Positions 1 to 64,000 of a stretch of 64,000 nucleotides of DNA are shown in pieces. Position numbers and translations under genes: made by a program. The stretch is from a virus (lineage: Duplodnaviria > Caudoviricetes), in the IMG/VR virus record IMGVR_UViG_642918906_000001, positions 96,001 through 160,000 of that record; one strand, given 5' to 3'. Every line of letters begins with the position of its first letter. The first letter of the stretch is position 1. The notes beneath the pieces are model-generated. The model ran no database searches and was not told the DNA's origin. It worked only from the letters and a program-made list of their open reading frames with translations.

Positions 1-1
1 C

Positions 2-745
2 GCTTGGAAAGAGGACGCTCCATTCCGTGCATCGCTCGAAGATGGTGCTGATAAAGAAGACAAGCCACCACGTAATTCGATCAGTTCTTCTGACGCACAT
101 AAAATCTACGAAGCAGAGAACCTTGCGATTGGTAAGCTGCTTAACGTCGACGTAACTTCCGATGGTGAGAAGAAGAAACTTCCTGTACTGGTCAAGCTAA
201 TTCCAGCTGTAGTTCCTTCGGACACACTGGTACAGATCTTCACCGGTGGTGGCCGTGACACTTGGGCACACCGGATGTTCCTCGTCAAATCTGGACAGAT
301 CCAATTCTGGCGTGACTTCGTTATGGGTCAAGACATGATCGATGCACATATGAAAGCATTGATGTCTGACCGTAATGGTGCTTACAAAGCAATCATGGAC
401 CGTCGTCGTAACAACGTATCTAAATCGGTACAGTCCGGTCGCCTGAGCCTGGCGGATGCTTCTAACATTGCTATCATCTCCGCTACTACCATGAAGAAAT
501 CGGCGAACACTTTGTTTGCTAAGATTGAAGATAAGAACATGCGTGACAAGATCTTCGATAACTCCTATCTGCTGTTGCTGATGGTTGTCGATGAACGTTG
601 GGGTCGTGTGACGATTTATCACCGTGGCGTAGATCTCTCTACTAGCTATCGTATTGAAGATGTTAAGCTGGCTGAGAAATCTAAAGGTCAAGATATCACT
701 GAGATCTTTAAACTGTTCAACAAGCAAATGCATACTAACATCTAA
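2..745 (+). CDS. Virion inner-head protein, 5'-truncated (phiKZ gp89-like)
   Basis: Frame is open from base 2 (AWKEDAPFRASLEDG...ENLAIGKLLNV...) into the 275..745 ORF; SLE prohead-protease-type site; synteny. Confidence 0.7.
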   Translation, partial: AWKEDAPFRASLEDGADKEDKPPRNSISSSDAHKIYEAENLAIGKLLNVDVTSDGEKKKLPVLVKLIPAVVPSDTLVQIFTGGGRDTWAHRMFLVKSGQIQFWRDFVMGQDMIDAHMKALMSDRNGAYKAIMDRRRNNVSKSVQSGRLSLADASNIAIISATTMKKSANTLFAKIEDKNMRDKIFDNSYLLLLMVVDERWGRVTIYHRGVDLSTSYRIEDVKLAEKSKGQDITEIFKLFNKQMHTNI

Positions 746-756
746 GGGGTTACCAG

Positions 757-1650
757 ATGAGTCTTTTGTCCTTTATCACAGACCTGCCGGCCGTTCTTGA
801 ACGCCGTCAAGTAATGAACGTTGTCGACCAACTGAAGCTGGAGTATGATGACACCATCTCTCCTATTCTGGACGACATCCGGGAAACCTTCCAAGGTCGA
901 CCAATGAAGTCCATGCTGAATAAGCGCATGGATACCACCACTCGCCGTTTCGTGAGTTTCAACGGGGATTCCCTCCAACTGATTCTGAAGAACCTCACTA
1001 ATATTCGTGGTTACTTCGAACTGCTGGAACGCGATGTTAAATCGGCATTTAGTGTACAGTTCACTAATACCAATATTTCTTTCGAGCGTGCTAACGTTCT
1101 GAAGTTTATTGAAGCACTGGCTTTCTACATTCGTTATGCCCGTAAGTACCTGCTGTTTCTGGTCGCTCAAGAATCCGCTGCAATCGGTAAAGCCACTGCC
1201 AGTAAATGGTCCCCAGCTGAGATCGAGTGGGTTAACACCTATATGGATGACTTTGCTGCCCTGTACCAGACCATGGCCATTCAACCGAATGAGTTCAAGT
1301 CTCGTATTCAGAAATCGTCTAGTGCGGTTATTGAAGAGTCGACTTATCAAGTAGCCATGCAACAACTGGGTGCCCAGAAGACTGACCCACTCCAGATGGA
1401 TGGTTTCAGTCCTCGACAAAACCCATTCATGTTGCTGGGCAAGTTCATTGCTGAGATGCAGATTACGCGCTATAACGAAGCCAAAGAAGAATTCTACGGT
1501 CTGCAACTGCGGCTGCAAGAACTTCGTGATCTGCAAGCTGGTCAACCAGCTAACCCTAAAGTACAGCAACTGATCCAGTCGTATGAAAAGCGCATTAGCG
1601 AATACGAATACGAGATGAAACAAATCGAAGAAAAGGCTGGTCTTGCCTAA
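757..1650 (+). CDS. Virion inner-body protein (phiKZ gp90-like)
   Basis: 297 aa helical protein; SD-like AAGGGG; position in head cluster. Confidence 0.65.
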   Translation: MSLLSFITDLPAVLERRQVMNVVDQLKLEYDDTISPILDDIRETFQGRPMKSMLNKRMDTTTRRFVSFNGDSLQLILKNLTNIRGYFELLERDVKSAFSVQFTNTNISFERANVLKFIEALAFYIRYARKYLLFLVAQESAAIGKATASKWSPAEIEWVNTYMDDFAALYQTMAIQPNEFKSRIQKSSSAVIEESTYQVAMQQLGAQKTDPLQMDGFSPRQNPFMLLGKFIAEMQITRYNEAKEEFYGLQLRLQELRDLQAGQPANPKVQQLIQSYEKRISEYEYEMKQIEEKAGLA

Positions 1651-1659
1651 GGAGGCTTC

Positions 1660-2193
1660 ATGTCTACTAATGCCGTAAAGCCTTTCCCTGATGGCCGTGA
1701 TTATTCCGGTGGTCAGATCAAGCCAACTAAACGTTTTGAACTACGTGAGGGTGATCCTCGTGTACACGAACTGTTTGTAGAGTTTACTAACTTTCCTAAA
1801 CATGCCGTGACTTGGGATTTCCAGAAACGCGTAATCAACCTCGCTCAAGAACTATTTGAGGGTGAGTATAGTTGGTTCGTCCGTCAAGACTCGAATGCAC
1901 TGATTAAAGATCAGAACTATGCATTCATCTTAGATACCGTGCGATACATCGCCACCGGTTACCGTCGGTTCAGTATTCATACTTGGCCATCTCTGATTAG
2001 CTATGATGTTCCAGTGATCAGGGAATCTGTAGCGGGTCGCCGTGATATCTGGTTCCTGATGGAAGAACTGAGTGTACCGGGTAACACCAATGCATTCATC
2101 CAGAAATGGCTTTCACACAAAGACGGATTTAATGATCTAGTCTATACCTTACATCTGTTGTTTGGTAGTGTGCCTGAACAAATTAAGCAATAG
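1660..2193 (+). CDS. Conserved hypothetical, probable virion protein
   Basis: 177 aa; strong SD TAAGGAGG. Confidence 0.6.
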   Translation: MSTNAVKPFPDGRDYSGGQIKPTKRFELREGDPRVHELFVEFTNFPKHAVTWDFQKRVINLAQELFEGEYSWFVRQDSNALIKDQNYAFILDTVRYIATGYRRFSIHTWPSLISYDVPVIRESVAGRRDIWFLMEELSVPGNTNAFIQKWLSHKDGFNDLVYTLHLLFGSVPEQIKQ

Positions 2194-2201
2194 GAGGGCT
2201 A

Positions 2202-3482
2202 ATGGTTAATTCTATTAACCGTCCCCAACCTGAACTCGGCGGGGTAACACCCGCCGATTTTAACGTCTTGTCCAATGAGTTCTTCGCAGAGCTAGATCTT
2301 TATGCTAAACGCAATGATGCAATCTGTGATGAAATGGCGGCATTAGAAAATCTTTTTATTACATTGGAAGGGTCAGATCCGACTCTTATCAATTATGCCC
2401 TTGAGAAATATAATCTCACTGAGGTAGTTTCTAATGAAGACGTTAACCGCGCAGCTATTCAGGCATGGGAACGAGTCAAGGTAAACCTACGTCGTTTCCA
2501 AAGCGATCTCTTTGGTTACGCTAAAGTAATTCAATCGGGTTCAGAACGATTGGTCGAAAGACTTGAGATGTTGCAAGGTATTGCAGAGAAAGCTAACAAG
2601 GTACCATTTAAAGACGAGATCACGGTAAAGAAGAATCAGAAGTTCGCCATCAATGGTGGATTCCAACCTTTTGATATCCGACCAGTTTTAGAAGACACCA
2701 ACAACACTTTCGATTTCTATGACAAAGTCTTGTTGCCGTATATGAAACAGATCGGTAAGCTACTGGATACCGTGGAGCTCAACCTTACGTGGACTGAGAA
2801 CACAGAGATGAGGTTTGAACTGCTCAACGCCAATAAATGGATGAAGAACTTTAAACCCCTCGAAGAACCGGATGATCGTTTCCGTGCAGCGGCTTATGTG
2901 GTACGTGGTATCACAGCTCAGGGTGAACGCGCTATCTATTATTCTGGGCCTGAGGACACCAAGACTGAAAACGTAAAAGACTGGGGTTATTTTATTAGTA
3001 CCATTCGAAACATGCGTTATCGTTACTTGAAGATCCCTGGTCAGCAACCTCTCAATGAATCTGACAACAAGATTGATGTTGAGAACGCAACGACAATTAG
3101 ACAACGTTTAAGTTATCTGATCGGTATCGCTAAAAGGATTCAGGGTCGTAAGGGTTACGACCAAAAGATCTCAACTGAATTACGTAAGATCGAACGGTCA
3201 GCAGACAAGGTCAGAAACAATACCCGTAATATGCGTACTCAACTCGACCAACGTAATGTTGAAGAAGAGCGCGACGAAGGTCGTCCTAACGTTTCTAATA
3301 TTGTTAAAGACATGTCGACCATCTTGAACTGCATGACTCGTTTGGTACAAGACTTCAACAACGCTGTTGCTGGTCAATTAAGGTTGGCTGGAGCATTGGG
3401 TTTTATATGCGACCTTGAATTAAAAGCATATGAAGCGCCGATCGATAAGCCGACGCCAGAAGTACAAGAGAAACTTGAGTAA
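2202..3482 (+). CDS. Virion head protein (phiKZ gp92-like)
   Basis: 426 aa; SD AGGAGG; ALE and SNE protease-type sites ahead of a helical domain. Confidence 0.6.
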   Translation: MVNSINRPQPELGGVTPADFNVLSNEFFAELDLYAKRNDAICDEMAALENLFITLEGSDPTLINYALEKYNLTEVVSNEDVNRAAIQAWERVKVNLRRFQSDLFGYAKVIQSGSERLVERLEMLQGIAEKANKVPFKDEITVKKNQKFAINGGFQPFDIRPVLEDTNNTFDFYDKVLLPYMKQIGKLLDTVELNLTWTENTEMRFELLNANKWMKNFKPLEEPDDRFRAAAYVVRGITAQGERAIYYSGPEDTKTENVKDWGYFISTIRNMRYRYLKIPGQQPLNESDNKIDVENATTIRQRLSYLIGIAKRIQGRKGYDQKISTELRKIERSADKVRNNTRNMRTQLDQRNVEEERDEGRPNVSNIVKDMSTILNCMTRLVQDFNNAVAGQLRLAGALGFICDLELKAYEAPIDKPTPEVQEKLE

Positions 3483-3491
3483 AGCCATATC

Positions 3492-3516
3492 GGGAACCAC
3501 TACGGTTCCCCTTATG
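3492..3516 (+). terminator. Intergenic hairpin, possible terminator
   Basis: GGGAACC-ACTAC-GGTTCCC followed by CTTATG. Confidence 0.5.
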
Positions 3517-3548
3517 CTATGTTATCATTATTAACAGAGAGTAGACAC

Positions 3549-5375
3549 ATGTCCCTTTTAGATTTGAAATCACTGGTCAGCACTGAAGACTTCGCTGACG
3601 CACATGAGCCATTGAACGATGGCGTTAAAGATGTACCGAACGCACAGACTGTAGCGGCCAGTGTAGGAACTGGGGATGTGGGCAATGACACCACTACTCA
3701 AGGTCCTGCTAAGGTAATCCCTGAGAAGCCAGACACTGATGATCAGACCAAAACCGAACACAACGTTGTCAAAGAGTCAGCTGAGAAAACTGGTGGCACT
3801 AGCGCACCTGCGTCCGATAAAGATTCCGGGGGCGATGCTAACGCCAGCGCAGAACCTGAAAAGTCTGAAGAAACAGATGAAGCAAAAGAACCTTTAGAGC
3901 ACACTTCTGAGAAAGTGGCTAAAGACGAGCTGGAGAAAACTGAGCGTGCTACCACTGCACTCGAAGCGTACGCTCCTAATGCCAAGCGCTTTGACATCAT
4001 CGGCCACCCTAAAGTGAAAGCCGAACAAATTAGTAAGATGGTAGGTTATATCCAGCGCCGGTCTGGTGTAAGTGGTGAAGTAACTGTTTCCGCTGAATCG
4101 ATTAACACCGCCGTTGAACTCGGTCGTAGTCGTATGGCCAAGCTGGAACGCGAAGTACGTATCCTTGGTTCGCAAAAGGTCTCCAAAGAAAACCTCGTTG
4201 AAGAGATTGCTGTAACCGAAGAACCAACCGAGCATGGCGCCCCACCATTGGCCCCAGAGGCCGCCGCCGCTATTACCGAGCTTGAAACAGACCCGCTAGA
4301 CGTACCATTGCTGGAAGTAGAGAAAGTGCAAGAAACTCTTGACACTCTACAATCCGGTGCCGTGGCCATCGAGCGCCTGACTGAAATCGTTCGGGCTAAC
4401 CCACGGATTTCTAAACAAGCGGCCGCGGTACTGCATGCCAGTTTGGAAAATATCGACCAGATGTGTGGTCTGAAAATTCGCGCTACTGGATTTGAATCTT
4501 ACGAAGCTACCCCGCGTGCTGCTCTGGAAGCAACCGCCGTTGATGGCGATTCACTGAGTAGTCGTGCCGCAGAAATCGGCGCTAAAATCATGAAGGTGAT
4601 TACGGCTCTCTATGAAAAGCTGAAACTTTATGCTGCTCGGTATTCCACCGGTATTGATAAGCTTAGCGATCGTTTCACAACTATCGCTCGTAAGGCTCCA
4701 AGCGGTATTGAACTTAAGAGTATCACTATCCGTGGTGATCGTTCAGAGTTGTTCTTGGATGGTGAGTTTGTCGGTGATTACCTCACGCCAGAGGAACGTA
4801 AGATCCCTGAGTTACTGAAACAGAATCGGAAGGAACTTGCTAAGCTACTGGTTAAACCATTGGAACGTCTGCTGTCTAGTGGACCAGCTGATGAGCGCAT
4901 GCTCAATGACATCGAACAGATCAAGCAGGCTATTGGCGGAACTGGGGAACGGTCGACATCTATCCCAGGTGGCTACAAAGTAACTGCCAAAGGTATCGAT
5001 ATCGATGTAGTGGAAGATAAAGCTGATCGCGGTGCAGACGAAGTAACTGTAGAACCAATGATGGGTCATGAACTCGGCCGAAGTGCCGACGATATCAAAC
5101 GGTACCTTGCTCTGCTGTTGGGTGTGATCGATGAAGCAACCAGTCCTGATGAAGTCGAACGCCTTAAGAAAGCCGTCCTGACTCTCAGAAAGAATAGCAA
5201 GGGTGGTGACGAAGCTGTATTCCAGAAAGTTCAAAGTGCTGTTGTTGAAATTATCAACAAGCAATTGAACCCTGTTGAATTTATGGGTCTTGTAGGTAAA
5301 CTCGCTAAAGCACAAGCCGCCCGCGCCGCCTACTTTGAGCAACGTCTGGCACACGCTGCCACGAACGACCAATAA
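3549..5375 (+). CDS. phiKZ internal-head-protein family member (gp93/94/95-type paralog)
   Basis: Start MSLLDLKSLVSTEDF; acidic propeptide; many STE/ALE/SAE/GFE sites; core ISKQAAAVLHASLENI shared with neighbours. Confidence 0.7.
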   Translation: MSLLDLKSLVSTEDFADAHEPLNDGVKDVPNAQTVAASVGTGDVGNDTTTQGPAKVIPEKPDTDDQTKTEHNVVKESAEKTGGTSAPASDKDSGGDANASAEPEKSEETDEAKEPLEHTSEKVAKDELEKTERATTALEAYAPNAKRFDIIGHPKVKAEQISKMVGYIQRRSGVSGEVTVSAESINTAVELGRSRMAKLEREVRILGSQKVSKENLVEEIAVTEEPTEHGAPPLAPEAAAAITELETDPLDVPLLEVEKVQETLDTLQSGAVAIERLTEIVRANPRISKQAAAVLHASLENIDQMCGLKIRATGFESYEATPRAALEATAVDGDSLSSRAAEIGAKIMKVITALYEKLKLYAARYSTGIDKLSDRFTTIARKAPSGIELKSITIRGDRSELFLDGEFVGDYLTPEERKIPELLKQNRKELAKLLVKPLERLLSSGPADERMLNDIEQIKQAIGGTGERSTSIPGGYKVTAKGIDIDVVEDKADRGADEVTVEPMMGHELGRSADDIKRYLALLLGVIDEATSPDEVERLKKAVLTLRKNSKGGDEAVFQKVQSAVVEIINKQLNPVEFMGLVGKLAKAQAARAAYFEQRLAHAATNDQ

Positions 5376-5385
5376 GGAAATACCC

Positions 5386-6549
5386 ATGACAGACGACACT
5401 CGTCAAGACCCACACAATCGACCGGCGTTAAGTGACAGTCCTGTTGAGCCGGTAGAGGAAAACATCATCGTGACTGATGTGCTAGATGAATGCCAAGACC
5501 TAATCATACAGCGTGCTGCTTTGGAACGTTACAGGGATCAATTGGTACAAGCTGGTCCAGATGGATTGGACCATGTCGCCAAGCACTTCATGTTGGTTGG
5601 ATTACAACAACTCAAGGTGCGTAAAAACAGCACCGGTATGGAATCCTTTGACGCCGACCGAGAAACAGTGACTGTTGAAGACTTCTCCGAATGGCTTAGT
5701 AATCTGGGAGAGCGAATTAAACAGCTTATTAATAAGCTGATCGCCCTGGCCAAACAAGCTGCATCCAAAATCATGTCCGGTATTGAGGGCGTTAAGACTC
5801 AATCTGAAGAACTCATGGAGCGTGCACGTAAGAGTGCACGTCGTCCATCGAACGAAAGACACGGTGAAGGTAAAGAAATTACAATCGATTCACCTAGTCT
5901 ACTTTGGACAGATGGTGAGTTCTGCGTGGGTGACTGTAAATCAGAACAAAACGTGGTTAAGTTCTTTGTAGGTGCTTGGCCTAAGTACGCTATCGATCAA
6001 ATCCAACGTGCTAAGAAAATGATCTCCGAGTACGATGTTGAATCGGGTAACTCCGACAACTTCGAATCCAACATGGGGTTCATTGGTAATCACCAATCGC
6101 TGGTGGCTACCGTTACTCGCGACATCCTGCCGGGTAACAAACAGATCGCATTTAAATATGTGGCACTGGGTCCAGAGTTGGTTGATGCAGAAGATGCGCA
6201 ACCAGCTCCAGATAAACACTCTTTTGAAATCCGCACTCTTGTCGAGATCACCAGTACCCTTAAGCAGAACGTTGCTACGATGAATGCCCTGGGTCAGATG
6301 TATCGTAGTGAGTCAGAGGTGTTAACTGAGATGGCCACTTTGGCAGATGCTCTGATGAAACTGGAAGGACGCCGGGGTGAGACTGTATGGAAGTCTGCTC
6401 GCGATGGTCTGGATGATATCTCTAAAGCCATGATGGATCTGATCGGTCGACTGAAGCCTAACTATGATCCAATTGTTCGTCACTTGGCTAAGGTTGGTAC
6501 AGCCCGTAACGCTGTCTGCCGTAAAGAACTTGACGCACTGGGTCAATGA
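5386..6549 (+). CDS. phiKZ internal-head-protein family paralog
   Basis: ATG 5386 after SD TAAGGA; ALE...GME...EDFSEWLSNLGERIKQLINKL family pattern. Confidence 0.7.
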   Translation: MTDDTRQDPHNRPALSDSPVEPVEENIIVTDVLDECQDLIIQRAALERYRDQLVQAGPDGLDHVAKHFMLVGLQQLKVRKNSTGMESFDADRETVTVEDFSEWLSNLGERIKQLINKLIALAKQAASKIMSGIEGVKTQSEELMERARKSARRPSNERHGEGKEITIDSPSLLWTDGEFCVGDCKSEQNVVKFFVGAWPKYAIDQIQRAKKMISEYDVESGNSDNFESNMGFIGNHQSLVATVTRDILPGNKQIAFKYVALGPELVDAEDAQPAPDKHSFEIRTLVEITSTLKQNVATMNALGQMYRSESEVLTEMATLADALMKLEGRRGETVWKSARDGLDDISKAMMDLIGRLKPNYDPIVRHLAKVGTARNAVCRKELDALGQ

Positions 6550-6575
6550 TATAGTTTAACTTAAAGGAACCACTC

Positions 6576-8045
6576 ATGAGCCTTACAGCCCTTTTGAAAG
6601 AAGCTGGGGTGAGTAATGAAGACATTACCGCCTCTGAACCACTCGTACAAGAAACCGTTGTTTCACCAGTTGATTCCCCGTCAGCGGCTATCCCAGTAGT
6701 CGACGCTGTTGTTGAGACCGCTCCAGTTGTTGAACCAGTTCCTGAAACCGTAGCGGCGCCAGTCACTGCACCTTTGGAACCAGCTGTGGTTGAATCGGTG
6801 GTCGCTCCAGTTGCTGAAGCACCATTGCCGGTAGAAGCGGTAGCCGTAGATCAGGTAATTCCAACTATTCCAGTTGTAGAAGCACAAGCTGCTGTTGCTG
6901 AAGCAGTAGAGATTACTCAGATCGAAGCCACTGCTTGTCAGGTAGAAGCTGAACAACAAGCAATCAAAGATAAAGCCGACGAACTGTTGGATATGCAGAC
7001 CGCATTGGAAAACCTCACTAGTATCATTCGTAAGACTGGTGCTAATGGCGTGTCCAATCAAACTGCCGAAGTTATTCAATCACAACTCCGTTCGATTAAT
7101 CGTCGATTGGGTGTGGAAAGTAAATTCGTATCCACTGAATCCTTTATTGCTCGCGACAACCGTGAACAACATGCTATTGCTACTATCGCACTGGAGGACA
7201 TCAAGACCAGTGTTAAGGTAGCCAAGAATAAGTTCATTGAACTGCTTGAGAAAATCTTGGCTCTGTTCAAACGTGCGGCCAGTAACTGGCTAGACGGTCT
7301 GGTTAGCCTCGATAAGAAAGTCGATCAACTCGACCAACGTTTGGGCGCATTGAAGAAACCAGGTGGCGGTGGATCACTCACACTCCACAATGCCGGTCTG
7401 GTTGTATACAAAGACAGTATCGATATTCCTGAGGATATCCCAGGTCTCGCACACTTTGCTTCGGTAGCTTACCCAGACGTAGTTACTAAGTACCTCGATC
7501 AGTCTGCAAAGACTCTTCTTAAATACAAACCTAGTGATTTCGATCCAGAACGTATTAAAGAGGAATTCGAACGTCATGCTAAACCACTGGCATATTTGAT
7601 CGAACTGCAAGTTGAGAAAGATGAGCTACCTGGTGGTCAACACTTGGACGTAGATGAAGGTGGACTAAGCTTTGGTATCAAAGGTGAGGTTCCAGCTGGC
7701 GTTGATAAAGAAGTCGATCTGGAAACCACCGTTGAACTACGTAAGAAAGTTCGCGCTATCAAAGATATCGTGGAACAGATCAAGAAGATCCGTCCAGAAG
7801 TCGAGAAGATCGATAAAGCTGGTAAGCGTCTGATTGAAGCTGCTCGTCGCTCTACTTCTCTGAAAGCTGAAGATGAGAAAGAAGCAGAAGACTTTTACAA
7901 TATCGTTCATGATGCAATCAGTCGTTCGGCAGCTGCTAAGCCACGTGTTGATGAAGTCATCAAGTATCTGGTACGCTATCTCGGCGCACAGGTTGCTATT
8001 GTTAATACAATGGCCGACGCCATTGAGAAAGAGAAAGAAGATTAA
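6576..8045 (+). CDS. phiKZ internal-head-protein family paralog
   Basis: 489 aa; V/A/P/E-rich propeptide; ALE...GVSNQTAE...STE...ALEDIK pattern. Confidence 0.72.
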   Translation: MSLTALLKEAGVSNEDITASEPLVQETVVSPVDSPSAAIPVVDAVVETAPVVEPVPETVAAPVTAPLEPAVVESVVAPVAEAPLPVEAVAVDQVIPTIPVVEAQAAVAEAVEITQIEATACQVEAEQQAIKDKADELLDMQTALENLTSIIRKTGANGVSNQTAEVIQSQLRSINRRLGVESKFVSTESFIARDNREQHAIATIALEDIKTSVKVAKNKFIELLEKILALFKRAASNWLDGLVSLDKKVDQLDQRLGALKKPGGGGSLTLHNAGLVVYKDSIDIPEDIPGLAHFASVAYPDVVTKYLDQSAKTLLKYKPSDFDPERIKEEFERHAKPLAYLIELQVEKDELPGGQHLDVDEGGLSFGIKGEVPAGVDKEVDLETTVELRKKVRAIKDIVEQIKKIRPEVEKIDKAGKRLIEAARRSTSLKAEDEKEAEDFYNIVHDAISRSAAAKPRVDEVIKYLVRYLGAQVAIVNTMADAIEKEKED

Positions 8046-8049
8046 TTCG

Positions 8050-8075
8050 ACGGGACCTTCGGGTCCCGTTTTTAT
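8050..8075 (+). terminator. Intrinsic terminator
   Basis: ACGGGACC-TTCG-GGTCCCGT plus T run. Confidence 0.85.
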
Positions 8076-8088
8076 TCAGGTATTCCCA

Positions 8089-9192
8089 ATGACTGAAGTT
8101 ATTGAACTTGCCCCAACGACAGCAGTGAATGCTGCACCTGATGTCATGAGTACTTTGATGGAACTCAATCCAGCTATTGCCGATGAGATCCTTGAACTGA
8201 CGCACGGCATCGAACGCTATAAAAATATTCGATTGCTCCAACCAAAGTTATTCGAACTCAGTCTCGAAGCAACTGACCAGGGTAGTATACTGAGCCGGAT
8301 GCTTGATGCACTGATCCGTTTCATTACCCGCTTCATTAGGGATGTTTATGAAGGTACAGCGACTCTTAGTTTCTCGCTAGGTAAGTTACATGACCGTGCT
8401 GAATTGATTAACACCGAATCCAGGTCTATGCGTCGTACTAACCGTAGCAATGAGTTTAAGATCGATACTAGAATCCACAACCTTTGCGTTAACTACAAAC
8501 CAATCAATGACCCTCAGCGACTGTTGATGGTACTCAAAACAAACAACGTACTGTTTAAGAGTTATTTCAAATACCAGAACGTAGAGTTACCGAACATTAT
8601 CCCTAATATTGTTAACATCAATCCTAAACGGCCAGATTCGGTTATCGCGCTGGTAGAACTGTTGTCGCCTGTATCACCTATGGCTAAAGCCAGTGCTATG
8701 AATTTCAGCGGTGACCAAACATCCCGTGCTAGTTTGCAGTTATTGGGTAATCAACGATTGCATGCAATGACTAAGAATCCGGTAGGTGATGTCGTAGATC
8801 AACTCGCCGGTCAAGAATGGTTACTGTTACCGGCCAGTGATGACCCTAAGCCGTTACCGCCTTCCATCACCTACCCTGTATTTGCCGCAACCATTGAGCA
8901 AAGTATTCTACGTGAGATCGTATCGGCTACAACTGATCTTGAATCGAATTTCGGGATCGTGTCTCGTAACCGTCGTAGTATGCGTGTGGATGATCTGACG
9001 CGTTATCTTGAAAGATTGCGTAACAGTATTTTGACTAAGCAGTACGATGCTGAAACTGAGGAACGTGCACAGCAGATAATCCGAATGCTAGAGGCTTATT
9101 GCACTTGGCTAGTTAACCCTTATCTAAACATGATGGGCCTTTATATCAGAAATGCCAACGCAGTGTTGAACGTTTGCGATGCCAACAACTAA
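8089..9192 (+). CDS. Virion head protein (phiKZ gp96-like)
   Basis: ATG 8089; SLE site followed by amphipathic helix SRMLDALIRFITRFI. Confidence 0.6.
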   Translation: MTEVIELAPTTAVNAAPDVMSTLMELNPAIADEILELTHGIERYKNIRLLQPKLFELSLEATDQGSILSRMLDALIRFITRFIRDVYEGTATLSFSLGKLHDRAELINTESRSMRRTNRSNEFKIDTRIHNLCVNYKPINDPQRLLMVLKTNNVLFKSYFKYQNVELPNIIPNIVNINPKRPDSVIALVELLSPVSPMAKASAMNFSGDQTSRASLQLLGNQRLHAMTKNPVGDVVDQLAGQEWLLLPASDDPKPLPPSITYPVFAATIEQSILREIVSATTDLESNFGIVSRNRRSMRVDDLTRYLERLRNSILTKQYDAETEERAQQIIRMLEAYCTWLVNPYLNMMGLYIRNANAVLNVCDANN

Positions 9193-9289
9193 ACACAAAA
9201 CTGACTTATTATCTGATAGTATATTCGTCCCGTGGTTATGTGGAGGACGAACTGCATAACCACTTCCGTAACAAAAAGGTATTGTCAAC

Positions 9290-12058
9290 ATGTTGAAAAA
9301 AATTAATAGCGCCAACTTATTCTCTATGGAGAATCACGATGAGCAAACTACCGAAGAACTTCCAGAGCAAGGCGTTGTAGTAGAAGCCGATGCCGAAGCG
9401 GTAGTAGCCGAGGCCACACCATCTGAAGACGTAACTGAAGCTGGTGACGACATTGGTCAAGCAACCCCTAACGATGAGATCGATGCCAGTCCAGATGCCG
9501 ATCTTACCGTAACCGAAACAACCGTTCAATCGCCAGATGGTGGTGAGACTGAAGAAGTTTCCAAACTGCTTGAAGAAGGCCAACAAGCCGCAGCTACCAA
9601 AGATGAAATCGTAGCTACCGCAACTGCCGAAGTAACCGGTGGTGAATCTGATGCCGTTGATGTAAATGGTAATGCCATTACTGAAGAGCAGGCTGTAGAA
9701 AACGAAGAGCAAGAAAACGTTGATGATGAAGTCGACGAAGAAGCTGAGAAGACTGCTGCTGACAAAGACATCCACGAACAAGTAGACGACGTAACTGAAA
9801 ACGTTGACGAAGAGCTTGGTGATGCAATCGGTGACGATTCTACCGACGGTGGTCTAGACGGTGAAGCTACTGATGACACATCTACCGATATCGATAGTTC
9901 TGGTAGTCAAGGTGATCTGGGTATGGACGCTGAAACCGGCGACCTAGGTGAACCAGAAGGCGGTGATGATACCGCATTTGACGATGACACTCCATTGGAG
10001 GGTGCTGACGATGTGGGTACAGATACCGATGCTACTGCTGACGATAGCAGTGGGGATGTGGGTAGCGATGAAACTGCTACAGGGTCTGACATGGATGATG
10101 TTGAATCCACTGACGGTGGCGACTTGGGTGGCGAAGAAACTGTCGACGATACCGTCGGGGTTGATGGCGATTCTGAGGTGGCTGACGACGTAGCGACTCA
10201 AAACGAGGCGGCTGATGTAACCGCTGAAGCTGCTAGCTCTGATACAGAGCAGACTGACTTCATCGCTGGTGACACCCCAGAGCAACATGGTGAAGAACCA
10301 TCCACTGACGAACTCCCTGCCAACGATGGTGAAGAGATTGTAGCCGAGGCCACTCCTGCTGTTCAGAATGAAACCGACGTGGGTTCCGCTGACGCCAATA
10401 TGGACGTTACACAATCCACCGCTGATGAAGTTGACTTCGACGATGAAACACCTCTGGAAGGTGCTGATGAGGAAACTGAAACAGAAGACCTCGAGGTTAA
10501 TGCTGAACAAGACCTTACCCCTACAGAAGTAGACGGTCAAGAAATTGACGGCAGTACTCCTGATGGGGCTACAGTTGAAGAATCTCAAACTGATCAACAA
10601 GCTGAAGAACTGGATGAAGTAAACGCTGAACCTGAAACCGAAGAGGAAGAAGGGGCTAATGAACCAGAAGACGGCGAGTCTGAAGTAGAGACCGAAACTG
10701 AGACTGACACAGATGGCTCTACTGAAGAAGTAGTGGAAGACATTACTGCATCCGGTGAACCTGGTCTAGACGCTGAAGCCGGTGAGATTGAAGAGACTGA
10801 CGAACCAGCTGATCTTGAAGAAGGTGAACTGGACATTCCTGACGTAGATACCGAGACCACTGAAGAAGAAGTCGAGGATGCTGCAATCACTGCTGATGAA
10901 GTAGAGGCTGAAGCAGACGCTGATGACGATAAAGGTGACATCGGTGAGAAGACCATTGAAGAACTCCAACGTGAGACTGAGTCCCTCGAAGAATTCCGGG
11001 TAATGCTGGAATGGGGTATCGCTAATGAGTCTTATGACCCAAGCCTGTTGGCTTACAAGTCTGTTCAAGCATCGCGTGTACGTGATCTGTTGAATGGTCT
11101 TGGTTGCAAGCTTCCGGCTGTATCACTTGAATCGTATACTGCTAAAGATATGGACTTGGCTTACCAAGCATCTCTCGAATCGGTTCGTGGCATGTTGTCG
11201 CGCATTTCGGGTATCAGTCACCAGTTGACTCAAAAGGTAGAACGTTGGTACGCTAAAGGTATGGTTGACAAAGTGAAGACTCGTACCACTGCTTTGAACA
11301 AGCAGATTGACCTTTGCTTGGTTCAACTGAAAGAAGCTGACGTATCGACTCACGAAGTTAATGCGATTGGTGCATACCTCGCTCATGCCGACGGTAATCT
11401 GGTTAAAGCTGTTTCCGATGACCTCAAGATCATTTCCGATGTGAGTGTCAAAGGCTTTAAAGCAACTGAAGAACTGCAAACCAATCTGGTTAAAGCACTG
11501 AATGACATTACTGGTGCAGCAACTCCGGCTGAGGCTACTAGTGTTGCAGATAAAGTATCCCGTTTCAAAGATACCAAATCGGCTTTCCCTAACAAGGCAT
11601 TCAGTTCTGGTTTCCTTGGTGGCTTTAAGTTCGAGCTGAAAGAAGCAACAGGTGGTGACACACTGAAAGACAAGATCCTTAACATGGGTCGTCGTGCAGT
11701 ACCGGTTATCGTACGTGAGGGTAAAGGTACTAACACCAGTCAGAAACTGTCTAAGGGTGACGTTGCTAACCTGCTGACTATGGCTAAGGCTTACACTGCC
11801 CTGGCTAACAAGCTTGCAGACACTACTGGTGACCGTGCCGTTGATAACATTAGTAAGATCCGTCTTACTCGTGAACGTGCTCTACCGATCGCTGTAGAAG
11901 GTCGTGTACGTGGTGGTGACGAAGCTGCTATTGACGCAGCAGCTAGTGCATTGGAAATTGTAGCTAAGGCTCACAATGACATGTACAAGTTTGTTACCAA
12001 GCATTGCATCGACGTAGCTGACGCCCTGTGTGGTGTCGCTAAGAAGTTCAGTAAGTAA
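9290..12058 (+). CDS. Large inner-head protein with ~560 aa acidic propeptide (phiKZ gp97-like)
   Basis: 922 aa; D/E-rich low-complexity N-terminus; SME and several SLE sites; folded C-terminal ~300 aa. Confidence 0.7.
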   Translation: MLKKINSANLFSMENHDEQTTEELPEQGVVVEADAEAVVAEATPSEDVTEAGDDIGQATPNDEIDASPDADLTVTETTVQSPDGGETEEVSKLLEEGQQAAATKDEIVATATAEVTGGESDAVDVNGNAITEEQAVENEEQENVDDEVDEEAEKTAADKDIHEQVDDVTENVDEELGDAIGDDSTDGGLDGEATDDTSTDIDSSGSQGDLGMDAETGDLGEPEGGDDTAFDDDTPLEGADDVGTDTDATADDSSGDVGSDETATGSDMDDVESTDGGDLGGEETVDDTVGVDGDSEVADDVATQNEAADVTAEAASSDTEQTDFIAGDTPEQHGEEPSTDELPANDGEEIVAEATPAVQNETDVGSADANMDVTQSTADEVDFDDETPLEGADEETETEDLEVNAEQDLTPTEVDGQEIDGSTPDGATVEESQTDQQAEELDEVNAEPETEEEEGANEPEDGESEVETETETDTDGSTEEVVEDITASGEPGLDAEAGEIEETDEPADLEEGELDIPDVDTETTEEEVEDAAITADEVEAEADADDDKGDIGEKTIEELQRETESLEEFRVMLEWGIANESYDPSLLAYKSVQASRVRDLLNGLGCKLPAVSLESYTAKDMDLAYQASLESVRGMLSRISGISHQLTQKVERWYAKGMVDKVKTRTTALNKQIDLCLVQLKEADVSTHEVNAIGAYLAHADGNLVKAVSDDLKIISDVSVKGFKATEELQTNLVKALNDITGAATPAEATSVADKVSRFKDTKSAFPNKAFSSGFLGGFKFELKEATGGDTLKDKILNMGRRAVPVIVREGKGTNTSQKLSKGDVANLLTMAKAYTALANKLADTTGDRAVDNISKIRLTRERALPIAVEGRVRGGDEAAIDAAASALEIVAKAHNDMYKFVTKHCIDVADALCGVAKKFSK

Positions 12059-12067
12059 AAGCATAAT

Positions 12068-12093
12068 GGCCCTCCCTTCGGGGAGGGTTTATG
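12068..12093 (+). terminator. Terminator hairpin
   Basis: CCCTCCC-TTCG-GGGAGGG followed by TTTATG. Confidence 0.85.
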
Positions 12094-12179
12094 TCATCTT
12101 TTTACTCAGGTATAAACAGTATGTGGTATTGAGACCACACCTTAACTAGACCAGACCCTTAAGTGGGAGAGGCAAAGAG

Positions 12180-13052
12180 ATGAAAGATATTTTTATAGCA
12201 GAAGAAGCATATAATCCAACGATGATGGACGAGGCTACCGCCTCACCACTCGAGACATACCGTAAGTACGACGCTTACTTTAACTGGTTCCTAACTGAAG
12301 ACTTTGATGAAGATACGACGGTACCAAGTGGTGACCATGAACTGTTCAACTTCGTTATGACCCGTGAGAAAGAATACCGTAAGGCACCGATCGATAAAAT
12401 GTTTACTCCACCTACCCTAACTTGGGCTCGTCGAGATTGCATTTCTATCGGGGGTAAACTACTCGAGTCAAGTCACGAATTTGTCCAGTTTTTTGGTTAT
12501 ACCCCAGGGACTCTTATAGTACCCGGTATGGATCTTGAACCAAATGCAAAGTCGAAGAACCGTACTCTGCATGTAACAGTCGACCCACTTGATCCAGATC
12601 CTGAAAGAACCATCACAGCTATCCAATCAATTATTTTGGATACAGCAAATGGATTGAAACCAGATATCGACGAGGGTTATTCCACTTATGTGCCGATCGC
12701 AACTCGATTGATGGCTCTGTCTGATAATGCAGATGAGGTGATTGAGAAGGCACTTTGTAAATATTTTGACACACGTTCTGCAATTGAGTTCCTTAAGGCC
12801 GATGGTAGCCAACCGCTATTTAATCCGATCCCAGATTTCTGCCCTGGACAGACTCTCCCTAAATGGTACATCGAAGCATGGATTCTGAACCAGGAATTCA
12901 TCAAGTACCCAGAGTTCCAGAAGAATATCTGTCGTATTGTTTTTGAATATGCCGAGCGTGAAATTACCCGTGGTAACTTGGACATTAAGAAGATCCTTAA
13001 CTACCTGATCCGGTTGGGTCGATTCAACACACGTGTATACCTGATCAACTAA
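12180..13052 (+). CDS. Hypothetical protein
   Basis: 290 aa ORF; SD-like GGAGAGG; flanked by twin hairpins. Confidence 0.65.
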   Translation: MKDIFIAEEAYNPTMMDEATASPLETYRKYDAYFNWFLTEDFDEDTTVPSGDHELFNFVMTREKEYRKAPIDKMFTPPTLTWARRDCISIGGKLLESSHEFVQFFGYTPGTLIVPGMDLEPNAKSKNRTLHVTVDPLDPDPERTITAIQSIILDTANGLKPDIDEGYSTYVPIATRLMALSDNADEVIEKALCKYFDTRSAIEFLKADGSQPLFNPIPDFCPGQTLPKWYIEAWILNQEFIKYPEFQKNICRIVFEYAEREITRGNLDIKKILNYLIRLGRFNTRVYLIN

Positions 13053-13056
13053 TAAT

Positions 13057-13086
13057 GTCCCTCCCTTCGGGGAGGGCTTTATGCCG
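13057..13086 (+). terminator. Terminator hairpin
   Basis: GTCCCTCCC-TTCG-GGGAGGGC followed by TTTATGCCG. Confidence 0.85.
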
Positions 13087-13119
13087 CAATCTTATGAACT
13101 TTAAAATGAGGCTATTACC

Positions 13120-14781
13120 ATGCCTAACGCCGTTATTGTTTTACCTGATGTTTACGAAACCATTCAGCGAGCCGTAGCCGTGAGTGCCGTAACTCAGATT
13201 GCCCAGTTTATGGGATTGCCTCCTGAGACTGAAGTGTATTTCCCTGGTCGTGCTGAAACCGTCCCTATGAATGGTGCGGTGTTCGGTAATTGCTGTGATG
13301 CAACTAACGCCATTCGATTCGATCCAGAAGAACGGGTTGAGGTTAGGTACGATGAAATCGCTGAAGAAAACTTTACATTGTCTACAGCTGTAATGAACGA
13401 TCAGAACTACCCGATCTTTGCTGACACAAAGCATGGGATTTTCATTCATCCAGTTCGTAGGTTTGTTGACTTCCGTATTGACATTACTTACCAAGCGCCT
13501 AACGTTGTAGTTGCCCAGCGATGGTTGGATGATCAGCGTATTAAGTTGTCTGAGGGCTTTGGTGACATGACCATGGCTTTAGAGTACCATTACAACTTCT
13601 CATTACCTATGATGGCACTCCTTAAAGGCCTGTATGACACGCAGGAAGGTTCAGCCTATCCATCGGGTCAGTCTTTCAATGATTGGCTCATAGAGCGCAC
13701 TATACAGCCTCACACGGATATGGTTACTAATACTGATACTTTCCCTCAGTACACCGTGTATGAACGACAAGTAGACGTAGTGGGTCACTTTGATTTCATC
13801 AACACGCCTGAGACACCTCAGAAAGCATCTGATAACTCTGGTGCATACGAGTGTACGTTTAGTTACATCTGTAGGTATGACCGACCAACGCACATGTACA
13901 TCGAATATCCGATGATCATGAATCAGTGTCCGATCCCTAAGTTGTTCCGTCCTGATTATCCATATCAGAACTACCAGCAGATCGATCGTAAGACTACCGT
14001 GTTGCGTGGCTCACTGGATAAGGCTTTCCATATCTCTGCTCAACGTGGGTTACCTTACATTCAATATCCTGATACTGATACATGGGTTGCACCGGATGAG
14101 TTCCCTACCAAGCTTACGTTCTTTACCGGGTTGTTGATGCTTAACTGTAAAGATCTAAAGGCAGTGATGGACTTTAAGTCACTGGGTCGCTTTGCCTTCA
14201 CTCCATGGTTTGTTGAGTTCTTTGAATCTGTAGGTACTCGAGCATTCGGACCTAATAGCTTATTCGACATTCGACTGTACCGTAACAATGAACGATTGCA
14301 TATTCCATTAGTAATGGAACCCGGTACCCTTAAACTAAGGACTACGGTAGACTTAGATCCAGAATACTATTACCATATTCAGATTTCAGTTAATGGTAAC
14401 TGGTTGCAAATTCCAAAAGACACGTGGGAAGGAATTCGTAGATACCCAACAGTCTACTGGACTATCTGTCGGATGTTCTGGGTATGTCGTGGTAAAGAAC
14501 CTCTTGAGAAGCTTGAGTTGTTAGGTCTAGGTCGTCCTCGGACACCTAATCCCGATTGGCCAGGCGAGGGTACTACGGAATGGACTAAGGATGTACCACA
14601 TTTTCCTGAAGGTTATGTGAAGTGGGCCGATATTGAATGTGGTCGTACTGCTCGTGCTGAAACCATTCCTGGTCAAACTGGTCCTAATGGTACAGATGCA
14701 TTTACATCACTTCAAGCATACGGTCCAGCCAACGTACTCTACGCAGGTTTGATCGCCGACAAACTCGTTGGAGGTAACTAA
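13120..14781 (+). CDS. Virion structural protein (tail/neck region)
   Basis: 553 aa; SD GAGG; first gene of a translationally coupled block; function inferred from synteny only. Confidence 0.6.
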   Translation: MPNAVIVLPDVYETIQRAVAVSAVTQIAQFMGLPPETEVYFPGRAETVPMNGAVFGNCCDATNAIRFDPEERVEVRYDEIAEENFTLSTAVMNDQNYPIFADTKHGIFIHPVRRFVDFRIDITYQAPNVVVAQRWLDDQRIKLSEGFGDMTMALEYHYNFSLPMMALLKGLYDTQEGSAYPSGQSFNDWLIERTIQPHTDMVTNTDTFPQYTVYERQVDVVGHFDFINTPETPQKASDNSGAYECTFSYICRYDRPTHMYIEYPMIMNQCPIPKLFRPDYPYQNYQQIDRKTTVLRGSLDKAFHISAQRGLPYIQYPDTDTWVAPDEFPTKLTFFTGLLMLNCKDLKAVMDFKSLGRFAFTPWFVEFFESVGTRAFGPNSLFDIRLYRNNERLHIPLVMEPGTLKLRTTVDLDPEYYYHIQISVNGNWLQIPKDTWEGIRRYPTVYWTICRMFWVCRGKEPLEKLELLGLGRPRTPNPDWPGEGTTEWTKDVPHFPEGYVKWADIECGRTARAETIPGQTGPNGTDAFTSLQAYGPANVLYAGLIADKLVGGN

Positions 14782-16196
14782 TGGGTCTTTTTCATGAAAC
14801 GGAAGAAACGCCAATTGATCCAGAGGTAAGTCCAGTAGAGGTAAAAGCCTATTGCGAAACTTATCGAGGTATTGCCGTTGACACCAAGTATATTCCACGT
14901 TCAAGTATGCTTGCGTGGATTAATGGTTCTAACTGGCGAGCGAGTGCTTACTATTCGCAGATGCTGGACGCTACGCAAGAACCAACACCTTTAGCACTGA
15001 ACCGACGGCCGCCGTATCAACAGTACTACAAGATCATGAACATCGATATCAAAGTTAACCAACCTTTGGATATCAGTCAACGTGAAGATCTTCGTACTTT
15101 CAGTGTCACTGGTAGTGGTCACACTTATCCTGGCCTCGCAGCTAACTATGGCGACATGTTCACTGCTGGTGTTGGTGACGGACGCGTTGGTCTTTTTACT
15201 ATTACTAGCGCTCGCCGTGAAACATACCTACGGGATTCCACTTATGCAATCGAGTGGAAGATGGTTGGATGGCTCACCGAGCAGCAACAACAAGACTTAG
15301 ACGATAAATCACAGGTCACTTATTACTGGGATGCTAATCGGTTGGGTAATGGATGTAATCCATTTGTCACCGAAGAAGATTATCACGATAACCAAGAGTT
15401 CGCTAAGACGCGTGATGATATCATCCGTCGTTACATCGCTGACTTTTTCTCGACCCAGTACTTTACGTTCATTGTTCCAGACCAACTCAATAACACATAT
15501 GACCATTTTGTGGTAAAGGCTTTGTTGAGTATCATCGACACTAAATACTCGCGGGACTTACGTCGTGCGAAAGTGTTGAACGTCATGAGTTTGTCTGTGA
15601 TGCGTGAACCGACCGTATGGGACATGATCATCAAGCAAAACCCAGTCGTTGGGTGTGGCGCAACAGAGCGTGCTCACTTAGTCATGACCGCGATTGATCG
15701 TTGGAAACCTGAACTACAGGCCATCGGTTATTCTGGTATTCCACGAATGGTTTATCCAATCGATGCGCCAACTGATGTGGACTCCCAGTACAATGGCTCT
15801 AATCGCTGTACGCCTGAAGGTATTCCATTCCAGGCAGGGCAACCCCGTCGCCCACCTAAGGGTAAGTGGAAGCCTCAGTGGGAACGTGACGAACCGTGGT
15901 TCCATCGTGTACCGCCAGAACAGCAGACCAATATTGAAAAAGCTTGGTCTTACCCGCAAGACATTAAACCCGTCGTAATTGACGACTATTACGTTTTCTC
16001 TGAAGCCTTCTATTATGAAGACTCTAAGCTACAGAGTAAACTGGAATTATTAACTTGGCAGATGATCAATAACGAACCACTTAATCGCAGTCAGCTTAAA
16101 GCTGTGATTAAATGTTGTTTGTCGTGGGATAACCTTGAACGGTTCTATTACCACCCTGTATTGATTCTCTTGTTAGGTTACGCTATCAGGAACTAA
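14781..16196 (+). CDS. Virion structural protein (phiKZ gp99-like)
   Basis: 471 aa; TAATG overlap with upstream gene; synteny. Confidence 0.6.
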   Translation: MGLFHETEETPIDPEVSPVEVKAYCETYRGIAVDTKYIPRSSMLAWINGSNWRASAYYSQMLDATQEPTPLALNRRPPYQQYYKIMNIDIKVNQPLDISQREDLRTFSVTGSGHTYPGLAANYGDMFTAGVGDGRVGLFTITSARRETYLRDSTYAIEWKMVGWLTEQQQQDLDDKSQVTYYWDANRLGNGCNPFVTEEDYHDNQEFAKTRDDIIRRYIADFFSTQYFTFIVPDQLNNTYDHFVVKALLSIIDTKYSRDLRRAKVLNVMSLSVMREPTVWDMIIKQNPVVGCGATERAHLVMTAIDRWKPELQAIGYSGIPRMVYPIDAPTDVDSQYNGSNRCTPEGIPFQAGQPRRPPKGKWKPQWERDEPWFHRVPPEQQTNIEKAWSYPQDIKPVVIDDYYVFSEAFYYEDSKLQSKLELLTWQMINNEPLNRSQLKAVIKCCLSWDNLERFYYHPVLILLLGYAIRN

Positions 16197-16198
16197 TC

Positions 16199-16798
16199 AT
16201 GACTCAGGTGCGCAATTTTCAAATGTGTAAACGCCACACACCAGCATGGCGATTATTTAACCTTCGCTATAAATGCTTGGCTACCAACCTGATTGAAGTT
16301 ACGTCAGAGTACTTAGCTACGGGACAAGTCGTAATGAACGTCTCGGGTGATCCGACAGTAGATCGACTAGCAGCGGGTCGTATGGAAATCAAGAACCTTA
16401 CGGCAGCGGCCATTGCGATGTTTATGGATGAAGGTCACGCTATCGCTATTACGGATATGTACGACTGTGTGCAGATCTACAACGATATTCAGGACCATCT
16501 ACACAATCACCTGATGGCCTCTAGACAAGCGTTTCACAAAGATGATTTGCCACCGATTGAAGAACTGAGGATGTTTGAAGCTTTAGCCCTAGAAGTCTAC
16601 CAAGTCGCTAAGCGCCTAGAGCCAAAAGCATCTCAGGTCCATGGTGGTATCTTTGATAGTTTCATTGAGATGTCTCGTCGTCGTAATTTGATTGCCACTA
16701 ACAAATTCCTCAAGGCTCAAACAGAATCTGACGGTAAGATCAAACCTTACATTTCGATCGTTGACGATATTGAATCCAACATGGCGGAGCTGATGTAA
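16199..16798 (+). CDS. Conserved hypothetical protein (phiKZ gp100-like)
   Basis: 199 aa; tight coupling to both neighbours. Confidence 0.55.
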   Translation: MTQVRNFQMCKRHTPAWRLFNLRYKCLATNLIEVTSEYLATGQVVMNVSGDPTVDRLAAGRMEIKNLTAAAIAMFMDEGHAIAITDMYDCVQIYNDIQDHLHNHLMASRQAFHKDDLPPIEELRMFEALALEVYQVAKRLEPKASQVHGGIFDSFIEMSRRRNLIATNKFLKAQTESDGKIKPYISIVDDIESNMAELM

Positions 16799-18177
16799 TG
16801 TCATTTGACTCTACACTACTTTACAAAGAAGCTGAAAGAGTTCGAGATGCAGGCGAAGGTTATCACAACGTACGGACTACTGTTAATATACTAGCCAATG
16901 GTAAATGGACTCAACCGAATCGGGTTGAACACATTCACTTAGTTAGAGATTACAGTACAGGTCCACTGGGCGATGTCCGTCAACTTGAAGTGTTGATGCT
17001 ATTAGGCGATTACACCTTCGACATCCTACCCTACCGTGATAACCTTACTATCGACATTACAGAGATTCCTTTGATGGAAGGTAACTCTGCTCGAAACTGG
17101 GAACGCTTCGCTGGCACTAAACGGTATAAAGCCATCCTCGATCTTGAGGGTGGCGATAATACAGTACTTACAAACAAACAGTCGGCTATGACTAACAAAG
17201 CTCAGATGAACCAAGTGGGTATGAAGTCTGTGGTCTTTACCCTAGTCGACGAGATCTGTTACAAACTGATGATGGTGACCACCGGCTTAACGTTCAGGCA
17301 GATGACTTCATTGGACATGATCCAGTACGTGCACAAATTATACTTTGACCAATTGTTCGAAGGGTCATCTGAGCGCATCGAAGGCATTAACGTTTGGCGT
17401 GATCAGGCTAATCCCGCGGTCATACACCAACTAGCCTTACCGGATGGTATCCCACTCAAAGATGTCTGTAGGTTTATTCAGAACGATGAGTGTGGTGTTT
17501 ACCCAACAGGGCTAGGTCGGTATATTCAAAACAAGCAGTTCTATGTGTATCCTTTATTTGATACGACTCGGTATTCAAAGAACTCAAAGGTACTCAATAT
17601 TATCAACATGCCTAACGACCGATTCAAAGGTTCAGAGAAAACATTCTTGGACAATGATCGGTCATTAACGATTATCGTGACGGGTACTTCCATAGCCAAC
17701 GATAAATCTACTGGCACTAAGATCCAAGATGGTAACGGGTTTCGTTTTGGCGATTTAAATAAATTGCTGAACACAGGTACAATCAAAGATAACCGAATGT
17801 TGATCGATCGGGCAACGAACTTGTTTGAAGTAACATCTGAAACACTCGCTGATGGTTTGAATAACATGCGCTGGTCTGCGGATAGGTTTACAGCTAACCC
17901 GTTTAAACAGTACACCACAATGGCTCAACAACAAGGCCAACCTGTGACTGTACAGTGGACGCGCGGTAATGCCGATCTGCTGGAGCCGGGAATGCCTGTT
18001 AAATTCCAGACCATCGATGGTGCCACCGTTAATACTTACTACGGTACGCTATTAGGTGTAAACGATAACCGAGCACCTGTTGACTCAGGTAACATCAATA
18101 CCCGATTTGACGGTATCACCACCTTAAGCCTGTTCTTAGTAAGGCAGACTGAAACTGCTGAAGCTAACGCAGTATAA
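16798..18177 (+). CDS. Putative baseplate hub protein (phiKZ gp101-like)
   Basis: 459 aa beta-rich; C-terminal LLEPGMPVKF motif typical of hub proteins; synteny. Confidence 0.55.
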   Translation: MSFDSTLLYKEAERVRDAGEGYHNVRTTVNILANGKWTQPNRVEHIHLVRDYSTGPLGDVRQLEVLMLLGDYTFDILPYRDNLTIDITEIPLMEGNSARNWERFAGTKRYKAILDLEGGDNTVLTNKQSAMTNKAQMNQVGMKSVVFTLVDEICYKLMMVTTGLTFRQMTSLDMIQYVHKLYFDQLFEGSSERIEGINVWRDQANPAVIHQLALPDGIPLKDVCRFIQNDECGVYPTGLGRYIQNKQFYVYPLFDTTRYSKNSKVLNIINMPNDRFKGSEKTFLDNDRSLTIIVTGTSIANDKSTGTKIQDGNGFRFGDLNKLLNTGTIKDNRMLIDRATNLFEVTSETLADGLNNMRWSADRFTANPFKQYTTMAQQQGQPVTVQWTRGNADLLEPGMPVKFQTIDGATVNTYYGTLLGVNDNRAPVDSGNINTRFDGITTLSLFLVRQTETAEANAV

Positions 18178-18190
18178 CCGGAGGACTACG

Positions 18191-18562
18191 ATGAACGTCT
18201 ATTTCCATATTGACCCGTCGTGGTCCTACCAATTCTTAACTAGACATAAAAAAATTATAGCTAACTATGATTTCTTTACCTTTAGTGATCGTTTCTTAAC
18301 AGTTGGTATTAATGTGCTAATGGCACATGCTAACTTTCAACTGACTAATAACGCTTCACAATTCTCAACAGCAATGGATCAGGTAACCCGTCTATGTGAC
18401 GACTACCCTATGTTAGGTCAATATATACCTGCGGCATTTGAACAGCTAAGACGCATTCATCATGACGCGTTAAACGCTATACAAAGACCCATTCTCAATT
18501 ACCAACCGGTTATTGATGATATGTATATACTGACTGGTATCGTATTCACATTAGTTATTTAA
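18191..18562 (+). CDS. Hypothetical protein
   Basis: 123 aa; SD GGAGG. Confidence 0.65.
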   Translation: MNVYFHIDPSWSYQFLTRHKKIIANYDFFTFSDRFLTVGINVLMAHANFQLTNNASQFSTAMDQVTRLCDDYPMLGQYIPAAFEQLRRIHHDALNAIQRPILNYQPVIDDMYILTGIVFTLVI

Positions 18563-18567
18563 AGCTA

Positions 18568-18591
18568 TTTAAAGCCTATATTACTTTTGTG
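18568..18591 (+). promoter_or_regulatory. Early (virion RNAP) promoter
   Basis: TTTAAAG-CC-TATATTAC-TTTT-GTG; TATATTAC is the phiKZ early promoter motif; three copies in the window. Confidence 0.8.
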
Positions 18592-18613
18592 AATTAACTT
18601 AGAGGTAATCATT

Positions 18614-18790
18614 ATGTTTTTCGGTAGTTTCTATGATGAAGACAAATCTCAAGAATCCAATAAAAAGGAATCTGAGAAAGCACGCCATAACCGCGATGTA
18701 ATGTTGTGTGTTACGGCAGCTATAGGTCTTGTAACGGCCGTCGCCACGGCTAGTATGGCTTTGAAGAAGGTGGTGAAAGAGATCGTGTGA
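18614..18790 (+). CDS. Small membrane protein, 58 aa (absent from ORF track)
   Basis: SD GAGGT; MFFGSFYDEDKSQESNKKESEKARHNRDVMLCVTAAIGLVTAVATASMALKKVVKEIV; one hydrophobic helix. Confidence 0.65.
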   Translation: MFFGSFYDEDKSQESNKKESEKARHNRDVMLCVTAAIGLVTAVATASMALKKVVKEIV

Positions 18791-18838
18791 AGCTGTACAA
18801 TTAGATGAGGGGAAACCCGAATCTATTTGGAGGCCAAC

Positions 18839-19321
18839 ATGGTTGAATTCGTTATCGGTACAGACATCTTTAAACACGATGGTGATCTGTATCTAATCAC
18901 AGTAAATTGCATTGGAGTCATGGGTGCCGGCTTAGCTAAGTCGTTTAAAGAAATGCATCCTGATTTGTATGAACGCTATCGTCATGATTGTAAGATGAAA
19001 ATGATTACCATCGGTAATCCAGTAATCTATCAAGCGGACAATGGCAAACGCTACATGATGTTCCCCACTAAAGACCGATGGCAAGATCCATCACAAGCCA
19101 GTTACATATCCGCAGGTTTAACGTGGATGGTTGATTCGGTTGGTGAAGGTGAAGAAATCGATCCTAAGTGGAAGATCGTAATACCCCCGCTTGGCTGCGC
19201 TAATGGTGGACTCAACTTCAATGAGGTTAGAGAAACCATCAAGACGTTTGGCGAAGCTATGCCTAATCCGATCGTGGTGGTTTATCCGCCTTGGATGGAA
19301 AGCAGTGAAACATGGGATTAA
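18839..19321 (+). CDS. Macrodomain ADP-ribosylhydrolase, DarG/TARG1-like
   Basis: Motifs TVNCIGVMGAGLA, FPTK, IPPLGCANGGL; SD GGAGG. Confidence 0.85.
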   Translation: MVEFVIGTDIFKHDGDLYLITVNCIGVMGAGLAKSFKEMHPDLYERYRHDCKMKMITIGNPVIYQADNGKRYMMFPTKDRWQDPSQASYISAGLTWMVDSVGEGEEIDPKWKIVIPPLGCANGGLNFNEVRETIKTFGEAMPNPIVVVYPPWMESSETWD

Positions 19322-19329
19322 CTCGTACT

Positions 19330-19361
19330 GACCACTCCTAATTGGGGTGGTCTTTATGCCG
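19330..19361 (+). terminator. Terminator hairpin
   Basis: GACCACTCC-TAATT-GGGGTGGTC followed by TTTATGCCG. Confidence 0.8.
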
Positions 19362-19377
19362 TCAATAATAGAACCCA

Positions 19378-19401
19378 TTTAAAGGGTATATTACGATAGT
19401 G
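19378..19401 (+). promoter_or_regulatory. Early promoter
   Basis: TTTAAAG-GG-TATATTAC-GATA-GTG. Confidence 0.8.
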
Positions 19402-19429
19402 AATTAAAACAGTTAAAGGAGTTTGTAAC

Positions 19430-19606
19430 ATGGCCCATGCACGAGCAGTATTGATTCATTTTGAATGCGACGATGGTTCGGTAACCCACAGCACCATGTC
19501 CGGCTCGCAATTGAGTTCGGTGGTGGCTGATTCTGAAGACGAAGCTGAAGCCCTCATGGAAGAAAAGCTGAAAGAACTGGGTGCTCACTCGTTCGAATTC
19601 GTCTAA
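19430..19606 (+). CDS. Small acidic protein, 58 aa (absent from ORF track)
   Basis: SD AAGGAG; MAHARAVLIHFECDDGSVTHSTMSGSQLSSVVADSEDEAEALMEEKLKELGAHSFEFV. Confidence 0.75.
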   Translation: MAHARAVLIHFECDDGSVTHSTMSGSQLSSVVADSEDEAEALMEEKLKELGAHSFEFV

Positions 19607-19632
19607 GCCTTTTAACTCAATGAGAGGGCTGA

Positions 19633-19968
19633 ATGAAAGAAGACTTATTAGATTCGGCTATTATCGTAAGTACCTTGGTCTTAGGTGGACTAGGATACTT
19701 GTTCATTATAGCTACGCCCGGTATCGGTGAATGTAAAGTCGTCCGATTGACCGAGCAGGTTATGGAACGAGTTCAGGCTTTGGTGTTTAAGCTGAATCAA
19801 CAAGCCATCTTCAGGGACATGTCCCTTGAAGAGAAATGGCAAAACCTCAAGCCCGAGTATGACGCCTTATTGGAAGGTTTCACCTATGGCTTGAAACCAA
19901 AGGATTTGCGTTCAGTTGAATGCAGATGCCGTAACGCTACAAACAAACTACTCACTCAAAAAAGGTAA
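19633..19968 (+). CDS. Hypothetical N-anchored membrane protein
   Basis: 111 aa; TM segment AIIVSTLVLGGLGYLFII. Confidence 0.65.
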   Translation: MKEDLLDSAIIVSTLVLGGLGYLFIIATPGIGECKVVRLTEQVMERVQALVFKLNQQAIFRDMSLEEKWQNLKPEYDALLEGFTYGLKPKDLRSVECRCRNATNKLLTQKR

Positions 19969-19973
19969 TCGCT

Positions 19974-20123
19974 ATGAAATATGGTATCGCTGCTGTTGTT
20001 GGTCTGGCTGCCCTTGCAGGTGTTGGCGCATGGCTGTACAATCGTGAAGACGAAGTAGCGAAAGCTGCTGAACCCGAAGTTGCCGGTGCTGAGCCGGTTG
20101 TCGAAAACGAAGAAGCAATCTGA
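19974..20123 (+). CDS. Small membrane protein, 49 aa (absent from ORF track)
   Basis: SD AAGGT; MKYGIAAVVGLAALAGVGAWLYNREDEVAKAAEPEVAGAEPVVENEEAI. Confidence 0.7.
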   Translation: MKYGIAAVVGLAALAGVGAWLYNREDEVAKAAEPEVAGAEPVVENEEAI

Positions 20124-20137
20124 ATAAGGGGTTAGAG

Positions 20138-20410
20138 ATGTTTGGTTCTCTTTTGAAATACACGTGCGTCGCTGCATGTGGTGCACTGGTGTTTTCGACC
20201 ATGGGTCACTTCATGGATTCGGACGTAATCGAATCTGCCAAAGCGACCTGTGAAGAAAACGTCAAAGCTCTCAGTGGCGAAGCGGAAGGTGATGAACTGG
20301 CGTTGCTCATGAAAGCATTCGTGGCAACTCACTACAAAAACTGGGTTAGTCAACTGACCTTCGCTGGCAGCGTAAAAGATCTGGATGCCGTTCTGGCACC
20401 CTGGGCATAA
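20138..20410 (+). CDS. Hypothetical N-anchored protein
   Basis: 90 aa; hydrophobic N-terminus. Confidence 0.65.
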   Translation: MFGSLLKYTCVAACGALVFSTMGHFMDSDVIESAKATCEENVKALSGEAEGDELALLMKAFVATHYKNWVSQLTFAGSVKDLDAVLAPWA

Positions 20411-20437
20411 CTTTAACTGGTATAGGAGATATCACGC

Positions 20438-20707
20438 ATGGCTTATGTAAATCGTCGTCAAATGCATATGGAGCAGTACTTTTCGGATCGTGAGAAACTT
20501 GATGCCCCGTATTGGGCAATCGACGATAACCTCGATTCGATCGTATGCAACGTACGTGATCCATTTGCAACGTACGTTGATCCAAGCAATTATGACGACG
20601 ATGCGCTCGCCTATCGTGAGTGCATGGATGGCGTTGTAGCCGGTGTATCTGAAGCGTTGGGGTTGCCACAAGGGCTTTCCTTCGAAGAAGTCTTTGAGCG
20701 TCTCTAA
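20438..20707 (+). CDS. Hypothetical acidic protein
   Basis: 89 aa; SD AGGAG. Confidence 0.7.
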   Translation: MAYVNRRQMHMEQYFSDREKLDAPYWAIDDNLDSIVCNVRDPFATYVDPSNYDDDALAYRECMDGVVAGVSEALGLPQGLSFEEVFERL

Positions 20708-20714
20708 CGTAACC

Positions 20715-20734
20715 ATAGGGGCTTCGGCCCCTAT
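20715..20734 (+). terminator. Hairpin, possible terminator
   Basis: ATAGGGGC-TTCG-GCCCCTAT. Confidence 0.7.
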
Positions 20735-20761
20735 TCTCAATCTTATCCAAAGGGTTTAATC

Positions 20762-20917
20762 ATGAAATTCGCATATCTGTTGGCTGGTATTGTACTGGGT
20801 GGTCTGTTCTTCAATGCCAAGTTCATTGAAGCTGCTCCGAAGGACACCTCGGTCGAAGTCGTCTACGGTACCCGTGTCGGACCTGACGGTAATCTGCAAC
20901 TGGTCACTCGTCGTTAA
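20762..20917 (+). CDS. Small secreted or membrane protein, 51 aa (absent from ORF track)
   Basis: MKFAYLLAGIVLGGLFFNAKFIEAAPKDTSVEVVYGTRVGPDGNLQLVTRR; signal-like N-terminus. Confidence 0.7.
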   Translation: MKFAYLLAGIVLGGLFFNAKFIEAAPKDTSVEVVYGTRVGPDGNLQLVTRR

Positions 20918-20929
20918 CTGGGGGGTTAT

Positions 20930-21370
20930 ATGAAAGACAACATTATCATCAGTGCTCTGCTGCATCGTATCAAAGCGTTGCAGGAACAGGCAAAGCCATC
21001 GGCTGAGCAACTTCGGGTATTGATGCAGTACGCTGAATGTAACCACCCTGAACTCGCTCGGCTGGTTCGCGAAGATCCAGTTTGGGAGCGCTTTCAACAG
21101 CGTTACAATGATCCAGGGGTTCCACACATCAATGGACTGGCCCACGTAAGCCAACAGCTGTTTGAACTGGGTTTCTGTAAATACCTGTTCACGTTGGGTT
21201 ATACTGAAGTCATTCATGACTGTGCTTACATCAAAGTAAGGCAACATAATGACGACATGGTCGGCGTGGCCTGTCATCTGAGTGGCAATGACAAAATGTG
21301 GGGTAGCGAACTACTTTGTCAAACTAAGGACGTTTGGAAAACGATCGATCATTTGATCGGAAACTATTAA
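20930..21370 (+). CDS. Hypothetical protein
   Basis: 146 aa, co-oriented in early block. Confidence 0.65.
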   Translation: MKDNIIISALLHRIKALQEQAKPSAEQLRVLMQYAECNHPELARLVREDPVWERFQQRYNDPGVPHINGLAHVSQQLFELGFCKYLFTLGYTEVIHDCAYIKVRQHNDDMVGVACHLSGNDKMWGSELLCQTKDVWKTIDHLIGNY

Positions 21371-21391
21371 ACCTAAATTGAAGGAATCGAA

Positions 21392-22345
21392 ATGACTGGT
21401 CGTATTGAGCAACAACTGAAAGACATCCACGGTAACATTGTGGCCAACGTTAAAAACTGGATGGTTGCCAACCAATCAGTTCTTAAAGCTTACAGCGTTA
21501 CCCTCCATCAATATGGGGTGGACCATATCGCATTTGAAAATGAGTTGATTAGTCAAGCAATCGCGGTGGTAAATCGTAGCTCCACCGACGATGCTGGCGG
21601 TAATTTGCGGAGCTTCCTGAGCGGACACCTTACCTCCGATTTGGTGCCCGCACCGAACGGCATTGGCGCACTTGTGATCGAAGTCGCTAGTTCGGTGTAT
21701 AATAAACGTATCAAAGGCGTGATTGTAGAACCAAGTGACCTGACTATCGAGAAGCGCGTCCGTCATCAGGTTAAAGGTATTCTCGAGGACTCAGCAATTC
21801 CTCATGCCGACCAAGTTTTGAATCATGTGGTTAAAACCATTTGCGATTCTGGCGTAACCACTCCACGCGGGGTCGGGTTGGCGGTTCGGGCGTTCTTCAC
21901 CGCTGATCCGAAAGCAAACGTTTACCATATTGAAGCAGTGCTTTGGGAACTGGTCAGCGATGGTCTTCAACTTGAGTATAATGGTCTCACTGATCCTGAT
22001 ACCATCGCCCAGCAATTGGCTAACTTGAAACAGTTCCAGTATAGCGAAGGTGTAAATATCGTCAATATTCGTCCACTAGTAATTAAAGCGACTATGGACC
22101 CTAAACCTAAAGTCGACACCAAACCGAAGGTAGCCATGCTCGAACTCAACGAGCATTTCTATCGCACTGTGTGTAATGATGACGAGTTGGTTATCAGTCG
22201 CGAATACGGTATTCATCCAGTATCGGAAATGCCGATGCAAGGCGCCTGGGTTCTCCGTAACTACCACACCGGGGAGTTCATCGATTCGGATCGTTACTGG
22301 AATGATCTGACCGAACGTCATAACCTCGAGGTTGCAGTAAAATGA
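21392..22345 (+). CDS. Hypothetical protein
   Basis: 317 aa; SD AAGGA. Confidence 0.7.
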   Translation: MTGRIEQQLKDIHGNIVANVKNWMVANQSVLKAYSVTLHQYGVDHIAFENELISQAIAVVNRSSTDDAGGNLRSFLSGHLTSDLVPAPNGIGALVIEVASSVYNKRIKGVIVEPSDLTIEKRVRHQVKGILEDSAIPHADQVLNHVVKTICDSGVTTPRGVGLAVRAFFTADPKANVYHIEAVLWELVSDGLQLEYNGLTDPDTIAQQLANLKQFQYSEGVNIVNIRPLVIKATMDPKPKVDTKPKVAMLELNEHFYRTVCNDDELVISREYGIHPVSEMPMQGAWVLRNYHTGEFIDSDRYWNDLTERHNLEVAVK

Positions 22346-22551
22346 GTAACGTTGAAATTCTCAATATCCCCGTAACGGGATACGTCGAAGAGAGTGTGGT
22401 TCGTAAACTCTTCCATCCAGGTGATGCCGGCCAGAAAGCTTTTGAAAAAGCTTTTCGTGGTTGCACTATGATGGTTGCTGATAACGGTAAAGTATTTATG
22501 CCCGTAAGTGATCTTCAAGACCATCTGACCTATCGTCGTCAAACCGATTAA
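22342..22551 (+). CDS. Hypothetical protein
   Basis: 69 aa; SD GAGGT; abuts upstream stop. Confidence 0.65.
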   Translation: MSNVEILNIPVTGYVEESVVRKLFHPGDAGQKAFEKAFRGCTMMVADNGKVFMPVSDLQDHLTYRRQTD

Positions 22552-22567
22552 CCTAAGGAGCATTACC

Positions 22568-22987
22568 ATGCAAGAAGTAGCTAATTTCAAAAAGATCACC
22601 TCCGACATTCTGTCGAACATCGAAGCACTGAAAGAGAACCTCCAGGCCATCGCTACCTCGGATAACTTCCAAGGTATACTGGACGAGCTGAATGAACTCG
22701 ACGAACGTCGGGTTACGCTGCTGGAACCGATGCTGTTGCGGGTACGTCTGCAAGAAGCATTGGATCTATGCAATGACATCAGCTTGATCGATCACTGCAA
22801 TCGCCATGACCCTGAGCGTAAGAAGGTTACGGCTTATGGCGAAAGCTGGTTGACTGCTAACCAAGCTGAAGGTCGTGTAACGATCCCAGGCATCAAGCGC
22901 ATCCGTGAATGCCTGAACCCAGCGCTGGTCAGCATTCAGGACGGCAAGCGTATTGCTGAACTGATTCAAGAAGGCAAGATCAAGTAA
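22568..22987 (+). CDS. Hypothetical protein with ribosomal L7/L12 C-terminal-like motif
   Basis: 139 aa; SD TAAGGAG; IPGIKRIRE...SIQDGKRIAE resembles IxAIKxxRExxxxxLKEAKxxVE. Confidence 0.55.
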   Translation: MQEVANFKKITSDILSNIEALKENLQAIATSDNFQGILDELNELDERRVTLLEPMLLRVRLQEALDLCNDISLIDHCNRHDPERKKVTAYGESWLTANQAEGRVTIPGIKRIRECLNPALVSIQDGKRIAELIQEGKIK

Positions 22988-23006
22988 TTCCATCTGGAGC
23001 AAAAAC

Positions 23007-23360
23007 ATGATTGCAATTAACGCACATCTGGTAGCTGGTATCGCCTATGGTCTCAGCCTTAAGCATGACCACGCCTATGGTAGTCATTGGTTCTTCGGCA
23101 AGGAATACTACGCCGTCGAAACTAGTTGGGGCGATGGCTTGCTGCTCGACTTCATCCAACTCAAAGCTGAGGAGCTTTATCCTGAGCTGGCGAAGACTGC
23201 ATCGTTCCCTGATACCTTCTGGGCACTTTACAAAGTCCGTCTAAGCATCTTTACATACGCCGAAGACGTCAAGACCTACTTCATTCACAAACGTCGTTTC
23301 AAGCGTCACTTGAAGAAGGCTCTGATCCATAGCCGCGCCGGAAAAGGTATTAGCAGTTGA
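23007..23360 (+). CDS. Hypothetical protein
   Basis: 117 aa; SD GGAG. Confidence 0.65.
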   Translation: MIAINAHLVAGIAYGLSLKHDHAYGSHWFFGKEYYAVETSWGDGLLLDFIQLKAEELYPELAKTASFPDTFWALYKVRLSIFTYAEDVKTYFIHKRRFKRHLKKALIHSRAGKGISS

Positions 23361-23668
23361 GGCTGGCGGGTAAGATCTTTTTACCCGTTAGTTGTGTAGC
23401 CATAACCGCCATCGTGATATTCATGTTCGAGGCACGACGTCATCGGGAAGCTTATTCCGATATAAGAAAAGCAGCCGATGGTCTTGAACAACGTTACACT
23501 GAATGGCTAGACAAAACGGGTAGTCCAGTAGAAGCTTTAAGATTGGTTACTTTCTATTACGATGGCTTGATGACTCGATACGGTCCGTACCGTCATAGTA
23601 GCTTAGAAGCCGCTGAAGCTTTGGCCTATTTGGAACTCACCTTTGAATTATTAAAACGTCACCTTTGA
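23357..23668 (+). CDS. Hypothetical N-anchored membrane protein
   Basis: TTG start overlapping upstream TGA; TM segment IFLPVSCVAITAIVIFMF. Confidence 0.55.
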   Translation: MRLAGKIFLPVSCVAITAIVIFMFEARRHREAYSDIRKAADGLEQRYTEWLDKTGSPVEALRLVTFYYDGLMTRYGPYRHSSLEAAEALAYLELTFELLKRHL

Positions 23669-23685
23669 TGACCTGGGGAAACACT

Positions 23686-24012
23686 ATGAAACATTCAGCC
23701 ATTGCATCGTGTGTTATTGGTACCGCCTTGACAGTCGGTGCAATTGTTGGTTTGAGTGTGTGGAGCAACCGTACTAAATGGGACTCCGAAATCGCTGAGG
23801 CTACTATCGCAGAACTGAACGACGACTACAACCTCGCCATTGCAGCCCATCCGGCTGATCGCAACCGTGCTCTGTTCGCATTGGACGTAGCGGTCCGTAA
23901 ACGTCGTGGTAACTTCGAAGCGACCTACGGCGCGTTCGATGAATACGTCGACTGGGCGATTCGTTATGAAGCTCAAGTTGAAAACCTTCGCAAGGTCATT
24001 CGCAAAGGTTAA
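23686..24012 (+). CDS. Hypothetical N-anchored membrane protein
   Basis: ATG 23686; TM segment VIGTALTVGAIVGLSVW. Confidence 0.65.
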   Translation: MKHSAIASCVIGTALTVGAIVGLSVWSNRTKWDSEIAEATIAELNDDYNLAIAAHPADRNRALFALDVAVRKRRGNFEATYGAFDEYVDWAIRYEAQVENLRKVIRKG

Positions 24013-24054
24013 CGGCATAAAGCCCCTCCTTGCCGGGAGGGGCTTTATTATTTT
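24013..24054. terminator. Terminator hairpin, possibly bidirectional
   Basis: CGGCATAAAGCCCCTCC-TTGCC-GGGAGGGGCTTTATTATTTT. Confidence 0.85.
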
Positions 24055-24131
24055 GTCTCTAACGAGACGGTATTAGATTCGCTCACTGGGGGTACCAGCT
24101 ATGTAATTAATATCTTTCGGAGAACGTAATT

Positions 24132-24425
24132 ATGCGTATCCAATACACAAACCCCCATAAGGGTCAGCGCTATGTAAATCAACCCAATGTCACCGCATGT
24201 TATTTAATGCGAGAGACAGATCCTGACAATCAGTTATTCGTTAGTTTACCAGACGAACGAATAATTTTCGAGGCCATCAATTACGATGGCAAATCGTTAG
24301 GTTATTTGGGTAGGTATGGCCTCACCCCTCACAAAGGTGAAGCCACGGTACAACAGGGTCACCAGAACTTAGTCCTATATGACTGTGATAACGTCAAATG
24401 GATTAAGAAAGTAACCTTACACTGA
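24132..24425 (+). CDS. Hypothetical protein
   Basis: 97 aa; SD GGAG. Confidence 0.6.
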   Translation: MRIQYTNPHKGQRYVNQPNVTACYLMRETDPDNQLFVSLPDERIIFEAINYDGKSLGYLGRYGLTPHKGEATVQQGHQNLVLYDCDNVKWIKKVTLH

Positions 24426-24439
24426 TCGTAGTGTTAACT

Positions 24440-24468
24440 GTAGTGTGTTGGTCGAAACAACACACTAC
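24440..24468. other. Intergenic 11-bp hairpin
   Basis: GTAGTGTGTTG-GTCGAAA-CAACACACTAC ahead of an AT-rich leader. Confidence 0.6.
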
Positions 24469-24537
24469 TCTACATAAGATTGTATCTGATGTATTTTATT
24501 TTCTTTATAGTTGTATTTTTATTTAAGGAGCAACAAC

Positions 24538-25065
24538 ATGACTAATGTAAATATGTCGACCATTGGCGGTATTTACGTACTGGCCTCGGAAGGTCTGTAT
24601 GGTACCGAATACTGGACTGGCGGTAATGACTGGTCCTGTGACATCAATAATGCAACCCAGCTCGGTACCGGTGGTGCCATGCACTGGATTGCCAAGCTCA
24701 CTGGTCGTGCTGTCAAAGTGAAGGCAGTCGAGATCGATGGTACTATTGACGTGATGCATTGGCCCGATATTGGTTGGGTTGTGGTTAACCATCGTGAATG
24801 GCCAGTAACCGTACACCGGTTGTACATGGTGGGCAACTATGGTGAAGGCTGGTTCTTCGAGAACGAGGGTACCGTTGAGCGTAAGCTCTGCCGTAATCTC
24901 GGTAACGGTACCTATCACGATATCACTGTCCGTGGTAAAGAGATCACTGGTTCGACCCTTCGCAGTGAAGGTGAGGCCTTTGAAAACTTCACTGCTTTCA
25001 ACATCCCCAACAAATCGAATCTGGTTTATCAGTTCGAGTTCGACCCTAAGCCAGTGGAGTTTTAA
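24538..25065 (+). CDS. Hypothetical protein
   Basis: 175 aa; SD TAAGGAG. Confidence 0.7.
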   Translation: MTNVNMSTIGGIYVLASEGLYGTEYWTGGNDWSCDINNATQLGTGGAMHWIAKLTGRAVKVKAVEIDGTIDVMHWPDIGWVVVNHREWPVTVHRLYMVGNYGEGWFFENEGTVERKLCRNLGNGTYHDITVRGKEITGSTLRSEGEAFENFTAFNIPNKSNLVYQFEFDPKPVEF

Positions 25066-25066
25066 T

Positions 25067-25423
25067 ATGACCGAATACTATCCTACCCTAAAGGAGGTAC
25101 TCGAGTTATTGGGGGAGGATTGTATTCTTGTTGGGTCCGCTACATGGAAACCTGAAGCTGAATGCAAAGACTTTGATTTCGTTATTAACGATATCGGTGT
25201 TACTCGACTACTCGAGCACTACGGATACTATATTTATCAGGAAGCTGACACTTGGTGGCAATATATACCAATTGACAGCGCTGGCAAATGTGTTGATTTT
25301 TTCCTCGGGTTATGTAATATCGTTGACAAATCAAAGTTCCACCTTCGCCTGACTTATGAACAAGCTTCCGAATTACCATTGACAATTAAAGTCATTGGTG
25401 GCGTGGAAGTACTATCCATTTAA
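25067..25423 (+). CDS. Minimal nucleotidyltransferase (Pol beta superfamily)-like protein
   Basis: 118 aa from ATG 25067; LVGS-x9-KDFDFV and later VDFF acidic residue match the hG[GS]...DhD...D signature. Confidence 0.6.
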   Translation: MTEYYPTLKEVLELLGEDCILVGSATWKPEAECKDFDFVINDIGVTRLLEHYGYYIYQEADTWWQYIPIDSAGKCVDFFLGLCNIVDKSKFHLRLTYEQASELPLTIKVIGGVEVLSI

Positions 25424-25436
25424 GAGGAGCTTTAAT

Positions 25437-25949
25437 ATGGACATGCAAAAACTGTTTGAAATGATCAGCCGTGTTGCAGATACCTCCAATGCATTACTGA
25501 TCCCAGATCGCAGTGTCATCGTCAGTTGGATCAAAGCCACTGAAGAGCCTGAAATGTTCTTCGGTATCCCTCAACTCTGGGATATCATCGATACCTTGCG
25601 TGAGAGTACTTACTCCACGGTGAGTGAAAAACGTTCGATGACCAAAGAAGCCCTGCGCCTGATCGTTCAAGAACTCATTGAACGTCGTGGTCTGGATCTG
25701 ATGTACCGATTCCCTAATGTGGGCGCTTCTCTGCATGTAGGGGTTGTAGTACGTGATACCCACACTGGTAGCGAGGCCATCTACGGTATCCGTGATGTCA
25801 ATCCTGACGGTGAACCAACTTGGGAATACCTCCCAATTGACCACTCACGTTTCTTCGACGTCATCCAATGGCGAATGAATCATGCGTGCCGCCAAAGTAT
25901 TTACGGCTGGCATGATCCGATCCACATCAACAAACCACTGGAGTTTTAA
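25437..25949 (+). CDS. Hypothetical protein
   Basis: 170 aa; SD GAGGAG. Confidence 0.7.
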   Translation: MDMQKLFEMISRVADTSNALLIPDRSVIVSWIKATEEPEMFFGIPQLWDIIDTLRESTYSTVSEKRSMTKEALRLIVQELIERRGLDLMYRFPNVGASLHVGVVVRDTHTGSEAIYGIRDVNPDGEPTWEYLPIDHSRFFDVIQWRMNHACRQSIYGWHDPIHINKPLEF

Positions 25950-25951
25950 AT

Positions 25952-26560
25952 ATGCAATCCATCGCTAAAGCAGTAGGTTCCGTTACCTTCCCAGAATACA
26001 CCGGTGCACAAGTGTACATGGTTGAAGCTACTCCTGAAACCGTAGCGGATGTCGCCCCGGCTCAGTACGTGGCCATGATCATCCAATCGATCAAAGACGC
26101 TATGATTGCAGCGGGTACAAAGTTCTTCCTGACTATTGACGAGCGTGAAGTTCAGGAAGGTACCGCGCATCGCCGTGGTGGTGCACACATTGACGGCAAC
26201 TTCCTCTATGGTTGGGGTGGTGGCGGTGGTAATGGTTGGCTGAATGGCGTACCGGGCCGTATCCTCACACCAGAACAACACTCTGCTCAGTACCTCTCAG
26301 AAATGGGTGGTACTATTATCGCTACCAACTACCCAGGTTGCAAGGTCTGGTCCGGTAGCTATAATAGCGAACCAGGGCGTGGTGGTAGCTGTGAACACTT
26401 CCGTGACGAACTGGAAACCATGGATCAGTTCACCATGGAACCCAATAAAGCATACCTGATGAACTCGACCTGTGTGCATCAGTCGATGCCATTGGATCGT
26501 ACGGTTAAACGTCAACTCGTTCGACTCACTCTGGACAACACTGTTCAAGTAACGCAATAA
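25952..26560 (+). CDS. 2OG-Fe(II) oxygenase-like protein
   Basis: HID ... VHQSMP ... RQLVR gives the HxD...H...R pattern. Confidence 0.65.
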   Translation: MQSIAKAVGSVTFPEYTGAQVYMVEATPETVADVAPAQYVAMIIQSIKDAMIAAGTKFFLTIDEREVQEGTAHRRGGAHIDGNFLYGWGGGGGNGWLNGVPGRILTPEQHSAQYLSEMGGTIIATNYPGCKVWSGSYNSEPGRGGSCEHFRDELETMDQFTMEPNKAYLMNSTCVHQSMPLDRTVKRQLVRLTLDNTVQVTQ

Positions 26561-26581
26561 TTTCAACCAAGGAGTAACAAC

Positions 26582-26857
26582 ATGATCCCGTACGACAAAC
26601 TGGAACAATTCGTAACCACTGCCGCTCGTGACAATGCTCGTCAATGGGTAGCTGAAAACGTTACTGGTGATGCCGGCACCAAAAAGGTTGCCGAAATCAT
26701 CGTAGCTAAAAAGATCGAAGAGATCGTGCGTAACCCAGCGAATGAGAACTACGGGTTCCGTGTTGCTCATCTGTATCTCATGAACTGCACGTTCGACGGT
26801 AACAAACTGATCCACACCGACAAACCACTGGAACCATTTTCATTTATCAAGGAGTAA
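26582..26857 (+). CDS. Hypothetical protein
   Basis: 91 aa; SD AAGGAG. Confidence 0.7.
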   Translation: MIPYDKLEQFVTTAARDNARQWVAENVTGDAGTKKVAEIIVAKKIEEIVRNPANENYGFRVAHLYLMNCTFDGNKLIHTDKPLEPFSFIKE

Positions 26858-26861
26858 TAAC

Positions 26862-27362
26862 ATGTTCTTCAAAGAAAACTACAGCTTCGAATTGGGTACT
26901 TTCGCTTCTCACGTGGCGGTGGTTGAACATATCCGTGAAGCAGCCGACGATCCTGTCCAGTTTGACCGTTTCCTGGCGTCGTACAACACCGGTGACCAGA
27001 ACACCCTCAAAGCGGTCGAAGACTTTACGATGCTCGATCTGAACTATCTCTGGGCACTCAATCTGGAGGTGGGTGTTCAATCGATGGCGATTTATCGTCA
27101 CGGTGTTGATACACCGATTGTGGTAATTGAAGAGCGTATGGCGTGGGCTGGTACATCGGAACATACCCACATGGCTGAGTTCGTCAGTCACCACACCGGT
27201 AAGTCGAAGGCACTTCAACGTAAGTTGGGAGCGGAGTTCATTCTCAAGCAACTGAACCTCCTTTCGATCCGTTCTCTCGAAGCTCAGGTCCGTGAAGTTC
27301 GTAAGCACGATGAGACCGGTTGGGCTACTTGTGCATTGGCAACCATCGACGCAGGGAAATAA
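26862..27362 (+). CDS. Hypothetical protein
   Basis: 166 aa; SD AAGGAG. Confidence 0.7.
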   Translation: MFFKENYSFELGTFASHVAVVEHIREAADDPVQFDRFLASYNTGDQNTLKAVEDFTMLDLNYLWALNLEVGVQSMAIYRHGVDTPIVVIEERMAWAGTSEHTHMAEFVSHHTGKSKALQRKLGAEFILKQLNLLSIRSLEAQVREVRKHDETGWATCALATIDAGK

Positions 27363-27363
27363 C

Positions 27364-27651
27364 ATGGCTACTGAATGGACTGCACCAGTAAGTACTCCAA
27401 CTGAATTGTTCATTGCCTTCGCAAATGACGAGAAATCGTTCGGCGATATCTTCAGTGCATGCATCGCGCATTTCGGTTCCGATGTACCATTGGACCAACT
27501 GCGTATCTCTTACGTTCAGTGGGAACATCAACGTGATTGTCATTGCTGTCCACTGGCTTCAGTCCAGTATGGCGATTACTATCGCATCGAACTCGTCTCT
27601 GAAAAATGTGAAGAGACTCCACCATGCACACTCGCTCAACTGACTACGTGA
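27364..27651 (+). CDS. Hypothetical protein with CHCC motif
   Basis: 95 aa from ATG 27364; HQRDCHCC is a possible metal site. Confidence 0.6.
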   Translation: MATEWTAPVSTPTELFIAFANDEKSFGDIFSACIAHFGSDVPLDQLRISYVQWEHQRDCHCCPLASVQYGDYYRIELVSEKCEETPPCTLAQLTT

Positions 27652-27743
27652 AATACGATTTGGGCACCACCGTCATCCTTTGGGGGCTAGGTATTGGCCT
27701 AGCCGGTGGCTTTATCTACAACTTAATAAAGGACTTCCTATGA
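27624..27743 (+). CDS. Small membrane peptide, 39 aa (absent from ORF track)
   Basis: MHTRSTDYVKYDLGTTVILWGLGIGLAGGFIYNLIKDFL; ATGA overlap with next gene. Confidence 0.5.
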   Translation: MHTRSTDYVKYDLGTTVILWGLGIGLAGGFIYNLIKDFL

Positions 27744-28093
27744 ACACTGCTGAAACTATTCGTCAAATCCACATCGATCGCGATAAAGAGCTTTTCGATC
27801 ACATTGTGGCTGAAATCATGCCGAAGCTGGCTGACCGCGAATGGTTGTTGGACCATCGTAACTACAATCGTTATGACGATGGCGAGATTACCTATTCCTT
27901 CAGGGTTAGTGATATCATCGCCAGTGTCATCGGTCCGAGTGAACGTACCTACGCTTCTACTCAGCTCAACAATCTCATTTACGGACATTTTAATGAGCTG
28001 GGTTTCGTTGCTCGGATCACCAGCGTTAATGAACTCACTCTGAAGACTCCTCCGATGGCGTCAATCGATGAGGACATTGACGATGCTGCGTAA
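27740..28093 (+). CDS. Hypothetical protein
   Basis: 117 aa from ATG 27740; SD AAGGA. Confidence 0.65.
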   Translation: MNTAETIRQIHIDRDKELFDHIVAEIMPKLADREWLLDHRNYNRYDDGEITYSFRVSDIIASVIGPSERTYASTQLNNLIYGHFNELGFVARITSVNELTLKTPPMASIDEDIDDAA

Positions 28094-28451
28094 ACTCTAC
28101 GGTCGTTGGCTGGCAAATCAAATCGAGAAAGTGCTTCATTCAGGTGACTACAATTACCTGCGTCCGTACATGTGCCACGCTGTTCGAAAGGTTCTGCCTT
28201 TCCCAGTATGTTTATTGGTGAACGCGCACATCACACGTGTCCTTGCCAGTAATGACACACTACACGGACATATCGCCATGAGATTCCCTGACTTCTTCCG
28301 CTGGGATTGGGCGCAACGAGAACCAGTGCATCGGCAGTTCTGGATCTACATGTGCGATGCTTTGCGTCAAGGTCATTTCGACTATGGTAAGATCCCCAAC
28401 CTCTATGACCTACGTTTGGTCGGAGCTGACCGGATCGATATTACGGTCTAA
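28083..28451 (+). CDS. Hypothetical protein
   Basis: 122 aa; SD GAGGA. Confidence 0.6.
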   Translation: MLRKLYGRWLANQIEKVLHSGDYNYLRPYMCHAVRKVLPFPVCLLVNAHITRVLASNDTLHGHIAMRFPDFFRWDWAQREPVHRQFWIYMCDALRQGHFDYGKIPNLYDLRLVGADRIDITV

Positions 28452-28467
28452 CTAAATAGGAGTTAAC

Positions 28468-28677
28468 ATGAAAGTTTATACTGGTCCATTTGGTCATTAC
28501 AACGCTGGTAGTGTCGGTGCTGTTCTGAACGCGCTGTGTGAACAAGAAGGTCGTTCCTGTGGTGTGGTTGGTAACTACGTCATCGGTAACGGTAAAGTAA
28601 TGCAGAACGGCTTGAACGAGCGGGTTGTTGCTACCTTTGTATGGGATGGCGATGATATCAAGTTCACCTGGCTGTAA
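28468..28677 (+). CDS. Hypothetical protein
   Basis: 69 aa; SD AGGAG. Confidence 0.7.
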   Translation: MKVYTGPFGHYNAGSVGAVLNALCEQEGRSCGVVGNYVIGNGKVMQNGLNERVVATFVWDGDDIKFTWL

Positions 28678-28691
28678 CGGCATAAAGGAGA

Positions 28692-28721
28692 AGCTCACTG
28701 GGGCACTACTCCCAGTGAGCT
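28692..28721. terminator. Hairpin, possible terminator
   Basis: AGCTCACTGGG-GCACTACT-CCCAGTGAGCT; no T run. Confidence 0.55.
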
Positions 28722-28874
28722 AACCGTCGTCTAGGATTAGTGGTCCTGTCCAACGGGTTGACTGCTTAACGTTCAATTCAATTGAATCCCCTCGTGGGAC
28801 CAATTTTCAATCCAGTCTTACAGTCTGGTACGATACAATCATTCACATATAATCTACGCAGGAGTAAACTTTTA

Positions 28875-29150
28875 ATGAATACCCCAGCATCAACCTGCTC
28901 CATTGGCGTTGTAACTCAAGAAGTCTATTCCGATTTCGATATGACTCGTGTACTGCGCGAGTTGAAAGAAGCGATGCGTAAGGGTAATCAATCACGCACG
29001 TTCCACCGCAATGACGATCCAGCGTCGGATAAAGCTGGTGAGTTGCATCCAATGCAGGCGGCCCGACTGGCATACAACGGCTGGACTGTCGAGCGTAGCT
29101 TCAGTGCCTATACCGTGAGTGGCTGGGCGATTCGCGATAAAGAAGAATGA
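28875..29150 (+). CDS. Hypothetical protein
   Basis: 91 aa from ATG 28875; SD AGGAG. Confidence 0.6.
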   Translation: MNTPASTCSIGVVTQEVYSDFDMTRVLRELKEAMRKGNQSRTFHRNDDPASDKAGELHPMQAARLAYNGWTVERSFSAYTVSGWAIRDKEE

Positions 29151-29195
29151 CATAAAGCCTCTCCTTCGGGAGAGGCCTATGTTGTTTATTTTTTT
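29150..29195. terminator. Bidirectional terminator between convergent genes
   Basis: CATAAA-GCCTCTCC-TTCG-GGAGAGGC-CTATG followed by a T run. Confidence 0.85.
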
Positions 29196-30339
29196 ACTTC
29201 TCTTGGCCCATACGGCTGAACATTTTCATGATACCGTAGGTTACCTCAGTAACGTGTTTAATAGTGTTAGCTGCAAGTTCCAATACTGGCGACGCAGCTT
29301 TCTCAATATTACCACGTTTGTCATCAGGTAACCCTTTGATGAACTTTGTCAGTTCGTCAACGTCTTTCTCAAGTTTGGCCATTACTGGACCGAGACCCTT
29401 AACCTTCTCGATTACTTGACCGAAGGTTTTAGTCGACTCAGGAATAACAGTCAGCTCGTCACCTTTACCGCCACGATAATTTTTGTTTACCAGTGCGTAG
29501 GCCAGATGGATAGGCCAGTCAGTGGAAGTCCACTCTTTCATCGGAGCGTCAACATCGATTTCTTCAAAGTAAGCACGACCGTCTTTTACTTTAACGGTGG
29601 TGTTGTTCATCAGCATGATATTCAAGAACTTAGACAGAGCTTTACCGTCTGCACCATTCTCAGCCATCTTGCGTACTTTACCCATACCTTCGGCGATCAA
29701 TGCCTCGAGATCCTTGATACCTTTAATCTCCATGTCGAACTGGGACATGTCCATGAGCTCATTACGCATATGGAATAACTGCCAGGCCTCTTTCTGGTTA
29801 ACCAGAACGATTCGATTTTTTGTATTATGCATGTTACTCTTAATGGCGTTCAACTTACCAAGAGCCTGTTTGTAATTGGACATCATGGTGCCAACCGATT
29901 CATCTACCCGATCAGCATAACCTTCCAGGCTACCAACTGCTGTGCTACGGATATGATCAGCGTGTTCACGGATAGCACGAGTGAACCGACGCACGCCACC
30001 TTTGGTATTTTTAAACTCTTCCATAGAGTGGCTATGTGGCCATCCACCGAGAGTAGATAGTTGAGTAAAGATACGTTTATACGATTCCAGTGCTGGTGCA
30101 GTGGTAATACCATCGGCATCTTCAGCCAATGCATCTAGTTGTTCAGCTACGTCTACGGAGTCAACGATCGGATCAAGAGATACATCCGGTGTATCAATAA
30201 CTTCAGTAATGGTGTTATCGATTACCTGGTCACCTTCAATGACACATTCTGGTGGGATAGTGTTCATGAACTCTTCGATTGCTACTTGTTCAGCGGTCTT
30301 ACCTGCTTTCGGTTTATACAGTGGGTTGGTCTTTGCCAT
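29194..30339 (-). CDS. Probable processed virion head protein
   Basis: 381 aa; AIE, ALE, SME, SLE sites in an acidic N-terminal third, as in the head cluster. Confidence 0.6.
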   Translation of the reverse strand: MAKTNPLYKPKAGKTAEQVAIEEFMNTIPPECVIEGDQVIDNTITEVIDTPDVSLDPIVDSVDVAEQLDALAEDADGITTAPALESYKRIFTQLSTLGGWPHSHSMEEFKNTKGGVRRFTRAIREHADHIRSTAVGSLEGYADRVDESVGTMMSNYKQALGKLNAIKSNMHNTKNRIVLVNQKEAWQLFHMRNELMDMSQFDMEIKGIKDLEALIAEGMGKVRKMAENGADGKALSKFLNIMLMNNTTVKVKDGRAYFEEIDVDAPMKEWTSTDWPIHLAYALVNKNYRGGKGDELTVIPESTKTFGQVIEKVKGLGPVMAKLEKDVDELTKFIKGLPDDKRGNIEKAASPVLELAANTIKHVTEVTYGIMKMFSRMGQEK

Positions 30340-30555
30340 TTCTAAGGTACCTTATAATCTTTAGTTATTTAGCCTGATCAGGGCTGGATATTACAACATA
30401 ACATTGAATTAAAATACTTGATATGCCAACACTGTGTATAAACCCCTACTAAAAGCATAGGATCGCCCGTAGGGCCTTTATTTCTTAATTAACAGATATT
30501 GCGATAGCAATACAACATTGCTTTACTAGCGTAAGCTTAACTACAGTAACGATAA

Positions 30556-30587
30556 GCCCTCTCACAACAGAGAGGGCATTTATGACG
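30556..30587. terminator. Hairpin with TTTATG flank
   Basis: GCCCTCTC-ACAACA-GAGAGGGC-ATTTATGACG. Confidence 0.6.
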
Positions 30588-30616
30588 TTAATTACAATGC
30601 TCTCTGCAAGAGGGAA

Positions 30617-30640
30617 TAAAGCCCTCCCCTAAGGGAGGAC
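30617..30640 (-). terminator. Terminator for minus-strand gene triplet
   Basis: TAAA-GCCCTCCC-CTAA-GGGAGGAC just past the 30645 stop. Confidence 0.65.
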
Positions 30641-30644
30641 TAGG

Positions 30645-31037
30645 TTATGAACTTACTTCATTGTAGTAATCACGTTTGATCGTATCAAAGTAAGGATCAC
30701 TAACATTCAACTCATGGTCCATGAACAAGGTAGAGTAATTACCTACATCTATTTGATCGTGACTCCAATCTGGATGTGACATACTTTTCTGAACAACCTC
30801 GATCAAAATGCTGTGCATCAAATAGAGTCTTTGCTTAGCTAGATTGAAAGAGTTATAAGTGGAGTAGTCTGTAGGACCCCACCCTTCGATTTCAGCGACG
30901 TATTCAGTAATAGCCGTCATTATACGGATAACGTTCTGTTCAGCCGCGTAAACGATTATGGAGTCACCCTGACGGTATTTGACTCGATGCTTAAGGGTCG
31001 CTATAACTTTTTCTGCAAAGTGGTCAACATTAGCCAT
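30645..31037 (-). CDS. Hypothetical protein, tandem paralog 3
   Basis: 130 aa; SD-like GAGGA; resembles two upstream ORFs. Confidence 0.65.
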   Translation of the reverse strand: MANVDHFAEKVIATLKHRVKYRQGDSIIVYAAEQNVIRIMTAITEYVAEIEGWGPTDYSTYNSFNLAKQRLYLMHSILIEVVQKSMSHPDWSHDQIDVGNYSTLFMDHELNVSDPYFDTIKRDYYNEVSS

Positions 31038-31041
31038 TAGG

Positions 31042-31392
31042 TTACTTCCTCTTTAAAGGTTTAGGGAAATCATGATCGATGAATATGCGATTGTATTGGG
31101 TTACACTACTAAGTGCCGTAAATCGATCTATAGCGTCTTGTACGACGTGGTTATCCACATCAATGCGAATGAACTGCCAACGCTTAGAAGTCTTAGTCAG
31201 TTCATTAAATTGTTTCTCATAGGACTGACCGTTACCGGCATTAGGATACATATACCCGAGTAACAGTTTAAACAGATCCTCACGGTTACCGGCATTTACC
31301 ATAACCAGTATCAGTAATCCATACTTAGCGCTGTTGTGTTCAGTAACGGCCTCGAATACCTTAGTGGCCAGTTTCTCAATATGCTTACGCAT
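31042..31392 (-). CDS. Hypothetical protein, tandem paralog 2
   Basis: Start MRKHIEKL with SD GAGGA; 116 aa. Confidence 0.65.
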   Translation of the reverse strand: MRKHIEKLATKVFEAVTEHNSAKYGLLILVMVNAGNREDLFKLLLGYMYPNAGNGQSYEKQFNELTKTSKRWQFIRIDVDNHVVQDAIDRFTALSSVTQYNRIFIDHDFPKPLKRK

Positions 31393-31714
31393 AAACCGAT
31401 TCCTCATAGTCAAAGATGATGGCACTCAAACCACCAACAGTTAGTAATAGATGATTAGATGGTTCAGGATACGGTGCGGGCTTCTGGAATATATCAACCT
31501 GATGACTAAATACTTCTTTAAGGAACCATTCGAGTCGTTCAAGGGTAGGGAATGGTACCTTGTAATATTCCGTAGCCTTAACCAAAAGACGATCTATAAC
31601 AGGTTTGAGATTCTGCCGTGCAGTATAAACATGAATCCATGCTTTCCGTTTCATTACGTCATGTAACCTAAGTTGTGAAAGAATGTCATCTACGATTTTA
31701 TCAATGTTGTCCAT
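31385..31714 (-). CDS. Hypothetical protein, tandem paralog 1
   Basis: Start MDNIDKIV with SD AGGTG; 109 aa. Confidence 0.6.
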   Translation of the reverse strand: MDNIDKIVDDILSQLRLHDVMKRKAWIHVYTARQNLKPVIDRLLVKATEYYKVPFPTLERLEWFLKEVFSHQVDIFQKPAPYPEPSNHLLLTVGGLSAIIFDYEESVYA

Positions 31715-31730
31715 AGTACACCTAAATAAA

Positions 31731-31752
31731 TGCCTCTCCTTTCGGAGAGGCA
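31731..31752 (-). terminator. Terminator after dnaB
   Basis: TGCCTCTCC-TTTC-GGAGAGGCA; TTTATTT follows on the minus strand. Confidence 0.75.
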
Positions 31753-31769
31753 ATATAACGTTTTCTTTT

Positions 31770-33302
31770 TTAGTCCCAAGCGTCATCACCATCGGAACCG
31801 ATATTGTTACCCGGAATAACTCGAATGCAATAGTCTTCTTCTTTATCGATGTCCCACGGCATAGTGCCAACTGGACTCATTGGGATGATGACATATTGAT
31901 CTTCTTCAGGTGTAAGGGTGTTACGGTGCTTACCACGTTGAATAGCAAAGTAGGCCTTACCCTTACGACGGATGATGTGATGGAACAGTTCAAGGTCAGG
32001 TTCTTGACCCAGACGACGGCAACCGTCATAGTAACCTTTGTTCGCCACAACCTGTACGAAGTCTTCTGTGTTCTCACGTTGCAGTTGCAGTGCATCAGAA
32101 CCCAACTGGTGTGGTGACAAGAAGGTAATGCCTCGTGGAGCAGTATAGTTACGCATGCGACGGAACAACAGTCGAATATCGTCACCAGCTACTTTAGCAT
32201 CCAACCCAGTCTTAGGCAGCATATTGAGATAGTCAACACAAAGGAACTGGAGTTCAAAGCCTTGTGCTTGCAGTCCATCAAGATAGTTGACAAAACCAGC
32301 TACTGTAAATTCAGTAGGGTCAAATCGAACCATCTTAGCTTTAAAGCCATTCTCTTCCAAGCGAGAGCATACATAAGCAGCTGCATCACGTTTGTCTACA
32401 TCACGTCGAATAACAGGTTCACCTGTTTCGTTCTCTTTGAGGTAGCAGTACATATGCATCAAGTTGTCAGAGATCTCGTTCTCAAGTGTTACGAACAAAA
32501 CCAAAGGCTTCTTTGTGGAATCCCGCATAAAGGGTCTGTTGAAAATACAGACGTGTAGGAACACGAACATCGCAAAGTAGGATTTACCTTGGTGTTGTAG
32601 TGCAGCAGTAGTGATAAACTCACCACGGCGCAAAGCACCCAAAGGACCCAGTAGACGGTTAACGCCTTTCCAACCCAAACGGAATGCACCATCGGGCGAA
32701 AGAGTATCTTGTGCTTTCTGAAAGATATCCTCTACGGATTCAGGATCGTCAAAATCGATACTACCCATCTCAGCAGGGTGTTTAGATTCAGCACGAGCTT
32801 TTACATAAGGCTCAAGTTTAGCGCCCATTTCAGACACCATACTAACGATGTCCAGATTACCACGGTCTTGGAAGATCAGTTTTTGCGAATATTCTTTTAC
32901 AACAGTCTTAATAGTCACGTCATTAAGATAAACGTTCAGTGTACCACGGCGACTATTAATGGAACGCATGATAGCCATGCCATCAGGGAAGTTCTCTAGT
33001 ACACCTTGCTCAACCGAATCGTAAAGATAAACTTCTTCACGGCAACTAACACGAACCAGTTGCAATACTTCTTGCAACCCAGGGAAAGCATTCTTTGGCT
33101 TCTGATTAAGTTCATTAACCAGATTGCGCAATTCAAGAAAAGTCTGCCGACCAGAGTCATGGTCAGCGGTGGTTTCTTTTACATCTAAAGAAGATACAAC
33201 TTTATCAATCAGCTCCGTTGACGGTGATGCTGGGGAGTCTTCACGGTGCTCAAGGCACAACAATGTAACGCATTGAACTAATAGCTGTTTGGGAGAAGCC
33301 AT
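31770..33302 (-). CDS. dnaB: DnaB-like replicative helicase
   Basis: LRRGE...ALQHQGKS Walker A, TLEN, LCVDYL Walker B, PHQL, KHRN arginine finger; divergent from capsid operon as in phiKZ gp118. Confidence 0.9.
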   Translation of the reverse strand: MASPKQLLVQCVTLLCLEHREDSPASPSTELIDKVVSSLDVKETTADHDSGRQTFLELRNLVNELNQKPKNAFPGLQEVLQLVRVSCREEVYLYDSVEQGVLENFPDGMAIMRSINSRRGTLNVYLNDVTIKTVVKEYSQKLIFQDRGNLDIVSMVSEMGAKLEPYVKARAESKHPAEMGSIDFDDPESVEDIFQKAQDTLSPDGAFRLGWKGVNRLLGPLGALRRGEFITTAALQHQGKSYFAMFVFLHVCIFNRPFMRDSTKKPLVLFVTLENEISDNLMHMYCYLKENETGEPVIRRDVDKRDAAAYVCSRLEENGFKAKMVRFDPTEFTVAGFVNYLDGLQAQGFELQFLCVDYLNMLPKTGLDAKVAGDDIRLLFRRMRNYTAPRGITFLSPHQLGSDALQLQRENTEDFVQVVANKGYYDGCRRLGQEPDLELFHHIIRRKGKAYFAIQRGKHRNTLTPEEDQYVIIPMSPVGTMPWDIDKEEDYCIRVIPGNNIGSDGDDAWD

Positions 33303-33430
33303 TTCGAATCCTTGTAAAAATAGTGGAGTGTATCGTGTATCATTATTAATACAAGTATTAGTTTGTAATGTAAATATAGCAATATCAATATGTAGAACTT
33401 TAACCCCTTTAAACCAATAGGTTGTGTACT

Positions 33431-33973
33431 ATGGTCCAACTGCTAGTATTACCTGAAGCTGTGTACGATCAGTACAAAGTAGACGGTGTCCAATTTAACA
33501 GATTGTTAGACACCAACTATATAGCTTGTCCTGACGTGAGTTCAGTCAATGATCTTGCACAGATTGACATTGCGTTGAATGAATTTCCCTTCGTGTTCTG
33601 CCCCGGTACTGGCATTGTCTTGGCCCACAGTCCACGAGTTGGCATTGCTATTGCATCGACTTCTGATGTCGAAAATAAGTTTATGATGCAAGATTTGCAT
33701 AATGCTTTAGAGGAACGCGTCGAAACGCTTTCGCTTCGCCTCGCTAACCAACCTAAGTTAGTAAGTGAATATTCCCTTTATCCTGTAGATGAGAATCTTT
33801 GGGTTGCGGTGCAGAAGAGTCTGCCTATCACCAATAGCGATCCTGAACGGTTAACTTTAATCAGTAACCGTACCTTCTTTGATAGCTTGATCTATGAGTT
33901 GCTGAGAACCTGCAAATTAAGTCAGGTAGCATCAACGAATCTCTTCAACTATTATCTTATGTCTAAGGTCTAG
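33431..33973 (+). CDS. Conserved hypothetical protein upstream of the capsid gene
   Basis: 180 aa from ATG 33431. Confidence 0.65.
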   Translation: MVQLLVLPEAVYDQYKVDGVQFNRLLDTNYIACPDVSSVNDLAQIDIALNEFPFVFCPGTGIVLAHSPRVGIAIASTSDVENKFMMQDLHNALEERVETLSLRLANQPKLVSEYSLYPVDENLWVAVQKSLPITNSDPERLTLISNRTFFDSLIYELLRTCKLSQVASTNLFNYYLMSKV

Positions 33974-34049
33974 TTCCGGTGAAAAATAGATCTTTCACAT
34001 TTAGATACTTGTTTAAAACCAAAACCCATCCTGCGTAGGAAATTAATTA

Positions 34050-36290
34050 ATGAAACATCTTAAATCTCTGAAGTCTGTATTTAAAGCTACTACTGACGCC
34101 CATCAAACTTTCTCGATGGAAGGTTTTGTAAGCGCCATGAAGAAAGAAGACGATCTGGCAGACGGTCTGTTCCAATCGGCTGAACGCGCTGCTGGTCTGA
34201 TCGACTCGATCGGTACTGAATCTTTCGGTTCTAAGCATGATGATGCACAAACTGCATCCAGCCTGTACAAGCAAATCTCGAAGATTGCTCGTGACTATGG
34301 TTTTGAACAATACCTGTCGGCTGACGAACGTGTTGCCGAAAACCAACTGACCGCTGCTGTTCTGGGTTCCCTGGCTGCAACCAACACCAGCAAATACATC
34401 AAAGCTCTGCGCGGTGTATCGAAAATCGTTCCGTCGACCGAAGACATCAAAACCATCACCCAGACCTATAGTGGTCCTGCTGGCGGTATGGATGTATTCA
34501 CTGGCGAAGAAACCAAAGCTGTAGCTCTGGAAAACTACAACGAAAAATCGCAACGTGACTTCCGCGTTGTTACCGTTGGTTATAACCTGGCTGCTTCCCG
34601 TCAGGACGAGTTCGCTGAACGTATCTACCCAACCACCGTTATCAACCCTATCGAGGGTGGTGTGGTTCAGGTTCTGCCATACATCGCTGTAATGAAGGAC
34701 GTTCACCACTCCGTGAACGGTGCTCGTTGGAAGAACGACGAAGTGAACATGGTTGAAGCATACCGTGATCCGTCGATCCTCGACGACAACGCTACCGACC
34801 TGATCCCAGCTATCGATCCAGCCGGTACCAACCTGCATTACTTCGCTGACCCAGCTCTGATCCCAGCTGAGACTGTTGTTAACGAACAAAACCTGTCGAT
34901 CGAAACCGCTCCTCTGAAGCCTGGTATTCGTCTGGACCTGATGGGTAACTCCAACGCTAACCTGCTGATTGCAGCTAACATGCTGGACGTTTCCGACACC
35001 ATCGACCCTGCTGGTCGTCTGAAAGCTCTGTACATCAAGTTCCAGGATAAAGTGATCAAGTTCAAAGTAGACCGCATGCCACGCGCTGTGTTCCAACCAG
35101 ACCTGATCGGTGATACCCGTGGTGCCAAAGTTGACTTCTGGACCGACGACCTGACTGTAAGCTCCGTAACTCGTACTATCGACGGCGTACAAACCGCTGC
35201 CATGTCCGAACTGGAAGCTCGTGGCTGGGTACTGCGTCTGAGCGTAGACTTCACTGGTAACATCTCCACTTCGAAAGGTGATTCCCGCTTCACCAATGGC
35301 GACGCTACTATTGCCAAGATCCTGAACGCTGACCGTCGCGAAATCGACATCACCGCAGGCGATGGTAAAGTACTGGCTGATACCATTACCGATCTGGAAA
35401 TCGTTGGTTTCGAACTGCAAGTTCGCTTCACTAACACTAACCGTCGTCAGCGCGGTCACCTGCTGCAAACTCGTGCTCTGCAATTCCGTCACCCAATCCC
35501 AATGCACGCTCCAGTGACTCTGCCACTGAGCACCATGGAAGATGAAGGTCCAGGTGAAGTTGTTAAAGCTCTGACTGTTAACACCAACATCCGTAACAGC
35601 AACAACGCTGTTAAGACTCTGTTGAACTACCTGGCTCAACTGCGTGAGCTGACCGGTAACGGCTTCAACCGTCCAGTCATCAACGTGTACGAAGGTGCTC
35701 TGGCCGCTGTAATGCGTCCTACCTACCACTACGACACCATGCATCTGCCAGACATGATCGACACCCTGAAGTCGAAAGACCGTTGGGACGACGTCTGCTC
35801 GGCCATCCTGAACAAAGTTAAAGGTATCCTGTTCCCAGCATACCGTAACTCGAACATCGAAGCTGCCTTCCGAGTAATCTCGGGTAACCAAGACGAGCGT
35901 CCGATCTTCCTGTTCTGCACCGACAAAGAAATCGCCAACTACCTGATGACTAAAGGCGACGACCGCACCCTGGGTGCTTACCTGGAATACGACATCGTAT
36001 CCACTAACAACGAACTGTTCGACGGTAAGTTGGTAGTAGTACCTACTCGTAAGACTCCAGTTGAGAACGACATCCTGAGCTTCGGTCAGTTCTTCTACGT
36101 ATCGACCATCATCGCTGACCTGCCTATCACTCGTGGTGGTAATCAGATCACTCGCGAAATCGCAGCTGTTCCATTCAACCTGCACATCAACAACGTTCCA
36201 TTCGCTCTCGAATTCGACGTTACTGGTTTCGAACAGGTAATGGGCCACTCGATGTGGAACAAACCAGTTGTAGACGCCCTGGGCGCTTGA
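34050..36290 (+). CDS. Major capsid protein (phiKZ gp120-like)
   Basis: 746 aa; strongest codon bias in the window; propeptide ending VALE/NYNEK; SRQDEFAE and RTNxNRRQRG-type conserved segments; synteny. Confidence 0.92.
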   Translation: MKHLKSLKSVFKATTDAHQTFSMEGFVSAMKKEDDLADGLFQSAERAAGLIDSIGTESFGSKHDDAQTASSLYKQISKIARDYGFEQYLSADERVAENQLTAAVLGSLAATNTSKYIKALRGVSKIVPSTEDIKTITQTYSGPAGGMDVFTGEETKAVALENYNEKSQRDFRVVTVGYNLAASRQDEFAERIYPTTVINPIEGGVVQVLPYIAVMKDVHHSVNGARWKNDEVNMVEAYRDPSILDDNATDLIPAIDPAGTNLHYFADPALIPAETVVNEQNLSIETAPLKPGIRLDLMGNSNANLLIAANMLDVSDTIDPAGRLKALYIKFQDKVIKFKVDRMPRAVFQPDLIGDTRGAKVDFWTDDLTVSSVTRTIDGVQTAAMSELEARGWVLRLSVDFTGNISTSKGDSRFTNGDATIAKILNADRREIDITAGDGKVLADTITDLEIVGFELQVRFTNTNRRQRGHLLQTRALQFRHPIPMHAPVTLPLSTMEDEGPGEVVKALTVNTNIRNSNNAVKTLLNYLAQLRELTGNGFNRPVINVYEGALAAVMRPTYHYDTMHLPDMIDTLKSKDRWDDVCSAILNKVKGILFPAYRNSNIEAAFRVISGNQDERPIFLFCTDKEIANYLMTKGDDRTLGAYLEYDIVSTNNELFDGKLVVVPTRKTPVENDILSFGQFFYVSTIIADLPITRGGNQITREIAAVPFNLHINNVPFALEFDVTGFEQVMGHSMWNKPVVDALGA

Positions 36291-36391
36291 ACTGGAAAGG
36301 GTGGATTCCGTTACATGGAAGATGGTACTACTGTCAGATATGAAGAAAGCGGGATTGCCCGCCGACTAGAGCGGTGACACTAGATCATACG

Positions 36392-36420
36392 GCCAGTCCT
36401 TCGGGACTGGCTTTATGTTG
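36392..36420 (+). terminator. Capsid-gene terminator
   Basis: GCCAGTCC-TTCG-GGACTGGC-TTTATGTTG, about 100 nt past the capsid stop. Confidence 0.85.
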
Positions 36421-36501
36421 TCTTATGGGGTAATACAAAATATTTGAGATTTATATCATTCATTTGATCTTAATATTAATCCTTAACCAAAGGACCCGAT
36501 T

Positions 36502-37020
36502 ATGAGCTTCTTAGCGAACTATTGGAAAGCCGTTGAACGAGCTGTATCTGAGACGGGAATGAATCCAGGGGATATCGTAATCGACATCACCACTGTTAGT
36601 AAAAATACTGACGTGCCTGATGTTGTAGAGTCCTTTGTTAATGATGTAACACAACCCCAACCTGAGCCGGCGCAAGCTGGTAATATGCCCCAACCCAAAA
36701 CTGACTTTGAGGCTAGGGAATCCCTGGCTAGGAGGTCGGCTAGACCAAGCCAAGGAATCGAAGAACTGGAAGAAAACTACGATACCAAAGCTACCACCAA
36801 CAAAACCCGCGTCAAACGAGATGTACGAGTACGTATGGACGAAAGAGATTCCGGGATCACCGTCAGTCCTAATCCGACGAAAGAAGAAAGACGCAAAACG
36901 CGTAAGGCGGAAAACAAGCGTTTAAAGAAACTCGGTGGAGGTAGAAAAGTGAGGTTGATTATTGACGAGGTACGTTTGAATGACAGAACTATATGGTCGC
37001 CACCCGGCGTTGACCGATGA
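36502..37020 (+). CDS. Hypothetical protein with basic C-terminus
   Basis: 172 aa; SD AAGGA; K/R-rich tail. Confidence 0.6.
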   Translation: MSFLANYWKAVERAVSETGMNPGDIVIDITTVSKNTDVPDVVESFVNDVTQPQPEPAQAGNMPQPKTDFEARESLARRSARPSQGIEELEENYDTKATTNKTRVKRDVRVRMDERDSGITVSPNPTKEERRKTRKAENKRLKKLGGGRKVRLIIDEVRLNDRTIWSPPGVDR

Positions 37021-38017
37021 CATCAAGCACATTGTTACACCAGGGCAACTACCTCGCCATCTGAATACATCGTTTAATAACAACAATGGTTTCAGCTCTG
37101 AAATGAAGTTTATCAATTCGAGTGGCTGGGATCTGTTGATATTGACAGCAGATGGTTTAAGGTTGCATAGTCCAGTCGGTTCTGGTAAATCAGATGGTAA
37201 CTGTTATTTCATGGTACGCTACAAACTAGGTGGTTACGTAGACCTAGACGTAAGTTGGCGTGCTGAGAATGAACCGTTGGTTAGACAGCAACTAGAAGAA
37301 ATCGAAAGACTAGTTTCGGCTTATCGGCAAGACCCTCTAACTGGTAGACCTACTTATCAGGAAGCGGTTATCGATTTTCACTATCGCGTAGAGTGTATTG
37401 AGTTAGATCATTACAAGCATGGTGTGTGGATTCCTGTACTAGGGATTCATCTGTTTCTATCAAATGGTCGAGACGCACTGTGTAAGCACTATGGTCGATC
37501 TATGTACACTGAAGTGATTGCGTTTAATAATGATTTCGCTAACCAAGAGGAGGTATCCCAGGCGACGGGATGTGGAGTCGTCTACTTTGTCAGTAACCCT
37601 ACTGAGAAAGATCCGATAATCATTAGTAATCGACACTTCAGTGGCGTAGTATTACCAACGTACGATCCCGGTCAAAAGCCTGGGGTTCATATCTACAATG
37701 TGGGGCAACGGAATGATACTACGAATAAGCAGTTAACTGACATCGTATTCATTCCAGTTATTGAGTTTGCAAAGAACGGCATTTATAGAAGTAAAGAAGA
37801 ACTGGAAGCAGCTCTAGATAACTTCGCTCGTAATATGAAAAATCAGAAAGACACAGTGGAATATAAAGAACTGCTTGAGAACATCCGACAAACATTCCCG
37901 GAGTTTTATAAGCGTTATGAAGTTCCTAGGAAGCCATTTGATTTGACTACGTTTATGACGGACGTTGTTGCGGGTATCGCAGCTGCCAGTAAGGTAAAAT
38001 CTGTAATAGGTGGTTAA
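36980..38017 (+). CDS. Conserved hypothetical protein (phiKZ gp122-like)
   Basis: 345 aa; SD GAGGT. Confidence 0.65.
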   Translation: MTELYGRHPALTDDIKHIVTPGQLPRHLNTSFNNNNGFSSEMKFINSSGWDLLILTADGLRLHSPVGSGKSDGNCYFMVRYKLGGYVDLDVSWRAENEPLVRQQLEEIERLVSAYRQDPLTGRPTYQEAVIDFHYRVECIELDHYKHGVWIPVLGIHLFLSNGRDALCKHYGRSMYTEVIAFNNDFANQEEVSQATGCGVVYFVSNPTEKDPIIISNRHFSGVVLPTYDPGQKPGVHIYNVGQRNDTTNKQLTDIVFIPVIEFAKNGIYRSKEELEAALDNFARNMKNQKDTVEYKELLENIRQTFPEFYKRYEVPRKPFDLTTFMTDVVAGIAAASKVKSVIGG

Positions 38018-38020
38018 GTA

Positions 38021-39655
38021 ATGATCTCTGAGATGGATGGATTTCTACGTAGTAAGATGCTAGAGCGAACAGCCCCTTTTAATAAGTCTGTAGCTAACGG
38101 GCTGGCACTCGAGCACCTGATGGGGGTTAACGAGGCAGGGCTATGTAATCGTCGAGCTTATATCGACAAGATCTGGGCATTGAACGCACAGATGTTTCCA
38201 GCCGGCTTTAAATATGAAGGTAGTGTGTTGTGCCGTCCTGAACAGATGGCTGCTGAACTAACACGTGAATATGGTTCTAAGCGTACAGCTAACATTGCTA
38301 AAACGAACCATCGGATGATCGCACTCAAGACCTCTTTTAAAGGAGAACCTTGTTTCGATCGGTATATCCTTATTCCGTTCATTAACCAAGATGGTACCTG
38401 CCCACTCAATGGTGCAGTGTATATGCCATCGCCAGTTATGACCGATGTGGGTTATTCGGTACTGGCCAATACAATCTTCATTCCGTTCCGCCGTGCCAAG
38501 CTGACCTTTAAACATGTGGACAACCATTACGTATGCAATGGTCGTCGTGAGATCAAACATGTTATCTGGTCGCAGATCCACAACGAAATGTCTAAGCGTA
38601 CCAAGAAAGATCTCGATAATCGTCATCGTATCGAATCGTGTCTGGCTCATTATTTCTTTTGTGAGTTCGGTGTTAAAGAAACCTTTAAGCGTTGGGCTAA
38701 TGCCGATATTCGTATTGGTAAGTTCTCGGACTTCGATGAACGCAAATACCCACGTGACAAATGGAACGTTTATCAATCGGCAAACTTGGTTGGGAAACAT
38801 CCGACCGGTGACATGGCGGTAGCTATCCCAATCGAATCCGATTCAGACTTCGTACAACGTCTGATGGCAGGTCTCTGGTATGTTGTCGACGCATTCCCTA
38901 ATCGGTTTGTTGAACCCTCTTATCTTGACTCCAGCGAACTCTGGCGTATCATCTTGGGCCTGATGATCTTCGGTGACTTCGAGCACCAAGGTAAACTCGC
39001 TGAGAACGTTGACGCACACATGACCTCGTTCAACGGTTATCTGGACGTCGATACAATCAAAGAGCTGGCATCGGTTAACGTAAAGGTTAACACGATCTGG
39101 GAGCTGCTGTACGAGATCATGACTAGCATGGCTCATCACTTCTATGATACTGACATGGACGAAACCAGTCTGTGGAATAAATCACTGAGTGTACTGCGTT
39201 ATGTATTCGATGATCTCAACTCGGCTGTAACTATGTTCGGTTATGGATTCCAATCCCGACTGGATAAAGACTGGACGATCAATGAGATCAACGATGCACT
39301 CAAGCGTTCGTTCAAGCCTAACACAGCTGTTAGACGACTATCGGTGGACCACGGTGAATTCGATACCGTGAGTTATCCTGGTGATAACAAAGCCATCAAG
39401 CTTACATCGATTGTTGTTCCGCAAGACAAAGCTAAATCTAAAGGTTCGCACAACAAATCGCTGATTGGCGATTCTAGTCGTTTGATTCACGTCTCGCTCG
39501 CTGACGTAGGTCAATATAAGAACCAACCTAAGAACAACCCAGATGGTCGGGGCCGATTGAACCTATACGTTGACGTTGGTCCAGATGGTACCATCCAACG
39601 TGGTAAGGATGATCGCGAGTTCTTAGATTCTGTACAAGCGCGATTCAACCGTTAA
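38021..39655 (+). CDS. Non-virion RNA polymerase beta-like subunit (phiKZ gp123-like)
   Basis: 544 aa; IPF...DG...LNG...Y..SPV segment typical of the beta N-terminal part; size and synteny. Confidence 0.8.
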   Translation: MISEMDGFLRSKMLERTAPFNKSVANGLALEHLMGVNEAGLCNRRAYIDKIWALNAQMFPAGFKYEGSVLCRPEQMAAELTREYGSKRTANIAKTNHRMIALKTSFKGEPCFDRYILIPFINQDGTCPLNGAVYMPSPVMTDVGYSVLANTIFIPFRRAKLTFKHVDNHYVCNGRREIKHVIWSQIHNEMSKRTKKDLDNRHRIESCLAHYFFCEFGVKETFKRWANADIRIGKFSDFDERKYPRDKWNVYQSANLVGKHPTGDMAVAIPIESDSDFVQRLMAGLWYVVDAFPNRFVEPSYLDSSELWRIILGLMIFGDFEHQGKLAENVDAHMTSFNGYLDVDTIKELASVNVKVNTIWELLYEIMTSMAHHFYDTDMDETSLWNKSLSVLRYVFDDLNSAVTMFGYGFQSRLDKDWTINEINDALKRSFKPNTAVRRLSVDHGEFDTVSYPGDNKAIKLTSIVVPQDKAKSKGSHNKSLIGDSSRLIHVSLADVGQYKNQPKNNPDGRGRLNLYVDVGPDGTIQRGKDDREFLDSVQARFNR

Positions 39656-39674
39656 CTTAAAATCAAAGGGTGTA

Positions 39675-41765
39675 ATGATGCATAACTTCAATCCAAACCA
39701 AGGCCTCCCGGTCCCATGCACTGAGGTAGATCCACGGTGGTTTAATAACAATCTTCCGCAAGGTAATGATTGCGTTCCACCGATCCAACTGAGTCAATGG
39801 ATGCAGGCCAACCAACCGGTTGGATTGATGGCTATTGGTTTGGTACGTGGAATGGCACAAGCCGCAGCCAATAAGTCACCGACTCATACGTTCGTTTATA
39901 ACCTGTTCTGTCAGAACGGATTTCAAAATCAGGTATGGCAGCAATGGTGTCAGACAGCTGTAGACTTCACTGAGTTTCTGATCATCGTTCGGCAATACAA
40001 TCCTAATGATGCTGTTAAGAAAGCTGCACAGTGTGTTGTAGAAGCTGCAATGGGTGTAGCGTTCCATACTTACCCAGTGCTTCAGCAAATTACTCCAAAC
40101 AACTTCTGGGCTGGCCTGCAAGGTGCTCAGCAGATGTACCAATCGATGATTAACGATATTCGTTCGCTTCGATCGGGTAATTACAATAACGGGATGCCAA
40201 GTAACCAGTGGCAGGGCGGTCCCCCGCAAGGTAACCTCCCACCGATTAATGTTCAACAACACCAGTCGTACAGTGGTTATCAGAATCATGGAACTCAGGT
40301 AACAACTCAAGCAACTGTCTCGAACTATCAGCACACCAACTCGTCTTATAGCAATGCACCCACCGCCACCAGTGGCGATGTTGCTAACTCGCTGTATGAT
40401 GTACCTGTAAACGAACCTGCTAAACCGCTGGTCCCTAAAGAAGAGATCAGTTCCGGTTATGACTATTACAGCACACCACTTCAACAGGAGTCTGCTCCAA
40501 TGCAATCTTTCCCACAAGCTGCAACTGTAGAAGAAACTACTCTTCCGATTCCATCTAACGTAGCGGAAGTCGTAGTTGACCCAACCTATTATCAACCAAC
40601 CGGTTTCAAACTGGACATCAACCGTGCATACGACTTGATCCATAACCCAGGTGGTATCGTAATCCAACCAGATCAACTGGTGGATTGGGAAATCACTGTA
40701 GGTGATGACACTCCATGGCCTCAGCTGATGGACCCTAACACCTATTGCCGGTTCTTGGTCAAATTCCCCGACGGTATTGTCAAAGAGAAATTCGTTGAAT
40801 GGACCGATGCAATGAACTATCTCCGTCACGAACTCGATGCAGAACTGCGTCGTAAAGCCCACCGCCCTAACGGTATTGTCGTATCGAGTGCAACTCCTAT
40901 CTCCACCATCGGTGGTGATGCAATGAATGCAACTGAAGTTGAATCGCTGGTTAAGGATGGTCACCTGTCCCGTAGCGCTGTACCGCCAGTAATCATCTCC
41001 GGTGTATTCCAAGGCTCGACTGATCTTGAGATCGAAGGTCAAGTCCGCGAAGAACTTTCCAACATGCTGGAAGTAAACTTCAACGATGACATTCCAATGC
41101 CAGCGGTAGAGTATCGTTCTCAGTTCACCCATACGCTCCCACTGAGCGATGAAGCGGTAGAGGCAATCAATGATATCCGTGAAGCTAAAGATCTCGGTCA
41201 AGCCGCCCAAGGTATCAAAGCACTGGCTGTTCAAGGTGTGATCTCCATCCGTGTGATGCATGCACTGAACAAACGTCTGACCGATATTCTGAATACCACT
41301 ATCGCTGATAGCATGGGTCTGACTTGGGCTATCGACGACTTCTGTGAAGAGTATCTGGAACTGGAAGACTTCATCGAACAGAAACGTGGCGCTGCAATGC
41401 GTCGTGTACTGCAAGGTACCGGCGAGCAAGTCCTCAATCGTGCACTGACTATCGTAGCAACTGACGATGGTGGTGAACACACTGCAACACTGTATCACGT
41501 TGTAGATAACTATCTGAACCATCAGGTAGGTTGGGACCTCGCTGATCTGACCACCCTGAATCTGAAATCCGGTAAGCCTGTACTGATCAGTGCTCTGGCG
41601 CACCCAGTGATTCTGGAAACTCTGAAAGGTATGATCACCCGTAATAACAAAGCTCGTGAAGAGTTTAACGCTACCCTGCGTGTTATCACCCGTGATGGCT
41701 TCTATCTGGAAGTCATCAAAGGTCGTCTGATCGAGAACGCTACTCTGTTGAAACTCGTACGTTAA
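39675..41765 (+). CDS. Conserved hypothetical protein (phiKZ gp124-like) with Q/N/S/Y-rich linker
   Basis: 696 aa; strong codon bias; follows the nvRNAP subunit. Confidence 0.7.
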   Translation: MMHNFNPNQGLPVPCTEVDPRWFNNNLPQGNDCVPPIQLSQWMQANQPVGLMAIGLVRGMAQAAANKSPTHTFVYNLFCQNGFQNQVWQQWCQTAVDFTEFLIIVRQYNPNDAVKKAAQCVVEAAMGVAFHTYPVLQQITPNNFWAGLQGAQQMYQSMINDIRSLRSGNYNNGMPSNQWQGGPPQGNLPPINVQQHQSYSGYQNHGTQVTTQATVSNYQHTNSSYSNAPTATSGDVANSLYDVPVNEPAKPLVPKEEISSGYDYYSTPLQQESAPMQSFPQAATVEETTLPIPSNVAEVVVDPTYYQPTGFKLDINRAYDLIHNPGGIVIQPDQLVDWEITVGDDTPWPQLMDPNTYCRFLVKFPDGIVKEKFVEWTDAMNYLRHELDAELRRKAHRPNGIVVSSATPISTIGGDAMNATEVESLVKDGHLSRSAVPPVIISGVFQGSTDLEIEGQVREELSNMLEVNFNDDIPMPAVEYRSQFTHTLPLSDEAVEAINDIREAKDLGQAAQGIKALAVQGVISIRVMHALNKRLTDILNTTIADSMGLTWAIDDFCEEYLELEDFIEQKRGAAMRRVLQGTGEQVLNRALTIVATDDGGEHTATLYHVVDNYLNHQVGWDLADLTTLNLKSGKPVLISALAHPVILETLKGMITRNNKAREEFNATLRVITRDGFYLEVIKGRLIENATLLKLVR

Positions 41766-41767
41766 AA

Positions 41768-41793
41768 CATAAAGCCCCTCCTGAAGGAGGGGC
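41768..41793. terminator. Terminator hairpin
   Basis: CATAAA-GCCCCTCC-TGAA-GGAGGGGC. Confidence 0.7.
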
Positions 41794-41808
41794 ATCTTAG
41801 AGGATGTA

Positions 41809-42141
41809 ATGATGATCAAATTTAATCTTGCTGACAAAACTACCCTAGCTGGCCGTGAGGCTGTTGTTTATGAAGCTTTCGTAAAAGCACTTCGTGACAC
41901 TACGCTGTCTCGGGCCGGATTGGCTACAGCGATCCATCAGTCTCACCCGGCGATCAAAAACGTCTCACTGGTGGCGCTTAAAGGCGATGGTCCTAACAGT
42001 AGTACACTCCGTGCTAAGTTCTACGATGGTAGTACCGCAACTTTCCATTACACTACCTATACCACTGAAGAAATGAACGTACCAGACAAATGGTCCGCGC
42101 GAGTATCGGCTGGTCCAGATGGTGCCGTTACACTGCATTAA
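41809..42141 (+). CDS. Hypothetical protein
   Basis: 110 aa; SD GAGGA. Confidence 0.65.
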   Translation: MMIKFNLADKTTLAGREAVVYEAFVKALRDTTLSRAGLATAIHQSHPAIKNVSLVALKGDGPNSSTLRAKFYDGSTATFHYTTYTTEEMNVPDKWSARVSAGPDGAVTLH

Positions 42142-42146
42142 TCCTA

Positions 42147-42175
42147 GTGCCCTCCTTCGGGAGGGCATTATGTCA
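42147..42175 (+). terminator. Terminator hairpin
   Basis: TGCCCTCC-TTCG-GGAGGGCA-TTATGTCA. Confidence 0.8.
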
Positions 42176-42185
42176 TTAAAAGCTT

Positions 42186-42209
42186 TTTAAAGAGTATATT
42201 ACAGAGGTG
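42186..42209 (+). promoter_or_regulatory. Early promoter
   Basis: TTTAAAG-AG-TATATTAC-AGAG-GTG. Confidence 0.8.
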
Positions 42210-42212
42210 TAT

Positions 42213-42650
42213 ATGGAAGCAACCTTGACGATCACACGTGAAGGATCGATGTATGCTGATTTTCTGATGGACTCAGCTCCAGTTGGATTTGAAGACTGTT
42301 TAGAAAAATCAGAACTACTGCGCCGACTCCATTGGGGTCAGGCTTTTGCTGAACTTGGTGAACCGATCACCGATAATCTAATTGGTGACCCAGTAGCTAC
42401 ACTTCGTAGAATACATTGTCTTGAAGAGCGAAATATATGCGCCCATGTTACAATGCGTGTCATGGATCTATCAGGCGATCACCTACGAGCGTTCTTTAAA
42501 CCATACGGTCCAATGGCTGATAAACTCCGTGGACTCTGGCTAACCAATCCAACTGGGTTGAAAGCTAAGTTCCGTTACATCCAAGCTAATAATGATGAAG
42601 GCGATTTAACCGTCACCAACATCTATGGCATCGACGTCATTCAAAATTAA
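42213..42650 (+). CDS. Prohead-protease-fold paralog, probably inactive
   Basis: QAFAELGEP / KPYGP / AKFRY / YGIDVI against T4 gp21-type QALGELNHP / VSSRG / VGVDAV; start codon uncertain. Confidence 0.6.
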   Translation: MEATLTITREGSMYADFLMDSAPVGFEDCLEKSELLRRLHWGQAFAELGEPITDNLIGDPVATLRRIHCLEERNICAHVTMRVMDLSGDHLRAFFKPYGPMADKLRGLWLTNPTGLKAKFRYIQANNDEGDLTVTNIYGIDVIQN

Positions 42651-42669
42651 CCAATAGGAAATTACCCCA

Positions 42670-43344
42670 ATGCGTATTGACAATACTAAAGTAGAAAGCT
42701 TCAAAAACTGGTTCTTTGGTCGTCCGAATATTAATTTCGATGACCTTGATGATCAGGCATTCAACGAGTTGTCGATCCATGTTGCAGCTGAGAGCGATCT
42801 GCCGAAAGAAGCAGACCCCGAGGCTAAATACTACGTCGAGGCAACTGGTGATACCTATCGCTTCGTCGATGGGGCTTATCAAGTAATAGATGTTTACAGT
42901 TTCGGTGTAACCCAAGCTTACCGTGACGCACCACGTCGCGTGTACGCCCGTGAGACCATTGTGGACCATTCCCATGGCATTCCATCGATCACCGCTGAAC
43001 AGATCCGTAACGGCGCTCCAGCCGGTTTGGCGACACTCTACAACATCCAAGCGTTGTTGATGGATCTTGAACAGATCCGTCGTATTGATGTTTACGGGTA
43101 TAAAACGACCTTGATGGATGTTTTGAGTCAGGGGGCTTATTCCACCAAAGAACAAAACGTTACACACTGGTTCTCCACTCAACACACTCTGTTGTATCGC
43201 CTGCTGGCGTCCAGCATGCGTGCAAAAGACGCGTTCAACAAATCTGTAATCGATGCTCTGTTCAAACACAACTACGTACTGACTTGGGACGATGCTAAAA
43301 ATCGCCCAGTCTTTAAAGTGGATGACTTCATCGTTTATCTGTGA
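42670..43344 (+). CDS. Hypothetical protein
   Basis: 224 aa; SD AGGA. Confidence 0.7.
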   Translation: MRIDNTKVESFKNWFFGRPNINFDDLDDQAFNELSIHVAAESDLPKEADPEAKYYVEATGDTYRFVDGAYQVIDVYSFGVTQAYRDAPRRVYARETIVDHSHGIPSITAEQIRNGAPAGLATLYNIQALLMDLEQIRRIDVYGYKTTLMDVLSQGAYSTKEQNVTHWFSTQHTLLYRLLASSMRAKDAFNKSVIDALFKHNYVLTWDDAKNRPVFKVDDFIVYL

Positions 43345-43351
43345 GGTGGTT

Positions 43352-43630
43352 ATGCGACTTAAAATCTTGGCTGTGTTATCGGTTGTACTATTGGCTGGCT
43401 GCAATAAGGAACCGGATCAAGTCATTGGTACACTGATGGCATCACGTTGTGATGTAGAGTGTGGTGTCGTCATTAACTCGAAAGGCATTGCCAATGATGA
43501 TGTTCTACGTGAGTTCAAAACCTGCGGTGGGGACAATAAAGATCTGATAGGTCGTAAGGTGATTGCCTTCAAGCAGAATCTCGTTCACGGTGAAACCTGT
43601 ATGACAGTATACGAATACCTACAACGCTAA
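43352..43630 (+). CDS. Lipoprotein
   Basis: MRLKILAVLSVVLLAGC lipobox; SD GAGGTG; four further Cys. Confidence 0.75.
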   Translation: MRLKILAVLSVVLLAGCNKEPDQVIGTLMASRCDVECGVVINSKGIANDDVLREFKTCGGDNKDLIGRKVIAFKQNLVHGETCMTVYEYLQR

Positions 43631-43639
43631 AGGTGCGAG

Positions 43640-44089
43640 ATGATTACGCTTGAAACTACAACATCGTTCGTACCTGCCTTCTCTGCGTTACCATTCATCA
43701 AATCTTTAAATCAGTACTATCCCGATATTGAATACTGGTATGTGAATAAAGTCATACCAGGCCTCACGTTAGGTAATGATAAGCTCATTGTCGCACGTGA
43801 TGAACACTTCAATATTGCTGGTATTGCTTTGGGTAAGTTGAGTGACGCTGAAGCGAAGTTGCGTTGTGTTCGTGTACACCCGGATCATCAGAATAGTGGT
43901 CTGGGTATTCGCCTGATCGACAACATGCTTGAGTTGATCGGCGAACGTAAACCTGGGGTGACTGTATCGGAAGAGATGATCAACCTTTACAGTCGTGCCT
44001 TCGTTAAACGCTATGGCTTTGAATTGTCCGACGTAACCAAAGGACGTTATCGCCGTGGCAAACTTGAATATGGATTCAATGGAGCGTAA
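43640..44089 (+). CDS. GNAT-family acetyltransferase
   Basis: VRVHPDHQNSGLGIRL acetyl-CoA motif A; FVKRYGF motif B. Confidence 0.85.
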   Translation: MITLETTTSFVPAFSALPFIKSLNQYYPDIEYWYVNKVIPGLTLGNDKLIVARDEHFNIAGIALGKLSDAEAKLRCVRVHPDHQNSGLGIRLIDNMLELIGERKPGVTVSEEMINLYSRAFVKRYGFELSDVTKGRYRRGKLEYGFNGA

Positions 44090-44467
44090 ATGGAATACCT
44101 GATCGACCTCTCGAAGAAAACGTCAGCATATCGTGAAGCATTGCTACGTTATCTGACTGGTGGCAAATACCAGAAAATCGGTTGCTATATGGAGTACCGC
44201 CACCCAACCAAACTTCGCAGCGAATCCCTAGATGACTTCATCCAGCGATACCATCAAACCGATGATCGAAACTGGTGTGCACGTGCCACTGACATCACAG
44301 TGGTTGGTGATGAGCTGGTGATCACGGTCACTCCTTTTGGGGTATGGAAAGATAGCGTTGATTTTGATGAACGTTGGCCTTCTGCGCGCATCATCCAGTT
44401 CAATGGTGAGGTTAAGGAAATCGTTGGGTTTGACTTGATCCTAAAGGCGAACCATAACGATTTCTAA
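44090..44467 (+). CDS. Prohead-protease-fold paralog keeping His/Ser/Asp
   Basis: MEYRHP ... RNWCAR ... TPFG ... PSAR ... VGFDLI. Confidence 0.6.
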   Translation: MEYLIDLSKKTSAYREALLRYLTGGKYQKIGCYMEYRHPTKLRSESLDDFIQRYHQTDDRNWCARATDITVVGDELVITVTPFGVWKDSVDFDERWPSARIIQFNGEVKEIVGFDLILKANHNDF

Positions 44468-44472
44468 GTAGA

Positions 44473-44522
44473 CGACATAAAGCCAGCTCCTTCGGGAGCT
44501 GGCATATGCTGTTATTTTTTTT
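44473..44522. terminator. Bidirectional terminator
   Basis: CGACATAAA-GCCAGCTCC-TTCG-GGAGCTGGC followed by a T run. Confidence 0.85.
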
Positions 44523-44953
44523 CAGTTTTCAGTGTATTCTAACGTAATAGAATCTGAAGGGAGGTACGCTAAACAGGCAGGTGTAGTTGCAATAGTGACA
44601 GTAGGACCTGAGATATTACGATCCAAGAATTCATTATCACTTAAAGGTACACCCAACGTATCACGTAATACCTTTAGAACATCGTAGAATCTCTTGTACG
44701 AGCTAGACTTGCCTGGAACCTTAATACCCCTAAGGTCTTCACTCAATCGCCGCCTAACGTAGTACAGTGTTTGAACACCACCGAAGTTATTACTGTCGGC
44801 TCTAGCCACAATATTAATTCGGGAATTACATTGACCCTGTAACCAAATCTCAGGAACGCTAAAATTAACGTCAGCTGGTTGAATTGGAGGCTTAACCTTG
44901 TTAGCCGTATTAAAAGCGGTTAGTAAACTTTGTTTGATGTCAGTGCTTACCAT
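44522..44953 (-). CDS. Virion structural protein (phiKZ gp126-like)
   Basis: 143 aa from MVSTDIKQ; SD GAGGT; YYVRRRL motif of a paralog family. Confidence 0.6.
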   Translation of the reverse strand: MVSTDIKQSLLTAFNTANKVKPPIQPADVNFSVPEIWLQGQCNSRINIVARADSNNFGGVQTLYYVRRRLSEDLRGIKVPGKSSSYKRFYDVLKVLRDTLGVPLSDNEFLDRNISGPTVTIATTPACLAYLPSDSITLEYTEN

Positions 44954-44960
44954 GTTGACC

Positions 44961-45839
44961 TCAGTTATAGTGGAGCAGTAAATAACCACTCATGTTGTTA
45001 GCTAACCCACTGACCCGTAATACACACACCTGTTGAATGTCTTTACGTGGAGAGTACCGTGGCAACACGATGCCATTGTAAAGTACACTCAATCTAGCCT
45101 CACCTGAAATAACCTCACCGGCTATGTTCCAGTCCACCACTTCGGTACTACACACGAATGGATAAGTGGTAACATCATTAAGGATTGCTGCCAGCTTACG
45201 ACCACTCGGCCATACGGAAGCACTGGACAAGTCTTTGATGAATTCACGTTCATGGGTGAAATCAAAACCGCTAGTCGTAAACTGACTAACGATTTTACCA
45301 TCTACACTACCTAGAGGTCTAGGGTTAGCGGTGATGAGTTCTAATTTATCACCTACGTTGGCCAATAGCTGCTTAGTGGTATTGACCAGCTCGAATTGAA
45401 CTGATCCTACAAACCGCAATGACTTAGGTGACGCTGTCAGTGTATAGACACGTTGATATTCATCGTACTGTACATGGACAAAATCGTTCAATGTAAATAC
45501 GATGTCATTTAGTTCGCCAATAGCAGCGAGCACTTTAAACGTATTGGTAGGTAAAGCGAAGTCACTGAGTTGTTTGATAGCTGGACCCACAAAGAAACTC
45601 GCTAGGTCTAAACGATCGTAAACATAGTTCTCACGGGTAACCTCAGGTTGAGTGTTGTTTGGGTCGATGCTACGACGAGCATCAACCTCAATCTGTGTCC
45701 GTGTTCCACCCAAAGAAACCATCGATTTAAGTGTTGCGGTGTAAGGAGTCAAATCGGTGAGATACACTTCATTGATCCGATTGATCACAGCAACCCATGG
45801 GTCAGCTGCTAAATAGTCTTTTGTGCTATACATACTCAA
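44961..45839 (-). CDS. Virion structural protein (phiKZ gp127-like)
   Basis: 292 aa; YDRLDL and SLRFVGS motifs. Confidence 0.62.
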   Translation of the reverse strand: MSMYSTKDYLAADPWVAVINRINEVYLTDLTPYTATLKSMVSLGGTRTQIEVDARRSIDPNNTQPEVTRENYVYDRLDLASFFVGPAIKQLSDFALPTNTFKVLAAIGELNDIVFTLNDFVHVQYDEYQRVYTLTASPKSLRFVGSVQFELVNTTKQLLANVGDKLELITANPRPLGSVDGKIVSQFTTSGFDFTHEREFIKDLSSASVWPSGRKLAAILNDVTTYPFVCSTEVVDWNIAGEVISGEARLSVLYNGIVLPRYSPRKDIQQVCVLRVSGLANNMSGYLLLHYN

Positions 45840-48007
45840 CTCTCAAATTTGGGCCAGTCTGTTTCAGTTGGAGGTTCATAGATACCCAGTTCGCCATTCG
45901 GGTCAGGATCGTTGTAAACGGTAATGTTGACATTACTAATACCCAAGCCAATTACAGGCATTGGATAATTACCTTCTTTAAAGGACGTCTCAACAATATC
46001 TACCATTGGATCGATACACCATTTACCTTGTTGACGATAATGCCATGAGATCTCTGGACCCACTACAGCATCGCTGATCAGATAGCGTGCTTTCTCAAGG
46101 GCAGCGTACTGCCTTAGAGCGATGTTAACAATAGGTACAATAAGCGTATCACCGGACGAAGCAGAGATATCACCAATACGGGGCATTACCATACCCAGCA
46201 CATGGAACTTGGTGTATTCCACATTGCGTAGGAATTGTGCAATGTAACTAGACATCTTTGACATCAGTCTAAGGAGTTCACGTTGTACTTCCCCAAGAGT
46301 AATGATCTTAACCAAGTTTGCACCGGTAGCGATGTTAATGGTATCTAACATCAACTGTTCCATGTCTGGATTGGACAAATCGGTAATGTCGAAGCCTTGA
46401 GCCTTAAAGTAATCATCCCATGCAATATCGCCGTCTACCAAGGTACACATGCGGTTCATGTAGTGCATGCGAACAATTTGTTCACAATACCCACGACCAA
46501 CCATGTGTTCTTGGAAACTATATAGTTCCCACTGTTTGATATATCGTTGATGTGCACCAACGCAGTCAAGATAGAACTGCTCTGTGGAGATATAGTCACT
46601 CATTGGAGGTGTCAGGTCTTGGATAGCCGTAATGATCCGATCAGGAATAATACGGATAGGTGACATCTCCCGCAGTTCAGCAAACGTAGGAGACCTTGGT
46701 CGCAATACATCGTAGGCTACGAACTTTGGAATAGTCGGACTTAGCCAACCGCGAGTTTTCATCCAGCAATACATCGTGATGATCCAAGCATCCTTAACCG
46801 ACATGGTCATGTTAACACCATTCTTAGGATTAGGTACTTGAATGAAAGCTCTATAGCGCTGACTTGATGCTAGGTCCAGCCACTCGTTCAATAGAACGTC
46901 CTGTAGACTGCGTACGTTAGACACAGAGCGGTCGATAACCTCAGAGTCATACACACGGGTAGGTAACGTGCTATAAGCTCCGTAACCCATGTCACGTTGG
47001 ATGTCACGCTCGGTATCGAATTGGACCAGAGCGTTGTCACGTGCCAATGGTTCTTCCCGTACTAAAATATTCATCGTAGGTACAGCGGCATTATCTTCAT
47101 CAACCACTTTGAAGTTAATGTCATGCTTAACCATTTCAGCAGAAGCTTTGAAGTCACGTAACAGGTTCTTAGAGTTCTGTTCCAGAGTGTATTCGAGAAT
47201 AGGAATACCGCGATGAGTTAGAATGTTTTGAACCAACCGCTTGAAGTTATCCTTACTACCGGCATGTCGCTGCAAGTAATTAATGTTACGGTATAACCAA
47301 AGCATCTGGTAAGTGTCAAGATAGGGGATGAAGTCATCTAGATGTTGATGCGATGCAAGGTATTCACGAATATGGTAACTATGGGCTTGGTTAGTCTTAG
47401 CTTTGTCTAAGCGCATTGCCATGATAGCAGGTACCATTCGCATATAGAGATTACCTAAGAAACCAGCATGGAACAGTGCATCGACTAAGTTGAACTGATC
47501 GTTGTACCAATGCAAATAGAATGCATCTACCCAATCTTGTAGTTCATAAATCAATATACCCTCTTGTTCCTCGATGTACTGTGCGTCGTAATAGAGGATT
47601 TTCCCATTGGGTGCGTCGATAGCCGTTTGGATGTCAACTGGGAAAAGGATACCTGTAATCAAGTCAACTTGTTTAGGGTATTGACGAGATAAACTTTTAT
47701 ATAGCGTACTACCCGGTACATAAGCCCGTGCAGTAGCTCGGTGGATAAGTAGATTGGCCTTAGTAAATTCAATCATTTCCAGCGTGTCAGCTGAACGAAC
47801 GTACATCATCTCATCGGTTGAATGATATTCCCCGGCTAAGTGCATGTAATATTTCCACGTAGTTGGTTCGTCTTGGTCTACAGTAATTGGATAGTTGCGC
47901 TCTAATTGATAGTTGATTTGTTCAGCAGTTTCACTAAACTTAATAATAACTGACCTTACCAATTTGATAGTGTCAGAACGATAAACATCAAAGTATACGT
48001 TACTCAT
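45836..48007 (-). CDS. Baseplate structural protein (phiKZ gp128-like)
   Basis: 723 aa; WKYYMHLAGEYH and WLYRNI..L..HAG segments; synteny. Confidence 0.65.
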   Translation of the reverse strand: MSNVYFDVYRSDTIKLVRSVIIKFSETAEQINYQLERNYPITVDQDEPTTWKYYMHLAGEYHSTDEMMYVRSADTLEMIEFTKANLLIHRATARAYVPGSTLYKSLSRQYPKQVDLITGILFPVDIQTAIDAPNGKILYYDAQYIEEQEGILIYELQDWVDAFYLHWYNDQFNLVDALFHAGFLGNLYMRMVPAIMAMRLDKAKTNQAHSYHIREYLASHQHLDDFIPYLDTYQMLWLYRNINYLQRHAGSKDNFKRLVQNILTHRGIPILEYTLEQNSKNLLRDFKASAEMVKHDINFKVVDEDNAAVPTMNILVREEPLARDNALVQFDTERDIQRDMGYGAYSTLPTRVYDSEVIDRSVSNVRSLQDVLLNEWLDLASSQRYRAFIQVPNPKNGVNMTMSVKDAWIITMYCWMKTRGWLSPTIPKFVAYDVLRPRSPTFAELREMSPIRIIPDRIITAIQDLTPPMSDYISTEQFYLDCVGAHQRYIKQWELYSFQEHMVGRGYCEQIVRMHYMNRMCTLVDGDIAWDDYFKAQGFDITDLSNPDMEQLMLDTINIATGANLVKIITLGEVQRELLRLMSKMSSYIAQFLRNVEYTKFHVLGMVMPRIGDISASSGDTLIVPIVNIALRQYAALEKARYLISDAVVGPEISWHYRQQGKWCIDPMVDIVETSFKEGNYPMPVIGLGISNVNITVYNDPDPNGELGIYEPPTETDWPKFES

Positions 48008-48042
48008 GGTAAGATACTCACTTAGTAATTTGGGAGTTTTAA

Positions 48043-50796
48043 ATGACTCAAAGTAAGAAAGTGGATACTTATCCTAAATTGGCAGCCCTTCGTTTAGGTC
48101 ATGCAGCTACACCTACTAACGCCGTTTTAAACATTCTGCGTAAAGGTGTCAATGACCCAACTGGTTCGGCATCACAACCCAAAGTGGATGTGAACCGCTA
48201 CACTATGGATAAGGTGTCCCGACAGACATCGCAAGATCAGACTGACTCTGATGCAGTTATGCAACTGCTACCAGAACTTCAGTTGGTAAAAACCGTAACC
48301 ATTGGTACGACACTCGATCCAAAGTCGATGTCTGAATCTAACCTTACGTTCACCGTTGACCCTACTGTGTTCGACAGTGAGATTGGTAAGTTGTTGCTTG
48401 AGCCAATTGAAACTTTCTTCAAGAAAGACTATAAGATTGACGACCGCCTCGACCTCATCCTGACGGATTGCTTGTTCACCAAGGGTTCATCGGTGCTATG
48501 CGTATTACCTGAGAACACATTGGACTCTCTGGTAAACGGTCGACAACAAATGTCGATGGAATCTTTTGAACAGATTCGTAATCACGTTAGTGCCTCTAAT
48601 AATAAGCCACTAGGTATTTTAGGATCACCCAAGCCACGTGGTACAGGGCCAAAGATCTCCCTTGAATATCATGATGGGGTTTCAGCAGAATCGGGTGTAA
48701 AAGGTTATGCTGAATTCTTGAAGAAAAACGTTACACTTGAACACATCACTGTAACTGATAACTTCGATGGCCTAAAGATTCCTCAGATGTCTCAACGTAT
48801 CCGTGAGCTTACGATCGCACAGAAACTGCGCGGGCGTAATATCTCTATGGAAGCTGAAGTTCACCACTTCAAGAACAAAGAGATTGAAGAACTCTATCAG
48901 GCTACTCATGCAACTTCTGAACAGACTCAAGTTATTTCCTCACCGAAGTATATGTCACGTCCGTCAGTCGGTCATCCCCTGATTCTTCCACTTCCACCAG
49001 AGTCAGTCATTCCAGTATTCGTATCTGGTCGACCTTACGAACACATTGGTTATTTCCTGCTGGTAGACCATAACGGTTATCCAGTCTCGAAAGACACCAC
49101 TCGTGACTTCTATGGTGAGATGCAGTCGGGTTGGAAGTCCAGTACCCAAGGTGGGTCTAACGCTCAAGGTTCTAGTGAAATCCTTCGACTGACCCGTGAG
49201 GCAATGGGTGACAACGGCAATAAGTCTGAGTACGAAGTAGACCATATCCAACAGGCTTTCAACGCCATCCTGACTAGCGACCTGAACAACCGTCTCCGTA
49301 ACGGGATGTACGATCAGGAAATTGAAGTTGGCATGTCGCAAGAGATCCAGCGGATTATGCTTTACCGTAGCTGGAAAGCTAAGTCGACTCAGTTGGTTTT
49401 CGTACCAGTTGAACTCATGACCTACATCGCATTCGACTACAACAACAATGGTATCGGTGAAACTCTGATTGCTCGTACTAAGATGTTGTCGACAATGCGT
49501 ACCACACTGCTGTTCGCTGAAACCATTGGTGGTATGCGTAACGCAATGGGTCGTAAGAAAGTCCGTATCGAAATCGACCCAGATGATCCAGATCCAGAAC
49601 AAACGATCTCCAACATCCAATCGGTTATCATGGAACAGTCTCACCGGAGTTTCCCTCTGGCTGCACCTGATCCAGGACAAACCTTGGATGCACTGATGCG
49701 TTCTGGTTATGACTTTGAGATTAACTCTAACGACTCGGCCTATGCTTCGACTAAGGTTGAGTTTGACGATTACAATACCAATGTCAATGCTGGTAACCCA
49801 GATCTGCAAGACCGTCTTCGCCGTTATCACATCAGCTCCTTTGGTATTCCACCAGAGAAAGTTGACCCAATGGCTAGTCCAGACTTTGCAACCTCGATCG
49901 TGAACAACGACTTGGTTACGGCACGTGTGGTTAAAGAACGTCAGAAAGCATTGTGTGAACACCTGTCTAAGTTCATCCGTGTATTCTCCGTACATAGTTC
50001 CATTATCCGTGATGCGCTGAAAACTAAGATCCACGACAACGTTTCCATGATCGTATCCCCTGAGTTGAAGAAACTCACGGTAGATGAACTTATCGATGAA
50101 TTCATCTTGGCAATCAGCGTAGGTCTCCCTGCACCAGACAACACTCAACATGAGCGTCAACTGGAAGCATTGGAAGTTTACGAACGCTTGCTGGATAAGG
50201 CACTGGAATCTCATATCACTCCAGATATGTTCCCAGATGACCTCACTGAGATCGCAGGCCTGGCCGATGATATCTTGCTTAACACCAAAGCAATGTTCAT
50301 GCGTCAATACATGGCTACTAACAACATCATGCCAGAGTTGAATATTCTGACCGAGATGGATGGTAATAGACCAGCGTTCAGTCTGTTGGACTTCATCAAT
50401 ACCCAACGTGCAACAACCGTTCAGGCATTCCTTGAATACGCGGCAGGTAAGAAGAAGTTCAAAGATCGTCTGCACTCACTCTACAAAGAAATTATTGAGT
50501 CTATCAATAATGACGCCGATGGCGGCGGCTTTGGTGATAGTGGTGGCGGTGGTTTCGGCGACGAGCCAACTGACGATGAAGGTGGTGGGTTTGATGATGA
50601 TTCGTCGTTTGACGATACATCTAACAATGAACTCGATGACGATTCACAAAATGAATTGGATTCAGATTTCAGTATGGACAATACCCAAGAGTCCGATGAT
50701 CTTGCTGAAGATGATGACGCCTCTGATCTTAATGATCCGATGCAATCAGCTGAAGAAGATGAGAACGAGGAAGACGAAGGTAGTCGCCCTCAGTAG
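48043..50796 (+). CDS. Portal protein (phiKZ gp129-like)
   Basis: 917 aa; internal SME/SLE sites; acidic disordered tail; position divergent from baseplate genes. Confidence 0.7.
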   Translation: MTQSKKVDTYPKLAALRLGHAATPTNAVLNILRKGVNDPTGSASQPKVDVNRYTMDKVSRQTSQDQTDSDAVMQLLPELQLVKTVTIGTTLDPKSMSESNLTFTVDPTVFDSEIGKLLLEPIETFFKKDYKIDDRLDLILTDCLFTKGSSVLCVLPENTLDSLVNGRQQMSMESFEQIRNHVSASNNKPLGILGSPKPRGTGPKISLEYHDGVSAESGVKGYAEFLKKNVTLEHITVTDNFDGLKIPQMSQRIRELTIAQKLRGRNISMEAEVHHFKNKEIEELYQATHATSEQTQVISSPKYMSRPSVGHPLILPLPPESVIPVFVSGRPYEHIGYFLLVDHNGYPVSKDTTRDFYGEMQSGWKSSTQGGSNAQGSSEILRLTREAMGDNGNKSEYEVDHIQQAFNAILTSDLNNRLRNGMYDQEIEVGMSQEIQRIMLYRSWKAKSTQLVFVPVELMTYIAFDYNNNGIGETLIARTKMLSTMRTTLLFAETIGGMRNAMGRKKVRIEIDPDDPDPEQTISNIQSVIMEQSHRSFPLAAPDPGQTLDALMRSGYDFEINSNDSAYASTKVEFDDYNTNVNAGNPDLQDRLRRYHISSFGIPPEKVDPMASPDFATSIVNNDLVTARVVKERQKALCEHLSKFIRVFSVHSSIIRDALKTKIHDNVSMIVSPELKKLTVDELIDEFILAISVGLPAPDNTQHERQLEALEVYERLLDKALESHITPDMFPDDLTEIAGLADDILLNTKAMFMRQYMATNNIMPELNILTEMDGNRPAFSLLDFINTQRATTVQAFLEYAAGKKKFKDRLHSLYKEIIESINNDADGGGFGDSGGGGFGDEPTDDEGGGFDDDSSFDDTSNNELDDDSQNELDSDFSMDNTQESDDLAEDDDASDLNDPMQSAEEDENEEDEGSRPQ

Positions 50797-50797
50797 A

Positions 50798-50838
50798 CAA
50801 CATAAGACCCCGACCGTAAGGCCGGGGCTTTATGCCGT
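50798..50838. terminator. Bidirectional terminator
   Basis: CAACATAAGA-CCCCGACC-GTAA-GGCCGGGG-CTTTATGCCG between convergent genes. Confidence 0.75.
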
Positions 50839-52124
50839 TAACCTTCTACTCCGATAATACGGAAGTAAGCAGTCTCGTTCTTAACTGGCTGAGCCGGGTA
50901 GCGTCCACCGTTTACAGCTTTCTGTTGTAACCATGGGCGGTGATGAGCATCGTAGTTATTACGTTGGTTCATGGTCGCACAGTACACATATAACTGCTCT
51001 ACTGTTGGAGCTAACTGACTCTTGGCCATACCGGGTTCTTTGATGATGTGATAATCTAGCATCTTACCGTAAGCCCCTACCATCGGCAGTTGCTCTTGCT
51101 TACCATCAATGAATCGACCAGGTTCATTAAGATACTGAACTGGTTCGAAAGATTGGAAGAACGTTGGGGAATCAACAATAACAAAGAAACTCTGACTCAG
51201 TTTAAGGTAAGCCCTAATGACGGAATCATCTTTTAACTGCTGTGCATTGAATAACGTTTCACTATCGGGATCTGATTCAAGCCCTAAGCTACTGAGGTCC
51301 ATATCTTTAACCGATTGAATATACCGATTAAGGAACATCATTCGGCCGAAGCTTAGACGCCAGGTATTATCATTAACCCGCTCGTAAACATCTGAGAGTA
51401 CGTTAAGGTAACCGCCTGTTACCAACAACACCGTTTTGTCTTTGATATCGACATCACTTGGTAGTTTCAAATATGTAGCGTCCCAAAGAGGAGTGTCTTC
51501 AGAAGAAGCGATAATCATTTCATCAGTAATTGGAACAAACTTTAATTTACCAATCGTTTCAAATGAGTATAAACCAATCTGGTTATCATTAGACCTTAGT
51601 ACTGTTTTGTTACCATCGATAATCCTTACGCCATTTACAGTCCAGTCAGTTAAATGGAAATAACCATTTACTGAGATCAAACAGTTATCACGGATTACCT
51701 GTGGCTTAAACTTAGGATGAGTTAACACTAAGTCATCTTTATAGTGAACGGAGATATCTTGGTCAATATGACCATTGGCTGGAGCGGCTTGAATATCGTA
51801 ACCACAATGCCAGGCTTGTGCATACTTAACCAAACGAAGTTTCTCGTTGGGTAGCTGTGCATCAAATGGAAGTGTTTTGTTACCAATAGAAGTCAACCAT
51901 TGTTGTACAGTCAGCATAGGGTCAACACCATTTAAAGTGTATTCCACATTCGACCAGTGCAGTGCCTTTAATACAGGGCTACCTGCTCCTGGGTACTCGA
52001 TGTACAAATAGATATCACCATAGTTTGCAGAGAGCGTACCGATTGGCTCGTCAGCCAAATCAGCCTCGGCCCAGCGACCGTCGCGTCGATCTCGGCGGTA
52101 TCTTGCCCGTACTAATTCGTACAT
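50838..52124 (-). CDS. Virion structural protein (phiKZ gp130-like)
   Basis: 428 aa; SD GGAGGT; CLISVNGYFH segment. Confidence 0.65.
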   Translation of the reverse strand: MYELVRARYRRDRRDGRWAEADLADEPIGTLSANYGDIYLYIEYPGAGSPVLKALHWSNVEYTLNGVDPMLTVQQWLTSIGNKTLPFDAQLPNEKLRLVKYAQAWHCGYDIQAAPANGHIDQDISVHYKDDLVLTHPKFKPQVIRDNCLISVNGYFHLTDWTVNGVRIIDGNKTVLRSNDNQIGLYSFETIGKLKFVPITDEMIIASSEDTPLWDATYLKLPSDVDIKDKTVLLVTGGYLNVLSDVYERVNDNTWRLSFGRMMFLNRYIQSVKDMDLSSLGLESDPDSETLFNAQQLKDDSVIRAYLKLSQSFFVIVDSPTFFQSFEPVQYLNEPGRFIDGKQEQLPMVGAYGKMLDYHIIKEPGMAKSQLAPTVEQLYVYCATMNQRNNYDAHHRPWLQQKAVNGGRYPAQPVKNETAYFRIIGVEG

Positions 52125-52216
52125 GTTTTACCTCCAGGAGTAAGATTGGACAATTCTATGTGAATTTCACATCATTACGCTAACAACAGCGCACTAGTGC
52201 TTCCTAGGAGGGCGCG

Positions 52217-54433
52217 ATGGCTTACAGTACAACTAATCTGTATCCAGAAGACCTTAACGGGACTAACCCGGCGAACTTGATTACTAACGAACCACAAACG
52301 TTACAAGTACCTGGTCCCGAAGACTACTACTTTATTATCCCGAAGGCGGCCCCGTTCTTCGTTGACTCCGTGAAGGTACTCAACGCTGCAACAATGCAAC
52401 CTTACGTGGAAGGTGATGACTACCAGCTAGGTCACCAATTCATTGAAGCTATGGACTCTACTGGTCGACCCATTGCCGGTAGTATTCGTTTCATGCGACC
52501 TACCATCACCGGTCAAGTACTTATTACTTACCGAACGTTGGGTGGTCCATGGGGCTTCAGTGATCAGGCGATCATGCGTGAGCTGTCGAACAAACTCGTC
52601 AACCCACTCATCCGCAGTTGGGGTGACATTGATCCGCTCCCTTACTCATTCCCACCATTACCCCATGATCAGCGAATCGACACACTTATTGGTTCTAAAC
52701 AGATCAATGACACCTTGATTCACATTGCTGAGATCATGGAAGCAACTGCTGAAGGGACCACACAATCTCACCTTAATGACTTTAATAACCCGCACCGGGT
52801 TAACAAGACCCAGGTAGGTTTGGGTAACGTCCCCAACTTTGCAATGGCTACCGATCAAGAGCATCAAGATGGTACTCGTAACGATTTGTTTACGAATCCT
52901 CGTGGTGTCCTGTTGATGATTCAGAAGTTTGCATTGGTTCCATTAGATGCACACATCGCCGACTATGGCAACCCACATCGGGTTAACAAGTCACAGGTAG
53001 GTTTGGGTAACGTACCAAACTTTGCAAAAGCAACTGCGGCGCAAGCAATAGATCCGACCAACGACTCGACATTCATGACTCCTTACACGGCAGCCCTGCT
53101 CGTGCAAAGTATGTCTAATGATCCACGTCTTGATCAATTGATCCTTGATTTCAACGAACACATCACTGCTAACAACCCGCACAATATCACACCTGCTCTG
53201 ATTGGCACTTACACATCGGAACAAATCGACGATATGATCGATGCTGTTTCCAGAGGTGGTGATGCAGCAACGTTCGACGGCCAAGATGCCGCACAGTGGG
53301 AAGCTAAGTTCCCGTCTAACGCTGACATGAATGCCATCCTCGATGAACTGTTCCAGACATTTGTTGATGCAAGTACCGCTTGGGCTCAATTGGATGTAAG
53401 TGATCCACTCACCCCTGCTGAGAAAGATACCATTGCAGCACGGCGATTGAGTTGGACGTTTGGCGACTACAACGCGTATGCGCTGTATAACTCTCTTGGG
53501 GACGGGGTTATTCAAGCTTCATCCGAAGTCGGTAATGGATTCCCAACTGGGGCAGTTGCTAACATGGTAGGTCGTTGGGGTACCACTAGTAATGGTGCAT
53601 ACTACGTTAACGATAATGGCACTGTTAAAGTTTGGGGTAGTGGTCCGGTTACTTTACCGACTAAGTATACCAACGCTTCAGATGCGGCTTTTGATCCGAT
53701 CGCAGCAGTGTACCCTTCTCTGGATTGGGTAATCCTACATTCTAGAGCTGGTGAGATCCTACGTGTGTCCCGAGGTACTGCCGCCAATGGTACGGGCGTG
53801 GTTCTTAAGAACGGTGACAACATTGTGTGGAGCATGTACCTTAATAACGGTATGGCCGATAACCGAGTATGTGCTATTTACGAGGACTCGGAGTCGAACT
53901 GGTTTGCTTTGGGTGATACTAGCTGGGTGGCGGCTTGTAATGCGTTACTATCGGCAGCCACCGCGGCTGATGCGACTGTGCTCGACGTACGTATTGGCAC
54001 CAATACCCTGGTGATCATCACCGAGACTGGTCCAGATACAGCTAAGGTTCAGAAAGTATACGTCTACGCTATCAACTGGGGTGGAACAATTACTCTAACT
54101 GACGTTAGTGGTACTACGGCTGTTCGTAACCACACTACAGGTGAAGTTCTGATGGCCGACCAACTGACTGGGGTTACTCAGGTAGCCGGCTCGTTTAACC
54201 ATACGGTACTTACTCGTCCGATTGCACCCGATCAAGAGCTTTGCGATCTGTTATCATTCGGTGACGACTCTAACGGTCAACTCGAGATCCCAGCGACATC
54301 GGCACCATTCTTAGCTATCGGTGCAGGTTACGGTTTTACAGTGACCATCAACCAATTCCGCTACGCTGAGTTCTGGGGTGATTCTCCAGACAACTCGCTG
54401 CTGTATCGTGGATCAGCTAGTATCGCACCTTAA
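52217..54433 (+). CDS. Tail fibre/baseplate protein (phiKZ gp131-like)
   Basis: 738 aa; HxxDxxNPH...QVGLGNVPN repeats; beta-propeller-like C-terminus. Confidence 0.8.
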   Translation: MAYSTTNLYPEDLNGTNPANLITNEPQTLQVPGPEDYYFIIPKAAPFFVDSVKVLNAATMQPYVEGDDYQLGHQFIEAMDSTGRPIAGSIRFMRPTITGQVLITYRTLGGPWGFSDQAIMRELSNKLVNPLIRSWGDIDPLPYSFPPLPHDQRIDTLIGSKQINDTLIHIAEIMEATAEGTTQSHLNDFNNPHRVNKTQVGLGNVPNFAMATDQEHQDGTRNDLFTNPRGVLLMIQKFALVPLDAHIADYGNPHRVNKSQVGLGNVPNFAKATAAQAIDPTNDSTFMTPYTAALLVQSMSNDPRLDQLILDFNEHITANNPHNITPALIGTYTSEQIDDMIDAVSRGGDAATFDGQDAAQWEAKFPSNADMNAILDELFQTFVDASTAWAQLDVSDPLTPAEKDTIAARRLSWTFGDYNAYALYNSLGDGVIQASSEVGNGFPTGAVANMVGRWGTTSNGAYYVNDNGTVKVWGSGPVTLPTKYTNASDAAFDPIAAVYPSLDWVILHSRAGEILRVSRGTAANGTGVVLKNGDNIVWSMYLNNGMADNRVCAIYEDSESNWFALGDTSWVAACNALLSAATAADATVLDVRIGTNTLVIITETGPDTAKVQKVYVYAINWGGTITLTDVSGTTAVRNHTTGEVLMADQLTGVTQVAGSFNHTVLTRPIAPDQELCDLLSFGDDSNGQLEIPATSAPFLAIGAGYGFTVTINQFRYAEFWGDSPDNSLLYRGSASIAP
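52787..53027 (+). repeat. Two ~58-bp direct repeats encoding NPHRVNKxQVGLGNVPNFA
   Basis: Copies at 52787 and 52970, 183 nt apart. Confidence 0.85.
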
Positions 54434-54444
54434 GGAGGTGACCT

Positions 54445-54768
54445 ATGGCAATGGCTACCTTTCGAGTTAACCTCGATAAACTGAAGACAGCTATTCTTCA
54501 GTTATTCAATGGTCAACTGCAAAAAGTAACTACTCTTAAAGATCGTTTGAATGAACATACCTTAGCAACTGGTAATGTTCACGATCTTGAACCACGTGAC
54601 ATCGGTTTGGGTAACGTACCTGACTGGACACCTGCCACTAAAGTGCAGGCACAGCAAGGTTTGAGTAACAACGCCTTCATGACCCCACGCCGGGTGGATG
54701 ATTACGCAGACGCTAATATCTTCACCGTCATTGGTGATGCATTTAAAGACGCGGCTGATGATCTTTAA
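54445..54768 (+). CDS. Short tail-fibre paralog (phiKZ gp132-like)
   Basis: 107 aa; NVH...IGLGNVPD...FMTP repeat unit. Confidence 0.75.
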   Translation: MAMATFRVNLDKLKTAILQLFNGQLQKVTTLKDRLNEHTLATGNVHDLEPRDIGLGNVPDWTPATKVQAQQGLSNNAFMTPRRVDDYADANIFTVIGDAFKDAADDL

Positions 54769-54781
54769 ACACAACTAAACG

Positions 54782-54828
54782 GCAGAGGGAGCGCTGGTTA
54801 ATCCCAGTGCTTCCCCTGCTGTTATTTT
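54782..54828 (+). terminator. Long imperfect hairpin, possible terminator
   Basis: GCAGAGGGAGCGCTGG...CCAGTGCTTCCCCTGC followed by TGTTATTTT. Confidence 0.5.
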
Positions 54829-54842
54829 CCCTTGGAGCTGAC

Positions 54843-56210
54843 ATGGCTGACATTTATGTAAAGTATCCGTATGACCCTACTGGGAAGAATGCGGATAACC
54901 TAGTGTCTGGAGAACTACATACACTGACTCCAGTTAGTGGGTTCCCTTACAAAATTATTACCATGAACAATGGTGGCTTCTATGCTCGGACCTGCCGTGT
55001 ATATGACGCTGACTATAATCGCTTGGTGGAAAGTGTAGATTACATCTTAACTTACCGCTACGCACACCTCTCCCAAATGCTGGGACTTGAGGTTGTTAAC
55101 GACATCGTTTTCTTAGATCAGTCCCGTGTTGGCTCCGTGTATATATCGGCTCAGATGGTCGGTAGCGATGTGGCGTTTAGTTTGACCGGTATTCCAGACT
55201 ATGTTGAGTGGTACAGTAATCAAGAAGCTGGGTACTTACCACGAATGTTTGACTACAACGGTAATGAACCAGAATGGGGACCCGGTGAGCTTGATAAGGA
55301 GCGTTGGCGCTTAGACACATACCAACCGTTCAACAATGAGATCTACGAGCTTAGTCGGGCAGCTGAAGGCGGTCGTGGTGTAGGTGAAGACAACTTCCGT
55401 AAACAAGTAAAGGACAAGTACAATGCTTTCCTTGCAATGTTTACAGATCGGTTACAGCGTCACATCGATGATAAAGATAACCCGCACGTTACAACAAAGA
55501 ACCACTTGAAATTAGGGTTACTGCAAAACTACAGACTTGCAACGGTGACGGAGTCTAGACAAGGTGTATCAAACGCACTGTATCAAACGCCTGAGTTGTC
55601 TTGGCAAACCATTGATGCATTAGCTATGCAGCCGCTGAATAGTCATATCACCAACTACAGTAACCCTCACCAGACAACACCTGAGAAGATTGACTCACCA
55701 CGGAAGACTGTGGTTGATTCAACAATAGCTAGTAAGTACCTAGATAACGAAACGGTGGCTAATGCTAACTTGTTCATGAATGGTGCAACAGGCTTCACTT
55801 ATTCGCAGTACTATGCCGCTGTTCGGAGTAATATCCCAGCCGCAAGTTTTGCCGTGATTGGAGGATACTTGAACCCATACCGTCTTGGTCGGGGATCACC
55901 CGCATCAAACACAGTACTTCGTTCAGGTCCTAATCCAAGTTGGCAAACGATTGACTCGCTCATCATTGAAGCTAAACCACGCGCAGCACCGGGTTTAATG
56001 GCTATGGCATTTCCAGGTGGTACTACGCCTTCCAATGCGTTTAACGCTGCCATCCAACAGCCTTGGGCTTACACTGCCAATTTAGGGTCCATCATTTGTT
56101 ATCGCCTAACAGACACGTATGTTTGGGGTGCGGGTAACGGTGCTTGGGGTACAAGCCATAGTGTTCTTTACGTAGCCTATAAATCCGCTGGTGGTTGGGT
56201 TCAAGTGTGA
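54843..56210 (+). CDS. Tail fibre paralog (phiKZ gp133-like)
   Basis: Start MADIYVKYPYDPTG; SD GGAG; NPH repeats. Confidence 0.75.
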   Translation: MADIYVKYPYDPTGKNADNLVSGELHTLTPVSGFPYKIITMNNGGFYARTCRVYDADYNRLVESVDYILTYRYAHLSQMLGLEVVNDIVFLDQSRVGSVYISAQMVGSDVAFSLTGIPDYVEWYSNQEAGYLPRMFDYNGNEPEWGPGELDKERWRLDTYQPFNNEIYELSRAAEGGRGVGEDNFRKQVKDKYNAFLAMFTDRLQRHIDDKDNPHVTTKNHLKLGLLQNYRLATVTESRQGVSNALYQTPELSWQTIDALAMQPLNSHITNYSNPHQTTPEKIDSPRKTVVDSTIASKYLDNETVANANLFMNGATGFTYSQYYAAVRSNIPAASFAVIGGYLNPYRLGRGSPASNTVLRSGPNPSWQTIDSLIIEAKPRAAPGLMAMAFPGGTTPSNAFNAAIQQPWAYTANLGSIICYRLTDTYVWGAGNGAWGTSHSVLYVAYKSAGGWVQV

Positions 56211-56219
56211 GGTAATAAA

Positions 56220-57596
56220 ATGATTCCAGTATTACAACCGCTACCCATTGACTGGAGCGGTAAATCGCTACATAACCGAACTAAAGGTGAGATACATAAC
56301 CTCTCCACACAATCAGGATTACCGTATCGGATAATCGTGATGGAACGCGGTTACTTCTACACTGACGATCTGTTCATGATCGACTCACGTGGTTACATCC
56401 TTAAGTCCACTGACTACCAGTGTATCGTACCTAGTAGAGATCTTTTCAATGAGGTTAAGAAAACCGCGTGTGCTGTGATCCTTATCACGAATCCCGATGT
56501 GGGTAACATCGTCAGGGTCGACGCACAGATGGTGGGTGGACGTTATTGCTCACTTAACCCAGCGATCCTTGAAACCGCAATTAACGTCACGTTAGCCGCT
56601 AATCGGAAGATTTATTGGAAAGACATCACAGACAAACCGGATGCGTATCGACCAAATGGTCACCTCCATGCATTGTGGGAACTGTTCGGGTTTACTGAAC
56701 AAACCGGTATCCTCAAACGAATGACTACTGCGATGGATAAGATAGTGGCTAAAGAGTTTGTAGGGTTGTTCGACGAATTCATGATTGAGTGGGGTCCAAT
56801 TGAGGACGGAATGCAAGACGTGGAAAATCGTCTAACTACCCACATCAATGACACTGAGAACCCACATGAGGTAACAGCTGATCAAGCTGGATTGGGTAAC
56901 GTCGTAAATGGACCAGTGGCAACCCAAGCAGACGCACAATTCTCCAGTGACACTAACCGTGGTTCGTACACAACGCCATTGCGAACGAGTCAGTCTATTG
57001 CCGCCAACTTTACTCCAAGGTTGACTGAGCATATTAATGATCTGAATAACCCTCACGCAGATACTGCTGCAAAATTGGGTACCATGACAAACCTCGATTT
57101 TCGTTTGTTGGCTAACCAATTCTACAACCGGGGTGAAACCGTTGCCGCAACAAATAGGTTGCAAGGCCTGGCATTTGCCGATTACACCAACTACATCAGA
57201 ACCAATATCCCAGTAACTGAACTGGTATCGGGTATCTTACCGCAATCCAATTATGTTGGCGTTCCGCAGGGAGATGGATATATCCTTCAACCATCTGCGT
57301 CAGGTTACATGGTGTGGAGACCTTATGTTCAGGCCATCGAACAATGGGTGAAGAAAGGTAATAACATTCTTTACGCGGGTAACTATGGTTCTAACGATCC
57401 CGCGGGCGCACAGGCATGGTTAGGATCTGTCCTAGGTACTAATCACCCTAACGGTACGATTGCTGTTTATCGAGCCATCATGACATGGGGTATTGGTACC
57501 GGCAACGGAGCTATTTCCACAACGGTAAGCGTGACCAGTATGGCCGTGTGCCTCAACGGAGCTTGGACACTCAGTCCAGGCGTATACTCTACTTAA
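56220..57596 (+). CDS. Tail fibre paralog (phiKZ gp134-like)
   Basis: 458 aa; PIDWSG N-terminal domain; NPH/GLGNV repeats. Confidence 0.75.
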   Translation: MIPVLQPLPIDWSGKSLHNRTKGEIHNLSTQSGLPYRIIVMERGYFYTDDLFMIDSRGYILKSTDYQCIVPSRDLFNEVKKTACAVILITNPDVGNIVRVDAQMVGGRYCSLNPAILETAINVTLAANRKIYWKDITDKPDAYRPNGHLHALWELFGFTEQTGILKRMTTAMDKIVAKEFVGLFDEFMIEWGPIEDGMQDVENRLTTHINDTENPHEVTADQAGLGNVVNGPVATQADAQFSSDTNRGSYTTPLRTSQSIAANFTPRLTEHINDLNNPHADTAAKLGTMTNLDFRLLANQFYNRGETVAATNRLQGLAFADYTNYIRTNIPVTELVSGILPQSNYVGVPQGDGYILQPSASGYMVWRPYVQAIEQWVKKGNNILYAGNYGSNDPAGAQAWLGSVLGTNHPNGTIAVYRAIMTWGIGTGNGAISTTVSVTSMAVCLNGAWTLSPGVYST

Positions 57597-57606
57597 GGGA
57601 GTCAGC

Positions 57607-58914
57607 ATGACTGATATCACAATCTTACCATTCGACCTGACTGGTACGTTGGCTTCTAACCTGCGAGTGAGTGAGGAACATACCCTCACCCTCGTTACAG
57701 GTCGAACCAATAGAATGTTTGCACCAAAGTTCGGTGCTTACTACAAAGAATCCCTGGAAGTCCGAACAAGTGCAGGTGTTAAACTAAATTACGACACTGA
57801 TTATGTCTGCACCTATTACTACGCTGACATCTGGGATCTTAACGCCAAAGAATGTTGCGCGATCATTGTAGTGACCAACCCATTGGTGGGCAACGACATC
57901 AAGATCACATACCAGGCTGTAGGTGGACCATACGCACTAAGTTTGGATGAGCTTAAAGATATCCTGACTGAAGTCGACAACTCACCTGAATCCATCGCCT
58001 GGGATGATATCCGTAATAAACCGTTGCAATTCCCTCCAGCTTTACACTACCACGAATACTGGCAGTTGTATGGACTTGAGTCCACAGTCGAAAACCTTGA
58101 GTTACTCGGTGAAGCATGGGCAGTTGGTCGCAAAGGCGTCCTTGATGATAACCGTTACTATTACGAAGGATACATCGACCTAGCGCAGAAAGCTTTGGAC
58201 GATTACCGAGTCAAGGTAATGGCACATATCACTGATCGATCTAACCCACACTTGACTGATAAAAATAAAGTAGGTCTTGGGTTGATTAATAACTGGGGTA
58301 TGGCTGACGCCACTGAATCAGCCACCATCACGGTCAATAACAAGTACCAGCCGATTGGCGGTGTTTACGATCAGCTGACGAACCATGTATTTCCGGTATT
58401 GGATCTACACGTGCGTGATACTAACAACCCCCACCGAGTACAGTTGACTGACCCATTGTTGAACTTGTATAGTACGGCACAGATCCAGCAACTGATAAAT
58501 CTTAGATTGGCCCGAACTGAGACAGCGTTTGACTCAGCTGCCTTCCAAGCTATCCCGTTGGCTCAGCTCTATGCCAACTTCAGGACTGGATTACCAGCTG
58601 AAAGCGTACTGGCTAACTCGGTACTACCGCAGGCTTTGATTGCCCCTGCTGTACCGGGCTGGAATCCCGATGATTACGTCTTGAATGGCGCAAACCAATT
58701 TCTACCATACTCGGTACTGATGCAAGCTTACAATGACACCCAAGGTAGTGTTTACTACATCGGCGCCACGCCGTTAGCTTCGTGGGCTCATTTGAGTACA
58801 GGTACATACGTAATAACCGGCACATACGTCTCATTTAACAGTTGGCGAACAATGCCCCAACTTTCAGTATATTTAAAAACCGGGCCCGGCAACAGTTGGG
58901 CTCAAGCAGCCTAA
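57607..58914 (+). CDS. Tail fibre paralog (phiKZ gp135-like)
   Basis: 435 aa; PFDLTG N-terminal domain; NPH repeats. Confidence 0.75.
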   Translation: MTDITILPFDLTGTLASNLRVSEEHTLTLVTGRTNRMFAPKFGAYYKESLEVRTSAGVKLNYDTDYVCTYYYADIWDLNAKECCAIIVVTNPLVGNDIKITYQAVGGPYALSLDELKDILTEVDNSPESIAWDDIRNKPLQFPPALHYHEYWQLYGLESTVENLELLGEAWAVGRKGVLDDNRYYYEGYIDLAQKALDDYRVKVMAHITDRSNPHLTDKNKVGLGLINNWGMADATESATITVNNKYQPIGGVYDQLTNHVFPVLDLHVRDTNNPHRVQLTDPLLNLYSTAQIQQLINLRLARTETAFDSAAFQAIPLAQLYANFRTGLPAESVLANSVLPQALIAPAVPGWNPDDYVLNGANQFLPYSVLMQAYNDTQGSVYYIGATPLASWAHLSTGTYVITGTYVSFNSWRTMPQLSVYLKTGPGNSWAQAA

Positions 58915-58926
58915 GGTGAAACAAAC

Positions 58927-59532
58927 ATGACTGAAGAAACCGTAGTTGAACGCGAGTACCCTAACCGCGTTCCAGCAACAGCACTATTCAACCGACTCAA
59001 TGGCGAACTGGTGTCTGTGGTCAGCGTTGCTATCGAAGAAGCCCAGTACAACGAAAGCTATTACATTGCCCGGTCGGTAATGTACGACTTCGGTGCGAAT
59101 GGGGACAAGATTGAAGGCAAGATCAACATTAGCGCCAATGGCGTAGTAACCGATGACTTTAAGGTATTGGCTGCCGATGAGCAGACCATTACCATTTACG
59201 AATCACAAATGAACGCTCTCGCCGCTGAGAAGATCACCAGTAAGTTTCCTCTGACCAAGCAAATCAACTTGCTGGCCAATGCAGTTAATAAGTTGGCAGC
59301 TGAGCATGACCTGCTTAAATCCCCCGAGTTTGAAGCCTTGAACGAGATGGTTGAGTTTATCAACTATTGCGTGCAAGTTAACCAGACCAAGAAAGAGCAC
59401 TACGCCAATGACCCAACTGTTAACTACATCAGTGATAAAGCCGCCGCCGATGCGCTGTCTCGACGGATGGAAGGCGGTGTCCATGAAGAAATTGGAGCAA
59501 AAACTATTACCGGTGGTCGCGTTTGGTCCTGA
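58927..59532 (+). CDS. Putative tail-fibre assembly chaperone
   Basis: 201 aa directly after the fibre genes; function inferred from position. Confidence 0.45.
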   Translation: MTEETVVEREYPNRVPATALFNRLNGELVSVVSVAIEEAQYNESYYIARSVMYDFGANGDKIEGKINISANGVVTDDFKVLAADEQTITIYESQMNALAAEKITSKFPLTKQINLLANAVNKLAAEHDLLKSPEFEALNEMVEFINYCVQVNQTKKEHYANDPTVNYISDKAAADALSRRMEGGVHEEIGAKTITGGRVWS

Positions 59533-59965
59533 TGACGCAAAGCAGATCATCGAATACGTTGAGACACTCGATCCAAGTTACTGGTTCCATCGCCTTAAGA
59601 TTAATAGCATCCCGACTAAGGGTACTAATAAAGCCAACTATTGGTTTATGGGTGATGGCCAGATGCCAAAAGCGTTGAAAGAATATCTCAATGAACTGGC
59701 TCCAACTATCGATGGCTTTAAACCAGCCGAGATCTGCTTAAATCGGTACGAGGTGGGAAATGGGATGCCTGAACATATTGACCAGGCATTCTATCGTTAC
59801 AACATGGTTATTCCTTTGAGTAATCATGGTGATGGTCTGTTCGTCGAAGATGAATGGTATGTAGATCGACCGGGCTCTGGTTTGATCATGCCCATCAAAT
59901 CCCCACCACATCATGTTCCAGATGTAAAGCATCGGCGATACACTCTCATCTATCTTTACGACTAG
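59483..59965 (+). CDS. 2OG-Fe(II) oxygenase, prolyl-hydroxylase-like
   Basis: RYEVGNGMPEHID ... HHVPDV..RRYTL gives Y..G...HxD...H...RxT; start uncertain. Confidence 0.8.
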   Translation: MKKLEQKLLPVVAFGPDDAKQIIEYVETLDPSYWFHRLKINSIPTKGTNKANYWFMGDGQMPKALKEYLNELAPTIDGFKPAEICLNRYEVGNGMPEHIDQAFYRYNMVIPLSNHGDGLFVEDEWYVDRPGSGLIMPIKSPPHHVPDVKHRRYTLIYLYD

Positions 59966-59973
59966 GTAATGCC

Positions 59974-60462
59974 ATGTACAAATATTTTGAACCACTAACT
60001 GAATCTGAAGTTGGTGAACTTATTCAACTTTCGAAAGAAGTTAAGTTTACTAAAGCTGAGGGTTATCGTCGTCGGCGTGGTGCCAATGCACCTCAGGTCA
60101 ACAGCGTCTACAATTTCTCCCGTTGGTTTGACTGGCACTCCAGTCAACGTAAACAGTATAAGACTTATTTCCCAACCACAGTCAGGGAAAAGATTGTACA
60201 AGGCTGGTTCCTTGAACTACCACCACATATCGGATTCCTTGATCTGATGGACTACTGGGTAGGAAAACCACAATCGGGTCGGGTCATCGCAACCGCGTTG
60301 AAAGACCAGTCCATCTGGTTGGATGGAAAAGAACAACGATTAAGTGCCGGTGAACAGATCGGCTTTAGCTTAGAATTATTGCATGAAATCAAAACCTGCC
60401 GTGAGGGTGGTCTCTGGGCATGTGTCATGTTCATGGGCTGCTATACGAAGCATGAAGATTAG
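59974..60462 (+). CDS. Degenerate 2OG-Fe(II) oxygenase-fold protein
   Basis: 162 aa; GFLDLMD where HxD is expected; LLHEIK distal His; strand pattern like the upstream gene. Confidence 0.45.
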   Translation: MYKYFEPLTESEVGELIQLSKEVKFTKAEGYRRRRGANAPQVNSVYNFSRWFDWHSSQRKQYKTYFPTTVREKIVQGWFLELPPHIGFLDLMDYWVGKPQSGRVIATALKDQSIWLDGKEQRLSAGEQIGFSLELLHEIKTCREGGLWACVMFMGCYTKHED

Positions 60463-60500
60463 TGCCCAATCCTACAATGACATTACCCTGAGGATTTACC

Positions 60501-61397
60501 ATGGCCACCACAATTGCTAACCCTATTGACCAACAGTTAATTAACGTAACTCGTACCTGCTATTCCGCATACCTTCAAACTTCCAAGTATCTTGGCCTGA
60601 GTCCTTTTCGGATCATTCCGCACACGACCCTGAACGAGAAGTTTAATATCCAATCGGGTATTGCTCCAGCCGTTGGCGAAATGCCTAACGTGCGTTACCT
60701 CGTAATCGGTAACATGGGTCATTACACTGTTAAAGGGCCAGATGGTTCCGATGAAACCACGAACTACATTCACCGTGCAAACGATGCGGCACTGTATAAT
60801 CAGATCCCATTCGTAATGCGTGAAGTAGGTGATGATATCCCAGCTGATCGCCGTGACCAGTATTGCTTACGCACAACTGAGAACGTCGGTGGTAAGAACT
60901 ACATCGTTTATTATGGTCGTCGCCTGAACATGACTGGTATTCAGCCACAACTGCTGGAACTGACTGTAATCAACGGTATCATCACCGCCACACCATACAC
61001 CCCAACTGTCGACGATCTTAACCCGGTTCCACCAGTTATCTCTAACTCTGGTACGGTGATTGGTTCTAATAAAACTGTCTCGGCTAGTGCGATCGTTAAA
61101 GTTTCGCTAAGCGCAGAAGAAATTCGCGACATTACCAATGCCTATCGTATTCGTACTGGTTCCACCCGATCTCCAACTATTTCTGAGATGGGTCTGTGCT
61201 CAGGTGTAGACCGTCGAGTTACAGCAGCCGGCTCTAACTTCCAATACAACGAAGTTATTGCTTGTCAGATCAACGTCTTCATTGCAACCAACCATCCAAT
61301 CGGCTACAACTCTAGTGGTCTCGACCTCACCTTCGATATCGGTGGTGTTGAACCAATGTTGGGTTCGAACGCAGTGCAGCAAGCAACCTTCCGTTAA
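60501..61397 (+). CDS. Virion baseplate protein (phiKZ gp139-like)
   Basis: 298 aa; [24 protein letters not shown] segments; SD GAGGA. Confidence 0.65.
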
Positions 61398-61406
61398 GGA
61401 TTGACT

Positions 61407-61970
61407 ATGTTAGTGATGCCTAAAAGCAACGAGCCTTTTAGAATCGCTGGATTTGACCCAGGTGCAAACTTGGGTCTGACTTACCTTGAAGATGCACTGG
61501 ATGGGTCTAACCCTATCGTTCGACGCGTAGAGACAGAGAAGCTGAATCCAGCTGAATATGGCTATAAAGAAATCGCTGAAGTACATGGTAACCGTGTAGT
61601 ACGTCTAATGATCATGTACGACCGCGTGACACAGTTCCTGAGAGAAGTTAAACCGCATGGCGTAGTAGTTGAGGGTAACTACCTCGGACGCTTTGCAAAC
61701 GCGTTTGGATCGCTTGTAGAGTGTGTGCAAGTAATCCGTAGTGCAGTCTATGCCTACGACCCTTTCATGACTTTACACCTCGTCGATCCAACCACAGTCA
61801 AGACTAACATCGGTATGGTCAAGATTCGTGGTACAGACAAAGAAGATGTAAGAAAAGCATTATCTAATTTAAAGTCCCTGGATTGGGATGGTATTAACAT
61901 TGACGATTTGGATGAACACTCCATCGACTCTGTAGCTATTGCCTATTACTACGCTTCGGTTCTACTTTGA
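61407..61970 (+). CDS. ruvC: RuvC-like Holliday junction resolvase
   Basis: IAGFDPG, VVVE, PTTVK and DEHSIDSVAIA catalytic motifs. Confidence 0.88.
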   Translation: MLVMPKSNEPFRIAGFDPGANLGLTYLEDALDGSNPIVRRVETEKLNPAEYGYKEIAEVHGNRVVRLMIMYDRVTQFLREVKPHGVVVEGNYLGRFANAFGSLVECVQVIRSAVYAYDPFMTLHLVDPTTVKTNIGMVKIRGTDKEDVRKALSNLKSLDWDGINIDDLDEHSIDSVAIAYYYASVLL

Positions 61971-61982
61971 TTGAGAGGTACC

Positions 61983-62441
61983 ATGTATACATTCATAAAA
62001 GGACTTGGAACCAAATCCATAGTCACCGCAGTATGTGTAATCATCTTGGTTCTCGCTGGAAGTGTACGGTTTCTTTATAATGCTAATAATAGCAAACTTA
62101 CTGAAAACGCTACACTTAAAGCAGACAACGTGGTTATGCAACAAAACGAAGTCTTCACAGAAAAATCAGCTGTTATCACAGACCAGACGGTCACGAAAAT
62201 GGTTGATGATTCAGTGAAGGCTAAAACAGCCACAGAAAAGCTACGTAAAGAGAGTCAGCATGAATATGCCAAGAAAGTCGTACCTGCGGCTTCAGAAGGC
62301 GTTTCGGCAAATAGTGACCCTAATGGGGATGAGCGTGCTGGCATTGTCGCTGGCGGCCTGCTCAAAAACTATTGCCGTATCCGCCCAGAAGACCCCGACT
62401 GCCGTGCCCTCGGTTCTGCTGTTGGATTGCCTGATCGATAA
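61983..62441 (+). CDS. i-spanin (Rz-like)
   Basis: N-terminal TM helix, coiled coil, C-terminal Cys pair; overlaps a lipoprotein gene. Confidence 0.7.
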   Translation: MYTFIKGLGTKSIVTAVCVIILVLAGSVRFLYNANNSKLTENATLKADNVVMQQNEVFTEKSAVITDQTVTKMVDDSVKAKTATEKLRKESQHEYAKKVVPAASEGVSANSDPNGDERAGIVAGGLLKNYCRIRPEDPDCRALGSAVGLPDR

Positions 62442-62649
62442 ACCACCAGCAACTTTTGATGCAGTCGTCATGCGACAGCTGTATCCAGATGTTAAGGATG
62501 TTTGGGAAGCCCGGTTCTTGCTTATGTCAGATGCTTATCTATCGCAGACTTCTAACCTAGAGCAATGTGATCTTTCTAAGAAAGCGATACGTAGCTGGAA
62601 CGCACAGCACCTGGAGCTTAACCATGACACTCGAAGAACTACTCAGTGA
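62260..62649 (+). CDS. o-spanin (Rz1-like lipoprotein)
   Basis: LSLAAC lipobox; P..LLLDC...PP and late Cys; overlapped architecture; start uncertain. Confidence 0.72.
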   Translation: MNMPRKSYLRLQKAFRQIVTLMGMSVLALSLAACSKTIAVSAQKTPTAVPSVLLLDCLIDKPPATFDAVVMRQLYPDVKDVWEARFLLMSDAYLSQTSNLEQCDLSKKAIRSWNAQHLELNHDTRRTTQ

Positions 62650-63037
62650 TCTTGGTACCGACCCCCTTAGCAATAAGGTTAACGGTGCCCCACTGAGAGC
62701 CAGCATCAACGCCGTATTTAAGAAGCTCGGTATACCGGCCATCGATCAGACGACTTCCAGTGAAGTTATTCTTGAAGCCATTTATGGTTTAGAAGATGAA
62801 ACTGTTAAAGCAACTCTTTTGGGTAAGCGTGTTAGTGAAGCTAAAGGGGTCCTTACTTTAAAGCGGATACTAATGGTAACAGCGATCATTGGAACTATTA
62901 TTGCAATCTCCGTGTTTACACATGTAGTACGTGGTGATCATCCACTGACGGCTGAGGAGATTGACCTTGTTAAAAGTATCGGCGGGGGAGCATTTGACCT
63001 TGTAAAAGAGATCTACATTAAACCTGATGCACAATAA
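62624..63037 (+). CDS. Membrane protein, candidate holin or antiholin
   Basis: 137 aa; SD GGAG; TM segment ILMVTAIIGTIIAISVF; lies between spanins and endolysin. Confidence 0.45.
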   Translation: MTLEELLSDLGTDPLSNKVNGAPLRASINAVFKKLGIPAIDQTTSSEVILEAIYGLEDETVKATLLGKRVSEAKGVLTLKRILMVTAIIGTIIAISVFTHVVRGDHPLTAEEIDLVKSIGGGAFDLVKEIYIKPDAQ

Positions 63038-63042
63038 AAATA

Positions 63043-63082
63043 ACATAAAGCCACCCCTAACATGGGGTGGCTTTTATTATGC
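63043..63082. terminator. Terminator hairpin
   Basis: ACATAAAGCCACCCC-TAACAT-GGGGTGGCTTTTATTATGC. Confidence 0.85.
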
Positions 63083-63130
63083 TATGTAGTCAAAGTAATT
63101 TTTTACATTAGTAACCGTAGAGGACTTCAC

Positions 63131-63682
63131 ATGAGTGATCGTTTTCCCTACAACCTCCCATCGCGTGAGGCGCTTGTAGAACTGGTCCGCCGTTCTGAGA
63201 ATCGACCTGATCTGCGTGACAACTTTGTCACCTTTGAAGATCTGTTTTTCTCACCGACGCTAGTGGAACCCGGTAGAACTTATATTGAAATGGTCGACCT
63301 CATTACGAGTCATAAAGACTGGTTTGAGTTTCGACGTTTGGATCTTGCGGATAATCGGTGTCTTGGTCCAACGATTAATATTATCGTTCAAGGTAATGCC
63401 ACTCCAGCCAATATTGCGCTGGAAATCAACCGTTCACGTAAAATGTCTTTTGGTGAGAGCGACGTTTCGTTCTCCGACGAAGTGATCGCATATACAGGCG
63501 ATTCGTTTGATTACGATTTTACTGCTCTTTCTGGTAGCTACGCTTACTATGGTACAACCAAGGTTAAAGTTACAGTTGTCCCAACATCTCAATGGACACG
63601 CTACACCGAGAGTGATCTGATTCGTTATACTGAAGTTGGTGTTGAACGTGAACTCGAACACAAAGTAAGTAATTGGAGTTAA
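63131..63682 (+). CDS. Probable virion structural protein, gp126/127-family paralog with C-terminal RYxE repeat
   Basis: 183 aa; SD GAGGA; FRRLDL and GSYAYYG motifs; tail RYTESDLIRYTEVGVERELE. Confidence 0.65.
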   Translation: MSDRFPYNLPSREALVELVRRSENRPDLRDNFVTFEDLFFSPTLVEPGRTYIEMVDLITSHKDWFEFRRLDLADNRCLGPTINIIVQGNATPANIALEINRSRKMSFGESDVSFSDEVIAYTGDSFDYDFTALSGSYAYYGTTKVKVTVVPTSQWTRYTESDLIRYTEVGVERELEHKVSNWS

Positions 63683-63687
63683 TTTTA

Positions 63688-64000
63688 ATGATCCTTAAAA
63701 ACGGCTCAAAAGGCGATGACGTTATTCGTCTACAACGTAAACTGATTGGCCTTGGTTATTCCGTTAAAGATGACGGCGTCTTCGGGGACAATACTGAGAA
63801 AGCTGTAAAAGCTGTCCAACTCAGGTTCAATCTAAAGGATGATGGTATCGTAGGGAATAACACATGGGCTGTATTGGATACTCCTACTACAACTCGTCCG
63901 GCACTAACAGATAAAGATTATCAATGGGCTGCCGATTATCTCCAAGTTGATCTACCCGCAGTTAAAGCTGTAAAAGAAGTAGAGGCACCGGCAGGTGGAT
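63688..64000 (+). CDS. Modular endolysin, 3'-truncated (PG-binding domain plus start of muramidase domain)
   Basis: MILKNGSKGDDVIRLQRKL...DGVFG..TEKAVKAVQ...L..DGIVG..TW is a PG_binding_1 pattern; then AVKEVE; SD GGAG. Confidence 0.9.
   Translation, partial: MILKNGSKGDDVIRLQRKLIGLGYSVKDDGVFGDNTEKAVKAVQLRFNLKDDGIVGNNTWAVLDTPTTTRPALTDKDYQWAADYLQVDLPAVKAVKEVEAPAGG

What the first reader, a model, noticed from the sequence alone, without database searches (positions are those of the whole stretch)
36288..36377. Candidate stop-codon readthrough of the major capsid protein adding a 28-aa tag shared with another structural protein
Seen: the capsid gene ends GCT TGA ACT, while most high-expression genes here end in TAA. 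The frame stays open for 28 more codons (TGKGGFRYMEDGTTVRYEESGIARRLER, stop 36375-36377), and the terminator comes only at 36392. After a Gly-rich linker, the peptide aligns with the C-terminus of ORF 63131..63682: RYMEDGTTVRYEESGIARRLER vs RYTESDL-IRYTEVGVERELEH, 10 identities, pattern RYxE-x4/5-RYxExGxxRxLE. DNA similarity is weak, which points to selection on the protein. Known: UGA followed by A is leaky and is the context of Qbeta coat-protein readthrough, and many phages extend capsid proteins by recoding. Inference: some capsid subunits carry a docking tag also used by a second virion protein, a recoding-controlled decoration system I do not know for phiKZ-like phages. Alternative: a separate 20-aa micro-ORF from ATG 36315.
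Basis: partly seen in the sequence, partly recalled or inferred. Interest (0 to 1): 0.9.

Follow-up and report, generated by a model that had tools for sequence, protein, structure and literature searches.

The report
Capsid gene read-through adds fibre-docking tag
The major capsid gene of this phiKZ-like giant phage ends in a conserved leaky UGA stop followed in frame by a conserved short peptide that matches the tail of a fibre-family virion protein, so a few capsid subunits probably carry a docking tag made by stop-codon read-through.

Summary
The capsid gene (34050-36287) ends in TGA (36288-36290). 28 in-frame codons follow, then a stop (36375-36377) and a terminator (36391-36412).

In this genome alone an open frame of that length is ordinary: 114 of 366 ORFs have one. 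Comparison changes this. Among 51 unique chimallivirus capsid genes:
- 28 carry a conserved in-frame extension, and all 28 end in TGA.
- 22 carry no extension, and all 22 end in TAA.
- 1 (L051) ends in TGA before an in-frame Ig-like ORF.

The other two frames hold stops. 12 of 20 relatives have no in-frame start codon. Conserved Arg/Glu/Gly columns use 2-5 synonymous codons.

The extension is three R..E[DN]G.. repeats. The same motif ends the gp143-like DUF7941 protein (63131-63682). A profile built only from capsid extensions hits the C-tail of 30 of 49 such proteins.

Goslar, Moabite-like, Ea277G and FLC9 phages have a different extension after TGA. Each best matches a DUF7941 linker or tail of its own phage.

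Best reading: programmed UGA read-through makes a minor capsid isoform that displays a DUF7941-type docking peptide. My searches found no publication of this. Translation itself is not shown.

The parts
34050..36287 (+). Major capsid protein gene (phiKZ gp120 family), 746 codons
   Evidence: Pfam PhiKZ_MCP PF25620, E 1.1e-226; 94% identical to the phage Viktualia major head protein
36288..36290 (+). Conserved UGA stop, the proposed read-through site
   Evidence: TGA in 28 of 28 unique capsid genes that carry an extension. TAA in 22 of 23 that carry none. No suppressor tRNA in the genome: the only tRNA is Leu-taa
36291..36374 (+). In-frame 28-codon extension: a Gly-rich linker plus three R..E.G.. 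repeats (the last is truncated, R.LE)
   Evidence: Frame 0 is open in 20 of 20 unique relatives; frame +1 has stops in 20 of 20 and frame +2 in 16 of 20. Invariant R, E and G columns use 2-5 synonymous codons; dN/dS 0.48. Alignments
36375..36377 (+). Second stop (TGA) that ends the extension
   Evidence: relatives end with TAA, TGA or TAG at the equivalent place
36308..36352 (+). Possible conserved RNA hairpin, a 5-bp helix starting about 17 nt after the UGA (inconclusive)
   Evidence: RNAalifold helix, columns 27-31 with 67-71. 95% of cells paired and 7 double-change cells, against 0 of 500 shuffles. But the paired bases are conserved Arg/Gly codons and the structure was derived from the same sequences. 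Single-sequence z-score -1.93
36391..36422 (+). Intrinsic terminator of the capsid transcript
   Evidence: Terminator scan. The hairpin is conserved with compensatory changes in relatives. RNA contigs of four runs on the phiKZ-type locus end in this region
63131..63682 (+). gp143-like DUF7941 protein (annotated as a virion structural protein in relatives; reported as a holin regulator in phiKZ)
   Evidence: Homologue of phiKZ gp143. DUF7941 matched by 26 of 49 homologues at E <= 0.01, and by the window's own copy at 17.5 bits, below the cut-off of 27. AF2 model pLDDT 85; best PDB fold match is 9xqd, a phiKZ peripheral baseplate chain, E 7e-7
63593..63661 (+). C-terminal repeat tag of the gp143-like protein (residues 155-177), the same module as the capsid extension
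   Evidence: R157, R165 and R173 are invariant in 49 homologues. Joint alignment. A regex and a joint profile find only these two sites in all six frames of the genome
44531..45797 (-). Two further DUF7941 genes (positions of phiKZ gp126/gp127 type). Their N-terminal domains are candidate receptors for the tag
   Evidence: PF25613 matches at genome 140531-140950 and 140964-141797, E 1.9e-13 and 3.5e-20. Not studied further

Best explanation
The UGA that ends the major capsid gene is a programmed leaky stop.

How it works. Most ribosomes terminate there. A minority read UGA as a sense codon, most likely through the host's near-cognate tRNA-Trp, because the phage has no suppressor tRNA. Those ribosomes add 28 residues: a Gly-rich linker and three 8-9-residue repeats of the form R..E[DN]G...

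Where the tag sits. In phiKZ and Goslar the capsid C-terminus lies at the centre of each hexamer, and in pentamers it touches an outer decoration protein. The tag would therefore protrude from capsomer centres on a small fraction of the roughly 1,600 subunits.

What the tag is. It is the same module that follows the N-terminal domain of the gp143-like DUF7941 protein. In DUF7941 proteins that segment has been proposed, from AlphaFold models and filament formation by Goslar gp22, to dock onto the N-terminal domain of the next protomer. I therefore propose that the read-through tag is a docking peptide that recruits DUF7941 proteins (gp143-like, possibly gp126/127-like) to the capsid. The UGA would set the number of attachment sites.

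Shown: conservation of the UGA, the frame and the peptide; the shared module; the co-variation with DUF7941 linkers in other chimalliviruses.
Inferred: the translation itself, Trp insertion, the outward exposure, and the docking partner.

My odds: a functional read-through extension about 0.85; docking of DUF7941 N-terminal domains about 0.45. The confidence given for this entry (0.7) is for the core claim: a functional read-through extension that shares a module with DUF7941 proteins.
For: (1): 20 of 20 relatives' loci (61-94% capsid identity) have TGA followed by an in-frame 25-30-codon extension with the motif. add D6, L049, L053 and L058.

(2): of 51 unique capsid genes, 23 have the type A extension and TGA, 5 have the type B extension and TGA, 22 have no extension and TAA, and 1 has no extension and TGA. 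The trait changes 7 times on the tree. In 5 independent pairs on supported branches the stop codon changes the same way in about 4.9 and never the opposite way.

(3): only frame 0 is open (0 of 20 with a stop, against 20 of 20 and 16 of 20 in the other frames). 12 of 20 lack any in-frame ATG, GTG or TTG.

(4): the invariant R, E and G columns use 2-5 synonymous codons, including AGR and CGN for Arg. dN/dS is 0.48.

(5): the tag is shared with the gp143 family. A capsid-only profile hits the C-tail of 30 of 49 members at i-E <= 0.01, and in all 30 the hit ends within 12 residues of the C-terminus.

(6): Goslar, Ea277G, FLC9 and four Moabite-like phages have TGA followed by a different conserved in-frame extension; among ORFs of its own DUF7941 loci, each extension's best match lies in the post-domain linker or the C-tail of a DUF7941 protein. 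Scores: Goslar gp23 55, 0 of 200 shuffles; Ea277G 40, 0 of 200; Moabite 37, 3 of 200; FLC9 37, 3 of 200.

(7): tblastn of the Moabite capsid end read through the stop aligns across the stop in one piece in 13 of 29 records.

(8): RNA contigs from 4 runs cover the phiKZ-type capsid 3' end through the extension and stop near the terminator.

(9) Papers, passages read. phiKZ C-arm residues 728-747 form a central six-helix bundle, and in pentamers they contact the outer protein gp244 (PMC11297242). Goslar C-arms form a barrel at the hexon centre, a C-terminal GFP fusion of the capsid protein localises like capsids, and DUF7941 linkers are predicted to dock on the next N-terminal domain while gp22 forms filaments (10.64898/2026.04.21.720040).
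Against: - No proteomic, ribosome-profiling or reporter evidence for the extended protein could be reached.
- Published phiKZ and Goslar capsid models end at the annotated C-terminus and report no extra density there (passages read). A minor flexible tag would be averaged out, so this is weak evidence.
- The sign test on independent contrasts gives only p = 0.0625, the lowest value 5 pairs allow.
- dN/dS of the whole extension (0.48) is higher than that of the capsid's last 40 codons (0.21).
- The base after UGA is not fixed: A or G, and C in L058.
- gp143 homologues keep the tag in 7 genomes whose capsid gene has no extension, so the two tags do not strictly co-occur.
- The window's own gp143-like tail is too diverged for the capsid-only profile (i-E 200).
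- For phiKZ gp143 a different role is reported: a cytoplasmic holin regulator, non-essential by TnSeq (PMC12894885 and 10.1101/2025.11.23.690004, passages).
- The isolated tag folds with low confidence (pLDDT 59).
- No stimulatory RNA element is established.
Confidence: 0.7

Rival explanations
1. The extension is translated and functional, but it is not a DUF7941-domain docking site. Either the repeat is a self-associating or general adaptor module (tag-to-tag pairing with gp143 tails or with other tagged proteins), or it ties capsid protein accumulation to lysis timing through gp143, the reported holin regulator.
For: - The repeat occurs in 183 proteins at E <= 1e-3, among them unrelated large proteins with the repeat at the very C-terminus. 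It also occurs as a linker before a Phage_cement_2 capsid-binding domain.
- phiKZ gp143 alters holin timing (PMC12894885, passages).
- gp143 homologues keep the tag where the capsid gene lacks it.
- In the AF2 model of the gp143-like protein the tag shows periodic beta bridges, and the isolated tag folds as a hairpin, which fits a small self-structured sheet.
Against: In Goslar-type phages the capsid extension follows that phage's own DUF7941 linker motif, which is unrelated in sequence to the Pseudomonas-clade repeat. This points to a DUF7941-specific partner rather than a universal adaptor. No test of any binding was possible.
Confidence: 0.25
2. The peptide is a separate micro-protein, started at ATG 36315 or by re-initiation after termination at the UGA, and is not an extension of the capsid protein.
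For: The window has an in-frame ATG at codon 9 of the extension.
Against: - 12 of 20 unique relatives have no in-frame ATG, GTG or TTG. Where one exists it lies at codon 9, 16, 17, 21 or 29, and so would cut off the first conserved repeat.
- The frame relative to the capsid gene is kept in all 28 unique extension-bearing genes despite codon indels.
- The stop is always TGA. A separate gene would explain neither fact.
Confidence: 0.04
3. The stretch is not translated. It is a cis-acting RNA or DNA element in front of the terminator, or a decaying copy of the 3' end of a gp143-like gene.
For: - A weakly supported hairpin lies inside the extension.
- The sequence just upstream of the terminator is strongly conserved at nucleotide level among close relatives.
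- In a single genome the open frame is not unusual.
Against: - Amino-acid-level conservation with synonymous codon turnover, including AGR/CGN Arg switches.
- Frame 0 is open in 20 of 20 while the other frames are closed.
- The motif persists down to 46-55% capsid identity.
- An unrelated peptide sits at the same place in Goslar-type phages and again matches their own proteins.
- No Rfam family matches.
Confidence: 0.04
4. The UGA is decoded by a dedicated recoding system such as selenocysteine insertion, not by near-cognate leakiness.
For: A hairpin-like element lies downstream of the UGA. That many Pseudomonas strains have selenocysteine machinery is recalled, not tested.
Against: - No known RNA family matches.
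- The helix is weak, starts about 17 nt after the UGA, and is confounded by codon constraints.
- The hosts span several genera.
- The genome has no tRNA other than Leu.
Confidence: 0.02

Closest known systems
Qbeta coat protein read-through protein A1 (recalled from general knowledge, not from a call)
   Same: A leaky UGA at the end of the major coat gene gives a minor C-terminally extended coat subunit that is built into the virion. The stop codon sets the ratio.
   Different: Qbeta is a small ssRNA phage, and its extension is a large domain needed for infection. Here the phage is a dsDNA jumbo phage with a T=27 HK97-fold capsid, and the extension is a 16-30-residue peptide that copies the linker or tail of another virion protein family.
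Capsid or tail proteins of dsDNA phages extended by programmed frameshifting: T7 10A/10B, Listeria phages A118/PSA, Ig-like domains added by frameshift (recalled; PMC5009743 seen only as a search listing)
   Same: Recoding at the 3' end of a major structural gene yields a fixed minority of subunits with an extra surface-exposed C-terminal part.
   Different: Those cases use -1 or +1 frameshifts. This one uses in-frame stop read-through. The added part here is a docking-type peptide, not a folded domain. One relative (L051) may add a Big_2 domain.
DUF7941 head-to-tail filament model (Goslar preprint 10.64898/2026.04.21.720040; section 12 read)
   Same: The segment right after the DUF7941 N-terminal domain is proposed to dock on the N-terminal domain of the next protomer. 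The capsid extensions match exactly that segment.
   Different: The preprint anchors the filaments at the peripheral baseplate. In the passages and terms I searched it mentions no capsid-borne copy of the linker and no read-through ('readthrough' and 'stop codon': 0 occurrences).
T4 Hoc, a decoration protein at the centre of capsid hexamers (recalled)
   Same: An accessory element displayed at hexamer centres on the outside of a large capsid.
   Different: Hoc is a separate protein that binds after assembly. Here the display element is part of a minority of capsid subunits and is made by recoding.

Membership tests
Programmed stop-codon read-through | The stop codon identity is conserved and the downstream frame stays open in relatives | tested here: met
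   28 of 28 unique extension-bearing capsid genes end in TGA. Frame 0 is open in 20 of 20 while the other frames are closed
Programmed stop-codon read-through | The extension is under protein-level selection and has no start of its own | tested here: met
   Synonymous codon turnover at invariant R, E and G columns; dN/dS 0.48. 12 of 20 have no in-frame start codon
Programmed stop-codon read-through | The extended protein is detected, or ribosomes are seen beyond the stop | not testable with these tools
   Only assembled RNA contigs were available. Paper supplements with mass-spectrometry tables are closed
Programmed stop-codon read-through | A stimulatory context or downstream RNA structure | tested here: inconclusive
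   The next base is A or G, once C. A 5-bp helix shows some covariation but is confounded by codons. Rfam finds nothing
PhiKZ_MCP (PF25620) | Pfam profile match above the gathering score | tested here: met
   754 bits against a cut-off of 27
DUF7941 (PF25613), for ORF 63131..63682 | Pfam profile match above the gathering score | tested here: inconclusive
   The window's copy scores 17.5 bits against a cut-off of 27 (E 0.003). 26 of 49 homologues match at E <= 0.01, best 7.5e-7. The Goslar preprint lists phiKZ gp143 as DUF7941
DUF7941 (PF25613), for ORF 63131..63682 | The fold of the N-terminal domain matches a solved DUF7941 protein | tested here: met
   Foldseek best hit is 9xqd_0, the phiKZ outer peripheral baseplate, E 7.4e-7, TM 0.56/0.67. 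That the chain is gp127 is taken from the preprint's legend, which writes the PDB code as 9QXD, so the match of entries is assumed
DUF7941 linker docking peptide, for the capsid extension | Sequence likeness to the post-domain segment of DUF7941 proteins of the same phage | tested here: met
   Pseudomonas clade. Goslar, Ea277G, Moabite and FLC9: (0, 0, 3 and 3 of 200 shuffles reach the score)
DUF7941 linker docking peptide, for the capsid extension | Binds a DUF7941 N-terminal domain | not testable with these tools
Selenocysteine recoding | A SECIS-type element directly after the UGA | tested here: not met
   No Rfam match. Only a weak helix, about 17 nt downstream

The most novel reading that the evidence does not exclude
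Across Chimalliviridae, low-level UGA read-through of the major capsid gene installs a copy of the phage's own DUF7941 linker peptide on scattered capsomers. These tags would be the missing anchors, or seeds, for the hundreds to thousands of unmodelled DUF7941 subunits per virion, giving a capsid-borne fibre coat whose density is set by the leakiness of one stop codon. Tag and fibre domain co-evolve: the R..EDG repeats in Pseudomonas phages and the ..L.GF..P motif in Goslar, Moabite, PhiEaH1-like and FLC9 phages. Lineages that gave up the coat switched the stop to TAA.
Probability: 0.4. Interest if true: 0.85.

Novelty: new variant of a known kind. Interest (0 to 1): 0.82.

Why it matters
phiKZ and Goslar are the model nucleus-forming jumbo phages. 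Their capsids have been solved at 3.5 Å and their virions studied by mass spectrometry. Yet in the passages and searches I made, nobody reports that the capsid gene is recoded.

If this is true:
- It adds a hidden capsid isoform to these models.
- It is a case of stop-codon read-through in a structural gene of a dsDNA tailed phage.
- It offers a concrete attachment site for the abundant DUF7941 fibre proteins, whose anchoring is an open question in the Goslar preprint.
- It gives an explanation for gp143 being found in virions.
- Genome annotation would benefit: the extension is unannotated, or miscalled in another frame as in phage Viktualia.
- The hexamer-centre tag would be a natural display site for phage engineering.

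Tried and rejected
- A profile of the capsid extensions alone, run against all six frames of the genome, found only itself. The next hits, near genome 264.3-264.5 kb, are off-frame chance matches inside a gene.
- I looked for capsid proteins with the tag fused through a sense codon. A region search gave 6 capsid proteins among 83 candidates, and none covers the extension. The 790-aa and 826-aa hits of the profile search have no Pfam match, PhiKZ_MCP included.
- PDB sequence searches with the gp143 family and with the phiKZ-type tag found no relevant chain.
- Rfam: nothing relevant.
- RNA runs are available only as assembled contigs. They show that the extension lies on capsid-gene RNA and that the consensus has no other letter at the TGA. 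They cannot show translation, level or rare variants.
- I asked whether the gp143 tag and the capsid tag co-occur. They do not strictly: 7 genomes with a TAA capsid gene keep the gp143-type tag.
- I considered counting L051 (TGA plus an in-frame Big_2 ORF) as a third read-through type. It is left ambiguous because an ATG lies at codon 3.
- Literature searches found no report of capsid read-through. Terms tried: phiKZ + readthrough + major capsid protein; gp120 + phiKZ + stop codon (0 papers); jumbo phage + capsid + translational readthrough; stop codon readthrough + bacteriophage + capsid protein + UGA. The search for the motif letters returned only irrelevant papers.
- Paper supplements were closed. 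The Goslar Table S4 and the phiKZ virion mass-spectrometry tables might bear on whether extension peptides exist.
Full report
**What is in the window**

The ORF 34050..36290 encodes a 746-residue protein of the phiKZ gp120 major capsid family (Pfam PhiKZ_MCP, E 1.1e-226). The gp119-like vertex protein gene lies just upstream (33422..33973). The capsid gene ends GCT TGA ACT, with the stop at 36288-36290. The same frame stays open for 28 codons (36291-36374) up to a second TGA (36375-36377). A terminator-like hairpin follows at 36391-36412. The window is bases 96001-160000 of a 316,674-bp phage genome. The closest named relative is Pseudomonas phage Viktualia, 94% capsid identity.

**Chance in one genome**

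- 114 of 366 long ORFs in this genome have 28 or more open codons after their stop.
- 104 of 366 end in TGA.
- The pairwise likeness to the C-terminus of ORF 63131..63682 scores 42. Only 1 of 2000 shuffles reaches that, but another of the 1,514 six-frame segments ties it.

**Relatives change the picture**

- In 20 of 20 relatives' loci first examined (61-94% capsid identity), the capsid gene ends in TGA and is followed in frame by 25-30 codons. These include phiKZ, PS119XW, a record the size of PhiPA3 and one the size of Psa21. The layout is always the same: a short Gly- or Pro-rich linker, then R..E[DN]G.., R..E[DS]G..., R.LE, then a stop, then the terminator.
- Phage D6 and three more distant metagenomic relatives (46-55% identity) have it too.
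- Among 20 unique sequences, frame 0 never contains a stop. Frame +1 does in 20 of 20 and frame +2 in 16 of 20. 12 of 20 have no in-frame ATG, GTG or TTG, and the others have one at varying positions. This removes the micro-ORF alternative.
- Length differences are whole codons.
- The invariant Arg, Glu and Gly columns are written with 2-5 different codons, including AGR/CGN switches for Arg. dN/dS over the whole extension is 0.48, against 0.21 for the last 40 capsid codons.
- The genome has one tRNA (Leu-taa) and no suppressor.

**Stop codon and extension go together**

I collected 51 unique capsid genes of the family, from phage records and IMG/VR.

| Extension | Stop | Count |
|---|---|---|
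| Repeat type (A) | TGA | 23 |
| Second type (B) | TGA | 5 |
| None | TAA | 22 |
| None (L051) | TGA | 1 |

In L051 the TGA precedes an in-frame 203-codon ORF with a Big_2 domain and an ATG at its third codon. On the capsid tree the extension changes state 7 times. In the 5 independent pairs on well-supported branches, the stop changes the same way in about 4.9 and never the other way. With 5 pairs, p cannot fall below 0.0625. Two apparent losses inside the Pseudomonas-type clade (L050, L054) both carry TAA.

**The shared tag**

ORF 63131..63682 is the homologue of phiKZ gp143.
- In 49 homologues the last ~25 residues read R..E[DN]G..R..E.G..R.LE, with all three Arg invariant.
- The capsid extensions and the gp143 tails align column for column.
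- A profile built from capsid extensions only detects the C-tail of 30 of 49 gp143-like proteins at i-E <= 0.01, calibrated to one genome's six-frame set. In all 30 the hit ends within 12 residues of the C-terminus. The window's own, more diverged copy is not detected.
- In the window's genome, a motif regex and a joint profile find only these two places in six frames.
- The gp143-like protein models as a globular domain (residues 1-150, pLDDT about 90) followed by the tag (pLDDT about 77, periodic beta bridges).
- Its only significant PDB fold match is a chain of the phiKZ outer peripheral baseplate (9xqd, E 7e-7).
- 26 of 49 homologues match Pfam DUF7941.

**A second, independent version**

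Goslar is a distant chimallivirus of E. coli. Its capsid gene also ends in TGA-A, followed in frame by 26 codons and a terminator. That extension has no R..EDG repeats. Instead it matches the C-terminal tail of Goslar gp23, a DUF7941 protein, with a local score of 55 that 0 of 200 shuffles reach (null maximum 46). It also resembles the segment after the N-terminal domain in gp22, gp31, gp33 and gp34.

The same holds elsewhere.
- Erwinia phage Ea277G: score 40, 0 of 200 shuffles.
- Serratia phage Moabite: score 37, 3 of 200.
- Burkholderia phage FLC9: score 37, 3 of 200.
- In four Moabite-type phages the extension is conserved after TGA while the capsid residues just before the stop vary.
- tblastn of the Moabite capsid end read through the stop aligns across the stop in one piece in 13 of 29 records. 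It stops short in the FBKp24-like Klebsiella phages, whose gene ends in TAA.

So the capsid extension tracks the DUF7941 linker of the same phage lineage.

**What the literature adds** (passages read, not whole papers)

- phiKZ gp120 is modelled to residue 747. Its C-terminal arms form a six-helix bundle at the hexamer centre, and in pentamers they contact the outer protein gp244 (PMC11297242).
- In Goslar the C-arms form a barrel at the hexon centre, the capsid holds 1,615 subunits, and a C-terminal GFP fusion of the capsid protein behaves like capsids (preprint 10.64898/2026.04.21.720040).
- The same preprint reports about 2,140 copies of gp23 and about 580 of gp22 per virion that are not in the model. 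It reports AlphaFold predictions that the DUF7941 linker docks on the next protomer's N-terminal domain, and filaments of purified gp22. It proposes anchoring at the baseplate.
- phiKZ gp143 is reported to modulate holin timing and to be non-essential (PMC12894885 and 10.1101/2025.11.23.690004).
- The 2026 phiKZ structural atlas does not mention gp143 or read-through (PMC13250141).
- Four literature searches found no report of capsid read-through in these phages.

**Mechanism proposed**

A minority of ribosomes read the UGA and add the tag. Near-cognate Trp insertion is inferred. The tag would emerge at capsomer centres. At 1-5% read-through this gives roughly 16-80 tags per capsid (arithmetic on 1,615 subunits). 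Because the tag copies the DUF7941 docking segment, it would recruit DUF7941 N-terminal domains to the head. Candidates are the gp143-like protein and perhaps the two DUF7941 genes at 44531-45797. The invariable TGA, and the absence of any sense-codon fusion among the hits I could examine, suggest that a low ratio is what is selected.

**Other uses of the repeat**

The repeat is also used elsewhere as a terminal or linker element. 183 proteins match at E <= 1e-3 among 1.84 billion representatives. One has the repeat between a glycosidase-like part and a capsid cement domain. Another has it right after a DUF7941 N-terminal domain. This fits an attachment role, but it leaves a more general adaptor function open.

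**Limits**

- No direct evidence of the extended protein.
- Only assembled RNA contigs were available.
- A candidate downstream hairpin is inconclusive.
- The gp143 tag exists in genomes without a capsid tag.
- The number of independent evolutionary contrasts is small.

Noticed in passing
L051:2963-3574 (IMG/VR contig, capsid relative with 52% identity): The capsid gene ends in TGA-A and is followed in frame by a 203-codon ORF that starts with a Big_2 Ig-like domain (E 4e-9). Sister sequences L052 and L063 end in TAA with nothing downstream. An ATG at codon 3, with a very short spacing to a Shine-Dalgarno-like AAGGG, leaves it open whether this is a separate decoration gene or a second kind of read-through product.
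   Followed up: partly
L001:2072-2170 (phage Viktualia record): The record annotates a 32-codon 'hypothetical protein' that overlaps the capsid gene end in the +1 frame. The frame conserved among relatives is the capsid frame, so this call is probably spurious and the real extension is unannotated.
   Followed up: partly
proteins P0080-P0229: R.LE[DN]G-type repeats occur in 183 database proteins at E <= 1e-3. Among them: arrays of 4-9 repeats, many 44-70-residue ORFs that end in the repeat, large unrelated proteins with the repeat at the extreme C-terminus (one has a PASTA domain), and one protein with the repeat between a glycosidase-like region and a Phage_cement_2 domain. No Pfam family covers the repeat itself in the ten proteins I scanned.
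   Followed up: partly
L069 and L070 (genome G008): One relative carries two gp143-like genes about 3 kb apart. One keeps the three Arg of the tag; the other has a degenerate tag without them.
   Followed up: no
window 34047..36248, minus strand: A 733-codon open frame runs antisense to almost the whole capsid gene. It is probably a by-product of the gene's codon usage. Not examined.
   Followed up: no
window 36412-36422 and the aligned relatives (alignment A5, columns about 152-162): Directly after the terminator stem, a GCTTTATG-like stretch is kept in most relatives, beyond what a plain U-tract needs.
   Followed up: no
genome G000 300263-300349 (outside the window): The 316-kb genome encodes a single tRNA (Leu, anticodon taa).
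   Followed up: no
window 36502..37020 and 36980..38017: The two genes after the capsid terminator (positions of phiKZ gp121 and gp122) have no Pfam match.
   Followed up: no
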